A stretch of DNA of 64,000 nucleotides from the sequence record OR836606.1, one strand, 5' to 3'. A program made the translations under genes and the position numbers. The number at the start of each line of letters is the position of its first letter. Position 1 is the first letter of the stretch. This document shows positions 1 to 64,000 of the stretch, in pieces. The notes beneath the pieces are model-generated. The model made no database searches, had not been told where the DNA came from, and worked only from the letters and a program-made list of their open reading frames with translations. The DNA comes from Staphylococcus phage LY01.

Positions 1-84
1 CCATTTACACTTAATAATGATGGTTTAAGAACTCTACCACATCTATTTTACAAAAAAGGTTTTTCACGTAAATTTCAAGGTAAA

Positions 85-1596
85 ATGTATTTTAAACCGG
101 GGGAAAGGTATTTATTTGCGCCTTTACAAAATGGTATGTCTAAATTAAAAATAACAGACCGAAAAGGTTTTAATATAATTAATGCTACAGAGAACTATCA
201 ATTTAAAGCACCTACAGCTATATTTGATTTAAGAAAAGCTAATGATGAAGATGTAAGTCATTCTAATCTTGAATCAACAAGATTATCTTCAGTAAGTTTT
301 AATCAAGAAACCGGTTTATATGAAGTTAAAGGAGATATTTTAAGTAAATCTGATAAAGAAGATGAAAATTCTGCATCATTTGTTAAAATAACTTTAGATG
401 ATGAAAATGAAAATCCTAGAATGAATATTAAACGTTTATTAAATTATGATTTCTTTGCATTTAATATGGGGTATTCTACGAACTTTAAAGATAATAATCA
501 CCCTACGGCTAAATTAGTTTATGATATCACATTAACATCAAATACTGGTAAAGTTAAAAAAGTAAAGAATATATTCCCTTCAAATAATAAAAATTATAAC
601 ACACAAGGTCAAAAATCATATCTTAAACATATGATGTACAATATAAAGAATATTAAGAAAATGGAAATAGAAGTTAAATTAACAGATTTCATTGATAATG
701 TTGATCCAAATGAAATAATTCAAGTTAGTTTAGATGAATTTGAAATTGCAGGAGTTAGTCATAAAGAATTCGATAATACATTTATTGTAACTAAGGAAGA
801 TTGGTATAATATCGAGCTAGAATATAATTATTCACTTAAAAATCCAGATGGGTCGGATTATTTCTATGATGAAAGTAGATCAGGAATATATTTTAATCCT
901 ATGATAGTTGCATTGAGATCATATGGTACATTTCCTGTAAAAACTCAAACTTATACTGGATTTTATAATAAAACTTTATCTAAACAATCGTTAGGTAATT
1001 ATGGGTATATTAGTTTCATGGAAGGAACAACTAAATTTGATGATGACGCATTGAACTATGTGTATAGTCAAAACTTTAAATTCCCTAAAAATTACATTAT
1101 GACATTTAAATTAATTAATAAGAATAAAACTGGCGGAGCAGGAATTGTATTCGATTATAATACTCAACTTAATTCAGGTTATATGTTTTGGATATCTTCT
1201 CAACAAGAAAATTGGGATGTTCCTTACTTTGATTTGAATGATGAAGATGTTATGACAGATCCTGACCGTATCATGAAAACTGGTTTCTATGAAATTGATA
1301 AAGTATTTGGAAAACCTAAAGAATTATTCCAAGATGAATCAGAAAAACAATTATTTGTTACTAATCACGTTCCATTGGATATTAATAATAAATATATTAA
1401 AATAATTAAAAATGAAAATAGAATTAGAGTATTCATAGATAAGAATAAAAATTTTAATTACCGTAAACCAGATATCGATATTAAAGATATTGAAAATATC
1501 AATATGGAAGGTAAAATGGGTTTCATTTCTGCATTTTCAGGTTTAGAAGTCCAATTCGATAGTTATTATGAATATAAAGATAAATATGATGACTAA
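85..1596 (+). CDS. hypothetical protein (503 aa), possibly virion/structural
   Basis: Long ORF with no stops, followed by a hairpin and T-run terminator. No recognisable catalytic motifs. Confidence 0.5.
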   Translation: MYFKPGERYLFAPLQNGMSKLKITDRKGFNIINATENYQFKAPTAIFDLRKANDEDVSHSNLESTRLSSVSFNQETGLYEVKGDILSKSDKEDENSASFVKITLDDENENPRMNIKRLLNYDFFAFNMGYSTNFKDNNHPTAKLVYDITLTSNTGKVKKVKNIFPSNNKNYNTQGQKSYLKHMMYNIKNIKKMEIEVKLTDFIDNVDPNEIIQVSLDEFEIAGVSHKEFDNTFIVTKEDWYNIELEYNYSLKNPDGSDYFYDESRSGIYFNPMIVALRSYGTFPVKTQTYTGFYNKTLSKQSLGNYGYISFMEGTTKFDDDALNYVYSQNFKFPKNYIMTFKLINKNKTGGAGIVFDYNTQLNSGYMFWISSQQENWDVPYFDLNDEDVMTDPDRIMKTGFYEIDKVFGKPKELFQDESEKQLFVTNHVPLDINNKYIKIIKNENRIRVFIDKNKNFNYRKPDIDIKDIENINMEGKMGFISAFSGLEVQFDSYYEYKDKYDD

Positions 1597-1609
1597 AAGC
1601 AGTATAATT

Positions 1610-1650
1610 GAGGTAATGACATATAATTTGTCATTACCTCTTATTTTTTG
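1610..1650 (+). terminator. rho-independent terminator
   Basis: Perfect inverted repeat GAGGTAATGACA / TGTCATTACCTC followed by TTATTTTTTG. Confidence 0.6.
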
Positions 1651-1662
1651 CTAAATCAACTT

Positions 1663-1887
1663 TTATTTCATATTTTTTCTAACTAAATAATCTTTTATTT
1701 CTTTAATGTCATATTTTTTAGATACTTCAAACATAAGTTCTCTAAGTTCTTTTAATTCTTTTTCTAGAGAATATTCTTCTTTATCTTTTAATATATCTTT
1801 TTCTACTTGCTTAGCGAATCTAAGTTGCATTCTTGAATAAAGTTCATCCATAGAAGAACCATTATCATTAAAAATATCTGGATTCAT
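1663..1887 (-). CDS. small coiled-coil protein (74 aa), member of a tandem paralog set
   Basis: ORF on the minus strand. K/E-rich heptad-like composition. C-terminal ...NMK resembles the ...ENLK ends of neighbouring small ORFs. Confidence 0.4.
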   Translation of the reverse strand: MNPDIFNDNGSSMDELYSRMQLRFAKQVEKDILKDKEEYSLEKELKELRELMFEVSKKYDIKEIKDYLVRKNMK

Positions 1888-1892
1888 AACTG

Positions 1893-2174
1893 TTATTTCC
1901 CTCCATTTTTATATAATAATCTATTATATCGGGATTTTATGCTTCTGTTATTAATTTTTTCTTTAGATAAAGCTTCTTTTAGCTCTTTAATTTTTCTTTC
2001 TTTTTCTTTATTATCTTCAACAACTTTACTAGCCAAAGATAAAGCTTTATCAACTCTATTATTTAAATTATAAAATTTCTCTTCTGCTTTCTTAGTTCTA
2101 GCTATAGTTTTCTTTACCGTATTGATAAATTCTTCTGAACTAATTATTCTTTTAATAGCATTCATATACTTCAT
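1893..2174 (-). CDS. small coiled-coil protein (93 aa)
   Basis: ORF tightly packed with neighbours on the same strand. K/E-rich. Confidence 0.4.
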   Translation of the reverse strand: MKYMNAIKRIISSEEFINTVKKTIARTKKAEEKFYNLNNRVDKALSLASKVVEDNKEKERKIKELKEALSKEKINNRSIKSRYNRLLYKNGGK

Positions 2175-2178
2175 TCCT

Positions 2179-2454
2179 TTATTTAAGATTATCTCTGATA
2201 AAATTCTTTAAATACTTTTTAGTTACTTCAGAATGTGAATTTAATTCGTTAGAAAGACGAACTAATTCTAGTTTCACTTCATTCAATTTCTTTTCATTAG
2301 TTTGATTAGAACTTTCTATTCTATTAATTAATGTACATATGATATCATTTAAATAATGATAATTATCTTTCATAGTATTTAATTTAATTTCATTCATTCT
2401 AGTACGTTCTTCTAATTCGTCCATACGCTTAATTAAACTTTTTTCATTATTCAA
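2179..2454 (-). CDS. small coiled-coil protein (91 aa), paralog family
   Basis: Ends ...NFIRDNLK, similar to the C-terminal IVKENLK motif of ORFs 2475-2723 and 3191-3379. Confidence 0.4.
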   Translation of the reverse strand: MNNEKSLIKRMDELEERTRMNEIKLNTMKDNYHYLNDIICTLINRIESSNQTNEKKLNEVKLELVRLSNELNSHSEVTKKYLKNFIRDNLK

Positions 2455-2474
2455 AATAAAATCACATCTCTTTA

Positions 2475-2723
2475 TTATTTAAAGTTTTCTTTAACAATTT
2501 CGTTAGACAATTTATTTATATAATCATTCTTAAATTCTGTATGCTTAGAAATTGACACTATTGCTTCTTTAAGAAGTTTATTTTCTTTTTTAAGATTTTC
2601 ATTATATGCATAAAGATTATTTACAGCTTTATTTAATTTTTCAATTTCAAAATTAAGACGATCTAAATTAGCTATGCTCCTAAATTCAATAGTTTTCAAT
2701 TTTTCTTTAATTTCTTTATCCAT
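2475..2723 (-). CDS. small coiled-coil protein (82 aa), paralog family
   Basis: Ends ...NEIVKENFK, shared with 3191-3379 (NEIVKENLK). Confidence 0.4.
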   Translation of the reverse strand: MDKEIKEKLKTIEFRSIANLDRLNFEIEKLNKAVNNLYAYNENLKKENKLLKEAIVSISKHTEFKNDYINKLSNEIVKENFK

Positions 2724-2735
2724 TTTTAATCACCC

Positions 2736-3191
2736 TTATTTAATTAATTTAAATAAATTACGTCCAAATTCCTTATACTTTTTATTTTCTAATATACTGA
2801 AATCAACTAAGCTGCTATCAACTCTAAGTAAATATATTGAATCATCTTTTTTATTTTTATTATTTAATATAAAACTTCCAAAATAGATATTACCTTCATT
2901 AGGTTTTTCTTTTTTAACGTTTACTGCATTTTCATTAAATTCAAATTTATAAATGAAACCTAGTAATTGTATTGGACCGTTTTTAAATATATGATAATCG
3001 AAATTATTTTCAAATTTATGGTCTTCATTATTAATTTTCTCAATTAATTCATCTTTAATAACTTCATTATAAAAAGATTCATCCACTTGACTTAATGGCC
3101 TTAAATATGATTCTTCATCTACCTTTGGTTCTAACATTTTAATTTTTTGATCTAAAGTTAATTCTTTGGCAATAACTTTTTCATTTGACAT
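2736..3191 (-). CDS. hypothetical protein (151 aa)
   Basis: ORF in the same operon-like block on the minus strand. Confidence 0.45.
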   Translation of the reverse strand: MSNEKVIAKELTLDQKIKMLEPKVDEESYLRPLSQVDESFYNEVIKDELIEKINNEDHKFENNFDYHIFKNGPIQLLGFIYKFEFNENAVNVKKEKPNEGNIYFGSFILNNKNKKDDSIYLLRVDSSLVDFSILENKKYKEFGRNLFKLIK

Positions 3192-3379
3192 TATTTTAAA
3201 TTCTCCTTAACAATTTCATTTACTATTTTATTTAATTCCTTTTCATCATAACCACTATTCTTTTTAATATTAATTATAAATTTTTTTAATTCTTTATTTT
3301 CTTCTTTTATCTTATTTGTATAGAAATTATCTATGCTCATGGAAATACCTTTTGAATTTACGTTTATAATTGAAGACAT
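3191..3379 (-). CDS. small coiled-coil protein (62 aa), paralog family
   Basis: C-terminal NEIVKENLK motif shared with 2475-2723. Confidence 0.4.
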   Translation of the reverse strand: MSSIINVNSKGISMSIDNFYTNKIKEENKELKKFIINIKKNSGYDEKELNKIVNEIVKENLK

Positions 3380-3391
3380 CTTAAATTCCCC

Positions 3392-3655
3392 TTACATGAA
3401 TTTTTTATTTAAATCTTTATAAATTAATTTTTTTAATTCTTTTCTATCATATTTATTTTCTTGATATAGTTTAAAAAGGAAACGATTGAGTTCCCTATTC
3501 TCTTCTTTAAGTTTATTAATCTCATCAATTTTATCTCGCCCTGATAAATTTCTACCTATACTATTTATATTTTTAGAAATATTATTCATTGCTGCTTGTA
3601 AATGATTTTTATTAATTTTACTACTCGCATTATTATTATTATTATTATTATCCAC
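3392..3655 (-). CDS. small N-rich/coiled-coil protein (87 aa)
   Basis: ORF with poly-N tract. Similar E/K-rich architecture. Confidence 0.35.
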   Translation of the reverse strand: MDNNNNNNNASSKINKNHLQAAMNNISKNINSIGRNLSGRDKIDEINKLKEENRELNRFLFKLYQENKYDRKELKKLIYKDLNKKFM

Positions 3656-3675
3656 TTATATCATCCTTATACATA

Positions 3676-4902
3676 TTATTGAACTACAATCAAATTCTTT
3701 TTAGCACGAGTGATAGCTGTGTATAATGACTTAAATCTATCTTTACTCATATTTTCACTAAATACTATTACATTATCAAATTCAGAACCTTGAGATTTAT
3801 GAATAGTGATTCCGTATGCAAAATTAAATGGATTTACTTTCATACCAAAATCAGACATCTCAGTTACATATCGTTTCTTAAATATTTTATTAATTTCATT
3901 ATCTCTGTGTCTTAGATCAAATAATTCTTGTTGATCTCCAATAGTGCCTTCAAAAATTAAATCATCATAATATATTCTACTAAATCTTTCCTTTTCAAAA
4001 CCTTTAGGTTTAAAATCCATTTGAGTTGATTTAGTCATAGGTTTTTTCTTACCAGATCTAGTTATATTTCCAATTAGACCGTTAGTTAAATATTGAGTTA
4101 TATCACCTTCATTAACTACTTTAGACCAATTATTTTTTAAACACATAATTTTTTCATCCTCTTTAGGGAATGGATTATTTTCAACATCGATATTTAATAT
4201 TTGACTTCTATAGAATCTATTAAATTGATCTACCGTTCTATTATAGCTCATTAAAACTTGATCTGCATTCTTATACATGTCTAAAGTTAATTCATCTGAA
4301 GTAATTACATGTACATTATCTCCATAAGAACCGTATTCTAAATCTTTACCATTACGAACTAAATTAGCTGCAACAAGTATAGGATTATCTAATGACTGTC
4401 TTACTGGTTCATCTAAGAATATGTCAGGTTTATCTAATAATTCATTTCTTCCTGATAAGCTTTTAAGCTGTGCGGGGTCTCCTAAACAAAGTATAGGTAT
4501 ACCAAAACTTTGAATTTCTTCTATCATCTTCATAGGAACCATTGAAACTTCGTCTATGATTATTAACTTAATATCACTTGGTAACTCATCTTTTAATGTA
4601 AAATTTACTTTACCAGTTTTCTCATCCATAAAATGATTATAAATAGTTCTATGGATTGTAGTTGCATTTAATCCTCTTTTGACTAACACACCTGCAGCCA
4701 TTCCTGTATATGCTATAAAAGAAACATTAGCTTCATGTAAACCTAAAGAATCGATTATTTTAGTCATTGTATAGGACTTCCCACTTCCAGCGATGCCTGA
4801 TAATACAAAAGGTCTATGACTATCATTATTATACCATTCTTTAGCTAATCTTAACCCTTCTTCTTGTTTTTTATTTAACCCCATTATCTTAATACACCTC
4901 AA
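3676..4902 (-). CDS. SF1 DNA helicase, Dda/RecD-like (408 aa)
   Basis: Walker A GIAGSGKSYT and Walker B IIDEVSM. C-terminal GITIHKSQGSEFDNVIVF motif typical of the RecD/Dda/Pif1 family. Confidence 0.75.
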   Translation of the reverse strand: MRCIKIMGLNKKQEEGLRLAKEWYNNDSHRPFVLSGIAGSGKSYTMTKIIDSLGLHEANVSFIAYTGMAAGVLVKRGLNATTIHRTIYNHFMDEKTGKVNFTLKDELPSDIKLIIIDEVSMVPMKMIEEIQSFGIPILCLGDPAQLKSLSGRNELLDKPDIFLDEPVRQSLDNPILVAANLVRNGKDLEYGSYGDNVHVITSDELTLDMYKNADQVLMSYNRTVDQFNRFYRSQILNIDVENNPFPKEDEKIMCLKNNWSKVVNEGDITQYLTNGLIGNITRSGKKKPMTKSTQMDFKPKGFEKERFSRIYYDDLIFEGTIGDQQELFDLRHRDNEINKIFKKRYVTEMSDFGMKVNPFNFAYGITIHKSQGSEFDNVIVFSENMSKDRFKSLYTAITRAKKNLIVVQ

Positions 4903-5228
4903 TCAAATTTATTATATTTTTAAACGTCATTGATCTTTAATTAATATAAATTGGTTATTCAGATTTTATAAAATTTTTACTTATAAATTTTTAAAATTCT
5001 GTACTAATATATTACTTATATTAGTAAGTAATTATAAATTTAATAATTAGTATTAATATAAATATTATTAATAAATATATTTTTAATTAATAAAATATAT
5101 TAATACTTTGGATCATAGAAAACTCTAATAATAAAAATTTATAAACTTCAATTAATAATATAAATATATATTATTTTAATGGAGTTAGTAAGAATATTAA
5201 CTTCAAATAATTTTATATAAGGAGAGAT
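4903..5228. promoter_or_regulatory. AT-rich divergent intergenic region (likely promoters) with palindrome TACTAATATATTACTTATATTAGTA
   Basis: 326-bp non-coding gap between divergently oriented genes. Perfect palindrome around 5003-5027. Motif AATAAATATATTTTTAATTAATAAA also occurs in the tandem repeats near 53190. Confidence 0.3.
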
Positions 5229-6119
5229 TTGGATATGGCAATTACAAGAAAGAAAATTACAAAAGAAAAAGAGGATTTAACTGTATTAGAATCGGCTAAG
5301 ATCAAATTATCAGAGGAACAAGGATATGAGGGAGATACAATTACATTTGATATCGAAACTATTCCAGAGAAATATGACAGAAAGAATTTAGTTTTAATCC
5401 CTGAAGATGATAATGTTATTAAGATTAATTATGATAAAAAAGAAATTTTCATCAATTCAGATGAACTTAAAGATGTTGAAATTAATCTTAAAGATATTCC
5501 AACAGAAAGTTCTTATGATAAAGTAACTGTAACAGCTTCAGGTATAAATCCAGAAAAAGCAAAAGAAATTAAGCAAAAAGAAACTAAGCAAGAAGAAGTT
5601 AAAGAAGAAGTTAAGAATCCAGTATTAAAAGAGAAAAAACAAAGTACAAAAGCTAAATCAAATCAGAAGGTTGGTAAAAAGAAAATGACTAATAAAAAGA
5701 AGAATGTTAAAAAATTCAGTGAGAAATCTTATACTAAAGAAGAACTTATTAACGACTTATTATTAAATCTAGAAGAGAATGAATATTCTAAAAAAGAATT
5801 AAGTGATATTATTAATAAAATTGATGAACTTAGAGAAAATGCATTAGTTAAAGGTAAAACAGTAACTATGAAAAATGTACATTTCTCTCGTAAATTAGTT
5901 AAAGGTCGTATTCATAACGCTAAAATGGAAACAATTAAACAAGCATCATTTGTACCACCTCATATTGCTATGGTAGCTAAAGTGGAAAATGAAGATAAAA
6001 AAGTAATTAAAGGTGAAGAAATTAATAAAGATAACTTTAAAACAGATGATGGTAAAGATATTAAAGTTTCAGATGTCAATGCCAAATATGAAGAAGAATA
6101 CAAAAAACGTTTTAGATAA
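5229..6119 (+). CDS. hypothetical K/E-rich protein (296 aa)
   Basis: ORF with GGAG-like RBS (aaggagagatttggATATG). Confidence 0.5.
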   Translation: MDMAITRKKITKEKEDLTVLESAKIKLSEEQGYEGDTITFDIETIPEKYDRKNLVLIPEDDNVIKINYDKKEIFINSDELKDVEINLKDIPTESSYDKVTVTASGINPEKAKEIKQKETKQEEVKEEVKNPVLKEKKQSTKAKSNQKVGKKKMTNKKKNVKKFSEKSYTKEELINDLLLNLEENEYSKKELSDIINKIDELRENALVKGKTVTMKNVHFSRKLVKGRIHNAKMETIKQASFVPPHIAMVAKVENEDKKVIKGEEINKDNFKTDDGKDIKVSDVNAKYEEEYKKRFR

Positions 6120-6133
6120 GACCAATTAAAAAT

Positions 6134-6802
6134 ATGGGGGAATTGTCAATGAAACATTTTTATAAGAAAAGAGAATCTATTGAATTAGATTTAAAAGCTA
6201 TGTATACAAATCATGTAGATGTAATTTCTCGTTACGATTTTGGTGATGAGGAGTTACATCAAATGGTAGATAGATTCATACCTCAAATAGTTGAAGAAAT
6301 TCATGAATTCAATTATGAAATAAATCAAATTACTAATAATCCTGAATGCAATCAATCTCGAAAGTTTGAATATATTAATAATGCATCAAAAGAATTATTA
6401 GATATTGTCCTTTACTTAATATCTATCAATTCAACATTATTAAGTAAGTATATGGACAATAAATTTCTTCAAAAAGATATTATCAATTATAATGAGACTC
6501 TCCTTTTAGCTAACGATAAAAGTATTAATGATTATAATAGACTTAATGGTATTAAAATGAAATTGAATGAATATTTAGTTGAATATATGGGATTGATTAG
6601 ACGTTCATTACCTAATAGAAAATATCATCAAGATAAAGAAGAAATTAGTCAAGAAGAACAAAATAAAATAGTGAATAATTCATTTTATATCACTCACAAA
6701 ATGATCGTATCTTTATTAGATACATTATTTACTAATTTAGTTTATACTAAAAATCTAGATGATGTATTGAATAAAATACAAGATGTAGTTAAAAATAAAT
6801 AA
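6134..6802 (+). CDS. hypothetical protein (222 aa)
   Basis: ORF immediately downstream of 5229-6119. Terminator follows. Confidence 0.5.
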   Translation: MGELSMKHFYKKRESIELDLKAMYTNHVDVISRYDFGDEELHQMVDRFIPQIVEEIHEFNYEINQITNNPECNQSRKFEYINNASKELLDIVLYLISINSTLLSKYMDNKFLQKDIINYNETLLLANDKSINDYNRLNGIKMKLNEYLVEYMGLIRRSLPNRKYHQDKEEISQEEQNKIVNNSFYITHKMIVSLLDTLFTNLVYTKNLDDVLNKIQDVVKNK

Positions 6803-6807
6803 TATTA

Positions 6808-6875
6808 ATTCATCCTAACACATTTAGTCCTTAACTGGATTATTTGTGTTAGGATGAATATTTTATTTTTTTTTT
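6808..6875 (+). terminator. rho-independent terminator
   Basis: TTCATCCTAACACA ... TGTGTTAGGATGAA stem followed by a long T-run. Confidence 0.6.
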
Positions 6876-6954
6876 ATCTTTTAATTTAATCTATATGATT
6901 CTGATAGAAACATATATGTATTAAGAAAATCATGTTAGGGGGGAATTATGAAAC

Positions 6955-9900
6955 TTGGCTAAAAATAATAAAAATAAAAAGAATATTAGACAATTAGAAA
7001 ATAACAATAAATCAACTGTTATTAAAAATTCTTCTAAAAATACCGGCCGTATTCTTTTTAATGCGTTTATAAAATCTAACCCGTCATTAGATGCTATAGT
7101 GGGAGATTCAGGTTTAAAATTATTTAACAATGATGAAAGAAGATTAAAAAATTTTTCTGAAGTTAAAGGTTCTACTAATGATCTAATAAAAACTTTAAAA
7201 AATAAATCTAATGAAAACGATCTTTTTTCAAGTAGTAATGAAAAATTATCTAATGAAAAACCTGAATATGAATCAGTAACAGAATATATTGATAATCCTG
7301 ATGGAACTAAATCTGAAATTGTTAGTCTGTCAGATAAAAAGAAATCTAAAATAACAAATTCACCTCTAATAGCGATGAATAATTTGGCTGAGATAAATCA
7401 AAGAGGATTTGTTGGAACGAATATTGCAATGAACAATTATTCTCTATCAATACAAGCAACTAATAGCCTTATATATTCAGCCTTATCAAATTTAAGTACA
7501 ATACAAAATGGTATATATCAAAATACTCTAATGGAAGAAAATACTAAAAGAGATAAACAATCTAAATTACAATCCATAATAAATGGAAATATTAGTTTAT
7601 TAAAATATTTAGATGAGAAAACTAATCCTGAAAATTTATTAATGGGTATGATGACCGGAGAACAACTTAAATCAATGTTAATGGGAGTAGCTAAAAACCC
7701 TATTGAATTTGCTGCAACTCAAGGAGCTAAAATTGCATTTAATAAACTTCTATATGGTGATATTGGCGGGTATGATCCTGAAGGTAGTAATAAAAACATA
7801 TTTAACAGATTGAATAAAAGATTTGATCCTCAAAATATAGGATCTATGCTTATTAATAGAAATCTTGTTGAAGATAATAAACTTACTAAAGGTTTAGAAA
7901 GATTAACCGGTAATGATAATAAGTATATATCTAATTTAGGAAATGCTCTTTCAGATAGACTAAATCAATTAAAAGAAGAAGTATTGGGTGACGGTAAGGG
8001 CAGTATTTCTCTAAAAAATAAACGTAAAAAAGATACTCCGGTTCAATTTGATATGGAATCTCATACGTCTATTAATAAAGTTATACCGGACTTCTTATCT
8101 AGAATTCAAGGTAATTTGATAGCTAAAAAAGAAGGTCGTTCAGGCGGATTAGCAGATAATGCTGAATTAGGTAGTATTTATAATTATCGAAAAGGTATTT
8201 GGGAAAATCGAAGATCTGCTAAGAAAAATGCATTAGATGAAATTAAATCAGAATCTTTATTCAATTTTAAAGATACTTATTTAGGTAAAGAATTATTATC
8301 TAAATTAGATAATGATGAAGAAAGAACTAAAGAAGTTTTAACTGAATTAACTAAAATAGACAAACCTATTAAAGAAATTTCTAAACTTAAAGAGATAATT
8401 AATCAAAAAAATATAAATGTTAGCACTGAATCATTATCGGAAGTGTTTGAAAAGAATTCAGCTAAATTCAATACTGATTTATTCAATATTAAGAAATCTA
8501 TTTCAAATACTCTTGATAAAAAAGATAATTCAAGAATAATGTCATTTACTGAAATAGAAGGTTTAAATAAATCTAATTCAACATATTCTAGATCTAACAA
8601 TGATGATGATATTAATCAGATTAAAGATTTTGGCAATATTAACTGGGAAAATAGTGATTTAGAAGAAATTAAAAATATTTTCTTAGAAATAGAAAGAAAA
8701 TTAAATAATGACTTCAGTAGCGGTAATATTAATAATAATAAAGAATTTATTAATAATAAAGTCGATACAATCAATAATATTATAGACAAAGGCAAAATTT
8801 TCTCTGTTTTAAGTGGGAATAATGAATCTCATGCTTCTGTAATGGATAAGTTAAATAGTCTTTCTAATGCAGTTAATAAAGCTAAAGAATATAAAGAAAA
8901 TCCTACAAGTGCTATTAAAGATATAGCCTCTTCCTTAACTAACAGTGTCAGTCTTCCTCAAGAAAACAACCAATTAATGCGAAATAATGAATATCAATAT
9001 CAAAATGTAAATCATCAATCTAGCATTATAGATAATAATCCAGTAATGGATTTAATGAATAATATTCCCGTCTTAAATAGTTTAACGATTAATAACAATG
9101 AAGCTAATAAAGATGCTTACATTAAAGAACCAAGTAAAACTATAGATGATTTAACCAAAGAAGAAAAAGAAAAGAAAGCTAAAAGCACGATAATTGATTT
9201 AGTTAACACTGCTTTTGGTAATGACCCAACTATTAAAAAAGATATGGAAGATTCCCAAGATACTGGAGCTTTAGAAAGAATGAAACAAGGTCTTTCAACT
9301 GCTGATGCTGGAAAACTTGGAGAAAATGTTATGTCTACAATGACTGGGTCTAGTAAGAAAGAAATTGCTGAATCTATTAGAGGTAATATAAACTTTGGAA
9401 AAGGCGGAGAAGCTGAGAAATCTATTGGCACTAAAAAGATGATGAACGGAATGCTTGATTTTAGTAAAATGGGACCAGTTTTATTTGCTGGAACTTCTGC
9501 AGCTGTATTAGGTTCATTAATGAAAGGTAGAAATAGTAAGAAAGATTTAGAAGTCAGTGAAAAAGGATTTTTATCATCTGCTGGAGGATTTTTAGGTAAC
9601 GCCGCTATGCTAGGTGCTGGAGGATTCTTGGCTGCTAAATTTGGTCCTAAACTATTATCTAAATTATTACCGGGTGGAGTAGGTAAATTCTTCACTAGTA
9701 TGCCTGGTATGTTAGGTAAAATAGGCGGCGGAATTAAAAATATAGCTGGGAAATTTGGATTAGGAAAATTATTTAGAGGTATTAAAGGTGCTCCTAAAAA
9801 AATAGGTAACGTATTTAAAGGTATTGGAAAATTTGCTAAAGATAAACTACCTACTGTTAAGTCTTTAGGTAAAATGGTTATAGGTAAAGGTGCAGGATTG

Positions 9901-12900
9901 GTTAAAAAGGGATTAAGTACCGGTAAAACTATAGGTAAAGTAGCTAAAAGTGGTATATCTAAGATATTTAATAAAAAGAATGCTTCAGCTGCTACTAAAG
10001 GATTAAGCAAATTTGCTTCTAAAGGTTTTAACAGAGCTAAATCTATCGGTAAAGGTTTATTTGGTGGTTCTAAGAAACTTGGAGGGAAAGCTTTTGGTGC
10101 TATAGGTAAAGCTAAAAATAAATTATTTGGTAAAGGTGCAGCGAAAGCTGGAGGAAAATTTGCATTAAAGGCAGGATTGAAAACAGCATTACCATTCATA
10201 CCATTTGTTGGACCAGTGATTGGTGCAGCGATGTGGGCTCCTGATATCATTAAGACTATTAAACACCCTATAGAATCATTAAAACATCCAATTAAAACAT
10301 TGGGCAGCTTTTTCGGAATTGGAGAACATCCAGGTGATAAAATAGAAGATGAAGCTAAAAGTAAAGAAGAAAAACATACTGAAGATGAAACAGGTTTAGG
10401 ACGACTAATATTAAGCACGACTAAGCTAATGTTTAGAGCTTCCCCTATGTTCCCACTAGCTAAAGTTGGAGGGAATATGTTTAAAACAGTTACTGATAAT
10501 AAAATGCAATCCGGTCCAAAAGCTGAAGAAAATATTCAAAAAGATATATTCATGAGCACTCCTTTAGGTAGTTTATATCAAATTGCTAAAGGCGGAATCG
10601 ATTTCTCTAAATATGGTAAAGGTGAAATTGGAGATTGGTTCAGTCGTTTCTTAGTTAAAATGGAAGAAATGGTTGTTGCAATGTCTAAAATGAGAAATTC
10701 TAGTGGTTCTGGAAGTTCAAGTGGTAGTAGCTCAGGTGGAGATCAGCTTAAAGGAGATGAAATAGAAATAGATAAAAATGCTCCTTCTATTACTTCACAA
10801 GGTATTTTAAATAAAATACCTGATGACGCTGCCGGCGCTTGGTTGAAGAAACATGAGTTCTGGCAACCATTTGGTAATTATCAAGGATTAGCATTTAATG
10901 GAAGCTCAAAACACTGGGGTATAGATATTGGTATGCCTACAGGAACTGATGTATTGGCAATTGTACCGGGTACTGTTTCTAATGTCTTCGTTGATCATGG
11001 CGGAGGTAATATAATAGAGATTAAAAATGGCGGAATATACACTTGGTATATGCATAATAGTAAAATAATTGCCAAAAAAGGTGACAAAGTCCAAGTAGGT
11101 CAAAAAATCTCAGTTTCAGGTAATACAGGAGCTCAAACAACCGCACCTCACCTTCACTTCCAAGTCATGAAAGGTAGACCTTCAAATGAAACTGCTATAG
11201 ATCCAGCACCATATGTTTTCGCAAAAGTTAAAGGAAAAGGCGGAGACAAAGATGATGATAAAAAATCTGATAGTAGTGCTAAAAAAAGTAAGAAGAAAAA
11301 AGGTGATGATGGCGGTGGACACTCTGTTATCGGTGATTTAAATTCACATTCCATTCAGAGGGATATTAAAAGAAAAAGAGCTCAAGATATTAAAAATAGA
11401 AAAATCCAAGATCGCGTTATTAGACGAGAAGAACAAAGCTTAGCTAAGGCTGAAAGAGAAGACGCATTAAATGTTAAAAAAGTAGCCAAAAAAGTTAATA
11501 ATATATTCAAGAAATTAAAAGATTTAAAAGGAACTAAAGGTACACTTAAATCTTCAAATCAATTTAATAAAGTATTAATTGTTGGTGATGATACAATTAA
11601 TGATGCATCCGTAGATCTTAAAAAGAAAATTAAAGGTGCTAAAGTCGAATCTTCTAATGGTAAAGCATATAGTTTTGGACCATCATCAGGTAGAAAAATA
11701 CTTCAAGAAAATGTTTCTGAATATAATAAGAAAGGTATAGCTATTGTTATACAGCTAGGTATGAATGGTGGATTATCGACAGGAGAAGTTACAGAAATAC
11801 AACATATGTATGATAAAGCACATGTATACTTTGTGACTAATGCAATTAGTAAAAAATTAGAGAATGATACAGAACTATCTAATGCAATAGATGATCTGAA
11901 TGATTCATTAAAGATGTCTGCTGAAAATATAATCGAATGGGATAAAAAAGCATCTGAATCATTGTTTAATGAAGACGGAATCACTCTTAATAATAGAGGT
12001 AGAATGATCTTTGTTGATCTTATTAAATTGTATATAAACCCATATATTGGCGGAGGCGGTAGCTCTGATGAAGAAAAAATAGATAAGGATATAGATAAAG
12101 AAGAATCTAAAGCTGAGAAGAAAAAATCTAAAGAAAAAGATGAAGAGGAAAATAATGAAGAAACTTCAGATGATGAAGATAAAGGCTCTTCTGCCGAAGG
12201 ATCTTCTGAGTATAGTTTTAAAAATGGTACTTGGTACGGATCTATAACTGGAAGAGATGATAGAAGAATGGATGAAGAAGAACAAGAGGAATTAAATGAT
12301 CGTTTAATGAAACGATACGCTAAAATTTATGGCATTGATTACGAAGAAGCTAAAAGAATTGATCAAGAACAACAAGAAAAGAAAAAATCTGAAGCAGGAA
12401 ACAAAAAGTCTGAATCAAGTGCATCAAGTTCTAATAGCGATAGTTCTTCTGAAAATTCATCAAATAATTCTAGTTCCTCAGCATCAACTTCTAAACCAAA
12501 TAGCAATGTAAATATCGGAAACCCTCCTATATTCCAATTACCTACATTAGCTAACAGCGGATTTTCCAATATTAATAGAGGTAATAATACTTTTAATAAT
12601 CAAGGTAGTAAAAATACTCAAACAATTAATAATAATTATCAAACCGGACAAAGTGGTATTATTAATAATGAAAAAGTAAATAAAGAATTTATAAAAGGTA
12701 AGAATAGAGTAACTAACCATTATAATAAAATTGTAAATAATCATAAAAATTCTAAAATTGAAAATGGCAATTCTGGTTATACTTATGATTATGAAAAATT
12801 ATGGTATTCAGATGATTTAGTAAGAATGTTAGCTAATATTGATAGAAACACATTAGAGTCTACTAAAGAATTAGATCGTTTATTAGAAGAATTGAAATAG
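6955..12900 (+). CDS. giant tail-associated protein (1981 aa) with M23 peptidase domain; TTG start
   Basis: M23/LytM motifs HWGIDIG...D...HLHFQV around nt 10900-11170. Long G/K-rich low-complexity core. Modules paralogous to the next ORF: NPIESLKHPIKTLGS and the SEYSFKNGTWYGSITGRDD...IDQEQQEK block. GGGGGG RBS before TTG. Confidence 0.7.
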   Translation: MAKNNKNKKNIRQLENNNKSTVIKNSSKNTGRILFNAFIKSNPSLDAIVGDSGLKLFNNDERRLKNFSEVKGSTNDLIKTLKNKSNENDLFSSSNEKLSNEKPEYESVTEYIDNPDGTKSEIVSLSDKKKSKITNSPLIAMNNLAEINQRGFVGTNIAMNNYSLSIQATNSLIYSALSNLSTIQNGIYQNTLMEENTKRDKQSKLQSIINGNISLLKYLDEKTNPENLLMGMMTGEQLKSMLMGVAKNPIEFAATQGAKIAFNKLLYGDIGGYDPEGSNKNIFNRLNKRFDPQNIGSMLINRNLVEDNKLTKGLERLTGNDNKYISNLGNALSDRLNQLKEEVLGDGKGSISLKNKRKKDTPVQFDMESHTSINKVIPDFLSRIQGNLIAKKEGRSGGLADNAELGSIYNYRKGIWENRRSAKKNALDEIKSESLFNFKDTYLGKELLSKLDNDEERTKEVLTELTKIDKPIKEISKLKEIINQKNINVSTESLSEVFEKNSAKFNTDLFNIKKSISNTLDKKDNSRIMSFTEIEGLNKSNSTYSRSNNDDDINQIKDFGNINWENSDLEEIKNIFLEIERKLNNDFSSGNINNNKEFINNKVDTINNIIDKGKIFSVLSGNNESHASVMDKLNSLSNAVNKAKEYKENPTSAIKDIASSLTNSVSLPQENNQLMRNNEYQYQNVNHQSSIIDNNPVMDLMNNIPVLNSLTINNNEANKDAYIKEPSKTIDDLTKEEKEKKAKSTIIDLVNTAFGNDPTIKKDMEDSQDTGALERMKQGLSTADAGKLGENVMSTMTGSSKKEIAESIRGNINFGKGGEAEKSIGTKKMMNGMLDFSKMGPVLFAGTSAAVLGSLMKGRNSKKDLEVSEKGFLSSAGGFLGNAAMLGAGGFLAAKFGPKLLSKLLPGGVGKFFTSMPGMLGKIGGGIKNIAGKFGLGKLFRGIKGAPKKIGNVFKGIGKFAKDKLPTVKSLGKMVIGKGAGLVKKGLSTGKTIGKVAKSGISKIFNKKNASAATKGLSKFASKGFNRAKSIGKGLFGGSKKLGGKAFGAIGKAKNKLFGKGAAKAGGKFALKAGLKTALPFIPFVGPVIGAAMWAPDIIKTIKHPIESLKHPIKTLGSFFGIGEHPGDKIEDEAKSKEEKHTEDETGLGRLILSTTKLMFRASPMFPLAKVGGNMFKTVTDNKMQSGPKAEENIQKDIFMSTPLGSLYQIAKGGIDFSKYGKGEIGDWFSRFLVKMEEMVVAMSKMRNSSGSGSSSGSSSGGDQLKGDEIEIDKNAPSITSQGILNKIPDDAAGAWLKKHEFWQPFGNYQGLAFNGSSKHWGIDIGMPTGTDVLAIVPGTVSNVFVDHGGGNIIEIKNGGIYTWYMHNSKIIAKKGDKVQVGQKISVSGNTGAQTTAPHLHFQVMKGRPSNETAIDPAPYVFAKVKGKGGDKDDDKKSDSSAKKSKKKKGDDGGGHSVIGDLNSHSIQRDIKRKRAQDIKNRKIQDRVIRREEQSLAKAEREDALNVKKVAKKVNNIFKKLKDLKGTKGTLKSSNQFNKVLIVGDDTINDASVDLKKKIKGAKVESSNGKAYSFGPSSGRKILQENVSEYNKKGIAIVIQLGMNGGLSTGEVTEIQHMYDKAHVYFVTNAISKKLENDTELSNAIDDLNDSLKMSAENIIEWDKKASESLFNEDGITLNNRGRMIFVDLIKLYINPYIGGGGSSDEEKIDKDIDKEESKAEKKKSKEKDEEENNEETSDDEDKGSSAEGSSEYSFKNGTWYGSITGRDDRRMDEEEQEELNDRLMKRYAKIYGIDYEEAKRIDQEQQEKKKSEAGNKKSESSASSSNSDSSSENSSNNSSSSASTSKPNSNVNIGNPPIFQLPTLANSGFSNINRGNNTFNNQGSKNTQTINNNYQTGQSGIINNEKVNKEFIKGKNRVTNHYNKIVNNHKNSKIENGNSGYTYDYEKLWYSDDLVRMLANIDRNTLESTKELDRLLEELK

Positions 12901-12923
12901 ATAACAGGAGGTGGAACTAATAA

Positions 12924-15900
12924 TTGGCTAGAAATAAAAAATTTAACACTAGTAAGATAGAGAAGGAGTTTAGAAATAACTCCTCCTCTAAATCTTCTAG
13001 AAAATATATAGATACTGAATTTAATAAAAATTTAAATAATATAAATTCTAACGATATGAAACGTATGATGGATCAAAACAATCCATTAAAAGCAGTTAAA
13101 GAATTAAAGAATAAAAAGAAAAAGCAACTACAAAAGATAAGTGAATCAACTAGAGATTTATCTAAAGAAGCTTTAGAATCTACTAAAAATACCTTTAAAA
13201 CTGGAGAAACAATTCAAGATAAAGGATCATTAAAAAACTTCAATAGTATGGGTATGGATTTCAGTGGAGATTTTGAAGATTTTAGTTTTGATGATAGTTT
13301 TTCAGATATAGATTCCGACATAGATAATTCTTTAGATGATGGAGATTTCAAATTTGATGACTTTGATAAGGAAGATGATAATAAATCTAAAATAGTGTCT
13401 TCCACAACAATTATCAATAATGACGGTTCTTCTGCTAAATCTACAGCACTATTAACTTCTTCTGTTTCTAATCTTTCTCAAATAAACACTACTGGATTTA
13501 CTTCTATGATTAATAACCTTAATTTAATGAGGGAAGCTAATGATAATATTAGAGAAAGTATGTTCCAGAACTTAAACGGATTAATTCAAACTAGTAATGC
13601 TATTAGACAAAATACTAAAATTAAAAATATATCCGAAATAAAGAATAGTAATTCATTAGAAGACTTATTTTTATCAAATATAACTTTATCAAATATATTA
13701 GAAGGATCTCAAGAAGAAGGATTTAAAGATAAAGCTAAAGACTTCATCAAAAAACAAGGAACAGAATTACTTAAAGAAGTTATTGGTTCTAAAAAACAAG
13801 GAATTAAAAGTTCAGGTTTAGTTGATTTAGCTAAAGGTAAAGCTTTTGATTTCCTTAATAATGAAGATACTTTTATAGAGAAAGCGGTTGGCAAATTTGC
13901 TAATAAAAAACTTAGTCCTTTTAGAGATAATGATAATGGTACTAAACAAAGGAAAAGAGATAAAAGAAGAGATGATTTACTTGAAGACGTTAAATTAGGT
14001 AAAAGCAAGTTAATTGATAAAATATTTGATAATGTAACTGGCGGTATATCAACTGCTAATAAAAAAGATAGAAATCAAAAAGTTGCTTTTGATGTGGAAA
14101 CTCATAATACAATTAATACAGTTATCCCTGGCTATTTATCTAAAATAGTTGGTTTAACTTCAGAAGATGGTCAAGAAATCCACTATGATTATGATTCAGG
14201 TTCTTTTAAAACTTCCAAATCTATTAAAAATGATATAGAAAAAAGAGTTAATAAAACTATCAAAGAATCTAGTTTTACTAAAGAATTTGAAAATATGGCT
14301 TCTGAAATGGGTATTGATCTGTTTAATAATGAAAGTAATAAAAATAAAGCCACATCTAAAATTAAAGAAATTATTTCTAGAAATATTAACAAAAGTGATG
14401 AACTTGATCAAATTAAATCTAATGACCCAAATGACCCATTTAATATTCTTCTAGATAAAATATTTAATGATAAAGAAGCTAAAACTAGTTTAACTAAAAC
14501 TAGAATGCAATTAAATAAAGAATCTAAAGATATTAAGAGAAAATTATCGGGTAGTTCTATAAATGCTCTTAATGACAAGAGTAAAAGAAAAGGTACTTCT
14601 AAAAATATTACATCCAAATTAAGTAATGGAAATAAAAGTGGTATTCTTAGTACTAACAAAGATACTTTATACGATAATATTAACTTTAATATCGTTAATA
14701 GAGATATAAGTGAGATCAAAAAGATTGTTTCTAGAATAAATAATAAAATACCTGAGAAAAGATATAATAATTCTAACGATAGTAAGTCAAGTGACTTTAT
14801 TAATAATACAAATCAATCTAATGATAATATTTCCAGAGAAATAGATCCTAGAGAGCAAACTTTAAACCAAAATACTTCTTCTAGATCAAATCAGAATAGA
14901 GAATATGATAATACTAAAAATGGAGATAATGGATCTACTATTATTCCTAATGAACAAATTTTAGAAGATGGACAAACAAAATCGTCTGAAAGTTCAGATA
15001 ATAAAGATTTTATAGATAGAATAGAAGAAGCTCAAGATCTTATCGATAGCAATAAATATGTTAAAGAGAAATTTGACAAATATAAAAATAAAGGTAAAAA
15101 CTTTGCTAAAGAAAAAATAGGTAAATTGTCCAATACTAAATTAGGTAGTAAAATAACTAGTATGGGCGGTGCTTTAACTGGTAAATTTGCTGCTGGCGGT
15201 GCTTTAATGGCAGGTGCAGGTAGTAGACTTAAAGGAAAACTTAAGGCTAGAGCTACTAGAATGGCTGCTGGAAAAGGTACTAAAAAAGCTATAGGTAAAG
15301 GATTACTTAAAGCAGGTTCTAAAGTAGGTGCTCGTGTTGGGTTAAATGCTATTCCCGTAGTTGGACAAATTGCATCATTAGCATTAGCCGGTCCAGATAT
15401 TATTAGAACAATAGCCAATCCAATAGAATCGTTAAAACATCCAATTAAAACATTAGGTAGTATTATTGGTTTCAATGACCACCCTTCTAAAACTAAAAAA
15501 GAACAAGAAAAGTTAGATTCAACTCAACCTGGCGGAGAAAATTTTGCAATTGATCCTTTAGTTGATACTAAAATGAATGGATCTATAGATAAATCTTCAA
15601 TTATTGGAGATTTTATTAAAGATAATCCATTATTAGCTTCCACTCCTTTATTAGGATTAGCAGGAATGGGTTTATATAAATCAATTGTAAAACCGGCATT
15701 CGGTTTAGGTATGAATATGGTTCAAAAAACTACCGGTATGGCTAAGAGTTTTGGAGATCAAACTGATATGGCTATGGAAGAGAAAACAAGTGGCTTTGGC
15801 GGTTTGATTAAAAAAGTTGTCGGCGGTGCTTCTATGTTAATGATGGCACCTTTGGCATTGGCTGGTAAAGGTTTAAGTAATTTAACTGGTATGACTTCAA

Positions 15901-18626
15901 CGCTTCTTCAAGGAGGAACTGGTCTAATTAAATCTGGTTGGAATTGGTTAAACGAAAAATTCTCTAGTTATGAAGAAGAAATGGGAAATATGAGTAAAGA
16001 AATGACTGAAGCTAGTAAAGAAGAATTAAGTTCATATCAAGAAGGAATTGAAAGTGAAGCATCTGATAGAGCTAAAAAAGAGATAGCGGAAATGCAAGGT
16101 ATGTCAGATAAAGCTAATAAAGATGCTGAAAAACAAGTAAAAGAATCCGCAGAAAAAACCAGAGACGATATTAAAAAAGATGTAGATGAAACTATGAAGA
16201 ATTCACCATTATCAATAATGGGTAGAATTGGTCATCAAATGAATAAATTGATGCCTAAAAATCTTATGAGTAAACTTAAGAAAACTCCTAAAAAATTAGC
16301 TGAAACTATGATGCGTATGTCTCCTTTTTATACTTTATTAAGTAAGAAGAAAAAGAAAAAATCTAAATTAGATATAAATGAGCCAGGCGGAGAAGTAGTT
16401 AATACTATTGGAGACTGGTTTGATAAGCTCGGCGGTATGATGAATGATATCATGGCTGGTTTTATGGCCGGCTCTGGATCAAGTTCAGCGGAAGCCTCTG
16501 AAATCTCAGATGGCGATGCAGCTTCAGTAGGCGGAGAAGGCGCTGAGAAAATATGGAATTTCCTAACTGGTAAGGGACTATCAGAAGAACAAGTTGCAGG
16601 TATATTAGGTAACTTTGAACATGAATCTGGAAATAGACCAGATAGAGTTCAAGGAGATGTAGCATTTGACGAAGCAAAAGCAAATAGTTCTATATCAGGT
16701 TATGGTATAGGTATTGCTCAATGGGATAATGTCCGTAGACAAGGTTTAATGAAGTATGCTAAAAAACAAGGTAAAAAATGGAGTGACTTGGATTTACAAT
16801 TAGATTATTTATGGTATGAATTACAAGGTCCCGAAAGTGCTGCGTTTTCACATCTTAAATCTACTAAAACAGTAGAACAAGCTGCTGCTTCATGGGTGAG
16901 TAAATATGAAAGAGCGGGTGTACCTGCATTAGGAAACCGTGTATCCTCAGGAAATGCTTTTCTTAAAAAATTTAGTGGTTCTTCTAAAAAATCAACTAAG
17001 AAAAAAGGCGGCGGTGGAGGAGGCTCTAATACAATAGATACTGCTTACTTAAAACAATTTTCTAATATGAGTTCTTCCACTAAAAATATTAATGTAAGAA
17101 AAGTTGCTTATAAAAATAAAGGACTAATTAAAGGAAATCCTCCTATTCAAAAAGGCGGCGGTGGAGGAGGCAGTAGTGGCAACGTTCAAGCTAAAATTAA
17201 GAAAGCTGTAGAATGGGCCAAGAAACAAGTTGGAGCTTCTTACTCACAACCTAACCGTGATGGTGCTAATTCATTTGACTGTTCAAGTTTAGTCTATCGT
17301 TCTTATAGAAAAGCAGGATTAACTGATGTTCCACAAGGTGCTACTACACATACTTTTTGGGATGGAGGTACTCCTTTCGAAAAAATAAACCCTAAAAAAG
17401 ATGGATTAAAAGTTGGAGATATTATTTTATGCGCTAATGTGGAACACGTAACAATCTATATCGGTAATGGAAAACAAGTAGAGTCAAATGGAGTTGAAGG
17501 CGTTGTTATCAACAGTGCGAATAAATATAAAAATCAATTTGGTATAGATGGATACATGCGTTATAAAGGCGGCGGACCAAGTGATGGAGGATCTGATAGT
17601 GAAGAGTCTGGAGGAGATTCTCCAGGCGCTTCAGAATACAGCTTTAAAAATGGCACTTGGTACGGATCAATTACTGGTCGTGATGATAACCGTATGGATG
17701 AAGAAGAACAAGAAGCTTTAAATGACCGTTTAATGAAACGTTATGCTCAGATATATGGAATTGATTATGAAGAAGCTAAGAAAATTGACCAAGAACAACA
17801 AGAAAAACTTAAATCTGAAGCTGGCAAGAAAAAATCTGAGTCAGGATCTTCATCTGGTTCGGAAGGATCAACGGGTTCATCTAGTTCAAGTGGATCTGAT
17901 GGAAGAGATGGGTCAAATGGACAAGATGGATCATCTTCATCAACTTCAGGTCAATCTCAACAACAAGGTTCAGGAAATTCTTCTGGAGGAAGTACTGTAA
18001 TTAACAATGGAGGAAATACTAATTCTACTATAGTTAATAATAATTATACTTCACCAGGTGCCGCTACTAGTAATTCAACTACCCAACAAATAATTCAAGG
18101 GAATAATAATACTGTAAGAAATATTTATAATATCACTAATAATTATAATAATTCCACGGTATCTTACAAAAATGGTCCTATGAAAGTTGATAATCAAAAA
18201 CGCATGGATTTAGATGAAATTACTAAGCATACAAGCAATATTGATAAGAATACGGCTAAAATGTTAGAACAGCTTAAGAAAATGTCATTTAAAGGTAATA
18301 ACTCTATTATTAATAATAAAGGTAATAATATCTTTAATAACACTACTATCAATGATAAAGGTGACTTAGTTGACCCTAAAGGTAATGTAATTATCAAAGA
18401 AATTAATAAAGAAATTGATAAAATCATTAAGGACAATTTACAAAATAACCCAGATATTATTAATAATGGTAATATTAATCCTAATGATTCATATAATCCT
18501 GGTACTGGTGGAAATAACGGTCCTTCACAAGGAGATCCAGATCTTCAAGAAGCTATTAATAGATCTTATGGAGATCAATTTAATATTGACGTGAGATCTG
18601 CTATACCAGTATTTTCAGGTAAATAA
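12924..18626 (+). CDS. giant tail-associated lysin (1900 aa): tail-tip lysozyme-like + CHAP/NlpC-P60 domains; TTG start
   Basis: Lysozyme-like block (GNFEHESGNRPDRVQGD...GIAQWD..R, nt ~16560-16930). CHAP-like Cys/His block (DCSSLVYRSY ... EHVTIYIGNG, nt ~17270-17480). AGGAGG RBS before TTG. Shares modules with the preceding ORF. Confidence 0.7.
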   Translation: MARNKKFNTSKIEKEFRNNSSSKSSRKYIDTEFNKNLNNINSNDMKRMMDQNNPLKAVKELKNKKKKQLQKISESTRDLSKEALESTKNTFKTGETIQDKGSLKNFNSMGMDFSGDFEDFSFDDSFSDIDSDIDNSLDDGDFKFDDFDKEDDNKSKIVSSTTIINNDGSSAKSTALLTSSVSNLSQINTTGFTSMINNLNLMREANDNIRESMFQNLNGLIQTSNAIRQNTKIKNISEIKNSNSLEDLFLSNITLSNILEGSQEEGFKDKAKDFIKKQGTELLKEVIGSKKQGIKSSGLVDLAKGKAFDFLNNEDTFIEKAVGKFANKKLSPFRDNDNGTKQRKRDKRRDDLLEDVKLGKSKLIDKIFDNVTGGISTANKKDRNQKVAFDVETHNTINTVIPGYLSKIVGLTSEDGQEIHYDYDSGSFKTSKSIKNDIEKRVNKTIKESSFTKEFENMASEMGIDLFNNESNKNKATSKIKEIISRNINKSDELDQIKSNDPNDPFNILLDKIFNDKEAKTSLTKTRMQLNKESKDIKRKLSGSSINALNDKSKRKGTSKNITSKLSNGNKSGILSTNKDTLYDNINFNIVNRDISEIKKIVSRINNKIPEKRYNNSNDSKSSDFINNTNQSNDNISREIDPREQTLNQNTSSRSNQNREYDNTKNGDNGSTIIPNEQILEDGQTKSSESSDNKDFIDRIEEAQDLIDSNKYVKEKFDKYKNKGKNFAKEKIGKLSNTKLGSKITSMGGALTGKFAAGGALMAGAGSRLKGKLKARATRMAAGKGTKKAIGKGLLKAGSKVGARVGLNAIPVVGQIASLALAGPDIIRTIANPIESLKHPIKTLGSIIGFNDHPSKTKKEQEKLDSTQPGGENFAIDPLVDTKMNGSIDKSSIIGDFIKDNPLLASTPLLGLAGMGLYKSIVKPAFGLGMNMVQKTTGMAKSFGDQTDMAMEEKTSGFGGLIKKVVGGASMLMMAPLALAGKGLSNLTGMTSTLLQGGTGLIKSGWNWLNEKFSSYEEEMGNMSKEMTEASKEELSSYQEGIESEASDRAKKEIAEMQGMSDKANKDAEKQVKESAEKTRDDIKKDVDETMKNSPLSIMGRIGHQMNKLMPKNLMSKLKKTPKKLAETMMRMSPFYTLLSKKKKKKSKLDINEPGGEVVNTIGDWFDKLGGMMNDIMAGFMAGSGSSSAEASEISDGDAASVGGEGAEKIWNFLTGKGLSEEQVAGILGNFEHESGNRPDRVQGDVAFDEAKANSSISGYGIGIAQWDNVRRQGLMKYAKKQGKKWSDLDLQLDYLWYELQGPESAAFSHLKSTKTVEQAAASWVSKYERAGVPALGNRVSSGNAFLKKFSGSSKKSTKKKGGGGGGSNTIDTAYLKQFSNMSSSTKNINVRKVAYKNKGLIKGNPPIQKGGGGGGSSGNVQAKIKKAVEWAKKQVGASYSQPNRDGANSFDCSSLVYRSYRKAGLTDVPQGATTHTFWDGGTPFEKINPKKDGLKVGDIILCANVEHVTIYIGNGKQVESNGVEGVVINSANKYKNQFGIDGYMRYKGGGPSDGGSDSEESGGDSPGASEYSFKNGTWYGSITGRDDNRMDEEEQEALNDRLMKRYAQIYGIDYEEAKKIDQEQQEKLKSEAGKKKSESGSSSGSEGSTGSSSSSGSDGRDGSNGQDGSSSSTSGQSQQQGSGNSSGGSTVINNGGNTNSTIVNNNYTSPGAATSNSTTQQIIQGNNNTVRNIYNITNNYNNSTVSYKNGPMKVDNQKRMDLDEITKHTSNIDKNTAKMLEQLKKMSFKGNNSIINNKGNNIFNNTTINDKGDLVDPKGNVIIKEINKEIDKIIKDNLQNNPDIINNGNINPNDSYNPGTGGNNGPSQGDPDLQEAINRSYGDQFNIDVRSAIPVFSGK

Positions 18627-18677
18627 AGTTAATGATTTAAATAAATAGAAGAACAACTTTTTTATATAGTAAAAATT

Positions 18678-18715
18678 ATGCGGATATGACAATTTATTAT
18701 ATGTCATATCCGCAT
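18678..18715 (+). promoter_or_regulatory. perfect hairpin (ATGCGGATATGACA / TGTCATATCCGCAT) overlapping candidate start codons of the next gene
   Basis: Inverted repeat seen directly. Both ATGs at 18686 and 18701 lie inside the stem. Confidence 0.3.
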
Positions 18716-20245
18716 ATATTATTTCAGAAATTAAAAAAGGATGTGAAATCTAAATTGCCTAATGAAAAAGATATAAAAGAACAAATTGAAAAAGCTGAGA
18801 AAAAAGCCAAAGAAAAAGAAATGGAAAAGCTTAATATTAGAGATGAAGATATAGCATTAATACCTCAGCCTGATGAAGGTAAAGGAGATTACGATTTCCA
18901 TGAATATGATCCTAGTCAAAATGATTTAGGTGTATTTAAAGACGCTACAGGTAATACTCGTGACATTTCTGAGTATGGAGCTTCTGATAAAACTAAATTG
19001 AGAAATGTTAAAGGGGAGTTAGATGTATTTGGAATGCCTATGTACTATTCTAGCTTAGATGATCCTAATAGAAGAATATATAAAAGAACATTTGAGTTAG
19101 ATTTGCCTTTAGTATTTATAATGCCAGGTATGCCTAAATTAAATGGTAAACTATTTGGTAAACCGGGTGAAGGAAAATTATGGAGTTTTGGAGAAGGTTT
19201 AGACAGATTAGCAAATACTACTGCTGGTTTAGTCGGTATAGGTAATACTAAAGATGGGCGTATGGTTAGTTTTGAACCTAAAATGAGTGAGTACTATAAA
19301 TACGTGCAAACTATGGGAAGTCAATTACATGCTTCTATGGGTTTAAAAGGTTCATTTGATTTGGGTGGCTCTCTAGATGATAAAAACTATGGATTAGCTT
19401 ATTATGCTGATAAAGCTACTAGTGTATCTGAATCTGGAATGCATGAATATAATCAATCTGATATAGCTTCTCAAATTAATAATAAAAACCAAGAAATTCG
19501 TGAAGAAAAAGAAATGGCTCGTATTGGAGGAGCTTCTATTTTAGGTAAAATTACAAGATCTATTAAAGATAGTATCAATGATATGGTTGCAAGTATGCCA
19601 GTATTGGGTGGTATAGTTGGTAACTTTATGGAAAACCTAGATGGTGCGTCTATGTATTATCCTGATATTTGGATGAATTCAACTTTTGACCGTACTTATA
19701 ATTTAGAATTTAAATTCTATAGTGCGTATGGAGATCCTCAATCTATTTTTGAAAATGTATACTTGCCATTTATGTCATTATTAGTATTAGCTTTACCTTT
19801 ACAAGATTCTATTTTCTCATATAAACAACCATTCATTGTTAGAGCAAATTGTCCTGGTAGATTTGAATGCCATACAGGTATTATAACATCAATGAATATA
19901 GTTCGTGGAGAAGAAGGTACATGGACAGCAGATGGTTTCCCTAGAGAAATAACAGTTTCACTAAATGTAAGAGATATGTACCCTAACTTAATGGCATCAA
20001 AATCATTCCAACGTATGAAATTTAATACAGGTTTAATTTCTTATATTGATTGTTTAGCAGGTATTAGAAGAGATCAACTATCAATTATAGATAAAGCTCA
20101 AATTAATATGCAAAATCAATATTCAAGAAGTATGCAAGTGTTAAAAGGAAGAGTATTTAAACAGCAAATAGATGATACAATTTATGGTTATAAATCTCAA
20201 ACAAACCCTCATCCTAACAGTGCTATTGGAAGTACATTATCATAA
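18686..20245 (+). CDS. hypothetical structural protein (519 aa), possibly baseplate/tail
   Basis: Long ORF directly after the two giant tail proteins. The start may be at the internal ATG 18701. Confidence 0.5.
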   Translation: MTIYYMSYPHILFQKLKKDVKSKLPNEKDIKEQIEKAEKKAKEKEMEKLNIRDEDIALIPQPDEGKGDYDFHEYDPSQNDLGVFKDATGNTRDISEYGASDKTKLRNVKGELDVFGMPMYYSSLDDPNRRIYKRTFELDLPLVFIMPGMPKLNGKLFGKPGEGKLWSFGEGLDRLANTTAGLVGIGNTKDGRMVSFEPKMSEYYKYVQTMGSQLHASMGLKGSFDLGGSLDDKNYGLAYYADKATSVSESGMHEYNQSDIASQINNKNQEIREEKEMARIGGASILGKITRSIKDSINDMVASMPVLGGIVGNFMENLDGASMYYPDIWMNSTFDRTYNLEFKFYSAYGDPQSIFENVYLPFMSLLVLALPLQDSIFSYKQPFIVRANCPGRFECHTGIITSMNIVRGEEGTWTADGFPREITVSLNVRDMYPNLMASKSFQRMKFNTGLISYIDCLAGIRRDQLSIIDKAQINMQNQYSRSMQVLKGRVFKQQIDDTIYGYKSQTNPHPNSAIGSTLS

Positions 20246-20275
20246 AATATTATAGAAAAGAGTTGAGTTATTATA

Positions 20276-22441
20276 ATGAAGCTTTATAGAATAGAAGAAT
20301 TAATTGACAGAAATAATAATGGTGAAATTGTTATTACTAAAATTAAAGATAATGAAAATAGACCATTGATTACAACCAAAACTAAAAAGAAAGAAAAATT
20401 ATTATTAAAAATAGAATTTGATTCTGAAGAATATAAAAAATTATCTTTTAATGAATATGAAGAGGTTAATCTATTTGAATCAACTTCATATATTAAAAAA
20501 GAATATGGTATTGAAAATCCCATATTAAAACAAAACGAATTAACTAAAGATGTTTTAGTATATGAAGAAAGACCTTATGAATTAATTGGTGAATTAAAAT
20601 ATGATTTATTCACTATTTATTATAATTACTTAGGTAAAATGGAAAGAATATACGATACCAACTATATAGGTAATATCGAGTATGAAGATTTAAATTTTAA
20701 TAATTTGGTAGAAAGAGAGGTGAAAATTGAGCCGTATCCGCCAATTTATAGAGATAATAATAAATACCCTAAAGATTATGCGTTTAATCAAAAAATATTA
20801 AAAGAATCTGAATTAGTAGATGGAATTATATATAATGGTTTAATAGAAGATGGAAGAATATTCTATGATGCATATTTAGGAGATACTTATAGAACTAGAG
20901 AAAGTGATTTCGATGGAGCATATAAGCGTAATTCAGGATATGACAGGTTCTTAGGAAAAGGATATGTGACTATAGAAGATGGAATATTAGAAATGAAAAT
21001 TAATATCCCTAAATCTTCTTATTATGAAGTAAGATTTGGTGCTGGAAACCATTATAATAATGGTACAGTAAATAAAGTGTTTATAGATAATGTAGGAAGT
21101 TATTTTAGAACTCCTACGAATAGAAGTTTAGTTTGGTTTAGATCTATATTAGAAAAATATAATGACACAACAGATGAATATTTTGAAGAGGAACCAATAT
21201 ATTTAGAAAAAGGAACTCATACATTTAAATTTGAATATGATAAAAACTTCTCTACTAAAGAAAATGATATAGATGTTATATTACTAAAAGAAGTTGAATT
21301 TCCTGAAGCTAAAAATCCTTTCTATTCTAAAAAAGAAAATTATTTCAAAGTAGGAACTAGAACTATAATACCTATCAAAGATTTCTATATAGATAACGAT
21401 TCTTATAATCAAGGAACTGGTAAAACTTTAGAGACTTTTAAAATAGATAATAATGCCACGAATATAGAAGAAGTTAGTAGTTTATCTGATAAATTTTCTT
21501 TAACTACAGGAACTGTCAAGAATATTGTAACTTTAACTGAATCTGGAATGTATGATTTTAAAATATTGTTTAGAAGAAAATTTAATAATGATGAAATAAA
21601 GAATTCTAAACAAGAGGAAGCTGTAGTAAATATTAATGGTAAAAACTATATTGCTAAGGTTCATGAAGATCATAACAATTTGTGTACTTTAGGTCTTTAT
21701 AAAAGATTTCCCGAAATGAATATAGATGAATATATCAATGAAATTTATCTTAGAAAAGAAAATAATATACAAATAACTACAGCTGATGAAAATAATTTCT
21801 TATTTGATTCTCTTATTATAAATTCAAATACTGTTAAGAAACATTCAGATGTTAATAAAAAGGCATTAGTATATCCTAATATTAAAAATTATTATTTTAT
21901 ATATGAAGATTATGTAATGACCAATGGAAATAATGAATTAAATAATATTGATTCAGATACTGACCCTAGATCATTTGATAGTATTCAATCATACAGTAAT
22001 GAAGGAATTGAGTATTATATTAAAGAAGAACCAATACATTATGCGCTTAATAATTTTGACTGGAAAGATAAAAAATTAAAATATGAAGTTCATTATAAGA
22101 ATAATATTCAAGGATTAGAAATTAAAGTTCCTATTGAATCTTATTACTTGCCTAAATTATTAATGATTCATGATGATATGGATTTTGATAGATATATGAT
22201 ATTTAAGCCTTATATATTTGAATCTATCAAATATACATCTAATGATTTAAGTTATGAAAATTATATACAAAAATTTAGTAAATATGATTCTAAATTAGTT
22301 CCTTTACAAAATTATACAGATGAATTATTATCAGAAATGATATATGACCTTGGAGAAGATTGGAAAGATAGACTATTGAACGAGGTAGTAAATCTGGATG
22401 ACATAACATTTTGTCATATTTACAGCAGAATTAATAAATAA
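20276..22441 (+). CDS. hypothetical structural protein (721 aa)
   Basis: Long ORF with RBS. Bidirectional terminator downstream. Confidence 0.5.
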   Translation: MKLYRIEELIDRNNNGEIVITKIKDNENRPLITTKTKKKEKLLLKIEFDSEEYKKLSFNEYEEVNLFESTSYIKKEYGIENPILKQNELTKDVLVYEERPYELIGELKYDLFTIYYNYLGKMERIYDTNYIGNIEYEDLNFNNLVEREVKIEPYPPIYRDNNKYPKDYAFNQKILKESELVDGIIYNGLIEDGRIFYDAYLGDTYRTRESDFDGAYKRNSGYDRFLGKGYVTIEDGILEMKINIPKSSYYEVRFGAGNHYNNGTVNKVFIDNVGSYFRTPTNRSLVWFRSILEKYNDTTDEYFEEEPIYLEKGTHTFKFEYDKNFSTKENDIDVILLKEVEFPEAKNPFYSKKENYFKVGTRTIIPIKDFYIDNDSYNQGTGKTLETFKIDNNATNIEEVSSLSDKFSLTTGTVKNIVTLTESGMYDFKILFRRKFNNDEIKNSKQEEAVVNINGKNYIAKVHEDHNNLCTLGLYKRFPEMNIDEYINEIYLRKENNIQITTADENNFLFDSLIINSNTVKKHSDVNKKALVYPNIKNYYFIYEDYVMTNGNNELNNIDSDTDPRSFDSIQSYSNEGIEYYIKEEPIHYALNNFDWKDKKLKYEVHYKNNIQGLEIKVPIESYYLPKLLMIHDDMDFDRYMIFKPYIFESIKYTSNDLSYENYIQKFSKYDSKLVPLQNYTDELLSEMIYDLGEDWKDRLLNEVVNLDDITFCHIYSRINK

Positions 22442-22453
22442 TTCAAAAATATT

Positions 22454-22484
22454 CCCCTAATACTAAATTAATAGTATTAGGGGA
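22454..22484. terminator. bidirectional rho-independent terminator
   Basis: CCCCTAATACT ... AGTATTAGGGG stem with U-rich flanks on both strands, between convergent genes. Confidence 0.6.
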
Positions 22485-22503
22485 TTTTATTTGAGAAAAT
22501 CTA

Positions 22504-23310
22504 TTATTTAAGATCTCCGTTACCAGAGCCGGTGATTCCGCCTTTATTATAGTCGAAATCAGATAAGTTGTCACCAGCAGTTTTAGGTGCAGCTGGATCG
22601 AACATACCTTGTTCAGTGAAGCTGTAAATTTCATTAAGTTTAGATTTAGCAAAATCATTTACACGTGAAGAGATTTCCATATTACCTGCAAAGTCTTGCT
22701 CAATTTGTGCTTCTTCATGAGTTTCCATAGTGTAGTTATGGTGATCAAGAGAAATACGAGTAGGCATTACTGCAGTGTAATAAGCAGCGAATTCAATATT
22801 ATTTTTAGATGTATTATTAGCATCCGGACGAGTTTGGATATATAATAATTCACCTGTATGGTTTTTAGCAGCATATTCTAAATTATGAATTTTAGGATAA
22901 GTTGCAATACCAGTACGAGGATCACGGATACCAGATACCCAATATTGATACATATTTTTAATTGGACTACCAGAAAATTCTTGGTGAGTCATTTGGAAAC
23001 CAGTGTTTCCTTTTGTAATACTAGCGGCTGTACGATAGTTATTACCATTAAACGTATGCATATATTCATTTGTAGTCATTTCAATATTTTCTAAACCTTG
23101 GAATGATTTAAAGTTCTTTTGTGTCATAGCTTTAAATCCAGGGAATTGTTTTTCAACCCAAGAAGGAATTTTAGTCCATACTATGAACGAATAACCAGTT
23201 ACGAATGGATCAAACTCAAGAGTTTGAAGGTTCATATGTCCATTATAGAACCATTTGTTCTTAGCGATGTTATTGTCAAACACACGCTGATTTTTACTTG
23301 GTAAAATCAT
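22504..23310 (-). CDS. putative tail tube protein (268 aa)
   Basis: Size and position immediately downstream of the sheath-like gene on the same strand. No direct motif evidence. Confidence 0.4.
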   Translation of the reverse strand: MILPSKNQRVFDNNIAKNKWFYNGHMNLQTLEFDPFVTGYSFIVWTKIPSWVEKQFPGFKAMTQKNFKSFQGLENIEMTTNEYMHTFNGNNYRTAASITKGNTGFQMTHQEFSGSPIKNMYQYWVSGIRDPRTGIATYPKIHNLEYAAKNHTGELLYIQTRPDANNTSKNNIEFAAYYTAVMPTRISLDHHNYTMETHEEAQIEQDFAGNMEISSRVNDFAKSKLNEIYSFTEQGMFDPAAPKTAGDNLSDFDYNKGGITGSGNGDLK

Positions 23311-23423
23311 ATATTATTTTCTCCTTTTCATTAATCTTATTTACATAAATGTATATTATAGAAGTTTATATATCATCTTCATACTTATAATTTAATATAA
23401 GATCTTTATTTATATAATAAAAT

Positions 23424-23453
23424 AGGATACGACTGTATATTAAGTCGTATCCT
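23424..23453 (-). terminator. rho-independent terminator (minus strand)
   Basis: GGATACGACT ... AGTCGTATCC stem followed by a U-rich tract on the minus strand. Confidence 0.5.
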
Positions 23454-23463
23454 ATAAATTTAA

Positions 23464-26400
23464 TTATTTTTCAACATTAATGTCAATGAAGATACGTTCA
23501 ATAACATTATTGAATTTAACAGAAATTTTAATACGTACAATACGTTGAGATTTATCATATTCATCTGCGCTAACTTCAGCTTGAATAGTTTCACAGCTAC
23601 GGTTAGATACATAACGAGTAAGATAAGCATTCAACTCTGTACTCATAATTGAACGAGTTTCATCATCATTTAATTCAAATTGGTAATCAGAAACAAGAGT
23701 TTCTGCATCACGTTTAATTTGGTTTAATGTAAAGATATTATTCAAGTTAGATAATGGACCATCAGATTTAATAGAAGTCATCTGTGCACCAAATTTAGTT
23801 TTATCAATATCTTTTTCAATGTAGTTGATTTTAGAAGTATAAAGTTTTTCTTTATAAGGTTCATTAGGAGCCCAAGATAAAGCTTTATGGCCTTCAACTA
23901 AACCACGTCTAGGACCCGCAATTGGGAAATGTAAACCAGAGTTAACAGCTTGATAAGGAATCATTGAAGCTAAACGATAAGTTGGAGTGAAACGAATGTC
24001 TCTACCAGTGTACTCATCATAATAAGTTAAATCTTGAGAGTAAATAGCTGTATACTCAGAAGAAACAGCAAATTCTTCTTTTCTCCATCTAATTGCATCT
24101 TCAGGACTAACTGGATAACGATCAGTAACTGTGTCGGCTAAGAATACAAAGTCTTTACGAACATTTTTAGCTAATTCAGAGATAGCGAACTTAACTTCAT
24201 TAGAATAACGAGCATCAAGTACAACATCAAATGGATAAGCTTTAGTGTTTGTAATTTCTTCGTCTACTAAACCTTTATAAGCTTTAATTAATTCACGATT
24301 AACTGCATTTTTACGATCCTTATATGAAATATCTTCAGCATATGAGAAGTCGCCATCAGAACCGAATAAGAATTTAACTGGACTAGAAATATCAATAAGG
24401 TTTGTATTGAAGTATTTAGAGTTAGCCTTATTCAAGTTAGCAACTGCTAATTCAATATTTTGATGAGCGTTTAATGTAATATCTCTTTCTGTATAGTTAG
24501 AACGAGTTTGAATCATTTCGTCAATATTTTTACGGAAGATAGAAATATCATAATAGATTGTATTAACCGCAATACGGACTGCACGAGCAACTTTGTATAC
24601 AGAAGCCACTGATACAGCTCTATTAATTAAATCTACTAATTGATTAGCAATTTCATTACAAGTTACGAATACTTCTTCACGGTTAACAGCGTTATCTTCC
24701 ATTAATCCTAATGTAATATCGTCAACTAACATTTGTTTGTCAGCCAATGAATTTAACATGGATTCTGGAGAAACTAAGTCACGTTCTGAATCTTCATCGT
24801 CACCATCAGGAGTAGTGTTAATAAAATTAATTGCTTCTTCAGGGAGTCCTTCACGTACTGCTGGCATTAAGTTATCTATTACATAACGTAATTCTGTTTC
24901 AGTATCATTTAATACTTTAGCCATTCCTTCTAAGTTAGTTACAGATTTCATACCAATACGTAATTCAGCGATATCATTTGTAATATCTAAGATATTAGAT
25001 TTATGTTGAATACCGAAGATACGGATTTGGTCTTTCTGAGCTAATACATCACGTAATTCTTTAACATCAGCTTGATATTTAGGATTTGAAGAAATACCTG
25101 AATTAGATTTATAAACTAATTCGTAAGCAGCATTAAGTTTATTACCATTATCTAAGAATTCATTTAATAATAAAGAACCAATTTCTTCTGTTCCAGAAAG
25201 AACTGCAGAAAGGTTTTCTTCATTTGAATCTTCAAAATAAGTGTTATAATCTTGAACTAAACGTTCAGCTGCTCCAGCAGGTTTACCACCGAAATTAATT
25301 TCAGAAGGTTTGAATTTTCCAGCTAATTCTTCTTCAACTGCTTCTGCATCATTAATATCTGCAGATACATCTTCTTGATTTAATTTTTCAGAAACTAAAT
25401 TATCTTTAATAATTTTAGGTAAGTTACCTGTATCATCATCAAATAAACCATTAGATGGCACAATAATTTTATTCAATAATGATTTAAATTCTGTAAAATT
25501 ATCAGAACGTAAAGTTTTGTATTGATCTCTCATATAAGAAAGACGGTCTGAATCTGTAACGAAAGTTTTTTCACGCATACCATTATCTAATGAAATTAAT
25601 GCGTTTTCAACTGGATCATTAAAATCAGGTTTATTCAATACGTGTTTACCACTAATAGTTACTGGTAGACCTTTGTTATTATAACGGTGTAAAGCAATAT
25701 GAACATCTTCCGTTTGTTTAGTTTCTTCTGAATAGAAAGTTTCAGGAGTTCCATCAATACTAATTTTAGATTTACCAGAAATAACATCAATACTTGCAGG
25801 ATGTACATTAGGGTTAATTTCTTTAGCTAGATTTTGGAAGTTTTCTAGATTAAATTTGATGTTAATGTATTTAGAATAACGATTAACAACTTCTTCAATA
25901 AACATTGATTCACCGGTATCTGAAATCGAATCTGGATCAAATGTAACTAAGAATGGACCATCAATTACGTTAACGTTACCAAAATCATCAAATTCAAGAA
26001 CTTCTAAGTTGTAAACACGTTCAGTACGACCACTAGTGTCATAAGAAGTATTTAGAGTTAAACGAATACCTAAATCATTATAAGATTCACCACGACCATT
26101 AGGATAAGCTAAAAGTAAGAAGTTATTGTTATAACCATCTACTGTTTGCTCATTACCACGGTCTAAAGTAATTTCATTAACTAATTCTTCAATATTTCTA
26201 TTATTTTTCTTAACAAATGCAATTGTTGGACGAATTTTGACATCGTCAATTTTAACCAATTCATTTGATTCTGTTAAAACTTTTTTACCATCTTTTTGTA
26301 CTCTACTTTGTACGTTTAATATAGCATGTGAATAAGTTGCATTTTGCGGTAGAATACGTAATACATAAGCTTGACCACCAGAACGTAACCAGTTCACGAT

Positions 26401-26616
26401 GTTATAAGCAGATTGACCGTATTTCGTATAGTTTGGTTCACCATATTTAAAAATAAATTCTTCTTCAGTACCTACAAAATCAATAACTCCATCTTTACCT
26501 TTTTCAAAAGTGTCTGCAGCAAATAATGTTACTGGACCTTCAGCTGTTTGATAACTATTTTGATAAGAGTTGATTTGTGTTTGTACAGAAGGATGGAGAT
26601 ACATAAAGTCTGCCAT
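23464..26616 (-). CDS. putative tail sheath protein (1050 aa, unusually large)
   Basis: N-terminal region (...YNIVNWLRSGGQAYVLRILP) and C-terminal beta-rich domain resemble the conserved ends of contractile sheath proteins (T4 gp18-like pattern ...NFLQYGNDLRVVR). Followed by a tube-sized gene. Confidence 0.55.
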   Translation of the reverse strand: MADFMYLHPSVQTQINSYQNSYQTAEGPVTLFAADTFEKGKDGVIDFVGTEEEFIFKYGEPNYTKYGQSAYNIVNWLRSGGQAYVLRILPQNATYSHAILNVQSRVQKDGKKVLTESNELVKIDDVKIRPTIAFVKKNNRNIEELVNEITLDRGNEQTVDGYNNNFLLLAYPNGRGESYNDLGIRLTLNTSYDTSGRTERVYNLEVLEFDDFGNVNVIDGPFLVTFDPDSISDTGESMFIEEVVNRYSKYINIKFNLENFQNLAKEINPNVHPASIDVISGKSKISIDGTPETFYSEETKQTEDVHIALHRYNNKGLPVTISGKHVLNKPDFNDPVENALISLDNGMREKTFVTDSDRLSYMRDQYKTLRSDNFTEFKSLLNKIIVPSNGLFDDDTGNLPKIIKDNLVSEKLNQEDVSADINDAEAVEEELAGKFKPSEINFGGKPAGAAERLVQDYNTYFEDSNEENLSAVLSGTEEIGSLLLNEFLDNGNKLNAAYELVYKSNSGISSNPKYQADVKELRDVLAQKDQIRIFGIQHKSNILDITNDIAELRIGMKSVTNLEGMAKVLNDTETELRYVIDNLMPAVREGLPEEAINFINTTPDGDDEDSERDLVSPESMLNSLADKQMLVDDITLGLMEDNAVNREEVFVTCNEIANQLVDLINRAVSVASVYKVARAVRIAVNTIYYDISIFRKNIDEMIQTRSNYTERDITLNAHQNIELAVANLNKANSKYFNTNLIDISSPVKFLFGSDGDFSYAEDISYKDRKNAVNRELIKAYKGLVDEEITNTKAYPFDVVLDARYSNEVKFAISELAKNVRKDFVFLADTVTDRYPVSPEDAIRWRKEEFAVSSEYTAIYSQDLTYYDEYTGRDIRFTPTYRLASMIPYQAVNSGLHFPIAGPRRGLVEGHKALSWAPNEPYKEKLYTSKINYIEKDIDKTKFGAQMTSIKSDGPLSNLNNIFTLNQIKRDAETLVSDYQFELNDDETRSIMSTELNAYLTRYVSNRSCETIQAEVSADEYDKSQRIVRIKISVKFNNVIERIFIDINVEK

Positions 26617-26743
26617 ATGTTTTGTAACCTTCCTTTCGAATATTTACATCTATGTGATTAATTTCAATAGATTTTATATTATAATCAAATTTTATAATAG
26701 TATGTTTAATTTAGAAAACTATATACAGCGATGTGTTTTATGT

Positions 26744-26962
26744 TTATTTTAAACTTTCTTCCATTATTCTTAAAACTTCATCCTTAAATTCATCAGGTAT
26801 TTGGTTCCAATTAATTATCTCATGAAATAATAAGAATGACAAATAAGGAGGATATTTCTTTTTATTAAAGTTAAACTCAATAAATGTTAATACACTTCTA
26901 GATAATTTAAGTAATACTTTTGATACTTTCCAGAATATTTCCATAATATATTTCACTTCCAT
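26744..26962 (-). CDS. hypothetical protein (72 aa)
   Basis: Short ORF overlapping the stop of the upstream gene. Confidence 0.35.
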   Translation of the reverse strand: MEVKYIMEIFWKVSKVLLKLSRSVLTFIEFNFNKKKYPPYLSFLLFHEIINWNQIPDEFKDEVLRIMEESLK

Positions 26963-26965
26963 TAA

Positions 26966-27712
26966 TTAGTATTTCATAACATCTTCTAAAGGAGATCGTT
27001 TCTCTTTACCACCCTTAGCAGTTCTACCTATAGATGTTACAATTGTATCATCCATGCCTTCAAATGTAAATGAAGCAAATGTGGAGTTAAGGTTAGGTAA
27101 TTTCTTAAGGTTATAGTTAATATAATCTAAAGGTCCAACATTCTGATTTTTATTTAAAGCTATTCTGTAAGGTGTTTCTACATTTTCTTTATATCTACAT
27201 AATTCAGCAATAATCAATTCATAAGTTAATGAATTAGATTTAAGGTTTACTTTATTACTATCTAATACATCATAATGGAGTTTAATAATATCATTATAAT
27301 CTATGAAGGTAGGTAGTTTCCCTGCATGGAATAAGAATAAGAAATTTTTAACCGTTTCAGCAGATTGTTCAATGTTAACATTAGCTACAAATTGACAACC
27401 TGTTCTTAATCTAAAAACTTCATACTGTATTGAATCCATATTGTCTGATAATTTTCCATCAAACTTAAAATTCTCTACATAATTAAAATCAATAGGATTA
27501 GGATATTTCATCTTTCTTAGTACACCTTGTTTACCTTCTTCAGCCTGTTTTTCAGTTTTAATTTCAAATTGGAACATTCCATAAGTATTAATATATTCAC
27601 CACGGTGTTCAGATAAACCTTTTTTAAATTGCTCCCTTGGAATATAAATGTCTAATATTTCACCAGTGAATATAATAGAATTTCCATCTCTTTTAAGTTC
27701 TTTAAGTTTCAA
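26966..27712 (-). CDS. hypothetical protein (248 aa)
   Basis: ORF downstream of nrdF on the same strand. Confidence 0.5.
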   Translation of the reverse strand: MKLKELKRDGNSIIFTGEILDIYIPREQFKKGLSEHRGEYINTYGMFQFEIKTEKQAEEGKQGVLRKMKYPNPIDFNYVENFKFDGKLSDNMDSIQYEVFRLRTGCQFVANVNIEQSAETVKNFLFLFHAGKLPTFIDYNDIIKLHYDVLDSNKVNLKSNSLTYELIIAELCRYKENVETPYRIALNKNQNVGPLDYINYNLKKLPNLNSTFASFTFEGMDDTIVTSIGRTAKGGKEKRSPLEDVMKY

Positions 27713-27784
27713 TCCATTTTATCTCCTTTCTCATTAATTGAATTAATATATCTTTGTTACAGATCAAAATTTAGCGTAAAAAAT

Positions 27785-27814
27785 CCCCTAACAATCAATT
27801 AAGAATGTTAGGGG
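27785..27814 (-). terminator. rho-independent terminator (minus strand)
   Basis: CCCCTAACA ... TGTTAGGGG stem followed by AUUUUUUAC on the minus strand, after nrdF. Confidence 0.5.
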
Positions 27815-27826
27815 AATACATGTAAA

Positions 27827-28897
27827 TTAATCTATATAATAACTATGACTAAATCTATCATCCGCTTTATTTTTATATGAATCGATTATATTCTTATTAA
27901 GTTCATTAATATCAATTGAATCATAATCTTCTTCTTTAGTATTTTCAGCTTTACCTAATAAATAACCATTTCCTTCTTGAGAGAAGAAATCGTGATTTCC
28001 AGTTGATGTCTTTAATCCTGCCATTACAATAGGATTTACATCTTCGTCAGTAGTTTCGAAAATAGGATCTAATTTAAGGTTTAATAATGCTTTATTGGCA
28101 TTGTATTGAGCAAACAATTTAACATCTTCAGCCCAACCAATTTCAGTATAAACTTCTTCAATGAATTCACATTCAACTTGATAAAGTTCAAATAGTAAGT
28201 TAGTTACCCACATTTTAGTTTCATTTTTTTCTTCTTCACTTAATTTTTCAAATCTCTTACTGAATTTATATCCAATATATGAACCATGAACAGACTCATC
28301 TCTTAAAATTAATTTTATAATTTCAAGAACTGATTTAAGACTATCTTTCAATCTTAAAGGAGTATAGAAACCTGAATAGAATAAGAATGATTCTAAAAAT
28401 ACTGAAGCTGCTTGAACTTTAAGAATGTCTCCAGATTGATAAGCTTCATTTATTAATTTAATTTTCTTTTGTACATATTTATTATTTTCTGCCCATTCAA
28501 AGTTTTCATCTACTTCTTTTGAAGTACATAATGTAGTAAAAATAGTACTATAACTACGAGCATGAATTGATTCCATAAAACCAATATTTCTTAATACGTC
28601 TTCTTCTAATGTAGTTAATGCGCTATGCATTAAAGCATCAGAACCTTCACGAGACTGAAGTGTATCTAAAATAGTTAATTCAGCAAATACTTTATTAACT
28701 ACCCCTTTAGTAACATCATCAGTGTTAGACCAAGCTTTAATATCATTTGAGACTGGAATACGTGTTGATGTCCAAAATTGAGACACTAAAGTATCATATG
28801 TCATAATATCTACATAATCATCTACTCTATTCCAGTTTACAGGTGTATAATAACCTTTATCTTTTGTATAACTTGTTAAGAAATCTCCTCTATCCAT
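27827..28897 (-). CDS. nrdF: ribonucleotide reductase class Ib beta subunit NrdF (356 aa)
   Basis: Ferritin-like RNR small-subunit architecture and conserved E/H metal ligand regions. Located directly downstream of nrdE. Confidence 0.8.
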   Translation of the reverse strand: MDRGDFLTSYTKDKGYYTPVNWNRVDDYVDIMTYDTLVSQFWTSTRIPVSNDIKAWSNTDDVTKGVVNKVFAELTILDTLQSREGSDALMHSALTTLEEDVLRNIGFMESIHARSYSTIFTTLCTSKEVDENFEWAENNKYVQKKIKLINEAYQSGDILKVQAASVFLESFLFYSGFYTPLRLKDSLKSVLEIIKLILRDESVHGSYIGYKFSKRFEKLSEEEKNETKMWVTNLLFELYQVECEFIEEVYTEIGWAEDVKLFAQYNANKALLNLKLDPIFETTDEDVNPIVMAGLKTSTGNHDFFSQEGNGYLLGKAENTKEEDYDSIDINELNKNIIDSYKNKADDRFSHSYYID

Positions 28898-28975
28898 ATT
28901 ATCTTAAACTCCTTCTTTTAATTTTAAATATTATGAATTAGGATAGAATAAACATCTATCCTAATATTTCATTAA

Positions 28976-30430
28976 TTATATACTACAGCTTTCACATTCA
29001 ACAATACCTTGAGAACTTTCATCATGATCAGGTGAATAAATACGAGTATAATACATAGATTTAATACCTTTACTATAAGCATAGTTACGTAATCTACTAA
29101 TATCACGAGTAGTAGTTTCTTTATCTAAAGAATCTTTTTTCCATTCATAAAGTTCTGGATCAAGTTCATTCATTAAGTAAATATTCATAGAAATACCTTG
29201 ATCTACGTGATATTGAGCTTCTGAATATAAATCAATCATATCTCTCATATCTAATTGGTAAGCATTTTTCTTAAAGTATTCAAAGTTGTCTGGTGTAATA
29301 CCTGGCGCTGGATAGAAAGTAGTGCCTGTTTTACCTTCTACACGTTCTTCAATTAACTCAACAATAGGATGAATTGAAGGCGATACTTCTCTAACATAGC
29401 CAATAGACCCATTAGGAGCTACAGCTAATCTATTCTGATTGTATAAACCATCCATAACAATATTATTTCTTAATTGTTCCCAATCGCTATCAGATGGAAT
29501 AAAAATGTCTTTAAATAATTCTTTAACTTTTTCAGTACGTGGTTGAATATTTTTACCAATATAACGTTTATCAAAATAAGAACCATCAGCATATTCAGTT
29601 TTCTCAAATAAATAGAATGATTCATTTTTCTCTTTAGCAATTTTATTTGATTCAACTAATGTCCAATAATTTAATAACATGAAATAAATATTAGTGAAAT
29701 CTTTAGATTCTTCAGAACCATATTGAATGTGGTTTTCAGCTAAGAAAGTGTGTAATCCCATAGCACCTAAACCAACTGTATGAAATAAATCATTTCCTTT
29801 TTTAATTGTAGGTACAGCTTCGATATTAGATTTTTCAGATACTGAATTTAAACTTCTTAACATAGTTCCTACTGATTTACCAAAATCTTCCGATTTCATT
29901 AAACCGGATACAATAGTTGAAGCTAAGTTACATGAAATATCTGTTCCTGTTTTAACATATTGTTGATTATCATCAACTAATGAAGGATATTGTACCTGCA
30001 AAATTTCTGAACACAAATTACTCATTTTAATTTTACCATGACTGATTGGATTAGCTCTATTAGCTGTATCAATATTAATGATATAAGGATATCCAGATTC
30101 TTGTTGTAATTTACTAATTGTGGTTTCTAAATCACGAGCATACATTTTATCTTTACTAATACGTTTATCATCTACAAAGATATCATAATAAGTATTAAAG
30201 TCAATACTGTCGAAATCCAAATCGTAATATTTTTTAATGTCATATGGGCTAAATGTATATAATGATTTATTTTCTTTAACTAACTGATAATATTTGTCTG
30301 GAACGGTTAAACCTAATGAAATAGTTTTTAATCTCACTTTCTCATCAGCATTTTCTTTCTTAGTATCTAAGAATTTCACTACATCTTTATGGAAAATATT
30401 TAAATAGAGCGCACCTGCACCATTACGTTG
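28976..30430 (-). CDS. nrdE: ribonucleotide reductase class Ib alpha subunit NrdE, exon 2 (begins QRNGAGALYLNIF...)
   Basis: C-terminal two-thirds of the RNR large subunit. The annotated ATG at 30433-30431 is predicted to be the last 3 nt of the intron (omega-G = 30431). Confidence 0.8.
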   Translation of the reverse strand, partial: QRNGAGALYLNIFHKDVVKFLDTKKENADEKVRLKTISLGLTVPDKYYQLVKENKSLYTFSPYDIKKYYDLDFDSIDFNTYYDIFVDDKRISKDKMYARDLETTISKLQQESGYPYIINIDTANRANPISHGKIKMSNLCSEILQVQYPSLVDDNQQYVKTGTDISCNLASTIVSGLMKSEDFGKSVGTMLRSLNSVSEKSNIEAVPTIKKGNDLFHTVGLGAMGLHTFLAENHIQYGSEESKDFTNIYFMLLNYWTLVESNKIAKEKNESFYLFEKTEYADGSYFDKRYIGKNIQPRTEKVKELFKDIFIPSDSDWEQLRNNIVMDGLYNQNRLAVAPNGSIGYVREVSPSIHPIVELIEERVEGKTGTTFYPAPGITPDNFEYFKKNAYQLDMRDMIDLYSEAQYHVDQGISMNIYLMNELDPELYEWKKDSLDKETTTRDISRLRNYAYSKGIKSMYYTRIYSPDHDESSQGIVECESCSI

Positions 30431-30592
30431 CATTTATATTAACTATATGAATTTCATATAGATTAGACTATATCTTATACTTCTAATAAGTATTATTATA
30501 TTTAATCGTTGGACAATCATAAAGATTGATGCTGATTAAGTTTATAAACTTTTCCAGCAATTAATAATATTTATACTGAGCCATTAAAATTA
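30431..30592 (-). ncRNA. miniature group I self-splicing intron (162 nt) in nrdE
   Basis: On the minus strand, in order: IGS GGCUCAG pairing with exon end CUGGGU (terminal U.G), P AAUUGCUGG, Q AUCAGCAUC, R GUCCAACGAUUAAAUA, S GAUAUAGUCU, P9 hairpin CUAUAUG/CAUAUAG, 3' tail ending ...AUAAAUG. Splicing yields ...SYVNQLG|QRNGAGALYL, a canonical NrdE junction. Confidence 0.75.
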
Positions 30593-31339
30593 ACCCAGTT
30601 GATTTACATATGATAATGTATCTTCAAATACTTTCATAACCGGAACTACTCCTGAAGCGGCACCTTCTACACCTTTAATTGGATCATTATCTGCACGTAG
30701 ATTTGATAAACTGATTCCACAGCCTCCGCCTCTTTTACTTAATTGAGCTACGTTAGTAACAGTTCTATAAATTGAAGCTAGAGAATCTTCCATTGTAACT
30801 AAGAAACAACTTATTAACTCACCAGAACGTTTTCTACCTGAATTGAGAAATGTCGGTGTAGCGGGTTGGAAAGTTCCTGTAATGATTTCTTTAGCGATAT
30901 TCTTAGCTAATTCTTCATCTCCATCAGCTAAATATAAAGCTACAAATAAAATTCTATCTTCATATAGTTCTAATAAAATCTCCCCAGCATCATCTTTCAT
31001 TGCATACTGTTCATAGAATTTTTTAGCCCCCAATAAGCGAGTAAATCTATGCTTATAAGCCATTAATTCTTTCATTAATCCTTTAATGAACTCAAAATCA
31101 TAATTATTGATCATATCGCCATCAATATAATCATTATCAACTAGATAATTAATTTTTTCTTTATATGTTTTAAAGTATCTTACATTCTTATTAACTGAAT
31201 CTAAGAAATATTTTTTAACTGAAGCTAATTCAAATTCTAAATCTAAATTACCGTCTTTTAATTGTGACCCTCTTGAGTTTAATTCGTTATATGAATAATC
31301 TTTAAATTTTTCTGAAGTTAAATCAATTTCTTTTGGCAT
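30593..31339 (-). CDS. nrdE: NrdE exon 1 (248 aa; FQPATPTFLNSGRK...SCFL...KRGGGCG)
   Basis: N-terminal RNR large-subunit motifs. The stop codon TAA at 30590-30592 is the first 3 nt of the intron. Confidence 0.8.
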
Positions 31340-31368
31340 TTTATTAAAGTCTCCTTTTATATAGCTTA

Positions 31369-32082
31369 TTAATTTATTTCTTGTATTGCTTTTAAAATTT
31401 CTCTTTTATTATAATTTATCATTTCTTTATCATACTTCATGATAACTTTTTCCAAATTCTTTACAATATCTTCGAAAATTTTTTCTGACTTTGGATATTT
31501 TAAACCAAATCTTGTTGGTTCATAAACTAATATATGTTCGATACTACTTAAAGTGTTAGAAAAAGAGTACCAAAATGATATTTGATCTGAAGATTTCCTA
31601 AAAGATAAAGTTCTTAAATCTTTTATCTTAGATTTTTTAGATATTTTTGTAGGTTTACCATTTGGTTTAAAATAATATGATACGTCTGAAGAGTTTATTT
31701 TCTTATCCTTCAAAAAACCTCCATTTTTATTAATTTCAGAAATTCCTTCTTTTATATAATTCGGAGAATTTTCTATAAAATTAATCATAAGTTTTTTACC
31801 GGATTTCTGAAATTGTTCATGGTCCATTGTATTTAATTTATCTTCTTTTAATTCATTCCATTTATCAATAAATAATTTTAATATATTTTCTTCTATATGA
31901 GAATTGGAGGTTTTTATAGAAAATGAATTATTTTTTATATTTCCATTCTTTTTATAATCTTCATTTACTTTTTGATAATATTTTAATATACCCTTACTGA
32001 TATTATCATTTTCATTTTCTATTTTTTGACTATTGTTTTTAAATGATTTAACTGAGCTGTAATGAATTATATTTTCTTCCAT
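31369..32082 (-). CDS. hypothetical protein (237 aa)
   Basis: ORF between nrdI and nrdE. Confidence 0.45.
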   Translation of the reverse strand: MEENIIHYSSVKSFKNNSQKIENENDNISKGILKYYQKVNEDYKKNGNIKNNSFSIKTSNSHIEENILKLFIDKWNELKEDKLNTMDHEQFQKSGKKLMINFIENSPNYIKEGISEINKNGGFLKDKKINSSDVSYYFKPNGKPTKISKKSKIKDLRTLSFRKSSDQISFWYSFSNTLSSIEHILVYEPTRFGLKYPKSEKIFEDIVKNLEKVIMKYDKEMINYNKREILKAIQEIN

Positions 32083-32106
32083 ATTTTAAATTCTCCTTAC
32101 GGTATG

Positions 32107-32511
32107 TTAACTTATAATACTAGAGTTACTTAACATTTCTAATTTTTTATTTAATTCTAAATGCTCATTTTTTATTCCATGAAGCTCAATTCCCATTATT
32201 AATTTTTTATTGAAATCTTTACATAATTTTTTAGGTGTAGTCAAGAATTCATAATTGAGATTTCTATTACCTGAACCAACTATACCTACACAGTTCATTA
32301 AATTATTACCCTTATTAAAGAATTTTTCTATATGATTATATACTGCATGCGGAGTATTATAAGAACCGCAAATAAGAACATATTCTTCATTAATTTCTAT
32401 ATCTTCACAATTATTTTTATTAAGTTCAATAGGTTCGCCGATTATTGATTTATCTAATTTATGTGCAAATATTTTACTATTACCTGTTAATGTAAAATAA
32501 ACTAATCTCAT
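32107..32511 (-). CDS. nrdI: NrdI flavodoxin-like protein (134 aa)
   Basis: N-terminus MRLVYFTLTGNSKIF matches the NrdI LVYFSS.TGNT signature. Size and position in the RNR cluster fit. Confidence 0.6.
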   Translation of the reverse strand: MRLVYFTLTGNSKIFAHKLDKSIIGEPIELNKNNCEDIEINEEYVLICGSYNTPHAVYNHIEKFFNKGNNLMNCVGIVGSGNRNLNYEFLTTPKKLCKDFNKKLIMGIELHGIKNEHLELNKKLEMLSNSSIIS

Positions 32512-32592
32512 TTAAATCTCTCCAAAATATAAAATTTTTCGTTAAAAAGAGATCCATCATAGGTTATCCCTATGATAGATCAATTATATTTC

Positions 32593-32793
32593 TTAATATC
32601 CTACTTGACGATAATCCCATTTCCAATAAGTTCCATCTGATGAGAATGAATAATTCCAACCTTCAATACTAAAGTTATAGTTGTATTCTCCTTCATGAAC
32701 AGCTTTTGTATTTAATTCATTATCGTTATTTCTAGCTTTCTCAGCTAATTTTTTAAAATCCACTTCTTCTGGACTGTTAAAAATAGTTTGCAT
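32593..32793 (-). CDS. hypothetical small protein (66 aa)
   Basis: Short ORF with W/Y-rich C-terminus. Confidence 0.3.
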   Translation of the reverse strand: MQTIFNSPEEVDFKKLAEKARNNDNELNTKAVHEGEYNYNFSIEGWNYSFSSDGTYWKWDYRQVGY

Positions 32794-32819
32794 AACTAAA
32801 ATCTCCTTTATTATATTAA

Positions 32820-33059
32820 TTAAGCATTAACTGTAGATAAAATTTGATTTAATTTAGCAGGATCATTACCAACGATTACATCTGTTCCAAAATCAATTAC
32901 AGGCAATGATTGATAACCTTTAGATAAAAGTTCTTCTTTAGCACTTTCATCTTCATCAATATTAATTTCAGTATAATCAACACCTTTATTATTTAAAAAC
33001 ATTTTACTGAAACCACATTTAGCGCAGTTATTCTTAGTATAAAATTTAATTTGTTCCAT
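32820..33059 (-). CDS. nrdH: NrdH/glutaredoxin-like redoxin (79 aa)
   Basis: Thioredoxin-fold CxxC (NCAKCGF) near the N-terminus. Length typical of NrdH. Adjacent to nrdI/nrdE/nrdF. Confidence 0.6.
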   Translation of the reverse strand: MEQIKFYTKNNCAKCGFSKMFLNNKGVDYTEINIDEDESAKEELLSKGYQSLPVIDFGTDVIVGNDPAKLNQILSTVNA

Positions 33060-33101
33060 CTTTTAATCAAACCTCTTTCTTATAATTTTTAATAATATAT
33101 T

Positions 33102-33848
33102 TTAGTATTTCTTAAGAATACCATTTATTACTTTGATAAAGTCTTCGTTCTGATCTAATTTATTGCCGAATTTTCCAATATAGTCAACATTTTCAGAAAG
33201 AGATTTTATATAGTAAGGATATTTTTCATAATTTTGCGACATGTATGAACCTAATGAACACATAAATTTGTATAATATATTTGATTCTTTAAAACTATCA
33301 TTATCTAAAGCATTTTTTAAATTATCATAAATTCCTTCTAAATCAATGTAGTTATATTCATTATTTTCATTTCCATGTAACTTATTATATCTATAAATTT
33401 TCATATTTAATTTTTCATTTAATTTTTTAAGTTTATTTTCACTAACAGGCAATTTACTAATATTAATATTCTCTACAAGATGTTTAGCTTCTTTACTATC
33501 TTTAATTTGCTGAATAATATTTTCAATATATTTAGTGTCTTTTATCTTTATATTTTTAAGAGGTTTAAGTCTTTCAGGAATATCATCTTCACTATCAAAA
33601 CTTAAATCACCATTGATAAAGTCCAATTTTTCTTGGTATCTATTAACTTTAGCATCTACTGAAATAGTATCATTAAGACTAATACTGTCTTTACCATAAT
33701 ATGAAGCTATTTCTTTATTAATCTTTTCTTTAGTTTCTTCTAATTCTTTCTCAATTTTTTCATTTTCTTTTTCAAATTCCTCATTAGCCCGTTCTATATC
33801 TTGTTCTAATTTTTCTAAATTCAATTCTTTGTTCTTATCTTCAGTCAT
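33102..33848 (-). CDS. hypothetical coiled-coil protein (248 aa)
   Basis: ORF with E/K-rich N-terminus. Confidence 0.45.
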   Translation of the reverse strand: MTEDKNKELNLEKLEQDIERANEEFEKENEKIEKELEETKEKINKEIASYYGKDSISLNDTISVDAKVNRYQEKLDFINGDLSFDSEDDIPERLKPLKNIKIKDTKYIENIIQQIKDSKEAKHLVENINISKLPVSENKLKKLNEKLNMKIYRYNKLHGNENNEYNYIDLEGIYDNLKNALDNDSFKESNILYKFMCSLGSYMSQNYEKYPYYIKSLSENVDYIGKFGNKLDQNEDFIKVINGILKKY

Positions 33849-33872
33849 TTTAGTTTTTCTCCTTATATATTA

Positions 33873-34682
33873 TTATTTATACTTATTTATAAAATAATAT
33901 TGAACTTCTCGATGTAATACATTATTTTCTATAAAAGAATCTTTAAATACATTAATTAAATGGTTTTCAAATCTAACATCTGTTACAGACTGTTCTACTA
34001 ACATTCTATCAATTTGATAGTTGTTTAATTCAGATTCTTCATCATAGATAATGGTCTCTATTACATCTTCATTATCAGGAATATGAATACTGTCAATAAT
34101 CTCAGGAATGGAATATACTAAAGGAGTATAATCGTTATCAATAACTTTCTTTAAGTTATTATATGAAAGAGAATTAATGACATCATCGTCCATACTGTCT
34201 TTATAAGTTTTAGCTAATTGCATTATATTCTTTTCAATATAGTTAATAAATAAATTATTTAAAGTTTCTTTTTTATTTAATACAAAGAAATTATACAATG
34301 ATTTAATGTATTGAGCTTTATCTTCAATTAAAATATCTTCTGGAAATTCTAAAGAAAACTGGTAAGTAGTTTCAATAGATTCTTGAATTTCATTAAGAAT
34401 ATCATGATAAACTTGTTTAGTTTTAATTAAAATATCATTATCTTCTTTATATCTTTCTAAAATAAATTTAAATCTAATTTCAAAGTATTCAAAAAAATCT
34501 TTATGGTATTGATTAATATAAAATTGTCTTGTATTTGAATTTTCAATTTGTTCCTTAATATTATCAATCATAATATCTTCAGATATATTCATAATGACTT
34601 CATCATATTCTTCTTTTACCATTTCTAAATCATCTTTATCGTCAATTAAATATGTTTTTGTCAATTTATTTTCACCATCCAT
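33873..34682 (-). CDS. hypothetical acidic protein (269 aa)
   Basis: ORF downstream of the last terminase exon. Confidence 0.45.
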   Translation of the reverse strand: MDGENKLTKTYLIDDKDDLEMVKEEYDEVIMNISEDIMIDNIKEQIENSNTRQFYINQYHKDFFEYFEIRFKFILERYKEDNDILIKTKQVYHDILNEIQESIETTYQFSLEFPEDILIEDKAQYIKSLYNFFVLNKKETLNNLFINYIEKNIMQLAKTYKDSMDDDVINSLSYNNLKKVIDNDYTPLVYSIPEIIDSIHIPDNEDVIETIIYDEESELNNYQIDRMLVEQSVTDVRFENHLINVFKDSFIENNVLHREVQYYFINKYK

Positions 34683-34758
34683 TTTTTATATACTATTTTA
34701 CTAAAATATCTAATACAATCTAGTTAGATTTGTTTTATAAAAATTTGCGATAATAAAT

Positions 34759-34787
34759 AGGTAATGACAAATAATATGTCATTACCT
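34759..34787 (-). terminator. rho-independent terminator (minus strand) after terminase exon 6
   Basis: AGGTAATGACA ... TGTCATTACCT stem, the same family as the 1610-1650 hairpin. U-rich tract on the minus strand. Confidence 0.5.
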
Positions 34788-34796
34788 ATAATATAT

Positions 34797-35201
34797 TTAA
34801 TCTAATAGATTCATTATTCTTTTTGATTTCTGATCTGGAGAAGAATTGTTATTCTGTAATAAAGGATTACTAGGGAGATTACCATCAATAATTCCACTAA
34901 TACGTTTCATGGATGCAATATCTTTTCTTCTAGCTTGTCTTTCTTTTTCAATTTCTTCTGCATTATCTCCATCTGCAGATACCATTGAACCGTATTTAAC
35001 TTTAACAAATTTCTTAATGTCTTTCTCATAGTAATAAGCATATAAACAAAATAGATAACTCATAAGTAAATCGTCATGTCCGCCATCAGGGTGATCAATT
35101 CTACCTTTTTTCATTTGAAGGGATTTTATTTGTTGGAATAATGGTTTATTATTAACTAAATAAGGTTTTTCTTCAACAATCATTGATAAAATTTCATTGA
35201 G
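34797..35201 (-). CDS. terL: terminase large subunit, exon 6 of 6 (LNEILSMIVEEKPY...HPDGGHDDLLMSYLFCLYA...)
   Basis: Contains the terminal catalytic HDD motif followed by a hydrophobic helix, typical of the C-terminal end of the terminase nuclease domain. Reading frame is open upstream of the annotated ATG. The ATG at 35204-35202 is predicted to be the intron's last 3 nt. Confidence 0.7.
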   Translation of the reverse strand, partial: LNEILSMIVEEKPYLVNNKPLFQQIKSLQMKKGRIDHPDGGHDDLLMSYLFCLYAYYYEKDIKKFVKVKYGSMVSADGDNAEEIEKERQARRKDIASMKRISGIIDGNLPSNPLLQNNNSSPDQKSKRIMNLLD

Positions 35202-35389
35202 CATTAGATCTGCTATATAAATTCATGAGTTTAATTTAATTAAAATGAATTTATTCGACTTCGTCATCACTCTGACTTACTTTGCACTTTAAGTTTTTTC
35301 GTTATAAACTACTTCAACAGAAAGCTTTAATCAAAGCAGAGGTTAAAGCTCTTAAGTCATCGCATTTGGACATTTAGAGGAATAAGACC
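35202..35389 (-). ncRNA. predicted TnpB right-end / omega-RNA scaffold region (3' end of IStron)
   Basis: Non-coding, locally GC-richer, stem-rich segment immediately 3' of tnpB, as expected for the IS605-family RE and omega RNA. The guide would correspond to the first ~16-20 nt of terminase exon 6. Confidence 0.4.
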
Positions 35390-36559
35390 TCATTTAGCCT
35401 GCCCAACAAAACGCTTACCATACAGTTTTAAATTGACAGCAGCGTTATAATCTCTATCCATTTTATGTCCACAATCACAGGAATACCATCTATCTGATAG
35501 TTTCAACTTATCTTCTTTAGTTAGAATTTGGCCACAATTAGAACATAATTGAGTTGATGGAAACCATCTGTCAGCTACAATAATAGTATTACCATTGCTT
35601 TCAGCTTTTTGTTCAAGTAAAGTCCTAAACTGTCTCCAATTGGACTGTGCGATTGATTTGGATAGTTTTCTATTTTTAATCATATTTGAAACCTGTAAAT
35701 CTTCAATAGTTATATATTGATAATTGTTAATCAAGTTAGTAGTAATCTTATGAAGATAATCTTTTTTAATATTATTAATTCTATACCATACTTTTTGTAT
35801 TTTGGTTTTCAATACATTGTATTTATTAGAACCATAAACTTTTTTAGATAATCTTTTTTGGTAGTATTTGATTTTATTATAGAGTGAGATTAGTTTATTA
35901 TTTAATGAATGGTATTTTTTAAATTTACCGAAATCATCATTAATAATAGCTAAATCTTTTACACCTAAATCAATACCTACATGACTATTGTTATGAATTA
36001 ATTTTTTACTGTTATCAACTTTCATTACTATCGAAGCGAAATACCTACCAGCATATTTGGATATAGTTACTTCTTGTATAGAATTATAATCTTTGTTTAA
36101 AGGTTCTTTCATTTTAATTAATGAATTTACACCACGCAATTTAAGTTTATTATTTTTCTCACCTTTAATTTGAATAGCGTAAGGATCTTTCCTATAGAAC
36201 CTTGCTCTTAATTTAGATTTCTTTTTAGATTTAAATTTAGGATATTTACCATATCCTTTCCACATCATATTAAATGCTTTACCTAGATCTTCTGTAGAAG
36301 TTTCAATTATCATGATAATTTGATCTTTCTCCCAATCTTCTTTACATTTTTTAAGTTCATCACGAACTCTACGATGAGTTGGTTTTGGTAAAGATTTATC
36401 AATTTGATAATTATTCCACATATATTTCCATTTATTAAGTGCCTTGTTATAAATATAACGACTATATCCAAAAGCTTGATTAAATATCTCTCGTTGTTCT
36501 TTATTAGGTTTCAATTCGATTTTTATAGATTTGTACATGTGATTTTCACCTCGATTCAT
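35390..36559 (-). CDS. tnpB: TnpB (IS605/IS1341-family OrfB RNA-guided nuclease, 389 aa)
   Basis: N-terminal YKSIKIELKPNKEQ...FNQAFGYSRYIYN HTH-like start. RuvC-I GIDLGVKDLA, RuvC-II ITIEDL, zinc ribbon CSNCG...CDCGH, RuvC-III DRDYNAAVNL. Intact frame. Confidence 0.85.
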   Translation of the reverse strand: MNRGENHMYKSIKIELKPNKEQREIFNQAFGYSRYIYNKALNKWKYMWNNYQIDKSLPKPTHRRVRDELKKCKEDWEKDQIIMIIETSTEDLGKAFNMMWKGYGKYPKFKSKKKSKLRARFYRKDPYAIQIKGEKNNKLKLRGVNSLIKMKEPLNKDYNSIQEVTISKYAGRYFASIVMKVDNSKKLIHNNSHVGIDLGVKDLAIINDDFGKFKKYHSLNNKLISLYNKIKYYQKRLSKKVYGSNKYNVLKTKIQKVWYRINNIKKDYLHKITTNLINNYQYITIEDLQVSNMIKNRKLSKSIAQSNWRQFRTLLEQKAESNGNTIIVADRWFPSTQLCSNCGQILTKEDKLKLSDRWYSCDCGHKMDRDYNAAVNLKLYGKRFVGQAK

Positions 36560-36599
36560 ATTTCTAAATGATTTAGAATTTATAATTCATTGTTTAATA

Positions 36600-37140
36600 T
36601 ATCGAGGTAAAAATTATTTTAATTAAATTAAACTCACGAATTCCAGAAATCCCTTTCAGGTTCTGTTAAATAGCAAGACTATATCATGATCCATTAAATC
36701 AATGGACCCCTCGCACTTCGAAAAACTTCTGATGAAGTTAATCTACTCTACTCACTTCACATAGTATTTCAACTATGCTTATTCAGGTTAATCAAACCTG
36801 TGCTTTCGATAGTCGTTGAACGTTTATCCATCATGTGGACACTTCGCTGCTAGACTTCCCATTGTTTACAAACTTTAGCGATCTAGGGTTTTCACCTAGA
36901 CTTGTTTTCAGCATAGTTCATCTTAGAGATTTTTTCTGTCTTTCGACTGCATGTCACGCTATCCATTACTGGCATACGTTGTAGCTCTCTAAGCTTTAGG
37001 GTTTTACAAGCAATTCACGAGGTATTTTTACCACTAATTTCATGAATTAAAATTAGTTTAATTTACTTATATAGTAGCAGAGCGTGAAACATGAATTAAT
37101 AAGAATTTAAGTCTTAATTCACTTAAAATATCTTAAATTA
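36600..37140 (-). ncRNA. full-size group I ribozyme core of the IStron (5' part)
   Basis: P/Q/R/S elements in canonical order on the minus strand. Long peripheral insertions. P9-like hairpin CAGAA.../...UUCUG before the tnpB start. Begins immediately after the terminase exon 5 sense codon, so the in-frame UAA is the first 3 intron nt. Confidence 0.65.
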
Positions 37141-37977
37141 AAACTGTTTCGTTACTCTAGATTTTTTAGTTGTATCAATACCATATCTTCTTACTTGTTT
37201 GGTAACTTTATTAGTGCTATTTCTAGGAATTTCATTAAATACTTGCTTATTAACTTCAACTTGTTTTTCTGCTACTCTATTCTTTAATGAGTAGAAAATA
37301 TTGTCTCCAATACCATCAGTTTGAATCATATCTTCTATCATTACAGTACCTGCATAGTTACGTTCAGGTATTAATACTGCATTAGGTATATAAAGCGTAA
37401 TAAGTTCTTTAATTAATTTTCTAAAAGTAGGTCCATTAATTACATTATTTTGGAAAATCATTACAGGCTCTAATGTACCTGGATCAACTACAGTAAATGC
37501 AGTATTATCTCGACCAAGACCACCAGATATATCAATACCAACAAGCCAGTTCTTTTCATGCATATTATCCATCTTTTTAACCATATAAACATAATAAGTT
37601 TTACCATTTATTTTAAAATCAATAGTATTATATATCTCTTTATTTGCATATAATGATAATTCTGACATTTGTTGTTCATCAAATAAAGAATCATCGTTAC
37701 TAAACGCCCATTCAAGAAGTATCTCACGTTTAACTGCTTCTAAAGAACCAATTTGACGTTTTTGCTTTTCTAACCAAGCATCATCTTTACCTAATTCTTT
37801 ATATGAATATTCTATATAGATGAATGAATTGCCTGAATTACTTTCCATATACTCTTCTAATTTTTCATTACCCTCTTCTTCAGAATTAATGTAATAATCA
37901 TATATTTTTTCTGTCCATTGTGCTGCATCATTCATTTGCTCAAAGAAGAACTGTCCTTGAGGTACATCCAAAGTACT
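37141..37977 (-). CDS. terL: terminase large subunit, exon 5 of 6 (nuclease domain: STLDVPQGQ...WLVGIDISGGLGRDNTAF...)
   Basis: RNase H-like terminase nuclease motifs (first catalytic Asp in GIDISGG). The annotated ATG at 37980-37978 is predicted to be the intron 4 3' end. The stop at 37138-37140 is the IStron's first 3 nt. Confidence 0.75.
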
Positions 37978-38138
37978 CATATTTTTTATCCTATATTAAT
38001 TTAATATAGATAAGACTATATCTTAGTATATTATAATACCATTTATTATTTAGTCGTTAAACAAGTATTATCAACTTGATGCTGATTGTCTTAATAAAGA
38101 TTTTCCAGCAATTAAATAAATAAGCCCAGTTTAATTTT
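37978..38138 (-). ncRNA. miniature group I intron, terminase intron 4 (161 nt)
   Basis: IGS GGGCUU pairs with exon end GCCU (terminal U.G). P AAUUGCUGGAAAAUC, Q AAUCAGCAUC, R GUUUAACGACUAAAUA, S GAUAUAGUCU, P9 CUAUAUUAAAUUAAUAUAG, ends ...AUAUG. Confidence 0.7.
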
Positions 38139-38210
38139 AGGCGTTGTTGTAATTAGAAGACCATAAGGTGTGCCATTTTTCTTAGCTATTGCAGATGCTG
38201 TAGAAACTGC
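38139..38210 (-). CDS. terL: terminase large subunit, exon 4 of 6 (72 nt: AVSTASAIAKKNGTPYGLLITTTP)
   Basis: Encodes the ATPase coupling motif III (ITTT), as in T4 gp17. Exactly 24 codons between two predicted introns. Confidence 0.65.
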
Positions 38211-38370
38211 CTTTTAATATTAATCTACATGGATTCCATATAGAATAGACTATATCTTAGTATTATATTAATACTATTTATTATTTAGTCGTTGAACACT
38301 ATAAATAGCGATGCTGATCGTCTTAATAAAGATTTTCCAGCAATTAAATAAATAAGCCCGCATTAATTTC
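38211..38370 (-). ncRNA. miniature group I intron, terminase intron 3 (160 nt)
   Basis: IGS GCGGGCUU pairs with exon end GAGGCCU (terminal U.G). P/Q/R/S elements. P9 CUAUAUGG/CCAUGUAG. Tail UUAAUAUUAAAAG. Confidence 0.7.
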
Positions 38371-38440
38371 AGGCCTCATTGCTTCAAACATTGTTTGGTT
38401 GTGTGGAATGAATGCCCACTCATCCAACCAGACCATAGGT
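38371..38440 (-). CDS. terL: terminase large subunit, exon 3 of 6 (70 nt: ..PMVWLDEWAFIPHNQTMFEAMRP)
   Basis: Encodes the Walker B/catalytic carboxylate region (VWLDEWAFIP, compare T4 gp17 IYIDECAFIP). Frame is phase 1 and is completed by the 14-nt micro-exon. Confidence 0.65.
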
Positions 38441-38596
38441 CATTATGTTAACTATATTTAAAAAATATAGATCAGACTATATCATACTCATATAAATAAG
38501 TGAATATATTTAGTCGTTGAACACTATAATTAGTGATGCTGATTAAGATAATAATCTATTCCAGCAATTAATATTCTTTTACTACTGCAACTATCT
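38441..38596 (-). ncRNA. miniature group I intron, terminase intron 2 (156 nt)
   Basis: P1: micro-exon end CUACUGU pairs with IGS GCAGUAG (7 bp, terminal U.G). P AAUUGCUGGAAUAG, Q AAUCAGCAUC, R GUUCAACGACUAAAUA, S GAUAUAGUCU, P9 CUAUAUUUUUUAAAUAUAG, tail UUAACAUAAUG. Confidence 0.6.
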
Positions 38597-38610
38597 ACAG
38601 TAGAACCACG
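38597..38610 (-). CDS. terL: terminase large subunit, micro-exon 2 of 6 (14 nt: CGUGGUUCUACUGU)
   Basis: The only segment length that restores frame between exon 1 (ends with the complete codon GGU) and exon 3 (phase 1). Bounded by omega-G of intron 1 (AAAAUAG|) and the U.G pair of the intron 2 P1. Confidence 0.5.
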
Positions 38611-38737
38611 CTATTTTAGACTATATCTTCAATTTTATAATTGTCTTTTATTTAGTCGTTGAACACATATGTGATGCTGATCAAATTAAATAATTTGTCC
38701 CAGCAATTAAAAAGATTTATAGCAAGCCATGATATTA
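38611..38737 (-). ncRNA. miniature group I intron, terminase intron 1 (127 nt, no P9 hairpin)
   Basis: IGS AUGGCUUGCU pairs with exon end AGCAGGU (7 bp, terminal U.G). P AAUUGCUGGG, P5 CAAAUU/AAUUUG, Q AUCAGCAUC, P6 ACAU/AUGU, R GUUCAACGACUAAAUA, P8 CAAUU/AAUUG, S GAUAUAGUCU, then AAAAUAG|. Confidence 0.6.
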
Positions 38738-39379
38738 ACCTGCTTTATTTGCACTCTCACTGTTAGTCGGAGGTGAAACTGTTTTAATAGTATTGTTATT
38801 ACTAGCTAATTGAAATTCGTTGATCTTATCTCTATCATTTTTATCTCCAAAATTAGCTAATACATATTCAGGTAAACATTTCTCTTTAAATAAGTTTTTA
38901 AGACGTTTTAAGTTCTCAGTTGTATCTGAATAAGATTTGTGTGTAAATAACATTGTATAGTTACTACCTACTAATAACATTATCCATGAATAATAACATA
39001 CTGCTGAATATGTTTTATAGTGCTGACGTGGAAGCATTATAGCTGTATCTAAATTGTGTAACATACAAAATGTCATCGCCATATTACCTCTATGAAGTTC
39101 ATACATAACCTTACCGCCAGGAACAGGAACTCTTATAACTTCCCTTAAATAAAACCATATATTAATTTTAGCTTCCCTTAATACACGGGTTTTCATTTCA
39201 TCAGAAAGTTCAGGATCCCAAGGATCTACTCCTACAAGATTTTTATCATATAGAGTTAATGGAATCCCATAATTTCTGACGTTGTTCTTCTTAAGATCCC
39301 TAGCCACTCTTAAAAAACTAACATTATTAGTTTTATAATCGTAATAAACTTTTTTCTTTAATTTTGGTTTAATTGTCAT
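38738..39379 (-). CDS. terL: terminase large subunit, exon 1 of 6 (214 aa; ATPase N-terminal part with deviant Walker A LPRQHYKTYS)
   Basis: T4 gp17-like deviant Walker A (SRQLGKT-type). The stop TAA at 38735-38737 is the first 3 nt of intron 1. Confidence 0.75.
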
Positions 39380-39398
39380 ATTTATTTCAACTCACTTT

Positions 39399-40562
39399 CT
39401 ATACATTTAATCTATCTGATTTTTTAATTAATGTTTGAATATCAGAAAGTTGTTGTTTTAATTCATTTTTAACTTCTTTATCATTATTAGGGTTACTTAT
39501 TTCAAATTTTAATGTTTTAATAATAGCTTCAATTGAATCCGTTGGATAGTCTCTATAGTCTCTAATAAACAATCTACTTGGATATAATAATTTCCTAACA
39601 ATTTTACCTAATAAAGTTTTACCTTTTTTATTTTCAGATTTAGTTCTAAATGATTTGTATATGATATCATAAAAATTTATAATTTCAGTAGAATAACCGT
39701 ATAACGTAGGTAACTGATTAGCCGATCTTTCTGAAAGGTTGTAGTTCATTTTACCCACTCTTTCATTATCTAAAAGATTTAAAGTTACATTAGCTATAAA
39801 AGAACTGCCTAACACCAGTGGTAATACTCCTGTCAATGAAGTTAATCCAGCAACTAAAACTGTCATAGCTATAATCATAGGACCTGCGAATTTTAAATTT
39901 CTAGTTGTATCAGATTCAATGTCCTTAGTATACTGAAATTGAACTGGCTTGTTATCTTTATATTTTAATTCAAAAGCGGGTTCTTTTCCTTGGCTTAATA
40001 CTTTAATTTCGATAGGTAAAAATAGATTATGTCCCATTTCATGCAATAATAATGCAGTACACATTCTTTCATTAAAATTACTAAAAGTCACTTCTTTAGA
40101 AGATTTTTTCTTTTCTAAAAAGTATCTTATTGAAGATAACTCAATAAATACCTCAATTTCCCTAGGTTTAGCGTAATGTATACCATTTTTCTCTTCCATA
40201 ACTATTTTTGTTATGCCATCAATAGTATCTCTTATTTGTTCTGGCTTAATTAAAGTATAAGCCACTGATCTTACTCTAAATTTATCTTTACCTTTAGGAT
40301 CAGCTTCAACAAATTTTAATTGCATATTAGCATTAAATAATTTTTTAGTAATTTTAGAAATATTATTAGCTATTTTATTTATTTCATGTTTATCAATTAA
40401 ATCAAATTCAGATTTATCGAAATTATAGCTATCTAATAAAGTTTTAAATTCTTCATCTATTTCTCTAAGTAATGAAGTATTTTTACTGAAATTAAAAGCA
40501 TCTTCATTAATATTCATTATTTTATTAATTTTATTCAATTGGCATTCTTTTCGTAAATCCAT
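39399..40562 (-). CDS. putative membrane-associated Zn metallopeptidase (HExxH; 387 aa), paralog A
   Basis: LLHEMGHNLFLP motif. Predicted TM segment (FAGPMIIAMTVLVAGLTSLTGVLPLVLG). Strong similarity to the adjacent ORF. Confidence 0.5.
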   Translation of the reverse strand: MDLRKECQLNKINKIMNINEDAFNFSKNTSLLREIDEEFKTLLDSYNFDKSEFDLIDKHEINKIANNISKITKKLFNANMQLKFVEADPKGKDKFRVRSVAYTLIKPEQIRDTIDGITKIVMEEKNGIHYAKPREIEVFIELSSIRYFLEKKKSSKEVTFSNFNERMCTALLLHEMGHNLFLPIEIKVLSQGKEPAFELKYKDNKPVQFQYTKDIESDTTRNLKFAGPMIIAMTVLVAGLTSLTGVLPLVLGSSFIANVTLNLLDNERVGKMNYNLSERSANQLPTLYGYSTEIINFYDIIYKSFRTKSENKKGKTLLGKIVRKLLYPSRLFIRDYRDYPTDSIEAIIKTLKFEISNPNNDKEVKNELKQQLSDIQTLIKKSDRLNV

Positions 40563-40589
40563 AATTAAATAATAATCTCCCTTCTTTAT

Positions 40590-41696
40590 TTATATATCAG
40601 GTGTTAACCTATCAGACATTTTTATTAATTTCTGAATGTCACTAATAGTTTTCTTTATTTCTTCTTTAGTTTTAGCATCATTATTACTATTAGATAATTC
40701 TTTTTGTAATATTTTCACATTACTCTCTATTATATCTGTTTCCCAATCTTTATAATCTCTTATAAAAAGGTTGAAAGGATATAATAATTTATTTTTAATT
40801 TTATTAATTTTACTGTTGTTATATATTGGTGGTTTACTACCTTCTAATTTATCTATCTCTCTAACTATTATTGTAGTTTTAGTTAATTCTCTAGCATAAC
40901 CATATAAATTAGGAAGATAATCTGCAGTTCTTTCAGTTAAATTATAATCTTTATTATTTTTATTTTTCTTTATATTTCTGTTTAAAAAAACAGTTGTAAC
41001 CATTCCACTTCCGATACCTATAGGTGCATTAACAATACTTAAAAAGATAAAGAATAAAGTCATAGCAGATATCATAGGTATAGCAAATTTTTTATTTCTT
41101 TTTTCATCTTCTTCAATATCTTTTGAGTAAGAAAACATTTGAGGTGGATTATCTTTATATTTCAATTCAAATTTAGGAGTTTTTCCTTTATTAAGTACAT
41201 TTAATTCTAAAGGTAAAATTAAATTATGTCCTATTTCATGAAGTAAGACTGAAGTTAATAAACTTCCATCAAATAGATTGTCTATTATTTTATTTTTACC
41301 TTTTAATAAAATACAGTATCTTATAAAGTTTAACTCCATATCAACTATTATTTTAGTCGGTTTAGCATAATATATCCCATTTTTTTCTTCAGAGACTATT
41401 TTTAATAATCCCAATGCTATATCTTTTGCTTGTTTTTCATTCCATCTTGTTTGACCTATGAAATTACATGAATAATATTTAGAATCATTCAATTCTAAGA
41501 AATTAAATCTCAAATCAGTGTTAAATAATTCATTACATATTTTCTCTATTTCTTTTTCTTTATTTTTAAAATTAAAGTCAATAAATTCTTCTTTATTAAG
41601 ATCATATGAATTTATTAATTCATTAAATACATTATCAATTAATTTTAGCTTATTCTTATTTTTACTATTAATAAACATATCTTCGTTAAGAAGCAA
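40590..41696 (-). CDS. putative membrane-associated Zn metallopeptidase (HExxH; 368 aa), paralog B
   Basis: LLHEIGHNLILP motif and TM segment. Shares EKNGI(H/Y)YAKP, NFIRY, LTER(S/T)A..LP.LYGY and the C-terminal SDIQ.LIK.SDRL with 39399-40562. Confidence 0.5.
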   Translation of the reverse strand: MLLNEDMFINSKNKNKLKLIDNVFNELINSYDLNKEEFIDFNFKNKEKEIEKICNELFNTDLRFNFLELNDSKYYSCNFIGQTRWNEKQAKDIALGLLKIVSEEKNGIYYAKPTKIIVDMELNFIRYCILLKGKNKIIDNLFDGSLLTSVLLHEIGHNLILPLELNVLNKGKTPKFELKYKDNPPQMFSYSKDIEEDEKRNKKFAIPMISAMTLFFIFLSIVNAPIGIGSGMVTTVFLNRNIKKNKNNKDYNLTERTADYLPNLYGYARELTKTTIIVREIDKLEGSKPPIYNNSKINKIKNKLLYPFNLFIRDYKDWETDIIESNVKILQKELSNSNNDAKTKEEIKKTISDIQKLIKMSDRLTPDI

Positions 41697-41730
41697 GTTC
41701 TCTCACACCTTTTTCTTTTTATAAAATAAA

Positions 41731-41758
41731 CCCATACATTCACTAAGGAATGTATGGG
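41731..41758 (-). terminator. rho-independent terminator (minus strand)
   Basis: CCCATACATTC ... GAATGTATGGG stem followed by a U-rich tract on the minus strand. Confidence 0.5.
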
Positions 41759-41789
41759 TAATATAAATAACAAAAATAAAGTATTACTC

Positions 41790-43394
41790 TTATCGAGCGT
41801 ATACTGAACCGTTGTTGTTTTTGATTGTAATACGTCCAATGATCGGAACGAATGATTCAACTGTATATCTACGAGTCATCATCATGTTAGGAACATTAGG
41901 GTTACGAGTATTTAAGTAACCTCCACCATTTACAACATTGAATGTGTAAGGGTAGAACATAAATGTTTTATAGTTATCTTGTTGAGGGACAGCAATAATA
42001 GTCAATTCACCTTGACGAACTAAGTCAGAACCGATAATACGGTAGTTAGCAGTACCTGAAGCAGCACCTAATGAATAGTTAATTTTGATTCCGTTAGAAT
42101 ACGCATCAGCGTTACGGTCTCCACCATTGAAAGTCCAAGAAACGTTAGGAATTAAACGAACGTCTAATGGGTTACCAACGATAACGAATTGAACATCATA
42201 TAATTTATAATCATTTTTCATTGATTGAGTAGTGTGGTCGATTACTTCACGTAAACCTTCTAACCAATCTTTAGGATGTGCGCTGTAATCACTATGTGGG
42301 AATACATCGAAGCTGAAATGATATTTAGCATCAGTTTCTTTATATTCACGATCTAAGAATTCAATAATGTCTAAGTCAACTTTTTGACTAGATAATTGAG
42401 ACATAGTTTCTGATAAACGAGCAACGCCATCGATATCATAAGTAGCTTTCATATCTTGAATTACTTCAAGAGGTACTGTAGCTTCGATGTGTTGAGCTGT
42501 ATCAATAACAACATCTTTACGAGTTAATCCAAGTTCAACGTTTGTAGCTGAAGTATGTTGTTCTGAAGCTACATAACCTTTGACTTTAACATCAGTTAAT
42601 TTACCTGAAGCAGAAGTCAAAGTAAGTTCACCTGAAGAAACATCCACTTTACCTAAGATAGTGTCAGTTTCAACTTCACCATCACCATTTGTAGGATATT
42701 TAATTTGTCCTACTAATGTGTCATTGTCTTGTAATTTAACTACGTTAGAACCTAATTCAACGAATCCAGCTTCAGAAGTACGTTCATCATATGAATCGCT
42801 CCATTTAGCTTCAACGATTTTGAATTTACGATCTAAACGGTCAATACCTTTACGAACTTCTTTACCTTCTTTTAATCCAGTAAATAAATCGTAGTCAGTA
42901 ATTTTTCCACCGTCAACTTGGATATCTTCTTTAATTTGAACTAATCCAACTAGAGTTTCAGGAGTGTTGTTAATTGATTCTGGTAAAGCATGTCGGTTAC
43001 CATCTGCATCTACAACATATGGAGTTAAGATTGGAACTGTAAAGTTTGGTTTATTAGCAACTTGAGTTGGTAGAGCTTCAGTTAAAGCTAAACGAGCCCA
43101 TAGTTTAACTAAAATAGGCATAGAAAGTGAAGCGTAAGGTTGGATAGGACCCATTGAAGATTCCATTAAGATTTCTTCACGAGTATTGTCTAACATTCCA
43201 GCTAAAGCTTCTCCTTCAGCAGCGTCAAAACCTTCTAATAATTGATCTTTATAACTTTCAAATACTGCATCATCAGTAGCAATAGCAGCGAAATCTCCGC
43301 CGATAGTACTAAGATTATATGATTCATTAATAGAATTTTCAATATCTTCTAAACGAATCGAAAATTCATCTTTAATTCTGTTTGGGTTTAACAT
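41790..43394 (-). CDS. major virion protein, putative major capsid protein (534 aa)
   Basis: Large, highly expressed-looking ORF with strong terminator, adjacent to an acidic scaffold-like ORF and the head-region gene. No diagnostic motif, so the assignment is positional. Confidence 0.35.
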   Translation of the reverse strand: MLNPNRIKDEFSIRLEDIENSINESYNLSTIGGDFAAIATDDAVFESYKDQLLEGFDAAEGEALAGMLDNTREEILMESSMGPIQPYASLSMPILVKLWARLALTEALPTQVANKPNFTVPILTPYVVDADGNRHALPESINNTPETLVGLVQIKEDIQVDGGKITDYDLFTGLKEGKEVRKGIDRLDRKFKIVEAKWSDSYDERTSEAGFVELGSNVVKLQDNDTLVGQIKYPTNGDGEVETDTILGKVDVSSGELTLTSASGKLTDVKVKGYVASEQHTSATNVELGLTRKDVVIDTAQHIEATVPLEVIQDMKATYDIDGVARLSETMSQLSSQKVDLDIIEFLDREYKETDAKYHFSFDVFPHSDYSAHPKDWLEGLREVIDHTTQSMKNDYKLYDVQFVIVGNPLDVRLIPNVSWTFNGGDRNADAYSNGIKINYSLGAASGTANYRIIGSDLVRQGELTIIAVPQQDNYKTFMFYPYTFNVVNGGGYLNTRNPNVPNMMMTRRYTVESFVPIIGRITIKNNNGSVYAR

Positions 43395-43581
43395 AAATTT
43401 TTTCTGCTCCTTTTCTTAAATATATTAGCGTGTAGTTTATATTTATTAATTTTATTATATAAATTTGTTTATAAAAAATAATCATTATTTGTAATGAAAT
43501 ATTTCTTTTTATATGTTAATGTTATTAATGTTATTAATTTTATAAATATTAACAAAAAAGAATAAAATCTGAAATATAAAA

Positions 43582-44190
43582 CTATTTGCTTTTTTTGTCT
43601 TTATTCAATTTATTATATTCTTTTAAATAAATATTGAAGATTTCATTATAAGTATTTTCAAACTTCTTATAAAGTTTTTTACATTTATCAGCATCAATAT
43701 TATTTATAAATTTATTGTTAAATAAATTAATACTGTCAATTAAACTGTCTAAGTTATTTGAAGTTTGTATTGTAATTTCATTCATTTTTTCTTTTTCATT
43801 TTTATCAAATAATTTCATATTTTTTTCATTTATAATATCTTTAAATTTTAATGAAACAGATATCAAATCATTTAGTTTATTAAATATTTGTAATTTTAGA
43901 TATTTATCAGAATTAGTTTCTTTAGGTTCATTATTTTCTTCTTCAGATTGATCATCTTCATTATTGTTATCTTGACTATCTTCTTCGGTTTCTGTATTTT
44001 CTTCTGAAGATTCTTCATTATCACTATTGGCATCTTCAGAACTTGTATCATCTGTATTAGTATCTGGAGAATCATTATTAGTTTCATCATCTTCAGCTTC
44101 ATTAAGAATATTATTACCATTTAATAATTTTTTAATTGATTCAGATAAAAGATCTCTATTATTAATAGTCATATGATGACCCACTATCAT
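43582..44190 (-). CDS. highly acidic protein (202 aa), scaffold/internal-head-protein-like
   Basis: Long D/E/S/N-rich tract (DDETNNDSPDTNTDDTSSEDANSDNEESSEENTETEEDSQDNNNEDDQSEEENNE). Confidence 0.4.
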   Translation of the reverse strand: MIVGHHMTINNRDLLSESIKKLLNGNNILNEAEDDETNNDSPDTNTDDTSSEDANSDNEESSEENTETEEDSQDNNNEDDQSEEENNEPKETNSDKYLKLQIFNKLNDLISVSLKFKDIINEKNMKLFDKNEKEKMNEITIQTSNNLDSLIDSINLFNNKFINNIDADKCKKLYKKFENTYNEIFNIYLKEYNKLNKDKKSK

Positions 44191-45181
44191 TTACATCTCC
44201 ACGAGAAATCGCATTCTTAGTTTTTTCAATAGATTTCTTTTGGAAATTAGCTTTCTTAAGTTGAACTTCTAAATCTGATTTTAATATTCTTAATTCTTTT
44301 CTTTTTTCTTCATCATCAGTTGAATCAATTCTGTTTTCTAAAGTTTGAATTCTTTCTTCTAATACAATGATAAGTCTATTAAGTTCATTACCTTTAGTTG
44401 CATTATAAACAATTACAGTCAATAAACCTATTAAAGCCGTTTTAGCTTTACCAATACCTGCTGAACTAATTTTTAAACCAATACAGAATAAAATTCCAGT
44501 TAATAGAGCTCTTACGAATCTAATACGATTAGCTTTAGCTAATTGTTTATCATTCATATTTTTAGAAGAAGCTGTTGCTTTTTTAACAGAGCTAATTAAT
44601 TTATTTAAATTTTTTTCAGCAACTTTGGGGTCTTTAGAAGTTTCAAAACTACTATCAAGACCATCAAGATAATCTTCATCATCGTCATCATCATAAGCTT
44701 CATTAAGATAATTCATATTACCCTCCATTAAGAAGTTAATAACAGCTTTTCTTTCTAATTTAGAATCAGCAGGGCTTTCAGCTAGTGCTACAGTCAATTG
44801 TTTAAAATTAAATTCTGTATTAATATTAGAACTAAAATCTTCTTTATATAAACTATCTATGTATCCGTTATTTGGGACACGTTTATTAATATAAAGAGTG
44901 TTATATTTATCTTTTAAAAATTCTATTTTATGAAGAACCATATTAACTGCCATTTCAGACTGTTCATTTTCAATTTCAAATCTTTCTAACGAATCTTTTA
45001 AAGTAACAAGATATTTAACAGATTTTCTAACTTGATCGCTTGTAAAAGAATCCACATCTGCATACTTTTCAATGTCAATTAATTTATCATATAAATCAAC
45101 AGGAAAAGAATCATTATCTGTTTGTTCTATGAAATATTTTAAATCACTTTCTACTTCATTGAAATTCTTCAAGTATTTCAC
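44162..45181 (-). CDS. hypothetical protein with coiled coil and C-terminal hydrophobic segment (339 aa)
   Basis: ORF overlapping the start of 43582-44190 by 29 nt. Confidence 0.4.
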   Translation of the reverse strand: MKYLKNFNEVESDLKYFIEQTDNDSFPVDLYDKLIDIEKYADVDSFTSDQVRKSVKYLVTLKDSLERFEIENEQSEMAVNMVLHKIEFLKDKYNTLYINKRVPNNGYIDSLYKEDFSSNINTEFNFKQLTVALAESPADSKLERKAVINFLMEGNMNYLNEAYDDDDDEDYLDGLDSSFETSKDPKVAEKNLNKLISSVKKATASSKNMNDKQLAKANRIRFVRALLTGILFCIGLKISSAGIGKAKTALIGLLTVIVYNATKGNELNRLIIVLEERIQTLENRIDSTDDEEKRKELRILKSDLEVQLKKANFQKKSIEKTKNAISRGDVNDSGSSYDY

Positions 45182-45283
45182 ATCCTATTCATATTTTCAT
45201 TAAGGTTAATATTCTATTGTTAAAATTGCTTATCAAACATTTAAATATTCTAAATTTAATATATGAAAGGAAGTTAAATAAAT

Positions 45284-45506
45284 ATGTCTAAAGATATAAA
45301 AGCTTATCTTATTAATGAATCTAACACAACTTCTCAACCAGAAGTAGTTCAAGATAATAATAAATCGGTTAGATTCATTGCTGAGTTACAAGAAGCTGAT
45401 AGACAAAACCGTAATGGTCGTGTTTATCGTAAAGATGTTATTCAAAGTGGTTTAGATAGTCCAGTAATACAAGAAAAATTAGCAAGAAAAACTTTTTATG
45501 GTGAGT
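45284..45506 (+). CDS. head-region hypothetical protein, exon 1 of 4
   Basis: Ends ...KTFYGE. Exon end GUGAGU(U) pairs with intron IGS GGCUCAC (terminal U.G). Confidence 0.6.
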
Positions 45507-45660
45507 TTTAGGTTAAATGGCTCACATTAAATTATATTAATTGCTGGAAAAGATTATTATCTTAATCAGCATCAACTTAATACAAGTTGTTCAACGACTA
45601 AATATATAGCCTAGATGATATAGTCTAACCTTTATTAAAATGATAAAGAATAATAATTTG
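45507..45660 (+). ncRNA. miniature group I intron 1 (~154 nt, boundaries +/-3 nt)
   Basis: IGS GGCUCAC, P AAUUGCUGGAAAAG, P5 GAUUA/UAAUC, Q AAUCAGCAUC, P6 AACUU/AAGUU, R GUUCAACGACUAAAUA, S GAUAUAGUCU, P9 CUUUAU/AUAAAG, tail AAUAAUAAUUUG. Confidence 0.7.
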
Positions 45661-45920
45661 CAGGACATCCTTTAAGTGATGAACCTAAACGACAAATGTA
45701 TATTGATCAACGTAATATTTCTCATATCGTTACTAGAACATGGTGGAATGGTAATAAATTAATGGCAGAAGTAGAAACGGCACAAACAGCAGCTGGTAAA
45801 GATATGAAAGGTTTAATCGGACAAAAGTCTGACGTATCTTTCTCAATGCGTGGTTTCAGTAAAATTAATAGAACACCTTCTGGCGAAGTTGAAGTTACTA
45901 AACCTTTAAGATTAATCTGT
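45661..45920 (+). CDS. head-region hypothetical protein, exon 2 of 4 (..SGHPLSDEPKRQMYIDQ...PLRLIC)
   Basis: Frame open from 45657 upstream of the annotated ATG. Ends at the complete codon TGT. P1 of the next intron is CUGUU/AGCAG. Confidence 0.6.
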
Positions 45921-46101
45921 TAAATTGTAGCAGCTTTATATAGAAATATATATTGAAAAAGAATATTAATTGCTAAGAAGTTTAATTAAGCCAATTAGCA
46001 TCAACTTAATACAAGTTGTTCAACGACTAAATATATTTACTCTTAATAAGAGTATGATATAGTCTAATCTTAATAGTAAGATCTATTAAGTTAATATAAT
46101 G
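45921..46101 (+). ncRNA. miniature group I intron 2 (~181 nt)
   Basis: P AAUUGCUAAGAAG with compensatory Q AAUUAGCAUC (P4 covariation relative to the other copies). R GUUCAACGACUAAAUA, S GAUAUAGUCU, P9 CUUAAUAG/CUAUUAAG, tail UUAAUAUAAUG. Confidence 0.65.
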
Positions 46102-46121
46102 TACGATAAAATAAACCTTGT
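46102..46121 (+). CDS. head-region hypothetical protein, micro-exon 3 of 4 (~20 nt; only frame YDKINLV is open)
   Basis: Segment between omega-G of intron 2 (46101) and the predicted 5' splice site of intron 3 (UUGU|, IGS GCAA 10 nt downstream). Alternative lengths of 18 or 24 nt are possible. Confidence 0.4.
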
Positions 46122-46293
46122 CGCTTCTTAAAGCAATTTAAGAATGATAAAACTATTAATTGCTAAAATCTTTTATTAAAGTAATTAGCATCAACTTAAT
46201 AAAAGTTGTTCAAAGACTAAATATAGTTTATCCTTTTATAGGATAATGATATAGTCTGATCTATATTATACTAATATAGATAACATAAATGTG
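46122..46293 (+). ncRNA. miniature group I intron 3 (~172 nt, boundaries uncertain by a few nt)
   Basis: P AAUUGCUAAAAUC, Q AAUUAGCAUC, R GUUCAAAGACUAAAUA, S GAUAUAGUCU, P9 CUAUAUUA/UAAUAUAG, tail AUAACAUAAAUG(UG). Confidence 0.6.
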
Positions 46294-46645
46294 GGTAGTA
46301 ATTCCATCTCATCAAGATTCTTACATTCAAAATATTATTTCAGAAGGACACAATAATTATAATCCTAATGATTTACAAATGGTAAATGAATCAATTGATA
46401 TGTTCACTAATGGTAAAATTACTGAATTTTCTCCTAGAGAAGTTTTAACTTATATTAAAGAAAATTCAGATAATGTAAAATACATTGCTGAAGATATGGG
46501 GTTTGCTGGAGTTGATGAATCTAATATCAGTTATGATAAAGGATCTCAATTAGCTTCAATTAGAGAAAGTAATAAAACTATTAAAGTTTTCTTAGAAGAA
46601 TCTGTTCTTAATGGACTTGATGATTTCTATAGAAACTTTAAATAA
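46294..46645 (+). CDS. head-region hypothetical protein, exon 4 of 4
   Basis: Frame of annotated ORF 46289-46645. The annotated ATG at 46289 is predicted to lie within the intron 3' tail. Confidence 0.55.
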
Positions 46646-46669
46646 TATGTATGGATGTGATTAAAGGTT

Positions 46670-47383
46670 ATGTTAACCAATACAGAAATACTTAATTATA
46701 TTGAACGTGATGTAGGTTTCATGTTCACTGATTTAGAATTAAAACCTGATGATATTATTAAAACAGTGGAAAGATTCACTATTCCTACATTTAGTAAATT
46801 TCATCCTAAACAAGAAAGAGTAATTGTAAAACCAGAAGATAAAGTAGAAGGTACTACAAATATATATTATATTGATTCTGAAAATCCTATAGTTAATATT
46901 AATAGAGTAATTGGAGCTAATAATCCTATTACTAATTTAACAGGGTATGCAGGTAACATGAGCTCTTATGCAGGATTTGCTATGGGTAACCCAATTGATG
47001 GACAAATGATGTCTGATTTAATGGCGATCAATTTATCTCCATCTACTTTTAGATATCATCATCCTAATAAAATAGAAATATTGAATTCTGCTGTAATCGG
47101 TTCAGTTAATTTACTAATTGTTCTAAATACTTATCATGATAAACATTTTGGTTCTATACCAAATAATATGCATGATTATTTCTTAGAATTAGCTTCTTAT
47201 GATGTTCAAATATCATTATATGCTATGAGAAGTAGATTCCAGAACTTACAAACTACTTTTGGAGAGTTAAATCTTAATATGGATGATTTACGTGAAGCAA
47301 AAGATAAACGTAAAGAATTAGTAGAAAAGATGGAAAATTATTCTATATTTAATAGTAACAGAAAGAAATTATATTTCGGTTAA
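46670..47383 (+). CDS. hypothetical protein (237 aa)
   Basis: ORF with RBS. Strong terminator downstream. Confidence 0.5.
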   Translation: MLTNTEILNYIERDVGFMFTDLELKPDDIIKTVERFTIPTFSKFHPKQERVIVKPEDKVEGTTNIYYIDSENPIVNINRVIGANNPITNLTGYAGNMSSYAGFAMGNPIDGQMMSDLMAINLSPSTFRYHHPNKIEILNSAVIGSVNLLIVLNTYHDKHFGSIPNNMHDYFLELASYDVQISLYAMRSRFQNLQTTFGELNLNMDDLREAKDKRKELVEKMENYSIFNSNRKKLYFG

Positions 47384-47390
47384 TAAAATA

Positions 47391-47425
47391 CCCCAATACC
47401 ATTTTTCTATGGTATTGGGGATTTA
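47391..47425 (+). terminator. rho-independent terminator
   Basis: CCCCAATACCAT ... ATGGTATTGGGG stem followed by ATTTATTTTTTAT. Confidence 0.6.
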
Positions 47426-47752
47426 TTTTTTATTTATATAAGGAGTAAATCATAAATAAAGATTAAAATAGAAATTTAATCATTAAGCGAGCAATTTTTT
47501 ATTATAAAAACTTAATACGCTAATATATTGTAAGTTATTTATAAATTTGACATGGCAGTTTGTCCAATAAAGCTTATAAGCTTTATCAAATTAGCTAAAA
47601 AAATTATAAATAGCAAAGTTTTATACTATACGAAGTTAATAGCAAAATGACTTTGAAATCAGAGCACAAACATAAGACAAAACAAAAGGTAAAACAATAT
47701 AGAAATCTAAATTTCTATATTTATATTGTTAGTAACAAAATATAAATAAATT

Positions 47753-48376
47753 TTATTTCATTACATTATAAATATTAAATTGATTTTTTAATCGCTGTTT
47801 ATCAAATCTATTCATAGGTTTAGTTTCAAAACGATTTTCATCAAGATGATCGAGATAATCATCTCTATAAATTTCATCTAACAATTTTATCTCATGAAAA
47901 CTTAATCTATGTCTTTTACATAAAGGTACTAGTAATTTATCTGCTAAATGTTTAAACATACGCGTATCAGGGTTATATAAATTAAAATCATCAGCTATAG
48001 CTATTAAAAGACTATTCCTATACTTCTGAGGTATAATTCCTTTATCTGCTAATTCTTGAAGATAATAACTAGGTTTATAATCAGATAATCCTTCCATAAC
48101 AGCGTAATCTTTATCTATCAATTCTACATAATAGTGCATAGGTAATGCTCTAATATTAGCATGTCTAATTAGATAATTCTGAACTTTACCCCAAGAATAT
48201 TTATAAGATCCTTTAAGTAAATCTCTATCACTAAATTTATTTTCCTTAAGTATTAAATTATTCATATGAGTAATTATTACATGTGTTTGAAAAGTATTAC
48301 TTCTTCTTCGTCTATCTTGTTTAATTTCATAATACATTTTTTTAGTAACCTCGTTTCTAACAATAACTAATTGCAT
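47753..48376 (-). CDS. hypothetical protein (207 aa)
   Basis: ORF overlapping the upstream gene's end by 20 nt. Confidence 0.45.
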   Translation of the reverse strand: MQLVIVRNEVTKKMYYEIKQDRRRRSNTFQTHVIITHMNNLILKENKFSDRDLLKGSYKYSWGKVQNYLIRHANIRALPMHYYVELIDKDYAVMEGLSDYKPSYYLQELADKGIIPQKYRNSLLIAIADDFNLYNPDTRMFKHLADKLLVPLCKRHRLSFHEIKLLDEIYRDDYLDHLDENRFETKPMNRFDKQRLKNQFNIYNVMK

Positions 48377-49025
48377 TGTATTTTTCTATTAATTTGTTAA
48401 ATGTAATTGGGCCAACTTCTCCATCTTGTTTAAGGTTATTATCTTTTTGGAATTGTAATAATGATTCTAACATAGTTCTATCGAATATATAGTTTTTACT
48501 ATCATATTTATTGACAGAATATCCTAGACCATACAATGTTATTCCTACTACATTAACGTCATTTCCTGTCATGTTTTCTTCTCTATACATAAGCAATCTA
48601 TAATAATTCCCTTTTATTTGTCTTCTATTAGGAATATGAGGTTCTTCAGGTTTATATTTTCTTGGAAGATGCATGTCATAATAGTATGGAAATTTAGGAT
48701 TTCCATTATGGAATTTAAGTAAAACTCTGTCATATAATTCAGGTTTTCTTAAAGGTTTATCAAGATCATTATTCATCAAAGGTTGACAAACTAAATAATT
48801 TCCAATATCAATATTCTCAGATATATTTAAATCTTCTATATTGATAATATTCGATGCATATAGGTTTCTTTTGATATTTCTTGGGGAATCCTGCAAGTTA
48901 GTCATTATCAGCTCAAACACAAATAGCTTAACTTCATATTTTGTATCAAAATCTGAGTTATCTATAACTACGGCTTCAAAATCCCTTCCGAAGTCAAATT
49001 CTTTAAACGATTTTTTATAATTCAT
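48357..49025 (-). CDS. putative cell-wall binding protein with C-terminal peptidoglycan-binding-like domain (222 aa)
   Basis: C-terminal ITLYGLGY...LQFQKDNNLKQDGEVGPITFNKL resembles the PG_binding_1 repeat (GxxxxLQxxLxxxGxxxGxxT). Confidence 0.45.
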   Translation of the reverse strand: MNYKKSFKEFDFGRDFEAVVIDNSDFDTKYEVKLFVFELIMTNLQDSPRNIKRNLYASNIINIEDLNISENIDIGNYLVCQPLMNNDLDKPLRKPELYDRVLLKFHNGNPKFPYYYDMHLPRKYKPEEPHIPNRRQIKGNYYRLLMYREENMTGNDVNVVGITLYGLGYSVNKYDSKNYIFDRTMLESLLQFQKDNNLKQDGEVGPITFNKLIEKYNAISYC

Positions 49026-49094
49026 AGTATCTTCATCAATGCTCCTTTTTTCTATAAATTTTTTCTATAATGTAAGTACTGGAGGAAAACGCTA

Positions 49095-49313
49095 TTGATA
49101 CAGCTTATTATCCTTTGCCTCTTAATATATTTCTTATTGATAAGTCTACCATTAATTATAAGAACTAAATTAATTCTTAATTATTTAGAAGACATATCTA
49201 TAAGAATTAATATAATAGAAAAAGAAAATAGAAATCAAAGAAAAATAATAGATAAATTATCTACTTTTAATGAAATCTTGTTAGAAGAGATAAAAGAACA
49301 AGATAAAAAATAA
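49095..49313 (+). CDS. small membrane protein (72 aa)
   Basis: N-terminal hydrophobic segment IQLIILCLLIYFLLISLPLII. Terminator follows. Confidence 0.35.
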   Translation: MIQLIILCLLIYFLLISLPLIIRTKLILNYLEDISIRINIIEKENRNQRKIIDKLSTFNEILLEEIKEQDKK

Positions 49314-49318
49314 ATATA

Positions 49319-49356
49319 CCACAACGATATCAATTTATCGTTGTGGTTATTTTATT
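49319..49356. terminator. bidirectional rho-independent terminator
   Basis: CCACAACGATA ... TATCGTTGTGG stem with U-rich flanks on both strands. Confidence 0.55.
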
Positions 49357-50191
49357 AAATATAAATAATATATTCTATATCTAATCCATCTGATAAGTTC
49401 TTCAAAGAACGACTATCAAATGTAAGTCTTGTAGCCAATTCAGTACCATCAAATTTATTTTCATTTTCATTATATTTAGCTAACCATAAACCTAACTCAT
49501 TTACAATAGAACCTCTAGCTTCATCTGGTTCCACTGACATTTTTAATGAAAATGCAACTGATCCATCTTCATTATCAATAATCCATCCTTTTGAATCTCC
49601 AAGAGGATTTTCTTTAGTCGCATTAGTAAAACGTTTACCATAGAAACTAGTAGTTCCATCTTGTTTATCTTCAGGGAGATAATATTTTTTTCTCTGTTCT
49701 TCAGATAATTCTTCAATCATACTAGGATTATTTGCAGTTAAATCGGAATTTTCTTTATCCGGATTTTCTACTACAAATGGAATTGGTCTGTTTAATTTTT
49801 GATCTGAATACTTAACCGTATAAGGTGAAAAGGCGGCATTGTTAACATCCGCACCACCTGACCCAATTGAAAATAAACAAATTGTACGATCAGGGGTATC
49901 ATCTGCATTATAATTTGAAGGTACACCTTTACCAAATAATTTTTCTAATAACCAAACACGAGTTCTCATTAAAACTAAATTTTCTTCTTGATGTATTAAT
50001 TCACCCGTTTTAGGATTAGAAAATTTAACAATACCTTTAATATAATTCCCGATATTTTCTTTAAAATCTGATTTGTTATCAATAGCATTAGACACTCTTG
50101 ATTCTACTCTTGAGCTTATCTCATCTATTTTTTCTTGTTCCATAGCTTTACTTTCAACAAGTCTTCTTGAAAATCTATCAAAATTAAACAA
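49355..50191 (-). CDS. hypothetical protein (278 aa)
   Basis: ORF downstream of the 854-aa ORF on the same strand. Confidence 0.5.
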   Translation of the reverse strand: MFNFDRFSRRLVESKAMEQEKIDEISSRVESRVSNAIDNKSDFKENIGNYIKGIVKFSNPKTGELIHQEENLVLMRTRVWLLEKLFGKGVPSNYNADDTPDRTICLFSIGSGGADVNNAAFSPYTVKYSDQKLNRPIPFVVENPDKENSDLTANNPSMIEELSEEQRKKYYLPEDKQDGTTSFYGKRFTNATKENPLGDSKGWIIDNEDGSVAFSLKMSVEPDEARGSIVNELGLWLAKYNENENKFDGTELATRLTFDSRSLKNLSDGLDIEYIIYI

Positions 50192-50195
50192 GCTT

Positions 50196-52760
50196 TTAAT
50201 CTCCCTTCTTAACTATTGAGAATTTCAGTTCATCTCTAATCTCAATATTTTCTTTTCTATTAATTTTGTCAGTAATATTTTTATTATCAAGCGTATTTAT
50301 TTTATCTACTTTTTTAGAGTTTCCATTATATTTAATATTAGATTCATCTATCAAATTTATACTATTTTCAAATTTATCATCTAATTTAAATAATAGACTA
50401 GTATAAATTAAATCAGTTGAATAGGATTTAAATAATGTAATTAAAATAGTGATATAGTCTCTGATAAAATTAACTATACCTACAAAATTACTATTAGTAA
50501 AATACTGTTCTTTTAAATTTAAATGGTTATCAATACTGCTGACTAATTCAAAAATCCGTTCTCTAAAAATAGTTTCTCTATCAAATGTATCTTCATCGTA
50601 TATTTCCGATTCTACAATAGTATAATAATACAAATCAGGTTCTTTAAATTTAAGATAATCTGAATAAGTCTTAAAACCATTAAATACATCATTACTAGAA
50701 TTATTAATAAATAGTTGTTTATGCAGTGTAATAAATTTTTTTCTTAAATGTGGATCATCTGCATTATATATTAGTTCTTCTAGTTCTTTACGGAATTTCT
50801 CATTATGTTTATACATATCAATAATATCATAAATATTTATTAAGTCTTTATCAGAATCATCGTAAACTAATATATCTGAAATATATGATTTTAATGCAGG
50901 ATATCTAGATATTTGTTTTTTAGAAGTGTATTGATTATTTTTAATTGAATAATCTATAGATTTCCTAATTGCATTAACTATATTTTCGATAGTTTCTCCA
51001 TTTTTATTATCTTTATATCTTTTATATGATTCATTTAAAAATCTAACATTCATAACTTTAACAAAATCTTTTAATTCTTTATCAATTGAATCATCTTCAA
51101 TCATTATTTTATATACATCTTCTCTATTAATTCTTCCATCTCTTACCATTACATTTAAGAATTTCTTATATATTTTCATAAAGTTTTCATAATAAGAAAT
51201 ATTTTTAAATAAAAAGTTTCTTTCTGGTTTTGATATTTGAGTCCATAAATATCTCATGCCATCAATGATTAAATCATTTTCAATATAATATTCTAATTGT
51301 GTTGATCCATTTTCACCAGTTAGCATTTCAGAAATAAATTTAAATTGTCTTTGAGCTAAATCAGAAGATTCATATTCATTTATAATATCTTCATAACTTA
51401 ATGTATTTCTATTTTTAAATTTCTTAATATTAAGAAAATTTAGTTCTCTAGCAAAAACGATATAATCCGATTTATCAAATTGTCTAGAATAAATATAACT
51501 ACGAATATCATCTACAGTTTCTTTTATATCTGAATTAAAATTATACGCATATATATTCATATTTTTATCATTTTTAATTCTATCATTCCATTTAATATAA
51601 TTTATGACAAGAGTATTAAGCGTAACAATTCCGTCAAAAACATTAAACTTCCTAGAACTAATTCTTGTATTAGTCATATTAAAACTATCATCTTCAATAA
51701 TATTTTTATCTTCTTTCATTGAGTTAATTAAACTGTATAGAAATGATAAAGATTTACTATTATTAATTATATCTATGACAGCATCAGTAGAAAGATATTT
51801 AGTTTGTATTACGTTAAATGCTTTATCCATAATTTCTTCTTTAGTATTTCTCCAATATGGATCAAGATCAACAATTTCATTGTAACTATACTGATTATCT
51901 TTATATGGATTAAAATTGTCATTTACATTGGTTTTATAAAATTTTAAATCATTTGAATGTTTAGCTAAGTAATATTTATTAATATCAATAGAATTAATAG
52001 AGAATATTTCTTCAATTATAGGAAATATTTCATTAGTGCCTTTATTTCTAATTAATTCATTTAATCTCTTGTAAGTTCTTCTTTGATATTCAAGCGGGAA
52101 CTCGTCAAAATAATCCAAACCATTAGATATAAATGCATTTTTAAGATCCCTCTTTGTATATCTATCAACATCAAATATTCTATACATAGTTTTATTAATA
52201 TATCTATGTAAAGTTGCATTAATTAGATACATATAAAACATTTCTCTGTAATATATTTGATTATTAAATGCTCTAGTGTGAGTTACTTTTTTAAAATATT
52301 CAACTGATTCTGTATAGCTTTCCAATAATAAAGATTCTTCTTTACTATCTAGAGTCTTATTAAGTGCCTTTATTATTTGAAAATCACTAGTCGTTCTTGA
52401 ATCGTACGGATCAATATTATATAAATTTTTTAACTTACCATAATATGGATTTTTTTCTTTATATGTTCTTAATATACTATCTCTATCGAAAACTGAATAA
52501 TAATCGTCAAGAGTGTTATCTTTAGCTCTTATATATAAATCAGATTCCATCATTGAATCATTTGATTCTAATTTATCTGCCATTGATTGATCTTTAATAA
52601 TTAGACCTTGACAATACTTAATGACATCATCTAAATTTTCTATATCTTCTTCAGTAAATGCTTTATAAAAATAGAGAGGATTGTATTTTCTTAAATCATC
52701 TTTACTGAATCTATTAAAATCATTAAATTCTATAGCCATTATATCTCTTTTAATCCTCAC
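50196..52760 (-). CDS. large hypothetical virion-associated protein (854 aa)
   Basis: Long ORF with no recognisable motif. Its upstream region is the large AT-rich regulatory gap. Confidence 0.5.
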   Translation of the reverse strand: MRIKRDIMAIEFNDFNRFSKDDLRKYNPLYFYKAFTEEDIENLDDVIKYCQGLIIKDQSMADKLESNDSMMESDLYIRAKDNTLDDYYSVFDRDSILRTYKEKNPYYGKLKNLYNIDPYDSRTTSDFQIIKALNKTLDSKEESLLLESYTESVEYFKKVTHTRAFNNQIYYREMFYMYLINATLHRYINKTMYRIFDVDRYTKRDLKNAFISNGLDYFDEFPLEYQRRTYKRLNELIRNKGTNEIFPIIEEIFSINSIDINKYYLAKHSNDLKFYKTNVNDNFNPYKDNQYSYNEIVDLDPYWRNTKEEIMDKAFNVIQTKYLSTDAVIDIINNSKSLSFLYSLINSMKEDKNIIEDDSFNMTNTRISSRKFNVFDGIVTLNTLVINYIKWNDRIKNDKNMNIYAYNFNSDIKETVDDIRSYIYSRQFDKSDYIVFARELNFLNIKKFKNRNTLSYEDIINEYESSDLAQRQFKFISEMLTGENGSTQLEYYIENDLIIDGMRYLWTQISKPERNFLFKNISYYENFMKIYKKFLNVMVRDGRINREDVYKIMIEDDSIDKELKDFVKVMNVRFLNESYKRYKDNKNGETIENIVNAIRKSIDYSIKNNQYTSKKQISRYPALKSYISDILVYDDSDKDLINIYDIIDMYKHNEKFRKELEELIYNADDPHLRKKFITLHKQLFINNSSNDVFNGFKTYSDYLKFKEPDLYYYTIVESEIYDEDTFDRETIFRERIFELVSSIDNHLNLKEQYFTNSNFVGIVNFIRDYITILITLFKSYSTDLIYTSLLFKLDDKFENSINLIDESNIKYNGNSKKVDKINTLDNKNITDKINRKENIEIRDELKFSIVKKGD

Positions 52761-53279
52761 TTTCTTATTTTATATTTAATAAAAAGTTGTTAAGTAACAT
52801 TATATATTTTATATAATATTTTAATTTATTATAAAGGTATCAGGATAATACATATATAAGAAATCTTCTTACAATTATATTAACTTGATATAGATTTATT
52901 AAAACTTAATATTATAAAGAAGAATTAATATATTTATATTTAAATATAAATATATTAATTCACACTTTTAATTTTTTATAATTAAAGAATCTTTATTAAG
53001 TTAATATAAATTACTGTATTTATTAATTTTATCATAATTTTTTTAATAATTGAATTAATAATTAATTATAGTTGCTTTTGAATAACTATTTAAATATAAA
53101 TTTTTAATAAATTGATATAATAATTATATATAGATTAGTAAATAATAATTTTTAAAAATAAGGGGGATTAGGGGGTAGAAAATTTTTTAATAAATATATT
53201 TTTAATTAATAAATTTTTAATAAATATATTTTTAATTAATAAATTTTTAATAAATATATTTTTAATTAATAAAAAGGAT
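52761..53279. promoter_or_regulatory. 519-bp extremely AT-rich divergent intergenic region (probable promoters/replication-related)
   Basis: No ORFs, ~90% A+T. Isolated G-rich island AAGGGGGATTAGGGGGTAG at 53160-53178. Three tandem 32-bp repeats at its right end. Confidence 0.35.
53186..53275. repeat. three tandem copies of a ~32-bp direct repeat (AATTAATAAATTTTTAATAAATATATTTTT)
   Basis: Exact triplicate visible at 53186-53275, immediately upstream of the ATG at 53291. Related motif at 5075-5110. Confidence 0.7.
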
Positions 53280-53924
53280 TTGATAAATAAAATGAATAAT
53301 ATAGATATAAAATACAAAAGTGATAATATTAATAATAAAGTTAAATTAAATAGAAATAATAGAATCAATAATATATTAATTAAAAAAGATTCAAATAATA
53401 ATACAACATTAGTAAATAAAAAAAGTAAATTTCAAATATCAAGTTTATACTTTGAAATAGAATCAGAAAATAGTTTAAAGAAATTTATTAAGAATGTAGA
53501 AGGATTGGTAAGAAGATCAAATGAATATAAAAAGTATTTATCAATATTAAAAGAAGAATATAATTTAAAAAATGATATAACAATGTCAAATTTATCGGAT
53601 GATATGGTTACAATGGAATATCATCACTTTCCTTTTACATTATATGAAATTGTAGAAATAGTAGTTAATAGAGCTATTATGGAAGACGAACAATTCACAT
53701 CAATAGATATAGCAGAAAGAGTTATGAAATTACATTTCGATAATAAAGTAGGCTTAGTATTATTATCCAAAACAAATCATCAATTAGCTCATGCAGGTAA
53801 AATTATCATTCCACTATCTTCAATATTTGGTAAAGTAAATGAATTTGTTTCGTATTATAAAGACTATATGTTAGATCATCAAATAGAACAGTATAATGAA
53901 TTATTAGACGCTTCAAATATATAA
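53280..53924 (+). CDS. hypothetical protein (214 aa)
   Basis: ORF following the repeat array. Confidence 0.5.
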   Translation: MINKMNNIDIKYKSDNINNKVKLNRNNRINNILIKKDSNNNTTLVNKKSKFQISSLYFEIESENSLKKFIKNVEGLVRRSNEYKKYLSILKEEYNLKNDITMSNLSDDMVTMEYHHFPFTLYEIVEIVVNRAIMEDEQFTSIDIAERVMKLHFDNKVGLVLLSKTNHQLAHAGKIIIPLSSIFGKVNEFVSYYKDYMLDHQIEQYNELLDASNI

Positions 53925-54004
53925 TAAAATTATAAACATTATTTAAATATATATTATATAAATGAGATTAATAATAGTTAAATAATCTTAAATAATTTTT
54001 ATAA

Positions 54005-54808
54005 ATGGAGATGAAATGGATAATGGAAGAATTAAACCAAGCAATTGAATTATTTAATAATGACTTAGAAAGAATTAATGAAGATATTTCAAATGTATTA
54101 ATGAAAGAGATGAAAGAAGAATCTAATAGAAAAGAATTAGAAATCTTAGAAGAACGATTAGGTTCAACTGGAGATAGTAAAACATTTAGAGATTTTTATA
54201 GTATGAAAATGATTAGAAGAAAATCAGATAATATTACTGGTTTGTCATATTCTGATTTTATTAAATTCTTTACTGATGAAAATGAATTAAACAGTGAAGA
54301 AAATTTTGCAAGAAATATTATGGATTTCTTATCTATGTCTAGAAGTGTAAATATTAGTGAATTTCTTCCAGAAGGACAAAGTAATATTAGTGAAAGAGTA
54401 TTTGCATTAATGTTAAGTTATACCGATGAAAATATGGGAACTAATTTAAACTTTCAAGAAATATATAATATAATTTTAGTGACTTATATTGATTTATTTG
54501 TATACTATAATAAATCAGATTTAATTAAAGGTAATGATATCACTAAAAAAGATAATAAAATTATTAAGAATTTTTCAGATTCAATTATTAATGAATTTTT
54601 AAATGAATCTATTAAAGCCATGCAAGCTAGTGAAGCTATTAAAATTAATTCAAGAAAAATTCCTAAGAATATTAATCCGATAGAAATGATATCTTTAGAA
54701 CAAATAGGCAAAATTAAAGCTGAAGAAGCTGAAGGAACTTCTAAAGAATTAAATGCTAATATGCTTTTAGTAAAAACTATTCTTGAATATAGAGCTAATG
54801 TAAAATAA
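54005..54808 (+). CDS. hypothetical protein (267 aa)
   Basis: ORF with RBS-like AAATGGAG upstream. Bidirectional terminator downstream. Confidence 0.5.
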   Translation: MEMKWIMEELNQAIELFNNDLERINEDISNVLMKEMKEESNRKELEILEERLGSTGDSKTFRDFYSMKMIRRKSDNITGLSYSDFIKFFTDENELNSEENFARNIMDFLSMSRSVNISEFLPEGQSNISERVFALMLSYTDENMGTNLNFQEIYNIILVTYIDLFVYYNKSDLIKGNDITKKDNKIIKNFSDSIINEFLNESIKAMQASEAIKINSRKIPKNINPIEMISLEQIGKIKAEEAEGTSKELNANMLLVKTILEYRANVK

Positions 54809-54815
54809 TAAAATT

Positions 54816-54860
54816 GAGGTAACTATCATTAATTTGATAGTTACCTCTAATATTTTATTT
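54816..54860. terminator. bidirectional rho-independent terminator
   Basis: GAGGTAACTATCA ... TGATAGTTACCTC stem with T-runs on both sides, between convergent genes. Confidence 0.6.
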
Positions 54861-54863
54861 TTT

Positions 54864-56126
54864 TTAAAATATATCCATTTTGTATAAATCTTTTTTTCTT
54901 CCTTGATTTATTAATTCATTTATCATATTAATCTTACGTGTATCTGTATACATTACAAGTGTATGAACTTTATTATCTTCAGGTTCTTTTACAATTAATT
55001 CAAAAGTATCATAATCAACAAAATATTCATTTTTACTCATAGGTTTATTATTCTTAAATAGTTTAAATTCTACAATTTTTTGAATATCTCCATTAATTTT
55101 ATTAATCTCTTTAATTGAGTTTATAACATCTTTTTCCAATATTTCTTCAATCTGAGTTGAATCAAATTTAACATTCATTTCAGTATTAAAGTTTCTTTCT
55201 AATAGTAACTTCATTCCTCTTTCATTCTCTTTAGGAATCATATCTTGTAAAATAGCAATATCAAATTGTAAAACATCATCTGAAATTGAATCAATTTCTC
55301 TTTGAATATTAAAGTCATCTTCAATTTCTAATATATAGCTACCAGGTACCCACAATTCAGCAGATATCGCATATCTAACCGAAGCTGATTTATTTATTAA
55401 ATTAGTTATTTCTTTTTCATAATTAGTTAAATCAGGGTAATTTAATAATATATTAGTGGTATAATCATAAGTATATTTTTCTTTGCCTGTAGATAAATCT
55501 TTTTTATTAGTAATTGGACCTAATCCATTTGTCATTAAATAATCATTCAATTGCATTCTATCTTTATTGTTATTAATATCTAAACCTAATTTTCTACATA
55601 TATTAACAATAAATATCTCTGGTAATTTTGTTGGTATTCTTATTCCGTTAGCGTAATTATATCCACCATTTTCAAATGTTTGATTAATGTGATTAAGAAC
55701 ATTCCAAGCGCCCATTTCTGTTTGTAATAATATACCATAATTAAATACTATTTTATATCTTTGAGGTACTGTATATATTCTAATTCCTCTTGTATCATCT
55801 TCAAATATTAATCTATAATTTCTTTTAAGATTTTTCATTATAAATCTATCAGTTTTATGCCACATAGGTAAACCTGACATAAAACCATCTCCTAATTCAA
55901 ATTGAGTATTCATTGATAAATGAGGAAATCCTCTTTTACGTTCTTTCATATCTTTTAATGAATTTGAATTAAGGGAAGTATTTACATAAGTTGAAACAAA
56001 AAAATTGCTAGGGAACATTGATTTAAAATAGTTCCACATAAATGATTGCACTCCTGATATAACGCTAGATAATGAAGGCGATGCAGTACACATGGAATAA
56101 CCATTTTCTTTTCCTAAATGAGGCAT
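54864..56126 (-). CDS. hypothetical protein (420 aa)
   Basis: Long ORF. No diagnostic motif. Confidence 0.5.
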   Translation of the reverse strand: MPHLGKENGYSMCTASPSLSSVISGVQSFMWNYFKSMFPSNFFVSTYVNTSLNSNSLKDMKERKRGFPHLSMNTQFELGDGFMSGLPMWHKTDRFIMKNLKRNYRLIFEDDTRGIRIYTVPQRYKIVFNYGILLQTEMGAWNVLNHINQTFENGGYNYANGIRIPTKLPEIFIVNICRKLGLDINNNKDRMQLNDYLMTNGLGPITNKKDLSTGKEKYTYDYTTNILLNYPDLTNYEKEITNLINKSASVRYAISAELWVPGSYILEIEDDFNIQREIDSISDDVLQFDIAILQDMIPKENERGMKLLLERNFNTEMNVKFDSTQIEEILEKDVINSIKEINKINGDIQKIVEFKLFKNNKPMSKNEYFVDYDTFELIVKEPEDNKVHTLVMYTDTRKINMINELINQGRKKDLYKMDIF

Positions 56127-56243
56127 ATATCTCTACCTACTTTCTATTAGTTTCATAATAAATAAAATGTTGAGTAATTTTTTAAAATGCTATAATAACT
56201 TAATTTATATTATAAATATTAATTTAAAAGGAGTTTTCTAAAA

Positions 56244-56666
56244 ATGGTAGAAACAATTGAACAAGTTACAATTAAAAATAAAGATTTGCAAACTGTATAT
56301 GATGTGTTATTTAACATCCCACTTAATGGTAATAAATCTAGACATAGAACTAAATTTGTAAATAATATCAAAGAGGCGTATGAAGAATATGCTAAAGATA
56401 GACAAGATATGATTAATGAATTTTCTAAAAAAGATGAAAATGGTAATATTATTAAAGATCCTAAAGACTCAAGAAGTATCATCCTTAATATAGATGAATT
56501 TCCGAATGCTAAAGAAGATATATTGGCTATTGATGAAGAAAAAGCAGTAATTGTTGTTAGAGATAAATATATTTTATTAGATATTATTGATAATATGGAA
56601 ATTCAACTATCAGGGGAAAAAGCTATTATTATTGATACGTTAGCTGAACAATTAGAAGAATATTAA
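56244..56666 (+). CDS. hypothetical protein (140 aa)
   Basis: ORF with RBS AAAAGGAG upstream. Confidence 0.5.
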   Translation: MVETIEQVTIKNKDLQTVYDVLFNIPLNGNKSRHRTKFVNNIKEAYEEYAKDRQDMINEFSKKDENGNIIKDPKDSRSIILNIDEFPNAKEDILAIDEEKAVIVVRDKYILLDIIDNMEIQLSGEKAIIIDTLAEQLEEY

Positions 56667-56720
56667 TAATTGATATGAAACACATTAATATCAATTAAAT
56701 GAAAGGATGGTGAATTAAAT

Positions 56721-59700
56721 TTGATTAGTATTCTAGATAAAGAACGTAAAAGAATTGAAGGTAAATTAGTTTCAGGAACTTTTGAAAATGTAATTTCCTA
56801 CGAGAAATTAGTATATGATTTTAGTAAGAAAACTGAAATCATTAACATTGAATTCAAAAGTAAAAACTATATTTCAGAAAATACACATATAATTATTAAA
56901 GATGAAAGCAAGAATAATTCTGAATTTGTATGTATTAAAGAAGATGGTTTAAAATCTTCATTAATCCCTGCTTATGTAAAAGATTTAAATAATATTTTTA
57001 TGAATTCCAATAAAGAATTAAAGGGACAATTAAAATCAATATTGAGTACTTTATTACTAAATACAGGATATAATATCGAGTATAATGATTTGGTTGTTGA
57101 TGAAGAAATTACTTTATCTAAAAGTAATAAATCAGTATTCGAAAAATTATTGGATATTTTATTTGAAAAAGATTTATCTATTAGACATAAGTATGATATT
57201 AATACAAATGAAAGAGCTTTAATAATTAATAAAGGTAAAGATTTAAGAAAATCTAATCCTAAAGAAATTTCTGGTAGAATTCCTGGTTTTGAATTTAATG
57301 TAGATAAACCAAATATTAAAACTGGTTTAATTATGTATAATGAAAATAACGAATCTATTACCGTTAAAGATTCATTAAACCAAGCTAGATTTATTAAAGA
57401 TGAAAATTATATATTTGATACTATGGAAGTTAAAGGAAAAACCAGAGATGAAATGGAAGAAATCGCTTTTAAGTACCTCAATGACAGTTCTTTGAATGCT
57501 ATAGATTTAAAAATGACTGGTTTAGTATTAAGAAATTGGACTAACTGTCATTATAATAAATTTATATCAAGTCAAATATTCATCAATTATAAAAATATAA
57601 AACCTGAATTAATCGCAGGTTTTCAAATATATAAATTAGAGAGAAGTTTATTCGATTACAATATAGAGAAATTTAACTTCTTTGCTAAGTATAAAAATTC
57701 TAATGAAATTTATAAACCTGAAATGTTAGAGAATTATACTAAATATGCTAATGATGACATCTTTATTAAAGACAATACATCTTCTAAAAATAATAATGTT
57801 AAATTAGTTGAATCTTTAGTTAATAAACAATTAGAATCATTTAAAAATTATATTAATGATATTAGCGGTGATAAATATAATGGCGTAGATGGATTAAGTG
57901 TATTGCAATCAAATAAAGAACTTAATTTTGATGCCATTATTTCCGATTTTAATTTAATTAAATCTCAAAAAGATCAAGTTGTTAACCAATTAAAATCTAT
58001 ATTTGATTCAGCTTATCTTAAAGAAGATTCAATTAAGATTCAAGTTAGAGATAAAATTAATGAGATTGATAATGAATTTAATAAAATTAAATCTGAAGTT
58101 AATAAGCTTAATAGGGCCGACCAAAATGAATCATTAATGAAAGATATTAATAAATCTTTTGTAGAATTCTATTTTGTAGTTAATAGTACCAAACGTATTA
58201 TTGAGTTATCTAATGAAGCTATTAATTTGGAAATGAATAAACTTCAAAATGAATATTCTCATGGCATTAAAGATAGTGTGTTTTCTGAAATTGGAAGAGT
58301 TTTAGGATTATCTTATGATAGTAAAACTCAAAAATTAACAGGAGATATTAATGTAACTGAAGATATCAATGAAGTAAAAACTTCTTTAGAATTAATGAAA
58401 ATTAAAGTTGCTAGAATTGAAAATGAACTTAATGATTCTGATAGAGAACTAAAAGAAAGCTTAATTCAATTAAAAGAAAATATATCAAAAGTATTAGGTT
58501 TACCTCTTAACTCTGAATCTGGTTTAATAGATGGTACTATAGATAAACAGGATACGTTTGATCTTATCCAAGAACATATTCAAAAAACTAAAGATGAAAT
58601 TGCTGAAACTAAATCCAACTTAGAGAATGCTAAAACAGAATTAGAAAAACAAAAAGATGAATTAGATCAAAAATCTAAAGACATAGATAAAGCTATGGCT
58701 GAAGCTAATAGAGTTAGAGAAGATTTAGGTCAAGAATTAGAATTATCAAAGAAAGAATTTAATTATTACATGGATTCTCGTGGAGATAATTTAATTTTTA
58801 ACGGTAATGCAGATCAAGGAGATGAATCAAACTTTCCTGGAATGTATTATGATAATTCAGATGCCTTCCAATCAGCAGCTTCATTTAGAATGGAAGGATT
58901 TAACGCTACCGTTTCTTCTGAAAGATTAATACCAATTAATCCGGAGAAAACATACAAACTCTCTATGTTTATGAAAAATAATACTTCTCTTCCTTCTTCT
59001 ATAGGTCATTTAAGTTATGATAAAGACGGACAATTGATAGAATCTCAACATGTAATGGGTAGTGAGAAACCTGTAATTGAACTAGCTCAAGAATTAAGAC
59101 AAGGAGATAAAGTTATTTATTTCAAAAGTCTTGATGGTCTCGATGACACTTATAGATTTCAATCTGCACCTTTAGAAGATGAAGATGATACACCTGTTTA
59201 TGATTATGATAGAGGTGGATCGGTTATATTACCTAGTGATGCAGACGATATTCTTTCTATAGATGATCCTAACGCATTACCTGATGAAGAAGATAAAGTG
59301 ATATATGCAGATGATACTCCTGAAGAAGATAAAACTATAGAACCTGATGTCCCGATGCCTGATTCTGATCAACCAGTTGAAACTAATTCAACACCTTTAG
59401 ATGAAGAAGAAGCTATTAAAAATATGACTAATAACTACAACGTATCTAATGCTGGAATTATTAATAGAAATATTAATCCTAATTTAACAGATTATAATGA
59501 TAATCATTCATTAGTTATTTGGAATTTCAAGAGTAATGATGGTTATAATTATGGAGAATCAACATATTCTAGAAATGTATTCATGAACGGTTGGGATTTT
59601 GGAGCTATTGATAGAGAAAATAATTGTATCTATTTAAATAGACCTTTTGATTTAATTAACTATGATTCTGAAGATGGAAGTTTCCCTGCTGACACTAAAG

Positions 59701-62700
59701 TATCAGGAACATTTACTGACAGTAATGTAGAATGGTCTTTAATTAAGGATGAAGATATTCCTAATGCAGAAGAAGATGATGATCCTGAAGAATTTAATGG
59801 ATGGTATCATCGTCAAAGTTTAATAACTAAAGAGAATGTTAGAGGCACTAATGGTTTTCTATATGGCGCTTTTTACATGACTTTATACTTTAAAGTAAAC
59901 CAATCTGAAGATTCAGATATAATTGAATTTGAAGATGGATCGAATGAACCTAAATTCTGGGTTACTAATTTAGAAATGTATGACGTTACTGGATTAGAGT
60001 CAGTTAAGAAAACAGTCATAGATACCAATGAATTAGTTGCCACTATGATGACTAAAAAAGAAATGGATGATTATCGTAAACAAGTGGTTGATAGTTTCTC
60101 TAACGTTAGTCAAACAGTGGAAGCTATTAGACAAGAAGTAACTAAAAAAATAGAAGATCTAGATGATGAAATAATTAGAGATATAAGTTCTAGACTAGAA
60201 ACTGTTGCAGGAGAAATTTCTGCTATATCTGAAGAACAAAAAGTAACTAAAGAAAATATTACTAATTTAGAGGGTAGTCTAAAAGTAGCCACTGATAATA
60301 TCACAACATTAGTTTCTAGAATAGATAGAAGTGATGAAAATTATTCATCTCTATTTACTGAAGTAGAACAACTTGATAATAGATATACAGTTACTGCTGA
60401 AAAAGTTGAAAAACAAGGTGAGAATATTACGGACCTCTCAGGTAAATTAACAGTTGCTAATGATACCATAACTCAAGAAGTCATAGATAGAAAATCTGCG
60501 GTTAATGACGTTATGGAATCTTCTAAAGCTCTAATTAAAGTTGAATCCGATAGAATTACTAATTTGGTAACTAGACAAGAAGCTACAGATAATACTGTAT
60601 CTAATTTAGAAACTAATATTACTGCTGAAATTGGTAGAATTGATCAAAGAGTTACTTCTGAAACTAGTACTGAAGCTCTAGCAGGTAAAATTAAAATTGG
60701 TACTAAGAATATGCTATCTGGTACTGAAAAATTTGATTTACCTTTTTTAGCTAGCATTACTAAAAGAGATAATAATGGTATTACTTATGCTAATACTAAA
60801 ACAGGTTTAGCTGAAGTTTCTCAAATAGTTGCAGTTAAACCTAATACGAATTATGTGTTAAGTTATGATGCTTATTCAGCAGCCGCCTCTCCAGTAATTA
60901 AAACACCTATTACAAGAGCTTCAAGTCTAACTAATGAGATTTCACCTAAAGATTATCTTATTACTATGGCTGAATCTGCTAAGACATTGACAACAACTCC
61001 TACTCGTTATGAGCTGAGATTCAATTCTAGAACAAACAATTTCATTAAAATTCAGTTCACTGCAGATAATGCGACTAAAGATACTTATGTGGGTCATATT
61101 CAATTAGAAGAAGGAAATGTATCTTCCGCTTGGGATATTTCTCCGGGGGATTATAAGAGTAGATTTACTAAAAATGAAACTCGTATAACGCAAACTGAGA
61201 GAGATATAAATTTAAATACTTCTTCTATTACAGAATTAGATAATAAGACTACTAATCAATATAGTCAACTAAAATTAGAAACTGATAAAATTACTTCCAT
61301 AGTTAGTAAGCAGGAAGAAATGGACGGAAAAATTTCTGCCAACACTTCTAGTATTAAACAATTACCAAATAGTATTTTATTAGAATCTAGAAAGATTACT
61401 AACGAAGAAGTTGATAAGGTTATTCTTAAAAACCCTAACTTAGCTTTAAGAACGAGAAGTAGAACAGATAAGAATAACATTGAAGTAGTAAATGGTTTAG
61501 CATTTAATACTCCTATAACATCTTCTTCTAACTGGGAATTCTGGGGATATGATAAAACAGCTTATGATATAGCCAAATCAAGTTACCAAATGTATTTGGA
61601 TTCCTTAGCTGAGGGAGTGACTGACTATGCTGAAAACTTATTAATTGGTACTACTTTGTCTAAACCGCCTGAAGGTTTTGGTTCTCCAATGGTAAGAATA
61701 CTTACAGATGAATATGGTGATCGTTATGCCGATGTTACTAAACTAGCCTTTTCAAATTCAGGTATTGTTTTTTCTAGAACAGCACCTAATTCGACTTCAT
61801 TATCTGCTAATACTAAGTATAGATTGAGTTTTGAATATAGTACAAGAGATGTTATAGGATTTAATTATCTCTATATTATGACTGAAGGTTCAGCCCCTAA
61901 TATAAGTCTTACATCATTATTGTCAATAGAACAAGGTTCTCCAACTGTATTAAGCTCATCATTAGACGGTGACAAAAAGGAATGGAATACATGGACCGGT
62001 ACATTTACTCTTAATACAGATGTTGATTCGGGTTCTATTATGATTGCACATACCAACTCTAATGGCTCTAGATTCTTAATTAAGAACGTCATGTTAACTG
62101 AAGGTGAAGCTATATACCCTTGGAATCCTAACACATTAGACTTAAGTGAAGAAGTCGGTGGAGAACAAGAAGTTAATGCAGGGTTATACTTTGATCTAGA
62201 AGGCAATTTTAAACCAGTACCAAAGCAACCTGTAATAGATTACTACAATGACAATGGAGATTATGTATTAATAGATACAAATCAGATTCCTAGTGATATT
62301 AACAATATGTTACTTAATACTAGATTTCAATCTAATGATTCATCTGGTTGGAGAGATTGGACTCCTTCTTCAGGAATTAGGGAAGTAAGACCTATATCGG
62401 ATAAAACTATCGGTTTTAAATATGCTCTTTATTTTAAAACAACTGTTGAAAGGAAACAACATGGTTGGGCTCAAGATAATATCACGGTTATGCCTGGTGA
62501 AATGTATACAGCTAGTTGTTATGTTTTCTTTACGTCTGGTTCTAAGGGTAACTTTGTTATTCAAGAAGGATACTCTTCAGCTACTGGAGGATGGAAATCT
62601 AAAGATTTCAGAGTAACTAGTGATATGATAGGTAAATGGGTGAGACTTTCTTGGACCTTTATGGCTAGAAATGAAGTCACTAATATTTATTTCGGTCAGA

Positions 62701-64000
62701 ATAGTACTTCTGGACCTGGTGAATTAATTACAGCCATGATGACCGGTTTTCAATTAGAGCACGGTTCCGTATTAAGTGAATATACTTCTGGAGTATCTGA
62801 TGGATACTATGGAATAATATCAGAACCTAACTCATTTGCTATTAAAAAAGATGAAGAATTGCAAATTGACTTTGATTATAAAGGTGTTGGTGCAGTAGGT
62901 TTACAAGAAAGCTTTATTGTTAATGGAGACAATCTAAATGATACTGGTCCAGCATATAGAACTTATTTAAATGAATTAAGAACTGATCTAGATAAACTTA
63001 GATATGATAACGAATGGAGAACTTACTCATTTAAGGTAAATCCTACCTTTACAGCAACTAATGGGCGTGTTGTATTGGCTTCAGATCAACGAATGAATGA
63101 GAATGCTACTGGAATTTCTGGTGTACGTAATGTTAAAGTGTATAATAAAGAAATACCTAACCAAAATATAACCGGTACTAACTTCTTATTTGAGAAAAAG
63201 TTAGAAGTAGGTACTTCATACAAACTTAATGCAATACTTAATAAAATTAATGAAGCATCTCCTATAACGGAAGTCACTATTATATTCAATGATAGAAGTA
63301 CAAATAACTTTGAAGAGTTTAATTTAAGACCTTCATTTAGTTCTGGTAAAGCTACTTTAAATTATACATTTGTGCCTAAGAAGAATGGTTTAGATGAAGT
63401 TATTATACTTCATGGAAATAAATCTCAACAAGAAACATCCAATCTTATGGAAATATCTGAATTGTCTCTAATAGAAGGCACTTCATTACCTAATCCTTAT
63501 AAGTGGTATCCTAATACCAGAGACACTACAGAATCATTTAAAGAGATTGTATCCCAAATCAATTTAACCCCTGAAACTATTTCTATTAATGCCGATAAAA
63601 TTAATTTGGGTGATGGAGACTTAATTGTAGAGAATAATACAGTTAAAGTCAAGTCTCTTTCTCTTAACCATTTAAGAGGTGGTACGGCGACTTTCGGAGG
63701 AACTGATTATATAGAAGACCCTAACAGCTGGGAATCTATAACTAACCCTGATGGAACTGTTGTTCAAGTTAATAAAAAGATAGCATATAAATATCCTGAT
63801 GGTGTAATTAAAATGCTAGATTCAACTAACAAAGACCAAACTTCTGTAGAAATTAAATCTAGAGGTGCTAGTTGGTTTAAAGAGTTAACTGTGGATAAGC
63901 TTAATGTGTCTAATATCAATGGCGAAATCAATAACTATGTTAGAGAAAATCCTAATACTATTACGTATTATGTAATTGGCAGTTCAGGAAGTGATACCGA
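56721..64000 (+). CDS. giant fiber/receptor-binding-like protein, 5' partial in window (>2400 aa; probable TTG start)
   Basis: Uninterrupted plus-strand frame from ~56721 to the window end, consistent with the absence of any plus-strand ORF in the provided track. RBS AAAGGATGGTGA before TTG. Long coiled-coil middle. Repeated beta-rich modules reminiscent of carbohydrate-binding domains (e.g. ...IQFTADNATKDTYVGHIQLEEGNVSSAWD..., ...VRLSWTFMARNEVTNIYFGQNS...). Confidence 0.55.
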   Translation, partial: MISILDKERKRIEGKLVSGTFENVISYEKLVYDFSKKTEIINIEFKSKNYISENTHIIIKDESKNNSEFVCIKEDGLKSSLIPAYVKDLNNIFMNSNKELKGQLKSILSTLLLNTGYNIEYNDLVVDEEITLSKSNKSVFEKLLDILFEKDLSIRHKYDINTNERALIINKGKDLRKSNPKEISGRIPGFEFNVDKPNIKTGLIMYNENNESITVKDSLNQARFIKDENYIFDTMEVKGKTRDEMEEIAFKYLNDSSLNAIDLKMTGLVLRNWTNCHYNKFISSQIFINYKNIKPELIAGFQIYKLERSLFDYNIEKFNFFAKYKNSNEIYKPEMLENYTKYANDDIFIKDNTSSKNNNVKLVESLVNKQLESFKNYINDISGDKYNGVDGLSVLQSNKELNFDAIISDFNLIKSQKDQVVNQLKSIFDSAYLKEDSIKIQVRDKINEIDNEFNKIKSEVNKLNRADQNESLMKDINKSFVEFYFVVNSTKRIIELSNEAINLEMNKLQNEYSHGIKDSVFSEIGRVLGLSYDSKTQKLTGDINVTEDINEVKTSLELMKIKVARIENELNDSDRELKESLIQLKENISKVLGLPLNSESGLIDGTIDKQDTFDLIQEHIQKTKDEIAETKSNLENAKTELEKQKDELDQKSKDIDKAMAEANRVREDLGQELELSKKEFNYYMDSRGDNLIFNGNADQGDESNFPGMYYDNSDAFQSAASFRMEGFNATVSSERLIPINPEKTYKLSMFMKNNTSLPSSIGHLSYDKDGQLIESQHVMGSEKPVIELAQELRQGDKVIYFKSLDGLDDTYRFQSAPLEDEDDTPVYDYDRGGSVILPSDADDILSIDDPNALPDEEDKVIYADDTPEEDKTIEPDVPMPDSDQPVETNSTPLDEEEAIKNMTNNYNVSNAGIINRNINPNLTDYNDNHSLVIWNFKSNDGYNYGESTYSRNVFMNGWDFGAIDRENNCIYLNRPFDLINYDSEDGSFPADTKVSGTFTDSNVEWSLIKDEDIPNAEEDDDPEEFNGWYHRQSLITKENVRGTNGFLYGAFYMTLYFKVNQSEDSDIIEFEDGSNEPKFWVTNLEMYDVTGLESVKKTVIDTNELVATMMTKKEMDDYRKQVVDSFSNVSQTVEAIRQEVTKKIEDLDDEIIRDISSRLETVAGEISAISEEQKVTKENITNLEGSLKVATDNITTLVSRIDRSDENYSSLFTEVEQLDNRYTVTAEKVEKQGENITDLSGKLTVANDTITQEVIDRKSAVNDVMESSKALIKVESDRITNLVTRQEATDNTVSNLETNITAEIGRIDQRVTSETSTEALAGKIKIGTKNMLSGTEKFDLPFLASITKRDNNGITYANTKTGLAEVSQIVAVKPNTNYVLSYDAYSAAASPVIKTPITRASSLTNEISPKDYLITMAESAKTLTTTPTRYELRFNSRTNNFIKIQFTADNATKDTYVGHIQLEEGNVSSAWDISPGDYKSRFTKNETRITQTERDINLNTSSITELDNKTTNQYSQLKLETDKITSIVSKQEEMDGKISANTSSIKQLPNSILLESRKITNEEVDKVILKNPNLALRTRSRTDKNNIEVVNGLAFNTPITSSSNWEFWGYDKTAYDIAKSSYQMYLDSLAEGVTDYAENLLIGTTLSKPPEGFGSPMVRILTDEYGDRYADVTKLAFSNSGIVFSRTAPNSTSLSANTKYRLSFEYSTRDVIGFNYLYIMTEGSAPNISLTSLLSIEQGSPTVLSSSLDGDKKEWNTWTGTFTLNTDVDSGSIMIAHTNSNGSRFLIKNVMLTEGEAIYPWNPNTLDLSEEVGGEQEVNAGLYFDLEGNFKPVPKQPVIDYYNDNGDYVLIDTNQIPSDINNMLLNTRFQSNDSSGWRDWTPSSGIREVRPISDKTIGFKYALYFKTTVERKQHGWAQDNITVMPGEMYTASCYVFFTSGSKGNFVIQEGYSSATGGWKSKDFRVTSDMIGKWVRLSWTFMARNEVTNIYFGQNSTSGPGELITAMMTGFQLEHGSVLSEYTSGVSDGYYGIISEPNSFAIKKDEELQIDFDYKGVGAVGLQESFIVNGDNLNDTGPAYRTYLNELRTDLDKLRYDNEWRTYSFKVNPTFTATNGRVVLASDQRMNENATGISGVRNVKVYNKEIPNQNITGTNFLFEKKLEVGTSYKLNAILNKINEASPITEVTIIFNDRSTNNFEEFNLRPSFSSGKATLNYTFVPKKNGLDEVIILHGNKSQQETSNLMEISELSLIEGTSLPNPYKWYPNTRDTTESFKEIVSQINLTPETISINADKINLGDGDLIVENNTVKVKSLSLNHLRGGTATFGGTDYIEDPNSWESITNPDGTVVQVNKKIAYKYPDGVIKMLDSTNKDQTSVEIKSRGASWFKELTVDKLNVSNINGEINNYVRENPNTITYYVIGSSGSDT

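Follow-up and report, generated by a model that had tools for sequence, protein, structure and literature searches.

The last intron of the terminase gene terL in Staphylococcus phage LY01 is probably an IStron, a self-splicing intron fused with a transposon that bears a gene for the RNA-guided nuclease TnpB. By its ends, its stems and its affinity with an element in another phage, we judge it likely to be an IS607-type group B IStron, an AG/CAG variant like CsISt1 that has lost its serine transposase and kept tnpB intact. The analysis covered a window of 64,000 nt, the whole stretch of LY01 DNA considered here, in which all genes at the terL locus lie on the minus strand. The IStron model, in which the guide is the downstream exon and the scaffold is the 3' end of the group I intron, has been published (10.1101/2023.11.20.567912; PMC4227781), and the conflict between splicing and guide-RNA formation has been worked out in Clostridium (10.1101/2023.11.20.567912; PMC13521648). 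The LY01 element belongs to a known class and is new in its setting; in the literature we found no earlier account of a virulent jumbo phage with an intact TnpB IStron in one of its essential genes.

Boundaries and content of terL intron 5

The terL gene consists of six exons, and within its last intron (intron 5) lie a probable group I core, a tnpB gene with its frame intact, and a right end that runs up to the final exon. The features on which the argument draws are as follows.

37155..37977, minus strand: terL exon 5, ending ...AAAUCUAGAG, placed by colinearity with the intron-less terL of phage S6
35210..37154, minus strand: the IStron, terL intron 5, 1945 nt, first bases UAACG and final bases ...UAUAUAGCAG
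37078..37083, minus strand: candidate internal guide sequence GCUCUG, read from the sequence
36657..37059, minus strand: probable group I catalytic core, P2 to P9, full-length match to Rfam RF00028
36644..36665, minus strand: P9-like hairpin capped by a GAAA tetraloop (CAGAACCUGAAAGGGAUUUCUG), with NNGAUGUGGAAACACNNAUCNN as its counterpart in relatives
36610..36642, minus strand: 5' arm of the inverted-repeat stem, AU-rich, closing off the loop that contains tnpB
35390..36538, minus strand: tnpB, 382 aa, with a likely start ATG at 36538 behind GAGGUG
35220..35252, minus strand: 3' arm of the inverted-repeat stem, whose bases can alternatively fold as the scaffold's own terminal hairpin, AAAUUCAU...AUGAAUUU
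34797..35209, minus strand: terL exon 6, beginning (D)LMLNEILSM...

The six-exon model yields a TerL of 677 aa that is colinear with the TerL of intron-less phage S6 and identical to it at 657 of 677 positions (97%), and this corrected protein is in itself a gain for the annotation of LY01. Exon 5 ends with base 37155 (...TCTAGAG), such that the 5' junction reads UCUAGAG|UAACG, and the 3' splice site and right end fall together at 35210|35209 (...TATATAGCAG|ATCTAATGCTC). The junction colinear with S6 is TCTAGAG|ATCTAATG, and the spliced mRNA is predicted to read ...UCUAGAG|AUCUAAUG; a terminator-like hairpin (34789-34757) follows exon 6. Given that terL is essential and that removal of 37154..35210 restores TerL, we infer that intron 5 is self-splicing.

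That the splice sites are also the ends of a transposon is shown by related elements. Ten related right ends have ...GACGAAGUYGA...AUAGCAG in common; their homology ceases exactly after ...CAG|, beyond which they diverge completely, and intron-less TerL alleles rejoin at the very point where this homology stops. At the left end, the elements of the window, of Listeria phage LPJP1 and of a further relative (L018) begin with UAAYG directly after AG, and a fourth (L022) likewise follows CAG but starts with UUAUC. The homologous element in LPJP1 opens in the same manner, with UAAUGG, and has the same AUAUAGCAG end. By these alignments, splice sites and transposon ends coincide at both the 5' and the 3' end, and the TnpB gene lies within the intron on the same strand, as expected of an IStron.

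The tnpB reading frame, listed as a longer ORF of 35390..36559 on the minus strand with its start at 36559, is intact, as a previous sequence-only reading of this DNA had supposed. Its product matches Pfam families OrfB_IS605 (4.3e-22), Cas12f1-like_TNB (4e-20) and HTH_OrfB_IS605 (3.9e-12), has homologues among TnpB structures in the PDB (8IAZ, 8H1J and 8EXA; E down to 1.7e-49), and retains the RuvC residues D197/E286/D370 and a CxxC...CxC zinc finger; in an alignment of 16 TnpB homologues with 58-81% identity, the catalytic and zinc-binding residues are invariant. The protein is 100% identical to the LY01 'mobile element protein', and a second LY01 copy (P0002), 81% identical, lies outside the 64,000-nt window. 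The LPJP1 relative carries a stop codon inside tnpB. Searching IMG/VR with the single TnpB returned nothing and with the TnpB alignment only relatives of ≤34% identity; JGI metagenomes contributed three useful short contigs, and no TnpB relative above 38% local identity was found in GTDB genomes, a weak negative in that the search hinged on two peptide patterns.

The putative group I core scores 26.1 bits against RF00028 (E = 1.3e-4 in a 586-nt search), which is under the gathering score of 50. The match surfaced only in sub-kilobase searches; the whole window at the gathering threshold gave 0 matches, and a 5-kb E-value search gave noise only. The conserved P7 strands (GUUCAACGACUA on the 5' side and GAUAUAGUC on the 3' side) are present, and the frame-restoring junction favours an intron. 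A 6-bp P1 is plausible between GCUCUG and the final UAGAG of exon 5 extended by the U that opens the intron; in this candidate helix C is the partner of G(-1) and the U.G pair is displaced by one position, a displacement that has been described for group B IStrons (PMC4227781). No consistent register of the internal guide was found in LPJP1, L018 and L022, and no convincing P10 was found.

A repeat search identified the inverted repeat 35220-35252/36610-36642, whose 33-nt arms are 91% complementary. The duplex is worth -36.2 kcal/mol, compared with -9.6 +/- 2.6 for shuffles; folded locally, the same 62-nt segment reaches -8.3. The duplex also appears when a mini-element from which the ORF has been deleted is folded to minimum energy.

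The right-end RNA and its two predicted folds

The approximately 180 nt from the tnpB stop codon to the next terL exon, together with the last tnpB codons, make up a conserved structured RNA, as judged from an alignment of the ten related right ends, RNAalifold and pair counts. The sequence-only reading had predicted a TnpB omega-RNA overlapping the 3' splice site; a conserved and covarying scaffold does abut that site, which, however, is at 35210|35209 and not after the ATG at 35204-35202. We propose the following parts.

35210..35406, minus strand: predicted omega-RNA scaffold, 197 nt, from the last tnpB codons to the right end and 3' splice site
35366..35406, minus strand: first stem-loop ('nexus'), UUGGGCA/UGUCCAA around a smaller hairpin GAGG...CCUC
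35398-35395, minus strand: pseudoknot strand PK-1, GCUA, in the internal loop of the first stem-loop
35257..35358, minus strand: long-range helix GACUU (35358-35354)/AAGUC (35261-35257), enclosing a variable central domain
35212..35215, minus strand: pseudoknot strand PK-2, UAGC, followed by the terminal AG (35211-35210)

In the manually registered alignment, pairs 2-7 of the first stem-loop are kept in all ten sequences, pairs 6 and 7 covary (CG/GU/AU/UA and AU/UA), and the stem-loop also appears in minimum-energy folds. The five pairs of the long-range helix are formed in 100% of cells, two of them with double compensation (GC<->AU in 4 sequences, UA<->CG in 3), and the pairs of the terminal hairpin covary across the ten elements. 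The pseudoknot is paired in 97.5% of cells with two covarying pairs (G-C in 10/10; C-G in 7, U-A in 2 and U-G in 1; U-A in 7 and C-G in 3; A-U in 9/10) and ends 2 nt short of the splice site, G35210 being the last intron base and the scaffold end coinciding exactly with that site. Taken together, pseudoknot, long-range helix and terminal hairpin are paired in 98.8% of cells, as against 31-46% in slid-partner controls; compensatory changes occur in 7 of the 16 scaffold pairs tested, and none of 500 shuffles reached the covariation score. The support lies in this covariation, the single-sequence fold being unexceptional (z = -1.2). No Rfam family matches the scaffold region, and a promoter and terminator scan between tnpB and exon 6 returned nothing. 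In its overlap with the 3' end of tnpB, its conserved structure and its end pseudoknot, the predicted scaffold has the features expected of an omega-RNA.

The closest characterised parallel is CboIStron of C. botulinum BKT015925 (Zedaveinyte et al., 10.1101/2023.11.20.567912; PMC13521648), whose scaffold likewise comprises the 3' end of tnpB and the right end, with the downstream exon as guide. In both elements an upstream stem-loop is pseudoknotted with the last scaffold bases, and in both the nucleotides needed for use of the 3' splice site are shared with the second strand of the pseudoknot and with the final stem-loop. The right end of CboIStron, UCGG, has C at -3, as in LY01. The two differ in that CboIStron has the TAM TGGG and the scaffold end UCGG where LY01 has the flank ...AGAG and the end ...GCAG, that CboIStron has an active TnpA and experimentally demonstrated activity whereas the activity of the LY01 element is predicted, and that CboIStron introns are detected by the Rfam group I model, which gives the LY01 intron only 26 bits.

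In CboIStron, splicing and omega-RNA formation are mutually exclusive (10.1101/2023.11.20.567912; PMC13521648). A conflict of this kind had also been predicted for LY01, and it fits the published IStron model; since the 3' arm of the inverted-repeat stem and the terminal hairpin of the scaffold are the same bases, the modelled folds support a mutually exclusive switch and hence such a conflict. The inverted-repeat stem is so much more stable than the terminal hairpin that the guide-RNA fold may seldom be reached by the full-length transcript, save where processing or binding takes place as it is being transcribed.

Based on these observations, we hold with reasonable confidence to a model of an IS607-type IStron with one transcript, two fates and possible homing or exclusion. 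In the splicing fold, the 5' group I core would form and the inverted-repeat stem (36642-36610 with 35252-35220) would loop out tnpB, bringing the 3' end ...UAGCAG beside the core; splicing after G37155 and after G35210 would then restore the frame of the essential TerL. In the guide-RNA fold, the last ~197 nt (35406..35210) would serve as the omega-RNA scaffold of TnpB, with the loop GCUA paired to UAGC, the helix GACUU/AAGUC formed and the terminal hairpin built from the bases of the 3' repeat arm, and the exon bases that follow would act as guide. Because splicing severs scaffold from guide and the two folds share nucleotides, these outcomes would exclude each other. The TnpB-omega-RNA complex would recognise an unoccupied terL site, ...(N)AG|ATCTAATGCTCAATGA, and cutting of a co-infecting phage that lacks the element could result in homing or exclusion.

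Affiliation with known elements

The homologous element in LPJP1 encodes a TnpA with a Resolvase domain (PF00239, E = 3.3e-18) directly upstream of tnpB, from which we derive the IS607 affiliation of the LY01 element. The IS605 family, to which the sequence-only reading had assigned it, is therefore replaced by an IS607/serine-recombinase type, and the logic of IS605-type subterminal hairpins does not apply. No tnpA was found between the intron core and tnpB or elsewhere in the window, and consequently no vacated donor site is to be expected in the LY01 genome; IStrons described so far have often lost ORF A (PMC4227781).

Within the IStrons, the resemblance is to group B, represented by BcISt1, CbISt1-4 (which include copies in Clostridium botulinum phages c-st and D-1873) and CsISt1 (PMC4227781). 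These elements share with LY01 a 5' group I intron (a probable one in LY01) and ORFs on the same strand, transposon ends that are splice sites, an exon whose last base is G before an intron whose first base is U, a long AU-rich inverted-repeat stem around the ORFs with a hairpin-forming repeat upstream of the 3' IR, and the frequent loss of tnpA with tnpB kept. The described stems are of 15-34 bp and >80% AU, in a '3' DR/3' IR' arrangement (PMC4227781); that of LY01 is of 33 nt and >80% AU, with the local hairpin AAAUUCAU/AUGAAUUU in the same bases. The usual insertion after GG with an end in CGG is not seen, all ten right ends and all four left flanks following AG|...CAG|, but CsISt1 deviates in the same way, with insertion after AG and an end in CAG (PMC4227781).

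A copy in phage c-st, which starts GAGG|TAAC and ends ...GCAACGG|, shows by eye the same complementarity between loop and 3' end (CGUUG/CAACG). The LY01 TnpB is only 33% identical to the TnpB of the c-st IStron. The LY01 element further departs from group B in its host, which is neither a bacterium nor the plasmid-like prophage c-st but a virulent jumbo phage of the AR9-like kind whose DNA presumably contains uracil, and in its insertion into an essential structural gene that already has four other introns.

Group A (IS200/IS605) fits less well. The group A IStron CdISt1 also combines a group I intron with TnpB and has a right end in CAG (TCAG), but the TTGAT-like pentanucleotide target and the exon ending in U that characterise group A are absent from LY01, where the flank is AGAG; short GC-balanced stems, subterminal palindromes and a tyrosine/HUH TnpA were not seen either, the LPJP1 transposase having a resolvase domain. 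The homing-endonuclease introns of phages (T4 td/I-TevI; PhiPA3 gp210, PMC11620839) offer a functional parallel, having a nuclease gene in a self-splicing intron of an essential gene, a predicted target in the intron-free allele, and relatives that differ by silent changes beside the site. Their specificity is built into the protein, whereas the LY01 nuclease is RNA-guided and transposon-derived, with its specificity copied from the flanking exon.

Predicted guide, empty alleles and alternative explanations

The position of the predicted guide follows from the right-end boundary.

35190..35209, minus strand: predicted guide, AUCUAAUGCUCAAUGAAAUU, corresponding to the opening 16-20 nt of terL exon 6

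The sequence-only reading was right to look for the guide in the first bases of exon 6, but the guide would begin at 35209 with AUCUAAUGCUCAAUGA..., 8 nt further upstream, and not with CUCAAUGAAA. The matching exon-6 target is ATCTAATGCTCAATGAAATT, and the guide is unique within the window with up to 3 mismatches allowed. The final UAGAG of exon 5 is the 5' flank of the element and a candidate TAM or target core, with AG as crossover dinucleotide. Four independent left flanks, TCTAGAG in the window and GAAGCAG, GAAACAG and GTATCAG elsewhere, all have this AG, and position -3 is A in the window and C in the other three; the 5' flanks of the related elements thus end in CAG, as does the right end itself.

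All nine IStron-free relatives available read TCTCGTG| at the site, compared with TCTAGAG| in LY01 (for example, TCTCGTG-ATCTAATGCTTAATGA in MarsHill and Madawaska and TCTCGTG-ACTTAATGCTTAATGA in S6). MarsHill and Madawaska have one guide mismatch in 20, at position 11, and the other seven have three within the first 16 positions, which in S6, PALS_2 and UFV_DC4 include positions 2-3. With a CGTG flank and 1-3 guide mismatches in 9/9 relatives, no known natural target matches perfectly, and the proposal that the element homes into intron-less alleles finds no support in these nine. Homing by IStrons without TnpA has in any case been proposed already (PMC13565253), and with IStron copies catalogued in the plasmid-like phage c-st (PMC4227781) the idea is less novel than the sequence-only reading implied.

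The lack of a perfectly matching target or flank is one reason to ask whether the element is an immobilised relic, a self-splicing intron with a tnpB ORF but no nuclease function, whose 3' region is conserved for splicing only. The absence of tnpA from the window, the stop codon in the tnpB of LPJP1 and the strength with which the inverted-repeat stem outcompetes the terminal hairpin would also agree with this. We nevertheless consider it unlikely, given that tnpB is full length with its catalytic and zinc-binding residues invariant, and that the first stem-loop, the GACUU/AAGUC helix and PK-1/PK-2 covary. Furthermore, the scaffold including its pseudoknot persists in relatives L012-L017, which have lost the intron core, which argues for a constraint related to TnpB rather than to splicing; in CboIStron, the pseudoknot is required for cleavage and dispensable for splicing (PMC13521648).

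The same alleles bear on a second possibility, namely that the TnpB-omega-RNA complex is a weapon of competition that cuts the terL of co-infecting related phages and lowers their yield, whether or not the element is copied in the process. In its favour, the gene targeted is essential for packaging, relatives show few guide differences (down to the single mismatch of MarsHill and Madawaska), and there is a precedent in the intron-encoded nuclease gp210 of PhiPA3 in jumbo-phage competition (PMC11620839). The 5' flank, however, differs in all relatives (CGTG as opposed to AGAG), and we think this role quite improbable as an explanation in its own right; it is compatible with our model of an IStron with two transcript fates.

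The 33-nt inverted repeat, which encloses tnpB and most of the scaffold, might instead mark a TnpB-only insertion sequence that is nested in a peripheral loop of a conventional group I intron, has its right end where the stem begins at its base, and takes its guide from intron sequence. This is very improbable: the homology of ten elements in different contexts runs through the 3' repeat arm to ...CAG|, PK-2 lies 3' of that arm and covaries with PK-1, the core-less relatives end at the same CAG, and the stem is a described feature of IStrons (PMC4227781). Least credible, and almost certainly wrong, is the sequence-only reading in its exact form, an IS605-type element with the guide CUCAAUGAAAUU (from 35201 downstream) and the TAM CAGTTT at the end of exon 5, for although these points are the limits of stop-limited ORFs, splicing there would not give back the TerL frame, CAGTTT (37146-37141) belongs to the intron, 9-14 nt inside the element, and is simply read through by a stop-limited ORF, and the transposase of the relative is a serine and not a tyrosine/HUH enzyme.

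Returning to the IS607-type IStron, we suggest, much more tentatively, that LY01 samples a phage-specific AG/CAG IStron/TnpB lineage circulating among AR9-like and other ~240-kb jumbo phages, which in lytic phages devoid of a transposase would spread by RNA-guided homing or serve for exclusion during co-infection, possibly on uracil DNA. If so, the target would be re-specified automatically by whichever exon receives the element, and the silent CGT-to-AGA change would mark an arms race between susceptible and resistant terL alleles. The AR9-like clade is presumed to carry uracil-containing DNA (10.1101/2020.12.14.422802). Should TnpB be active, the element would exemplify in nature how competing phages home an intron, or exclude one another, under RNA guidance; it would reveal whether TnpB works on the presumed uracil DNA of this clade; and it would contribute a compact TnpB/omega-RNA pair whose flank requirement is non-GG and possibly NAG.

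One further locus (L034) was considered as an occupant of the same terL site and rejected, its flank starting ATCTAA like exon 6 but its downstream ORF being unlike exon 6. By eye, that ORF may resemble an RNA-polymerase subunit.

The IStron in the last intron of terL

The window is part of the genome of an AT-rich jumbo Staphylococcus phage. All relevant genes lie on the minus strand, and positions 34700-39500 are about 92% identical to parts of MarsHill, PALS_2, UFV_DC4 and S6 (genomes of 263-269 kb). In S6, terL is uninterrupted (2034 nt); alignment against it divides terL of the window into six exons that, when joined, encode a 677-aa TerL with 657 of 677 residues identical to S6 TerL. The fifth intron is the IStron.

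Exons of terL (by alignment to S6 terL) and features of the IStron
39379-38738, minus, terL exon 1
38610-38597, minus, terL exon 2
38440-38371, minus, terL exon 3
38210-38139, minus, terL exon 4
37977-37155, minus, terL exon 5
37154..35210, minus, terL intron 5 (IStron), 1945 nt, start UAACGAAAC, end UAUAUAGCAG
36657-37059, minus, putative group I core (Rfam Intron_gpI, full-length alignment)
36538..35390, minus, tnpB, behind GAGGUG
36610-36642 / 35220-35252, inverted repeat (IR), 33 nt, 91% complementary, enclosing tnpB and most of its 3' untranslated region
35209-34797, minus, terL exon 6

Exon 5 ends in ...AAAUCUAGAG and exon 6 starts with AUCUAAUGCUC at 35209. The dinucleotide AG is present on both sides of the junction between them, so that either boundary could be placed as much as 2 nt further 5', as would be expected of the crossover site of a serine recombinase. 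An earlier sequence-only reading misplaced both junctions because it took stop-limited ORF ends as exon ends, although the overlap that it proposed between scaffold and splice site stands. Its TAM, CAGTTT at the end of exon 5, is in fact intron sequence (37146-37141); exon 6 is retained as the predicted guide, but it begins 8 nt upstream of the suggested CUCAAUG.

The putative group I core scored only 26.1 bits against Intron_gpI, below the gathering score of 50 (E = 1.3e-4 when 586 nt were searched), with no match in wider searches of the whole window or of 5 kb, and contains the conserved P7 strands GUUCAACGACUA and GAUAUAGUC. TnpB carries OrfB_IS605, a Cas12f1-like TNB domain and an HTH domain, matches solved TnpB structures with E down to 1.7e-49, and has RuvC residues (D197/E286/D370) and four zinc-finger cysteines that are invariant in 16 homologues. 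A 'mobile element protein' of Staphylococcus phage LY01, on a contig of 258,897 bp, matches it with 100% identity; LY01 also encodes a second TnpB (P0002; 81% identical) outside the window. A 34-nt direct repeat in the P2 region (37035-37068), close to the left end, is 74% identical to 35218-35251 in the 3' IR arm; the two may be remnants of TnpA-binding subterminal repeats.

Family and boundaries of the element

The element had been assigned to the IS605 family, and this assignment does not survive comparison with its relatives. Listeria jumbo phage LPJP1, detected in a search for distant DNA similarity, carries a homologous element with the intron core as in the window and the same terminal ...AAUUUAUAUAGCAG. 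A protein with a Resolvase domain (PF00239, E = 3.3e-18) is encoded between its intron core and its tnpB. This protein is an IS607-type serine TnpA, and the element is therefore not of the IS605 type. The LPJP1 copy (L004, MZ422438, 280-2710) is a full IS607-type IStron composed of intron core, serine TnpA and a tnpB that is interrupted by a stop codon. It lies directly upstream of the annotated groL start, a position that we read as the groL 5' leader, and the record labels it only 'hypothetical protein' and 'IS607 family transposase'.

TnpB has many homologues at 57-81% identity, most of them on ~240-kb metagenomic contigs, and limited-sensitivity searches of IMG/VR and of one genome per bacterial species returned no close relatives; the lineage seems to circulate mainly in ~240-kb phages. 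The fetched loci gave ten distinct right ends sharing ...GACGRAGUYGA...(hairpin)...AUWWRRCAG, beyond which the flanks are unrelated and diverge completely.

Left flanks and the element starts that follow them
Window: TCTAGAG, then TAACG
LPJP1: GAAGCAG, then TAATGG
Fetched locus L018: GTATCAG, then TAATGG
Metagenomic locus L022: GAAACAG, then TTATC

The shared right ends and these left flanks together indicate that the transposon ends coincide with the splice sites, and that the element inserts after AG and terminates in CAG. AG is common to all four left flanks. At position -3 the window has A and the other three flanks have C, as does the right end; four flanks are too few to derive a TAM.

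Two fetched loci have unusual surroundings. In L022 (JGI24503J29689_10025773, 1450-2290) a second tnpB lies within 6 nt downstream of an ORF-less IStron that consists of intron core and an omega-like right end terminating GATAGCAG; the arrangement looks like a tandem insertion at a CAG end. In L034 (Ga0079226_10096437, 1329-1345) the right-end flank of an element with a 76%-identical TnpB starts ATCTAA, as does terL exon 6. The downstream ORF has no similarity to exon 6 and, by eye, presumably resembles an RNA-polymerase subunit; the shared hexamer may reflect chance or a 3'-flank preference (P10?).

A conserved, predicted scaffold RNA and its proposed competition with splicing

The ten right ends were aligned with MAFFT (35406..35210 in the window) and folded with RNAalifold, which predicts two long-range pairings, a variable central domain and a terminal hairpin.

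Long-range pairings predicted by RNAalifold
35398-35395 / 35215-35212, minus, pseudoknot of 4 pairs, GCUA/UAGC
35358-35354 / 35261-35257, minus, long-range helix, GACUU/AAGUC

GCUA falls in the final codons of tnpB and sits inside the internal loop of the first stem-loop; UAGC lies 2 bases before the end. Counted on the unmodified alignment, 98.8% of cells in the pseudoknot, long-range helix and terminal hairpin are paired and 7 of 16 pairs show two-sided changes (GCUA/UAGC to GUCA/UGAC and GACUU/AAGUC to AACUC/GAGUU, for example). None of 500 shuffles attained the observed covariation score or paired-cell percentage, and partners slid by 1-3 columns paired at only 31-46%. In the first stem-loop, the outer helix (UUGGGCA/UGUCCAA), set in manual register, keeps pairs 2-7 in all ten sequences and covaries at two pairs. 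The fold of the single sequence has an ordinary energy (z = -1.2), and Rfam holds no family for this RNA. The proposed omega-RNA scaffold overlapping the 3' splice site is borne out as a conserved, covarying structure that extends to the right end.

The scaffold, including its pseudoknot, is also retained in L012-L017, which lack the intron core, and this argues for constraint from TnpB rather than splicing. These ENA metagenomic contigs (longest 237,697 bp) carry the same TnpB clade in an intergenic spacer (locus 2378-3830); upstream of tnpB only the P9 GNRA hairpin and the IR are left, and the full omega-like right end is kept.

The 3' IR arm (35252-35220) and the terminal hairpin of the scaffold are the same bases. 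The IR duplex is predicted at -36.2 kcal/mol, against -9.6 +/- 2.6 for shuffled 5' arms, and the local fold of the last 62 nt at only -8.3 kcal/mol. In the fold of the ORF-deleted element, the IR stem, first stem-loop and GACUU/AAGUC helix form and the terminal hairpin is absent. Related elements keep the two IR regions complementary, with different sequences and weaker pairing. Because the second pseudoknot strand ends 2 nt from the splice site, and because terminal hairpin and IR stem are mutually exclusive, the predicted folds support on structural grounds the suggestion that forming the guide RNA and using the 3' splice site are competing fates of one RNA.

Predicted target, known IStrons and further introns

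Antagonism between splicing and guide RNA has been reconstituted for the Clostridium botulinum CboIStron, together with its TnpA, TnpB and splicing, and there the second pseudoknot strand and last stem-loop overlap bases for 3' splice-site use (10.1101/2023.11.20.567912; PMC13521648). The layout is the same here: the loop of an upstream stem-loop pairs with the scaffold 3' end and the guide follows immediately. CboIStron has a scaffold ending in UCGG, with the guide directly after it, and a TGGG TAM; by analogy, our scaffold would end ...UAGCAG, the guide would be AUCUAAUGCUCAAUGA(AAUU) and the predicted target would be the empty site, ...AG followed by ATCTAATGCTC. In the phage collection, each of the nine IStron-free relatives has a continuous terL at the insertion site and reads TCTCGTG before it, as against TCTAGAG in the window. 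In its first 16 positions the guide has 1 mismatch to MarsHill and Madawaska and 3 to S6, PALS_2, UFV_DC4, SA1, PB50, Machias and AH12.

At the site (37155-37160), Arg is encoded by CGT in all nine IStron-free loci (L001-L003, L037-L042) and by AGA only in the IStron-bearing phage, where this codon creates the AG core and an AGAG to which the candidate internal guide sequence can pair. Co-evolution of the exon, co-conversion or resistance alleles could account for the difference. We infer a candidate 6-bp P1 between AGAG and GCUCUG (37083-37078), which resembles group B IStrons in that G(-1) pairs with C, the U.G pair being shifted by one base (PMC4227781).

A 2014 survey of IStrons covered the C. 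botulinum phages c-st and D-1873, both with group B copies, as well as an AG/CAG variant, CsISt1 (PMC4227781). The present element shares their 'IR stem plus 3' direct repeat' arrangement (PMC4227781), and comparable complementarity between loop and end (CGUUG/CAACG) can be made out in the fetched c-st copy, although the TnpB here is only 33% identical to that of c-st. It fits every architectural feature of IStrons tested, except for the usual GG/CGG ends and the absent tnpA. The novelty lies in where the element sits: a virulent AR9-like jumbo phage carries it, with TnpB intact, in its essential terL. The AR9-like clade is reported to be intron-rich, with presumed uracil DNA (10.1101/2020.12.14.422802). 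Our literature searches found no description of a TnpB IStron in such a terL or of the ~240-kb phage TnpB lineage. According to a 2026 review, IStrons without TnpA could spread by intron homing (PMC13565253). The present element lends itself to tests of whether RNA-guided intron homing, or exclusion, takes place between phages.

Besides the IStron, terL contains four miniature introns (37978-38737, minus).

Miniature introns of terL
38737-38611, minus, 127 nt
38596-38441, minus, 156 nt
38370-38211, minus, 160 nt
38138-37978, minus, 161 nt

Sizes of 127-161 nt would be unusually small for group I introns. Each is preceded by U and closed by G, and they have a common core, AAUUGCUGG...AUCAGCAUC...GUUCAACGACUAAAU...GAUAUAGUCU; Intron_gpI scores of 47.8, 42.1 and 26.5 bits, in a narrow search only, all fall below the threshold of 50. 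Exon 2 (38597-38610, minus) is a 14-nt micro-exon, CGUGGUUCUACUGU, between two of them, and the RGSTV segment of S6 TerL is reproduced only when it is included. The core motifs AACGACTA and GATATAGTC recur at 45593-46248, 49408 and 50451 (plus) and at 30474 and 52395 (minus), one copy sitting in the gap between two nrdE ORFs (30434-30589), which suggests several more putative introns in the window.

Follow-up and report, generated by a model that had tools for sequence, protein, structure and literature searches.

Probable miniature group I introns interrupt essential genes of a Staphylococcus jumbo phage

The stretch of phage LY01 analysed here (64 kb, hereafter the window) belongs to an AR9/PBS1-like jumbo phage of Staphylococcus. 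It holds eight copies of one structured element, all on the coding strand of nrdE, the large terminase gene (terL) or a prohead protease gene, and terL carries a ninth, much larger insert of related type. The eight copies share four conserved blocks, denoted P, Q, R and S. Motif R (GTTCAACGACTAAATA) occurs nine times in the window at up to three mismatches, where 1.2 occurrences are expected, and a covariance model built from the copies (R1) gives exactly eight matches in the 64 kb at 102-139 bits, the next match scoring 14.6 bits. A sequence-only reading had listed eight inserts with these blocks at fixed spacing, and the spacing is indeed fixed: 25-26 nt from P to Q, 18-25 nt from Q to R and 28-41 nt from R to S. 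From S to the 3′ end there are 43-46 nt, or 17 nt in the shortest copy. The features are listed below, with inserts numbered as the introns that they probably are.

30431-30592, minus strand: nrdE intron, 162 nt, no P2
34797-35209, minus strand: terL exon 6
35210-37154, minus strand: ninth intervening sequence, about 1.95 kb, putative borders; a larger group I-type intron with a TnpB (IS605 OrfB) gene
37155-37977, minus strand: terL exon 5
37978-38138, minus strand: terL intron 4, 161 nt, no P2; P1 GCCU/GGGC
38139-38210, minus strand: terL exon 4, 72 nt
38211-38370, minus strand: terL intron 3, 160 nt, no P2; P1 AGGCCU/GGGCUU
38371-38440, minus strand: terL exon 3, 70 nt, holding VWLDEW
38441-38596, minus strand: terL intron 2, 156 nt, no P2; P1 CUACUGU/GCAGUAG
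38597-38610, minus strand: terL exon 2, a 14-nt micro-exon, CGUGGUUCUACUGU, encoding RGST(V) as in phage S6
38611-38737, minus strand: terL intron 1 (the fourth terminase insert of the sequence-only reading), 127 nt, no P2, no P9
38738-39379, minus strand: terL exon 1, placed by alignment to nt 1-640 of S6 terL and by the spliced protein
45284-45506, plus strand: prohead protease exon 1
45507-45660, plus strand: prohead protease intron 1, 154 nt, no P2, no P8; P1 GUGAGU/GCUCAC
45661-45920, plus strand: prohead protease exon 2
45921-46101, plus strand: prohead protease intron 2, 181 nt; P2 UAUAUA-GAAA-UAUAUA
46102-46107, plus strand: prohead protease micro-exon, 6 nt, UACGAU (Tyr-Asp)
46108-46291, plus strand: prohead protease intron 3, 184 nt; P2 of 8 bp with a GCAA loop; P1 CGAU/GUCG
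46292-46645, plus strand: prohead protease exon 4

Splice sites were set independently of P1, from intron-free alleles in phages S6 and DC4, and in this comparison removal is exact for nrdE, terL and the prohead protease gene. The nrdE insert is absent from S6 nrdE, and splicing joins SYVNQLG to QRNGAGA as in S6. TerL rebuilt from six exons has 677 amino acids and is 97% identical to the S6 protein (657 of 678 positions, including the stop); the VWLDEW of its third exon can be read as a Walker B motif. Counting the stop, the spliced prohead protease and that of DC4 agree at 277 of 281 positions, and only with the UACGAU micro-exon does the product read LICYDWVVIPSH, the DC4 sequence. Of the eight pairs of borders proposed from the sequence alone, seven agree exactly with these alleles. 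The exception is the third prohead protease insert, first placed at 46122-46293; those borders give CYDKINLVVV, whereas 46108-46291 gives CYDWVV.

In-frame stops lie 0-22 codons into every insert (in terL intron 1, a TAA immediately follows the 5′ splice site) and only two of the eight lengths are divisible by three, so the inserts cannot be inteins. Removal as inteins, or bypass at translation by hopping as in T4 gene 60, would fit the exact resumption of the reading frame after each insert, but the known gene 60 hop covers about 50 nt, compared with 127-184 nt here, and hopping leaves the complete group I anatomy unexplained. We regard these as the least probable of the explanations considered.

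That anatomy can be read directly from the eight copies, which retain P1, P3, P4-P5-P6 and P7-P8-P9 as helices of 3-10 bp with loops of 3-7 nt. All helices pair in all copies with two exceptions: P8 is missing from the 154-nt prohead protease intron 1, where only CCUAGAU (7 nt) lies between P3′ and J8/7, and P9 is missing from the 127-nt terL intron 1, where just UAAAAUAG (8 nt) follows P7′. The family had been described as lacking P2, which is true of six copies; the two others, at 45921-46101 and 46108-46291, have P2 hairpins of 6-8 bp between P1 and P3, and their GAAA and GCAA loops are the only GNRA loops in the eight. The P7 motif A-C(bulge)-G-A-Y-U-A / U-A-G-U-C-U is invariant and, at the sequence level, places the guanosine-binding G-C pair in all eight copies. 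No copy has a P7.1/P7.2 insert, only AAU separating P7 from P3′, and none shows the IA1/IA2 combination of P7.1/P7.2 hairpins with a P2.

At the splice sites, the U at position -1 pairs with a guide G in 8 of 8 copies, within a P1 of 4-7 bp (7 bp in terL intron 1, and in nrdE 7 bp, ACUGGGU/GCUCAGU, with the U·G pair). The internal guide begins near the intron start as proposed, although the range is 7-14 nt and not 7-12 nt. Every intron ends in G, and the P9 predicted to precede this tail is found in all but the 127-nt copy. Read by eye, each of the eight offers a putative P10 of 2-6 bp. With 20-25% GC the introns are AU-rich, and pairing by chance is correspondingly more frequent. In the micro-exons, pairing would leave few nucleotides free. 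The first 6 nt of terL exon 2 could form P10 with the loop on the 5′ side of the guide in the upstream intron and its last 7 nt form the downstream intron's P1, both as read from the sequence. In the prohead protease micro-exon, UAC is a possible P10 partner for the intron upstream and CGAU forms P1 with the one downstream. The guide GGGC and target GCCU are common to terL introns 3 and 4, and the 5′ part of intron 4 (the P4-P5 region) is 96% identical to intron 3 over 45 nt (repeat families D7 and D9).

Covariation confirms that these helices are maintained. On alignments fitted to the structure (A2, A3 and A5), 98% of cells are paired among the eight copies, compared with 30-45% when the partner strand is slid, and 27 of 46 pairs show compensatory changes; the paired share among 103 distinct IMG/VR relatives is 91.5%, compared with 55% in shuffles, and compensatory changes occur in 41 of 41 pairs. 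P3 keeps a fixed register beside invariant anchors, with five of its six pairs covarying and all cells paired. The alignment of the eight, A2, is an N-padded hand alignment that replaced a plain MAFFT alignment (A1), dropped for misaligning P3′ and P8; on plain MAFFT input, RNAalifold found P4, P5, P7 and P9 independently. In P4, the proposed exchange of GCUGG/UCAGC for GCUAA/UUAGC is a true compensatory change, whereas the third variant cited with it, GCUUGU/ACAAGU, occurs in none of the eight and belongs to the ninth insert. Single-sequence folds give P1 and P4-P5, with z = -2.8 and -2.4; the first value is that of the 156-nt terL intron 2, which also forms P6-P9, its centroid fold containing P1, P4-P5, P6, P7, P8 and P9 and its minimum free energy fold the same helices minus P6.

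Rfam scans of the 64-kb window, and of 18.5 kb at E ≤ 10, returned no group I match. These negatives are an artefact, because speed filters drop matches that surface on an 821-nt slice. There, RF00028 scores 47.8 bits for terL intron 3 (E = 6e-11), 42.1 bits for intron 1 (E = 3e-9), 26.5 bits for intron 4 (E = 1e-4) and 17.3 bits for the last match (E = 0.08). The best score falls short of the 50-bit gathering threshold, which is an operational cut-off and not a biological criterion, and the RF00028 alignment assigns the same P3-P9 helices as the sequence-only reading. Core strings match the RF00028 consensus (AAUUGCGGgAAA, AAuCCGCAGC, GUUCAaAGACUAAA and AAGAUAUAGUC), and the catalytic core of P3-P4-P6-P7, J4/5, J6/7 and J8/7 is nearly base-for-base consensus. 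With R1, terL intron 3 scores 139 bits, the nrdE intron 129 bits and terL intron 2 119 bits.

The same inserts occur in essential genes of cultured phages. terL intron 1 is 98.6% conserved in MarsHill, and orthologues of the P8-less prohead protease intron 1 in Machias and AH12 (92% identical) likewise lack P8. AH12 carries about 30 copies, with sizes that are approximate except where checked, as in gyrB, where a 144-nt P8-less member is excised exactly relative to S6; R1 sets the 5′ end wrongly in copies with a P2 and in roughly half of those in AH12. Such numbers, with about 99 blastn places in five phages, the absence of an encoded protein and presence/absence polymorphism between close relatives, would also suit miniature DNA-level repeats of the MITE type, in host genes that are pseudogenes or expressed as fragments. 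Non-genic copies in both orientations would be expected of such repeats and were looked for, but 38 of 38 copies (8 in the window and 30 in AH12) are sense and intragenic. The elements have neither terminal inverted repeats nor target duplications, beginning instead after a guide-paired U and ending in G; compensatory changes maintain their RNA helices; terL, the prohead protease gene, gyrB and nrdE are essential in plaque-forming phages; and exons of 6 and 14 nt are impossible as separate genes. Orientation and covariation in practice refute a MITE-like origin, which we consider very improbable. The evidence supports the original contention that the inserts, at 127-184 nt, are kept by constraint on RNA structure, and a DNA-level repeat is rejected.

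The explanation that we prefer, with a probability of about 90%, is that nrdE, terL and the prohead protease gene contain eight group I introns, none with a reading frame, which are removed by the standard two-step group I pathway. The introns would be transcribed within the three pre-mRNAs. Guanosine would dock in P7 and attack the phosphate 3′ of the exon's last U, held in P1 by pairing, as U·G, with the internal guide. In the second step the released 5′ exon would attack behind the terminal G while P10 positions the 3′ exon, and the two steps would restore the reading frame. We infer that the intron RNA itself is the catalyst. Help from an RNA chaperone or protein is possible, because the usual tertiary clamps are missing, and autonomous folding at physiological Mg2+ is doubtful for some members, because GNRA loops and receptors, P2 (in six), P9 (in one) and P8 (in one) are absent.

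Carried further, these deficits would describe group I-derived introns unable to self-splice and removed through a trans-acting phage or host splicing factor or chaperone, with the P9-less and P8-less introns perhaps needing a neighbouring intron or exon pairing. Dependence on proteins such as CYT-18, CBP2 or maturases is common among organellar group I introns. In six of the eight LY01 introns no tertiary clamp can be recognised, GNRA loop or otherwise, 38611-38737 has no P9 and 45507-45660 no P8, the helices are AU-rich and 3-8 bp long, and the 14-nt and 6-nt exons are almost wholly occupied by their two flanking introns. Against such dependence stand a catalytic core nearly identical to the consensus and the spread of P8-less forms to at least three genes, including gyrB, and no candidate maturase lies near the introns. 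Moreover, engineered sunY 'miniribozymes' (Doudna and Szostak), cores of about 180 nt stripped of peripheral domains, can reportedly be active, although these are laboratory deletions assayed in trans and the LY01 introns are natural and would act in cis. We consider an obligate trans-acting factor possible but rather unlikely.

The ninth insert has its own group I-type core, with P AAUUGCUUGU, Q ACAAGUC, R GUUCAACGACUAUCG and S AUGAUAUAGUCUUG, and Rfam gave no match within it. Its TnpB gene matches Pfam OrfB_IS605 and Cas12f1-like_TNB, and a 33-nt inverted repeat (I14) closes the reading frame. A product identical to S6 across this insert requires G, not U, at position -1, and the putative splice sites are ambiguous. 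IStrons, such as CdISt1 of C. difficile, are group I introns fused to an IS200/IS605 element; the ninth insert resembles them in having the motifs of a group I core on its 5′ side followed by tnpB, and differs in lying inside a phage terL, with no tnpA gene noted.

Small group I introns of jumbo phages are already known. In gut 'Jug' phages, whose hosts are Bacteroides, covariance-model hits average about 206 nt and number about 18 per genome, fragmenting terL, ribonucleotide reductase and polymerase genes; of 76 small group I introns predicted in jumbo phages of the gut, 37 had splicing backed by reads from metatranscriptomes (Sci Adv 2026, PMC12880540). The LY01 introns likewise sit in terL and ribonucleotide reductase genes of a huge phage and are an extreme variant of that kind, at 127-184 nt (the Jug report gives a mean length only); the phage infects Staphylococcus, the splice sites are defined, and some forms lack P2, P8 or P9. 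Introns have also been noted in MarsHill, Madawaska and Machias, which, like those of AR9, belong to the same clade and host genes as those of LY01; they were inferred from protein alignment only, with no account of class, size or structure, and for Korn et al. TerL 'could not be confidently reconstructed' (bioRxiv 10.1101/2020.12.14.422802). Here, in contrast, TerL is rebuilt from six exons and the 6-nt prohead protease exon is recognised; in Machias, the annotation of the prohead protease joins three pieces.

The introns of Twort orf142 and nrdE and of T4 td, nrdB and sunY are of subgroup IA2, about 250 nt or more, with P2 and P7.1/P7.2. They too are group I introns in phage protein genes, several per gene, with very similar R and S cores, and Twort is also a Staphylococcus phage, but the LY01 copies have only AAU between P7 and P3′, and six of eight lack P2. 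Among compact natural group I ribozymes without reading frames, the Azoarcus pre-tRNA-Ile intron, of about 205 nt, is GC-rich and held by two GNRA loop-receptor clamps (L2-P8 and L9-P5), whereas the LY01 introns are AU-rich, mostly without such loops and 20-75 nt shorter. Bacterial tRNA group I introns, similarly compact and without reading frames, span 184-894 nt with a median of 255 nt (bioRxiv 10.1101/2025.07.03.662931). The suggestion that LY01 introns lie at or below the known size minimum hence holds for members of 127-162 nt, which are below every size documented in this analysis, but not for those of 181-184 nt. Our literature search yielded no usable stated 'smallest group I intron'; the family is among the smallest natural group I introns, and is large and almost unannotated. 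If active, its P8-less and P9-less members would redefine the minimal natural group I core and could provide very short scaffolds for engineered splicing, for example in circular-RNA production, which currently uses introns of 250 nt or more. Standard Rfam scans miss these introns, with the result that essential jumbo-phage genes enter the databases in pieces or as 'hypothetical proteins'.

The family is common in metagenomic huge phages. In IMG/VR, R1 finds 158 matches; many of the contigs concerned measure 360-401 kb, and these contigs are presumably 'Jug'-type jumbo phages. The flanks of the matches are open on the sense strand far more often than on the antisense strand. The shortest matches (114-138 nt) were discarded as size records, being mostly partial matches to larger introns. 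Our searches did not find the family in DC4, and Rfam likewise found no introns in that genome (PMC10638138).

As for how the copies multiplied, 7 of 30 AH12 sites, in different genes, have 5′ exons ending in UGGGU or UGAGU, and at six of these sites a guide GCU(C/U)A... could be identified. These shared short words suggest that new sites may be chosen by guide pairing, in a reverse-splicing type of spread; with about 30 introns without reading frames per genome, exons of 6-16 nt and a repeated guide-matched target word, this spread could be tested in a culturable system. No homing-endonuclease gene was detected by Pfam and PHROGs among 19 neighbouring ORFs. A bolder and only tentative proposal is that these are the smallest natural self-splicing group I ribozymes (127 nt without P2 and P9; 144-154 nt without P2 and P8), which would carry out both steps unaided. 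Reverse splicing directed by the guide to UGGGU and GCCU words would have raised them to about 30 copies per genome, and the return to DNA would be the work, perhaps, of the phage's retron-type reverse transcriptase. All nine Staphylococcus jumbo phages have that enzyme, the intron-free S6, DC4 and PALS_2 among them, and its presence does not discriminate between phages with and without introns. The ORF at 85-1596, considered as a candidate for it, is a baseplate protein instead.

The window, with a GC content of 27%, belongs to an AR9/PBS1-like jumbo phage of Staphylococcus; its large-terminase (terL) region is 93% identical to PALS_2, S6, UFV_DC4 and MarsHill. A sequence-only reading had proposed that eight inserts in three genes are small group I introns. 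This is essentially right and the finding is real; one pair of borders, a claim about P2 and one P4 example need correcting.

37978–38737, minus strand: interval of the finding, within terL (introns 1–4: 38611–38737, 38441–38596, 38211–38370, 37978–38138)
30431–30592: insert in nrdE
45507–45660, 45921–46101, 46108–46291: inserts in the prohead protease gene

The eight inserts were said to share four sequence blocks, P, Q, R and S, at fixed spacing. A covariance model built from our hand-made structural alignment of the inserts, run with filters off on both strands of the 64 kb, finds exactly eight matches (102–139 bits; next-best 14.6 bits). Repeat finding clusters the same eight places, and the 64-kb window has 9 occurrences of the R motif at ≤3 mismatches versus 1.2 expected. 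Block spacing is nearly constant (P to Q 25–26 nt, Q to R 18–25, R to S 28–41, S to the end 43–46), and all copies, five minus and three plus, lie on the coding strand of the host gene.

Comparison with intron-free alleles shows that the inserts can be removed precisely. S6 TerL is an uninterrupted protein of 677 amino acids, and aligning the window with its gene leaves four gaps totalling 604 nt (127 + 156 + 160 + 161). Joining the terL exons at the originally proposed coordinates, including a second exon of only 14 nt, gives ...SANKAG|RGSTV|PMVWLDEWAFIPHNQTMFEAMRP|AVSTASAIAKKNGTPYGLLITTTP|STLDVPQGQ..., identical to S6 at all four junctions, and nrdE is restored in the same way (...VNQLG|QRNGAGA...). 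The proposed borders of the third protease insert give an incorrect peptide. Comparison with DC4, whose protease gene lacks the introns, places this one at 46108–46291 (184 nt), separated from the second by a 6-nt exon, TACGAT. With these borders the protein agrees with DC4 at 277 of 281 positions, stop included. Read-through and protein splicing are both excluded, because an in-frame stop lies 0–22 codons into every insert and only two of the eight lengths are divisible by three.

The Machias protease gene (L126 436–1770) is annotated in GenBank as a three-piece join. It carries a counterpart of the window's second protease intron, then a short exon, TACGACTGGGT (11 nt as read), and then, 5 nt downstream of where the window's third intron sits, a different member of the family. 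If the short-exon reading holds, the true gene would have four exons.

The inserts have the anatomy of a group I ribozyme. The exon U preceding each copy can pair with a G 7–14 nt into the insert, heading a P1 of 4–7 bp, and the last nucleotide is G (both 8/8). The two strands of P3 are the 6 nt preceding U-AAU-UGCUGG and the 6 nt following GAYUA-AAU. These invariant neighbours set the register of P3 and leave no alignment freedom; its seven versions in the eight copies are complementary in every case (UAUUAU/AUAAUA, UCUUUU/AAAAGA, GAAUAU/AUAUUC, UUUAUU/AAUAAA, UUAUAU/AUAUAG, GAAUAU/AUAUUU and AACUAU/AUAGUU). On the hand-made alignment, 98% of paired cells are complementary versus 30–45% with the partner slid, and 27 of 46 pairs have changes on both sides. 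RNAalifold found P4, P5, P7 and P9 unaided on an unfitted MAFFT alignment. Single-sequence folds gave P1 and P4–P5 in both introns tested (z = −2.8 and −2.4), and P6–P9 as well in the 156-nt intron. P7 has the expected G–C pair next to a bulged C, and J4/5 and J5/4 are A-rich.

Peripheral elements are sparse. The inserts had been described as lacking P2, which holds for the six copies with only 0–6 nt between P1 and P3, but not for the two longest, where a GAAA or GCAA loop caps a P2 hairpin. AAU alone separates P7 from P3′, leaving no P7.1/P7.2. The 127-nt copy has only UAAAAUAG past P7′ and hence no P9, and the 154-nt copy has 7 nt in place of P8. Both micro-exons are almost wholly taken up by pairings of the flanking introns: in the 14-nt exon, CGUGGU is available for a P10 pairing to the intron upstream, and P1 of the intron downstream uses CUACUGU; the 6-nt exon offers UAC for P10 and CGAU for P1. 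Splicing by the canonical guanosine-initiated pathway is probably the only reading that covers all these features. Since six of the eight copies show neither a GNRA loop nor another recognisable tertiary clamp, a chaperone or protein may plausibly assist, above all in the P8-less and P9-less forms.

Rfam scans of the whole window gave no match to the inserts. The RF00028 search suggested by the sequence-only reading, run on an 821-nt slice, matched the four terL inserts at 47.8, 42.1, 26.5 and 17.3 bits (E = 6e-11 to 0.08), all below the gathering score of 50 bits, with helix assignments that agree with ours; the whole-window negatives are therefore filter losses. The DC4 genome paper reported no introns from an Rfam scan (PMC10638138), and such a scan would miss this family for the same reason. 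Our own searches found no mini-introns in DC4.

These mini-introns are an extreme form of known group I introns and no separate kind. The usual example of a very small one is that of Azoarcus (~205 nt), and a limited literature search turned up no natural group I introns described at 127–160 nt and no natural forms without P8 or P9. The 269 group I introns of bacterial tRNAs span 184–894 nt, with a median of 255 (bioRxiv 10.1101/2025.07.03.662931). Gut 'Jug' jumbo phages, described in 2026, carry 2513 group I introns in 136 genomes, averaging ~206 nt, with splicing backed by metatranscriptome reads for 37 of 76 (PMC12880540). Genes split by introns were noted in MarsHill-like phages by Korn et al., who worked from protein alignments, could not rebuild TerL and did not describe intron class, size or structure (bioRxiv 10.1101/2020.12.14.422802).

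A fifth, larger interruption lies in terL.

35210–37154, minus strand: ninth intron, group I-type, with its own P/Q/R/S core
35390–36559, minus strand: TnpB (IS605 OrfB) gene, 389 amino acids, within the ninth intron

The P4 variant GCUUGU/ACAAGU, previously listed among the eight inserts, does exist but belongs to this ninth one. Its TnpB gene is closed off by a 33-bp stem (inverted repeat 36642–36610 with 35252–35220). Removal of 35210–37154 yields a 677-amino-acid TerL identical to S6 at 657 of 678 positions, stop included. With these borders the 5′ exon ends in G (−1 = G), and alternative U|...G| borders delete one Arg. The insert, with its group I-type core and TnpB gene, resembles an IStron; its splice borders are ambiguous. 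Rfam gave no match here, and among the phages of the collection only Listeria phage LPJP1 has a relative, a stretch at 70% identity.

The mini-intron family extends to other cultured Staphylococcus jumbo phages. With one intron as query, blastn found 99 places in five of them (AH12 29, Machias 29, PB50 20, Madawaska 12 and MarsHill 9), none annotated. Across the whole AH12 genome the covariance model finds 30 copies between gene fragments, all on the strand of the flanking genes, with a median length of ~158 nt and shortest exons of ~15–16 nt; hosts include RNA polymerase subunits, gyrB/parE, terL, nrdE and the protease. The reduced forms recur: MarsHill has the P9-less terL intron at 98.6% conservation, Machias and AH12 have the P8-less protease intron at 92%, and P8-less members occur in three AH12 genes, one of which, a 144-nt gyrB intron, is excised exactly relative to S6 (...FKGLG|EVNA...). 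As these phages form plaques and cannot do without terL, the protease and gyrB, we infer that the inserts must be removed in vivo.

In S6, DC4, PALS_2 and SA1, introns were absent at the sites examined. The AH12 gyrB intron with its exons as query gave 6–7 'places' in these phages, which can be read either as gyrB/parE paralogy or as a few divergent intron copies. AH12 also has runs of three or four copies in single genes (for example, L248:11090–12084 and L250:12524–13301), and L250:13170–13301 looks like a remnant without the entire P4–P6 domain.

Beyond cultured phages, the R...S core occurs at no fewer than 120 loci in IMG/VR. Many of these lie on contigs of 200–400 kb, where a 14-kb stretch can hold as many as 10 copies. 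Among the matches listed, the covariance model gave 158 in 98 of these loci, with an estimated median length of 169 nt and flanks open far more often on the sense than on the antisense strand. In 103 distinct sequences from the best 150 of these 158 matches, 91.5% of cells were paired versus 55% in shuffles, and all 41 pairs had compensatory changes. Bacterial and archaeal genomes, especially those of Patescibacteria and Bacillaceae, commonly contain this core motif too; matches to the model there are mostly single and span 205–265 nt.

We found no homing-endonuclease gene in or beside the introns, and shared guides and targets point to site choice by guide pairing. The terL introns 3 and 4, whose 5′ parts are 96% identical over 45 nt, have the guide GGGC in common, and each follows a GCCU word, the two words being separated by 233 nt. 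In AH12, UGGGU| or UGAGU| ends 7 of 30 sites, in different genes, with a guide GCU(C/U)A... found for six of the seven; two of these, the nrdE site and a protease site, have the 7-mer ACUGGGU in common. Such words are, we infer, the signature expected if new copies arise by reverse splicing and then copying into DNA. A candidate for the copying step would be the phage's retron-type reverse transcriptase (AH12 L251:6083–7636; RVT_1, E = 5e-20), which has ~1.1 kb of non-coding DNA upstream and is present in nine of nine Staphylococcus jumbo phages, with or without mini-introns.

Two neighbouring regions also vary between phages. An open reading frame of 237 amino acids between nrdE and nrdI (31369–32082, minus strand) has no Pfam or PHROG match. 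S6 and AH12 lack it and have nrdE and nrdI side by side; conceivably, it is a mobile gene or a free-standing one of endonuclease type. The interval from terL to the major-head-protein gene holds, immediately upstream of terL and on its coding strand, tandem paralogues of 387 and 368 amino acids (39399–40562 and 40590–41696, minus strand; repeat families D3 and D8) with 72–74% nucleotide identity, at a position where S6, MarsHill and Madawaska have a single gene of 384 amino acids.

Follow-up and report, generated by a model that had tools for sequence, protein, structure and literature searches.

The prohead protease gene of Staphylococcus phage LY01 is interrupted by three compact group I introns, two of them flanking a six-nucleotide exon

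We analysed a 64,000-nucleotide stretch of the Staphylococcus phage LY01 sequence (OR836606.1; hereafter the window), which comes from an S6/Madawaska-like Staphylococcus jumbo phage. At 45284-46645 on its plus strand lies the gene for a prohead protease of the T4 gp21 type (Pfam Peptidase_S77). We consider it very probable that this gene for a head-maturation serine protease is split by three compact, ORF-less group I introns and is spliced to give a product of 280 amino acids.

Results

Exon-intron structure of the protease gene

Splice junctions were set by alignment to the uninterrupted alleles of the sister phages PALS_2 and SA1 (843 nt, 280 amino acids) and to the partly interrupted alleles of Madawaska, PB50, Machias and AH12. 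Together these alleles define every junction to the base and give the structure below, in which intron scores refer to Rfam and to a covariance model of the intron family (R1), and slashes within sequences mark splice junctions.

45284-45506, plus strand: exon 1, 223 nt, 98% identical to PALS_2 nt 1-222 (multiple alignment); ends ...GGTGAGT, its last base being the first of the Ser75 codon (T/CA)
45507-45660, plus strand: intron 1, 154 nt, ORF-less; Rfam 40.5 bits, E = 1.7e-8; R1 145.7 bits
45661-45920, plus strand: exon 2, 260 nt, 94% identical to PALS_2 nt 226-485; begins CA GGA CAT (Ser75-Gly-His77, of which His77 is catalytic); its last codons are ATC TGT
45921-46101, plus strand: intron 2, 181 nt, with P2; Rfam 33.3 bits, E = 2.3e-6; R1 141 bits
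46102-46107, plus strand: micro-exon TACGAT, 6 nt, Tyr162-Asp163 (homologue and protein alignment)
46108-46291, plus strand: intron 3, 184 nt, with P2; Rfam 27.8 bits, E = 1.1e-4; R1 152 bits
46292-46645, plus strand: exon 4, 354 nt counting the stop codon, 97% identical to PALS_2 nt 490-843; begins TGG GTA GTA

The joined exons (223 + 260 + 6 + 354 nt) amount to 843 nt and 280 amino acids, colinear with the PALS_2 and SA1 genes. The predicted junctions read ...GGTGAGT/CAGGACAT... between exons 1 and 2, and ...ATCTGT/TACGAT/TGGGTAG... around the micro-exon. U is the last base of every 5' exon and G the last base of every intron (45660, 46101 and 46291). Multiple stop codons close every frame of each intron, leaving no homing endonuclease ORF. 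The introns have a G+C content of 21-24%, and introns 2 and 3 are 78% identical to each other. Each insertion site lies within catalytic-motif codons: that of intron 1 is 4 nt upstream of the codon for His77, and those of introns 2 and 3 flank the Tyr-Asp163 codons. An original prediction, made from the sequence alone, had proposed one gene interrupted by three small group I introns without ORFs, with a single ORF restored once they are removed, and alignment to the uninterrupted alleles bears this out. Its three ORF fragments (75, 75 and 118 amino acids at 45284-45511, 45696-45923 and 46289-46645), its lengths for the first two exons (223 and 260 nt) and the 3' tails that it quoted (ttaatataatg, last base 46101, and ataacataaatg, last base 46291) are all present.

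The spliced ORF matched Peptidase_S77 (PF03420) at 35.4 bits, above the cutoff of 27, and also matched PHROG head maturation protease families. The catalytic triad of T4 gp21 is His/Ser/Asp (PMC5694885). In a protein alignment with T4 gp21 chain 5jbl_A, H77 and S136 of the product lie opposite two Ala positions, which would represent engineered active-site mutations, and D163 lies opposite an Asp. His77 occupies the position of T4 gp21 His85, and Asp163, encoded by the micro-exon, aligns with the Asp of the triad region.

Across all exon pieces, 30 codons differ synonymously from PALS_2 and 3 non-synonymously, which indicates that the joined frame is under purifying selection. It is extremely improbable that the inserts are instead retained, whether in a decaying pseudogene or in a locus encoding separate polypeptides. 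Three separate ORFs with ATG starts do exist, and the depositors of AH12 and PB50 annotated the pieces as separate hypothetical proteins; however, this pattern of codon differences extends over every piece, the boundaries match group I rules exactly, and retention would place the His, Ser and Asp of a single catalytic domain on different fragments. The relatives with alleles of intron 1, 2 or 3 are GenBank phage records that name S. aureus as host, so interrupted alleles appear compatible with phage growth. Exact-pattern scans of viral and genome contig collections for further alleles gave no match, and a protein-guided scan of the viral contig collection found no relatives.

A six-nucleotide exon between introns 2 and 3

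Intronless alleles read TGT TAT GAT TGG at the position of the micro-exon, and the Madawaska allele, which has intron 3 and lacks intron 2, reads TGTTACGAT/intron 3. By alignment to PALS_2, SA1 and Madawaska, the exon between introns 2 and 3 comprises the 6 nt at 46102-46107 rather than 20 nt (YDKINLV) as first proposed, the last exon starts at 46292 and is 354 rather than 352 nt long, and the product has the 280 amino acids of the uninterrupted PALS_2 and SA1 alleles rather than 284.

The earlier model, with TACGATAAAATAAACCTTGT as the 20-nt exon and intron 3 at 46122-46293, does keep an open, in-frame ORF of 284 codons, and it too gives a 5' exon ending in U and an intron ending in G. We nevertheless regard it as very improbable. 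It drops the Trp of ICYDWVVIPSH, which is present in all uninterrupted homologues and also in AR9 (TWDWVIFPSH), and it adds KINLV, the translated 5' end of intron 3 including the internal guide sequence. The UUGUCG that it makes exonic is the guide that pairs with CGAU/AA. Intron 3 directly follows TGTTACGAT in PB50 as well as in Madawaska, and the guide and target of intron 3 recur in a paralogue within the RNA polymerase gene of Machias. The two models differ in the transcripts they predict: a 20-nt exon would yield a product 12 nt longer that contains AAAATAAACCTTGT, and the 6-nt exon predicts an mRNA reading ...ATCTGTTACGATTGGGTAGTA... across the junctions.

Fold and core of the introns

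Searched on a 1.5-kb region, Rfam Intron_gpI (RF00028) matched all three inserts at the E-values listed above, with every score short of the gathering score of 50 bits. Rfam scans of the whole window gave no match at the gathering threshold, because the intron scores lie below 50 bits, and none at E <= 0.1, as long input is filtered more strictly. Model R1 scored recovered family members at 112-162 bits. The P/Q/R/S core originally described for each insert (TTAATTGCT.., AAT(C/T)AGCATC, GTTCAA(C/A)GACTAAAT and ATGATATAGTC) is indeed found in all three, and is located with its accompanying helices as follows.

45537-47 (P), 45564-73 (Q), 45589-603 (R) and 45615-25 (S), plus strand: core of intron 1; P1, exon GUGAGU (45501-45506) with guide GCUCAC (45520-25); P9, CUUUAU with AUAAAG
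45966-76 (P), 45993-46002 (Q), 46018-32 (R) and 46054-64 (S), plus strand: core of intron 2; P1, CUGU/UA with UAGCAG; P10, the entire micro-exon UACGAU with AUUGUA
46156-66 (P), 46183-92 (Q), 46208-22 (R) and 46246-56 (S), plus strand: core of intron 3; P1, CGAU/AA with UUGUCG

P1 has a U.G wobble at each of the homology-defined junctions (GUGAGU/GCUCAC, CUGU/GCAG and CGAU/GUCG). All 15 family members dissected have a guide G opposite the terminal U of the exon and 4-7 further pairs to their own exon, and the guide sequence varies from site to site. P10 of intron 2 extends over 6 bp and shows a compensatory change between the window (UACGAU/AUUGUA) and Machias (exon UAUGA, guide UUAUA). P10 of intron 1 is weak (2 bp). 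For intron 3 a script found 0 contiguous P10 pairs, and inspection found 4 bp (GGGU/ACCU) offset by 1 nt.

RNAalifold recovered P3, P4, P5, P6 and P9 from 14 members, and minimum free energy folds recovered P1, P2, P4-P6, P8 and P9 (z = -2.4 to -5.4). In an alignment fitted to the structure of the model, 97.7% of cells pair, compared with 25-45% in slid controls. Changes on both sides occur in 18 of 35 pairs, a count reached by none of 500 shuffles, although this control is inflated by the relatedness of the members and by the fitting of the alignment to the model structure. P7 is invariant across the family alignment.

P8 hairpins, differing in sequence, are present in 12 of the 15 members. 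Intron 1 has no P2 and only 5 nt (CCUAG) in place of P8; its alleles in the window, Madawaska and Machias have no P8 hairpin, while the PB50 allele, differing by a 10-nt indel, retains one. A group I core without P8 may not be catalytically self-sufficient. Loop L1 of intron 1 (UUAGGU, nt 2-7) can form 6 bp with the P8 remnant (GCCUAG, 45608-45613). Composition-preserving shuffles gave p ~0.02-0.05 for this pairing, and across alleles it shows a one-sided change only (U.G to U-A); we keep it as a lead, below a finding. Subgroup IA2, to which T4 td and Twort orf142 belong, is defined by P7.1/P7.2 between P3' and P8 and by an extended P9 periphery. In the LY01 introns P8 follows P3' directly (introns 2 and 3) or is replaced by the 5 nt (intron 1), and the periphery consists of one P9 hairpin followed by a tail of 10-12 nt.

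The loss of peripheral and even core elements (P2, P8) raises the possibility that the inserts are derived from group I introns but are no longer autocatalytic, and need a phage or host protein, maturase-like or a chaperone. We think this possible, though somewhat unlikely. Dependence on proteins such as CYT-18 is common among reduced mitochondrial group I introns, and the absence of both P2 and P8 from intron 1, the Rfam scores below the gathering score and the weaker helices of such A+U-rich introns are consistent with a need of this kind. However, the core sequences of P4, P7, J6/7 and J8/7 are invariant or nearly so among copies, P1, P3-P7 and P9 are intact and covarying, and no candidate maturase is encoded in or beside the introns.

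A multi-copy intron family

The window contains 8 copies of an ORF-less intron family that includes the three protease introns. In our reading, this single multi-copy family has spread through the LY01 sequence and some related genomes, each copy having a guide fitted to its own insertion site. Counted as BLAST places, family members number 10-29 per genome in five related phages, and there are none in four near-identical sister phages. BLASTN with intron 1 gave no match outside S6-like jumbo phages. In Madawaska the introns are the same as introns 1 and 3 here. Intron 3 occupies the same site in Madawaska and PB50, from which intron 2 is missing; intron 2 is at the same site in Machias and AH12, which have a different third site. 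Introns 2 and 3 together were found in no other record of the collection compared. Micro-exons also occur elsewhere in the family, with 11 nt in the Machias protease gene and 14 nt in terL of the window. The terL member (38737 to 38611, minus strand) is 127 nt long, without P2 or P9. The Machias RNA polymerase beta-prime gene contains two unannotated introns and a 6-nt exon inside its ADYDGD catalytic motif.

A retron-like reverse transcriptase (MarsHill gp206) was considered as the cause of the intron expansion and rejected. Its gene is present in 9 of 9 S6-like phages, including the four without family members, so that its presence does not explain the difference. A further candidate, GATATAGTC at 50451 (plus strand), is not an intron by Rfam or by model R1.

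Discussion

Proposed splicing

Each transcribed intron would fold into a group I core (P3-P7 pseudoknot, P4-P6 and P9), recognise the 5' exon of its own site by a P1 helix of 4-6 bp that has the U.G wobble at the point of cleavage, and be removed by two guanosine-dependent transesterifications that finish at the terminal G. The four exons would then be joined into the mRNA for the 280-residue protease. The micro-exon would serve as the 3' exon of intron 2, with all six bases in P10, and its last four bases would also form the 5'-exon strand of P1 of intron 3. These two helices are mutually exclusive, so the two introns would use the micro-exon at different moments.

It is also conceivable, but improbable, that introns 2 and 3 are removed jointly in a regulated manner, skipping the micro-exon to give a 278-residue, catalytically dead, scaffold-only isoform without Tyr162-Asp163. 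Skipping would preserve the frame (837 nt), introns 2 and 3 are as similar as noted above, and skipping has been recorded for the 23-nt exon of Twort orf142 and the 34-nt exon of Coxiella 23S rRNA (PMC10136302), as well as for a gene of the Bastillevirinae phage SIOphi (PMC11878797) that the latter source calls a polymerase in one passage and a terminase in another. The guide pairings do not favour skipping, however, since intron 2 recognises CUGU as its 5' exon and intron 3 recognises CGAU. Their guides differ (GCAG and GUCG) and neither suits the other's exon; the P10 strand of intron 2 suits the micro-exon (6 bp) but exon 4 by 2 bp only; and in engineered tandem introns, different splice-site recognition sequences suppressed skipping (PMC10136302). 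Skipping of the 11-nt (Machias protease) or 14-nt (window terL) micro-exon would shift the frame, which argues against in-frame skipping as a conserved design.

As to catalysis and origin, a tentative reading, which we think unlikely to hold in its entirety, is that the introns are fully autonomous ribozymes of 127-184 nt and that the family spread by guide-directed reverse splicing into 4-7-nt targets in catalytic-motif codons. It would require a functional core without P8 in the 154-nt intron 1, where the 6-bp pairing of L1 with the P8 remnant may stand in for P8. Guide-directed reverse splicing would account for paralogues that share target and guide, for tandem introns 6-14 nt apart, and for 10-29 copies in some genomes and none in their sisters.

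Significance

In the literature searched we found no description of the small intron size, the 6-nt exon or the family expansion, and searches on the size record of group I introns and on micro-exons of phage introns returned nothing usable. If autonomous, introns of 127-184 nt would, to our knowledge, be smaller than any natural self-splicing group I intron. Self-splicing of introns lacking P2 and P8, or P2 and P9, would redefine the natural minimum of the group I core, and might offer compact parts for RNA engineering, an example of which is permuted intron-exon circularisation. Because such introns score below the Rfam threshold, depositors fragment (AH12, PB50) or truncate (Machias RNA polymerase beta-prime) the genes that contain them; a family-specific model recovers them cleanly (112-162 bits). 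The 6-nt exon, lying entirely in P10 and then mostly in P1, constitutes an extreme natural test of how tandem introns avoid mutual interference. With 10-29 BLAST places in each of five genomes and none in four others, the copy pattern offers a tractable system for the spread of ORF-less introns, a use that the paralogues with the same guide and target also support.

Comparison with known systems

The same gene, in the same phage lineage, is already annotated as intron-disrupted in AR9, MarsHill, Madawaska and Machias. An intron-split prohead protease gene in AR9 was reportedly described by Lavysh and colleagues in 2016. Introns in this gene of relatives have thus been reported already, and the 'different genome context' claimed in the original prediction is not new: Korn et al. 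place the prohead scaffold/protease among the intron-disrupted genes of MarsHill, Madawaska and Machias, and the passages of that report dealing with introns predict them purely by aligning proteins and give neither RNA structures nor intron sizes nor family relationships (bioRxiv 10.1101/2020.12.14.422802). GenBank gives joined protease CDSs for these three phages. AR9 differs from LY01 in that its one intron is full-size, ~310 nt long with an Rfam score of 66 bits, and follows the Gly codon of GE(A/S)G/H; in MarsHill and S6 a LAGLIDADG intron of 1.17 kb follows TATGGT, 4 nt upstream of the intron 1 site; and in Machias and AH12 the micro-exon is 11 nt instead of 6.

The 205-nt pre-tRNA(Ile) intron of Azoarcus sp. 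BH72 is generally quoted as the smallest group I intron that self-splices, and is a natural group I ribozyme cut down to little beyond the conserved core, as the LY01 introns would also be. It is G+C-rich, lies in a tRNA and has P2, P8 and P9 with tetraloop-receptor contacts. In contrast, the LY01 introns have 21-24% G+C and interrupt protein-coding genes; intron 1 (154 nt) lacks P2 and P8, and the terL member (127 nt) lacks P2 and P9.

Twort introns 2 and 3 are ~250 nt long, with extra peripheral helices. The likeness to Twort orf142 drawn in the original prediction is apt with regard to three introns and a short internal exon. As later papers recount, the single gene orf142 is split by three group I introns that self-splice (Landthaler & Shub 1999, via PMC10136302 and PMC11878797). 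In these accounts, too, a structural gene of a Staphylococcus phage has three ORF-less group I introns, two of them similar and placed around a very short exon. That exon is 23 nt long, however, compared with 6 nt in the LY01 protease gene, and Twort introns 2 and 3 belong to subgroup IA2 (PMC10136302), whereas the LY01 introns are 154-184 nt long with nothing between P3' and P8.

Short exons between tandem group I introns are also found in Coxiella burnetii 23S rRNA (34 nt; PMC10136302) and in the phiNIT1 ribonucleotide reductase gene, which has an 'additional small exon' (PMC11878797). The LY01 exon differs from both in having 6 nt, all of which pair in P10 of the intron before it and four of which also pair in P1 of the intron after it.

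Exon-intron structure of the prohead protease gene

Junctions were set by BLASTN and by a seven-way alignment that included the intronless PALS_2 and SA1 alleles, in which the uninterrupted gene spans 843 nt and encodes 280 aa. Among 50,697 phage records searched by BLAST, positions 45000-47000 (21-33% G+C in this DNA) matched nine Staphylococcus jumbo phages only: Madawaska (94%), S6, MarsHill, PALS_2, DC4, SA1, Machias, AH12 and PB50. Since none of the nine is an identical phage record, the window is, on this comparison, a further member of the AR9-like clade of jumbo phages.

Layout of the protease gene, from homologue alignment
45284-45506, plus strand: exon 1, 223 nt
45507-45660, plus strand: intron 1, 154 nt
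45661-45920, plus strand: exon 2, 260 nt
45921-46101, plus strand: intron 2, 181 nt
46102-46107, plus strand: micro-exon TACGAT, 6 nt
46108-46291, plus strand: intron 3, 184 nt
46292-46645, plus strand: exon 4, 354 nt

The joined exons total 843 nt and encode 280 aa, with 98.9% identity to the PALS_2 protein. Madawaska and PB50 carry intron 3 directly 3' of ...TGTTACGAT and lack intron 2, and these alleles therefore fix both micro-exon junctions independently. The three ORFs of the original prediction (75, 75 and 118 aa) were found at 45284-45511, 45696-45923 and 46289-46645, and the P, Q, R and S blocks are common to all three inserts when these are aligned with one another. Its exon lengths of 223 and 260 nt also stand, while those of 20 and 352 nt become 6 and 354 nt, and its 284-aa product becomes 280 aa by alignment to the uninterrupted alleles. 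A 20-nt exon is in frame, yet it would convert ICYDWVV to ICYDKINLVVV, lose a Trp that AR9 also has, and place the guide sequence of intron 3 inside an exon. On these alignments, that exon model needed correction.

The predicted spliced product matched Pfam Peptidase_S77 (35.4 bits, cutoff 27) and PHROG head-maturation protease families. The catalytic triad of T4 gp21 is His/Ser/Asp (PMC5694885). In an alignment with gp21 chain 5jbl_A, His77 and Ser136 lie opposite its two Ala positions, probably engineered active-site mutations, and Asp163 lies opposite Asp. The intron sites can therefore be placed relative to the His and Tyr-Asp codons: intron 1 is located 4 nt 5' of the His77 codon, and introns 2 and 3 flank the Tyr-Asp codons. 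Codon differences from PALS_2 (30 synonymous, 3 non-synonymous) show selection on the joined frame, as read from this pairwise comparison.

Group I identity and reduced architecture of the introns

The three inserts share 74% mean column identity in a mutual alignment. Searching the 1.5-kb region with the Rfam group I model gave 40.5, 33.3 and 27.8 bits (E 1.7e-8 to 1.1e-4). None of the three reached the gathering score of 50, and whole-window Rfam scans were therefore empty. Every 5' exon ends in U and every intron in G. Of the 15 members dissected from this family of small ORF-less introns, eight lie in the window and the other seven come from Madawaska, Machias or PB50. All 15 have a guide G opposite the final exon U, followed by 3-6 more pairs with the member's own exon, and the guide varies by site (exon/guide: GUGAGU/GCUCAC, CUGU/GCAG, CGAU/GUCG, AGCAGGU/GCUUGCU, CUACUGU/GCAGUAG, AGGCCU/GGGCUU, GCCU/GGGC, ACUGGGU/GCUCAGU and ACUGGGU/GCUUAGU).

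RNAalifold recovered P3, P4, P5, P6 and P9 from 14 members, with compensatory changes in 16 of 28 pairs; with the P7 pseudoknot and two P8 pairs included, 97.7% of cells are paired and 18 of 35 pairs show changes on both sides. No shuffle out of 500 matched the observed pairing values, a generous control, as the sequences are relatives of one another and had been aligned to fit the model. Slid partners pair at 25-45%; relatedness accounts neither for these controls nor for the number of pair types. Minimum free energy folds of each intron with its flanks show P1, P2, P4-P6, P8 and P9 (z = -2.4, -2.7 and -5.4). By alignment and predicted pairing, the feature is real and of a known kind: group I introns of a phage, in a gene that is known to be split in relatives too. 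Splicing of the three introns is predicted and may be autocatalytic.

Introns 2 and 3 contain the whole set of helices from P1 to P9, with P2 as a hairpin, and end in a 10-12-nt tail. P2 is absent from intron 1, which at the position of P8 holds just CCUAG between P3' and J8/7. In PB50 the allele of this intron retains a P8 hairpin (CUUAAUuuaAUUAAG), the difference being a 10-nt indel; the window, Madawaska, Machias and AH12 all conserve the form without P8. The intron 1 P1 loop, UUAGGU, can form 6 bp with the P8 remnant GCCUAG (ACCUAG in relatives), a pairing weakly above chance (p ~0.02-0.05).

Pairing of the 6-nt micro-exon

All six micro-exon bases pair with the guide extension of intron 2 in P10 (UACGAU/AUUGUA). 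The Machias counterparts are UAUGA in the exon and UUAUA in the guide, a compensatory double change from C-G to U-A within P10. P1 of intron 3 uses CGAU, the final four micro-exon bases. As the two helices could not coexist, introns 2 and 3 would use the micro-exon sequentially. Skipping of the micro-exon would keep the frame (278 aa) but is very improbable, since neither intron 2 nor intron 3 has a guide suited to the other's exon, and the related 11- and 14-nt micro-exons would lose frame if omitted.

Insertion sites across the clade

Six distinct insertion sites across the clade are found in the protease gene, which on this comparison is an intron hot spot.

Intron insertion sites in the protease gene
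After TATGGT: 1.17-kb LAGLIDADG intron, MarsHill and S6
After GGTGAGT: mini-intron 1
After the Gly codon of GEAG|H: full-size intron (Rfam 66 bits), AR9
After TGT: intron 2
After TACGAT: intron 3
After TGGGT: Machias and AH12, yielding an 11-nt micro-exon

Codon Ser75 was compared at window positions 45504-45506 / 45661-45662 and at homologous positions in four relatives' records (L002, L003, L007 and L008). It is AGT in PALS_2 and SA1, whose alleles lack an intron near the His codon, and TCA with mini-intron 1 (split T|CA) or with the MarsHill/S6 LAGLIDADG intron 4 nt upstream. This switch could reflect a co-conversion tract, endonuclease-site immunity or the U needed at the splice site. In AH12 (record L005, 1777-3111) and PB50 (record L006, 3282-4468) the protease exon pieces are annotated as separate proteins, and those of PB50 bear the wrong names 'terminase large subunit' and 'homing endonuclease'.

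Distribution of the mini-intron family

Fourteen members were used to build a covariance model, which gave seven strong matches in the window (E 1e-21 to 1e-26). The protease gene and the large terminase gene account for three each, and the seventh lies in the gene for the ribonucleotide reductase large subunit. An eighth member (127 nt, without P2 and P9) was set by alignment of terL to the uninterrupted S6 gene, a layout that gives five intervening sequences in terL (39379->34797, minus strand).

Mini-introns and other features outside the protease gene
30431-30592, minus strand: reductase mini-intron, 162 nt, between ...VNQLG and QRNGAGA...
39379->38738, minus strand: terL first exon
38737->38611, minus strand: terL mini-intron A, 127 nt, without P2 or P9
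38610->38597, minus strand: terL micro-exon CGTGGTTCTACTGT, 14 nt
38596->38441, minus strand: terL mini-intron B, 156 nt
Between B and C, minus strand: terL exon, ~70 nt
38370->38211, minus strand: terL mini-intron C
Between C and D, minus strand: terL exon, 72 nt
38138->37978, minus strand: terL mini-intron D
3' of D, to ~37152, minus strand: terL exon
37151->35207, minus strand: terL ~1.9-kb intervening sequence
From ~35206, minus strand: terL final exon
Machias (L012, MW349128) 2790-3170: two unannotated tandem mini-introns, with 6-nt exon GCCGAT (2982-2987) between them

The 1.9-kb terL insert resembles an IStron in its predicted content. It holds a 389-aa TnpB-like ORF (36559->35393; Pfam OrfB_IS605, Cas12f1-like TNB and HTH_OrfB_IS605) downstream of group I-like R/S motifs (GTTCAACGACTATCG, ~36815; CATGATATAGTC, ~36685), and the nearest phage-encoded relative of this ORF is from Listeria phage LPJP1 (41% identity). 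An Rfam scan of the insert gave no match, its homology-defined 5' junction follows G, not U (...AGAG|TAACG), and all relatives compared lack this insertion at that position.

Intron 1 matched by BLASTN at 29 places in AH12, 28 in Machias, 20 in PB50, 12 in Madawaska and 10 in MarsHill, and at none in S6, PALS_2, DC4 or SA1, though the exons are ~90-98% identical. The target ACUGGGU is common to the third protease intron of Machias/AH12 and the window reductase intron (P1 ACUGGGU/GCUCAGU). The Machias tandem introns sit 3' of a truncated 'non-viral RNA polymerase beta-prime N-terminal' CDS, which stops within the first of them, the downstream exon being unannotated. Joined, the exons read GMG-AD-YDGDT, including the polymerase catalytic motif, and the downstream intron matches protease intron 3 in both target (CGAU) and guide (GUCG). 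Shared targets and guides fit a guide-directed choice of new sites and are no proof of reverse splicing; trans-acting endonucleases are another possible means of spread. A phage retron-like reverse transcriptase was also considered and set aside: since all nine phages carry it, that gene leaves the presence or absence of the family unexplained.

Comparison with known systems

Protein alignment had indicated that the prohead scaffold/protease is intron-disrupted in MarsHill, Madawaska and Machias, according to Korn et al. (10.1101/2020.12.14.422802), and the GenBank protease records of these three phages have the exons joined. Neither the mini-intron family and its sizes nor the form without P8 and 6-nt exons in phages were described in the literature surveyed, which did not extend to key older work. 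What appears new is the extreme reduction of the predicted ribozyme cores, the 6-nt internal exon and the expansion of the family in some genomes. Bastillevirinae introns contain 350 +/- 108 nt of non-coding sequence; instances of exon skipping are reported among them, as is a single small extra exon (PMC11878797). In Twort orf142 there are three introns and a short, skippable exon of 23 nt (PMC10136302), and the short exon of Coxiella is 34 nt (PMC10136302), in contrast to 6 nt in the protease gene described here.
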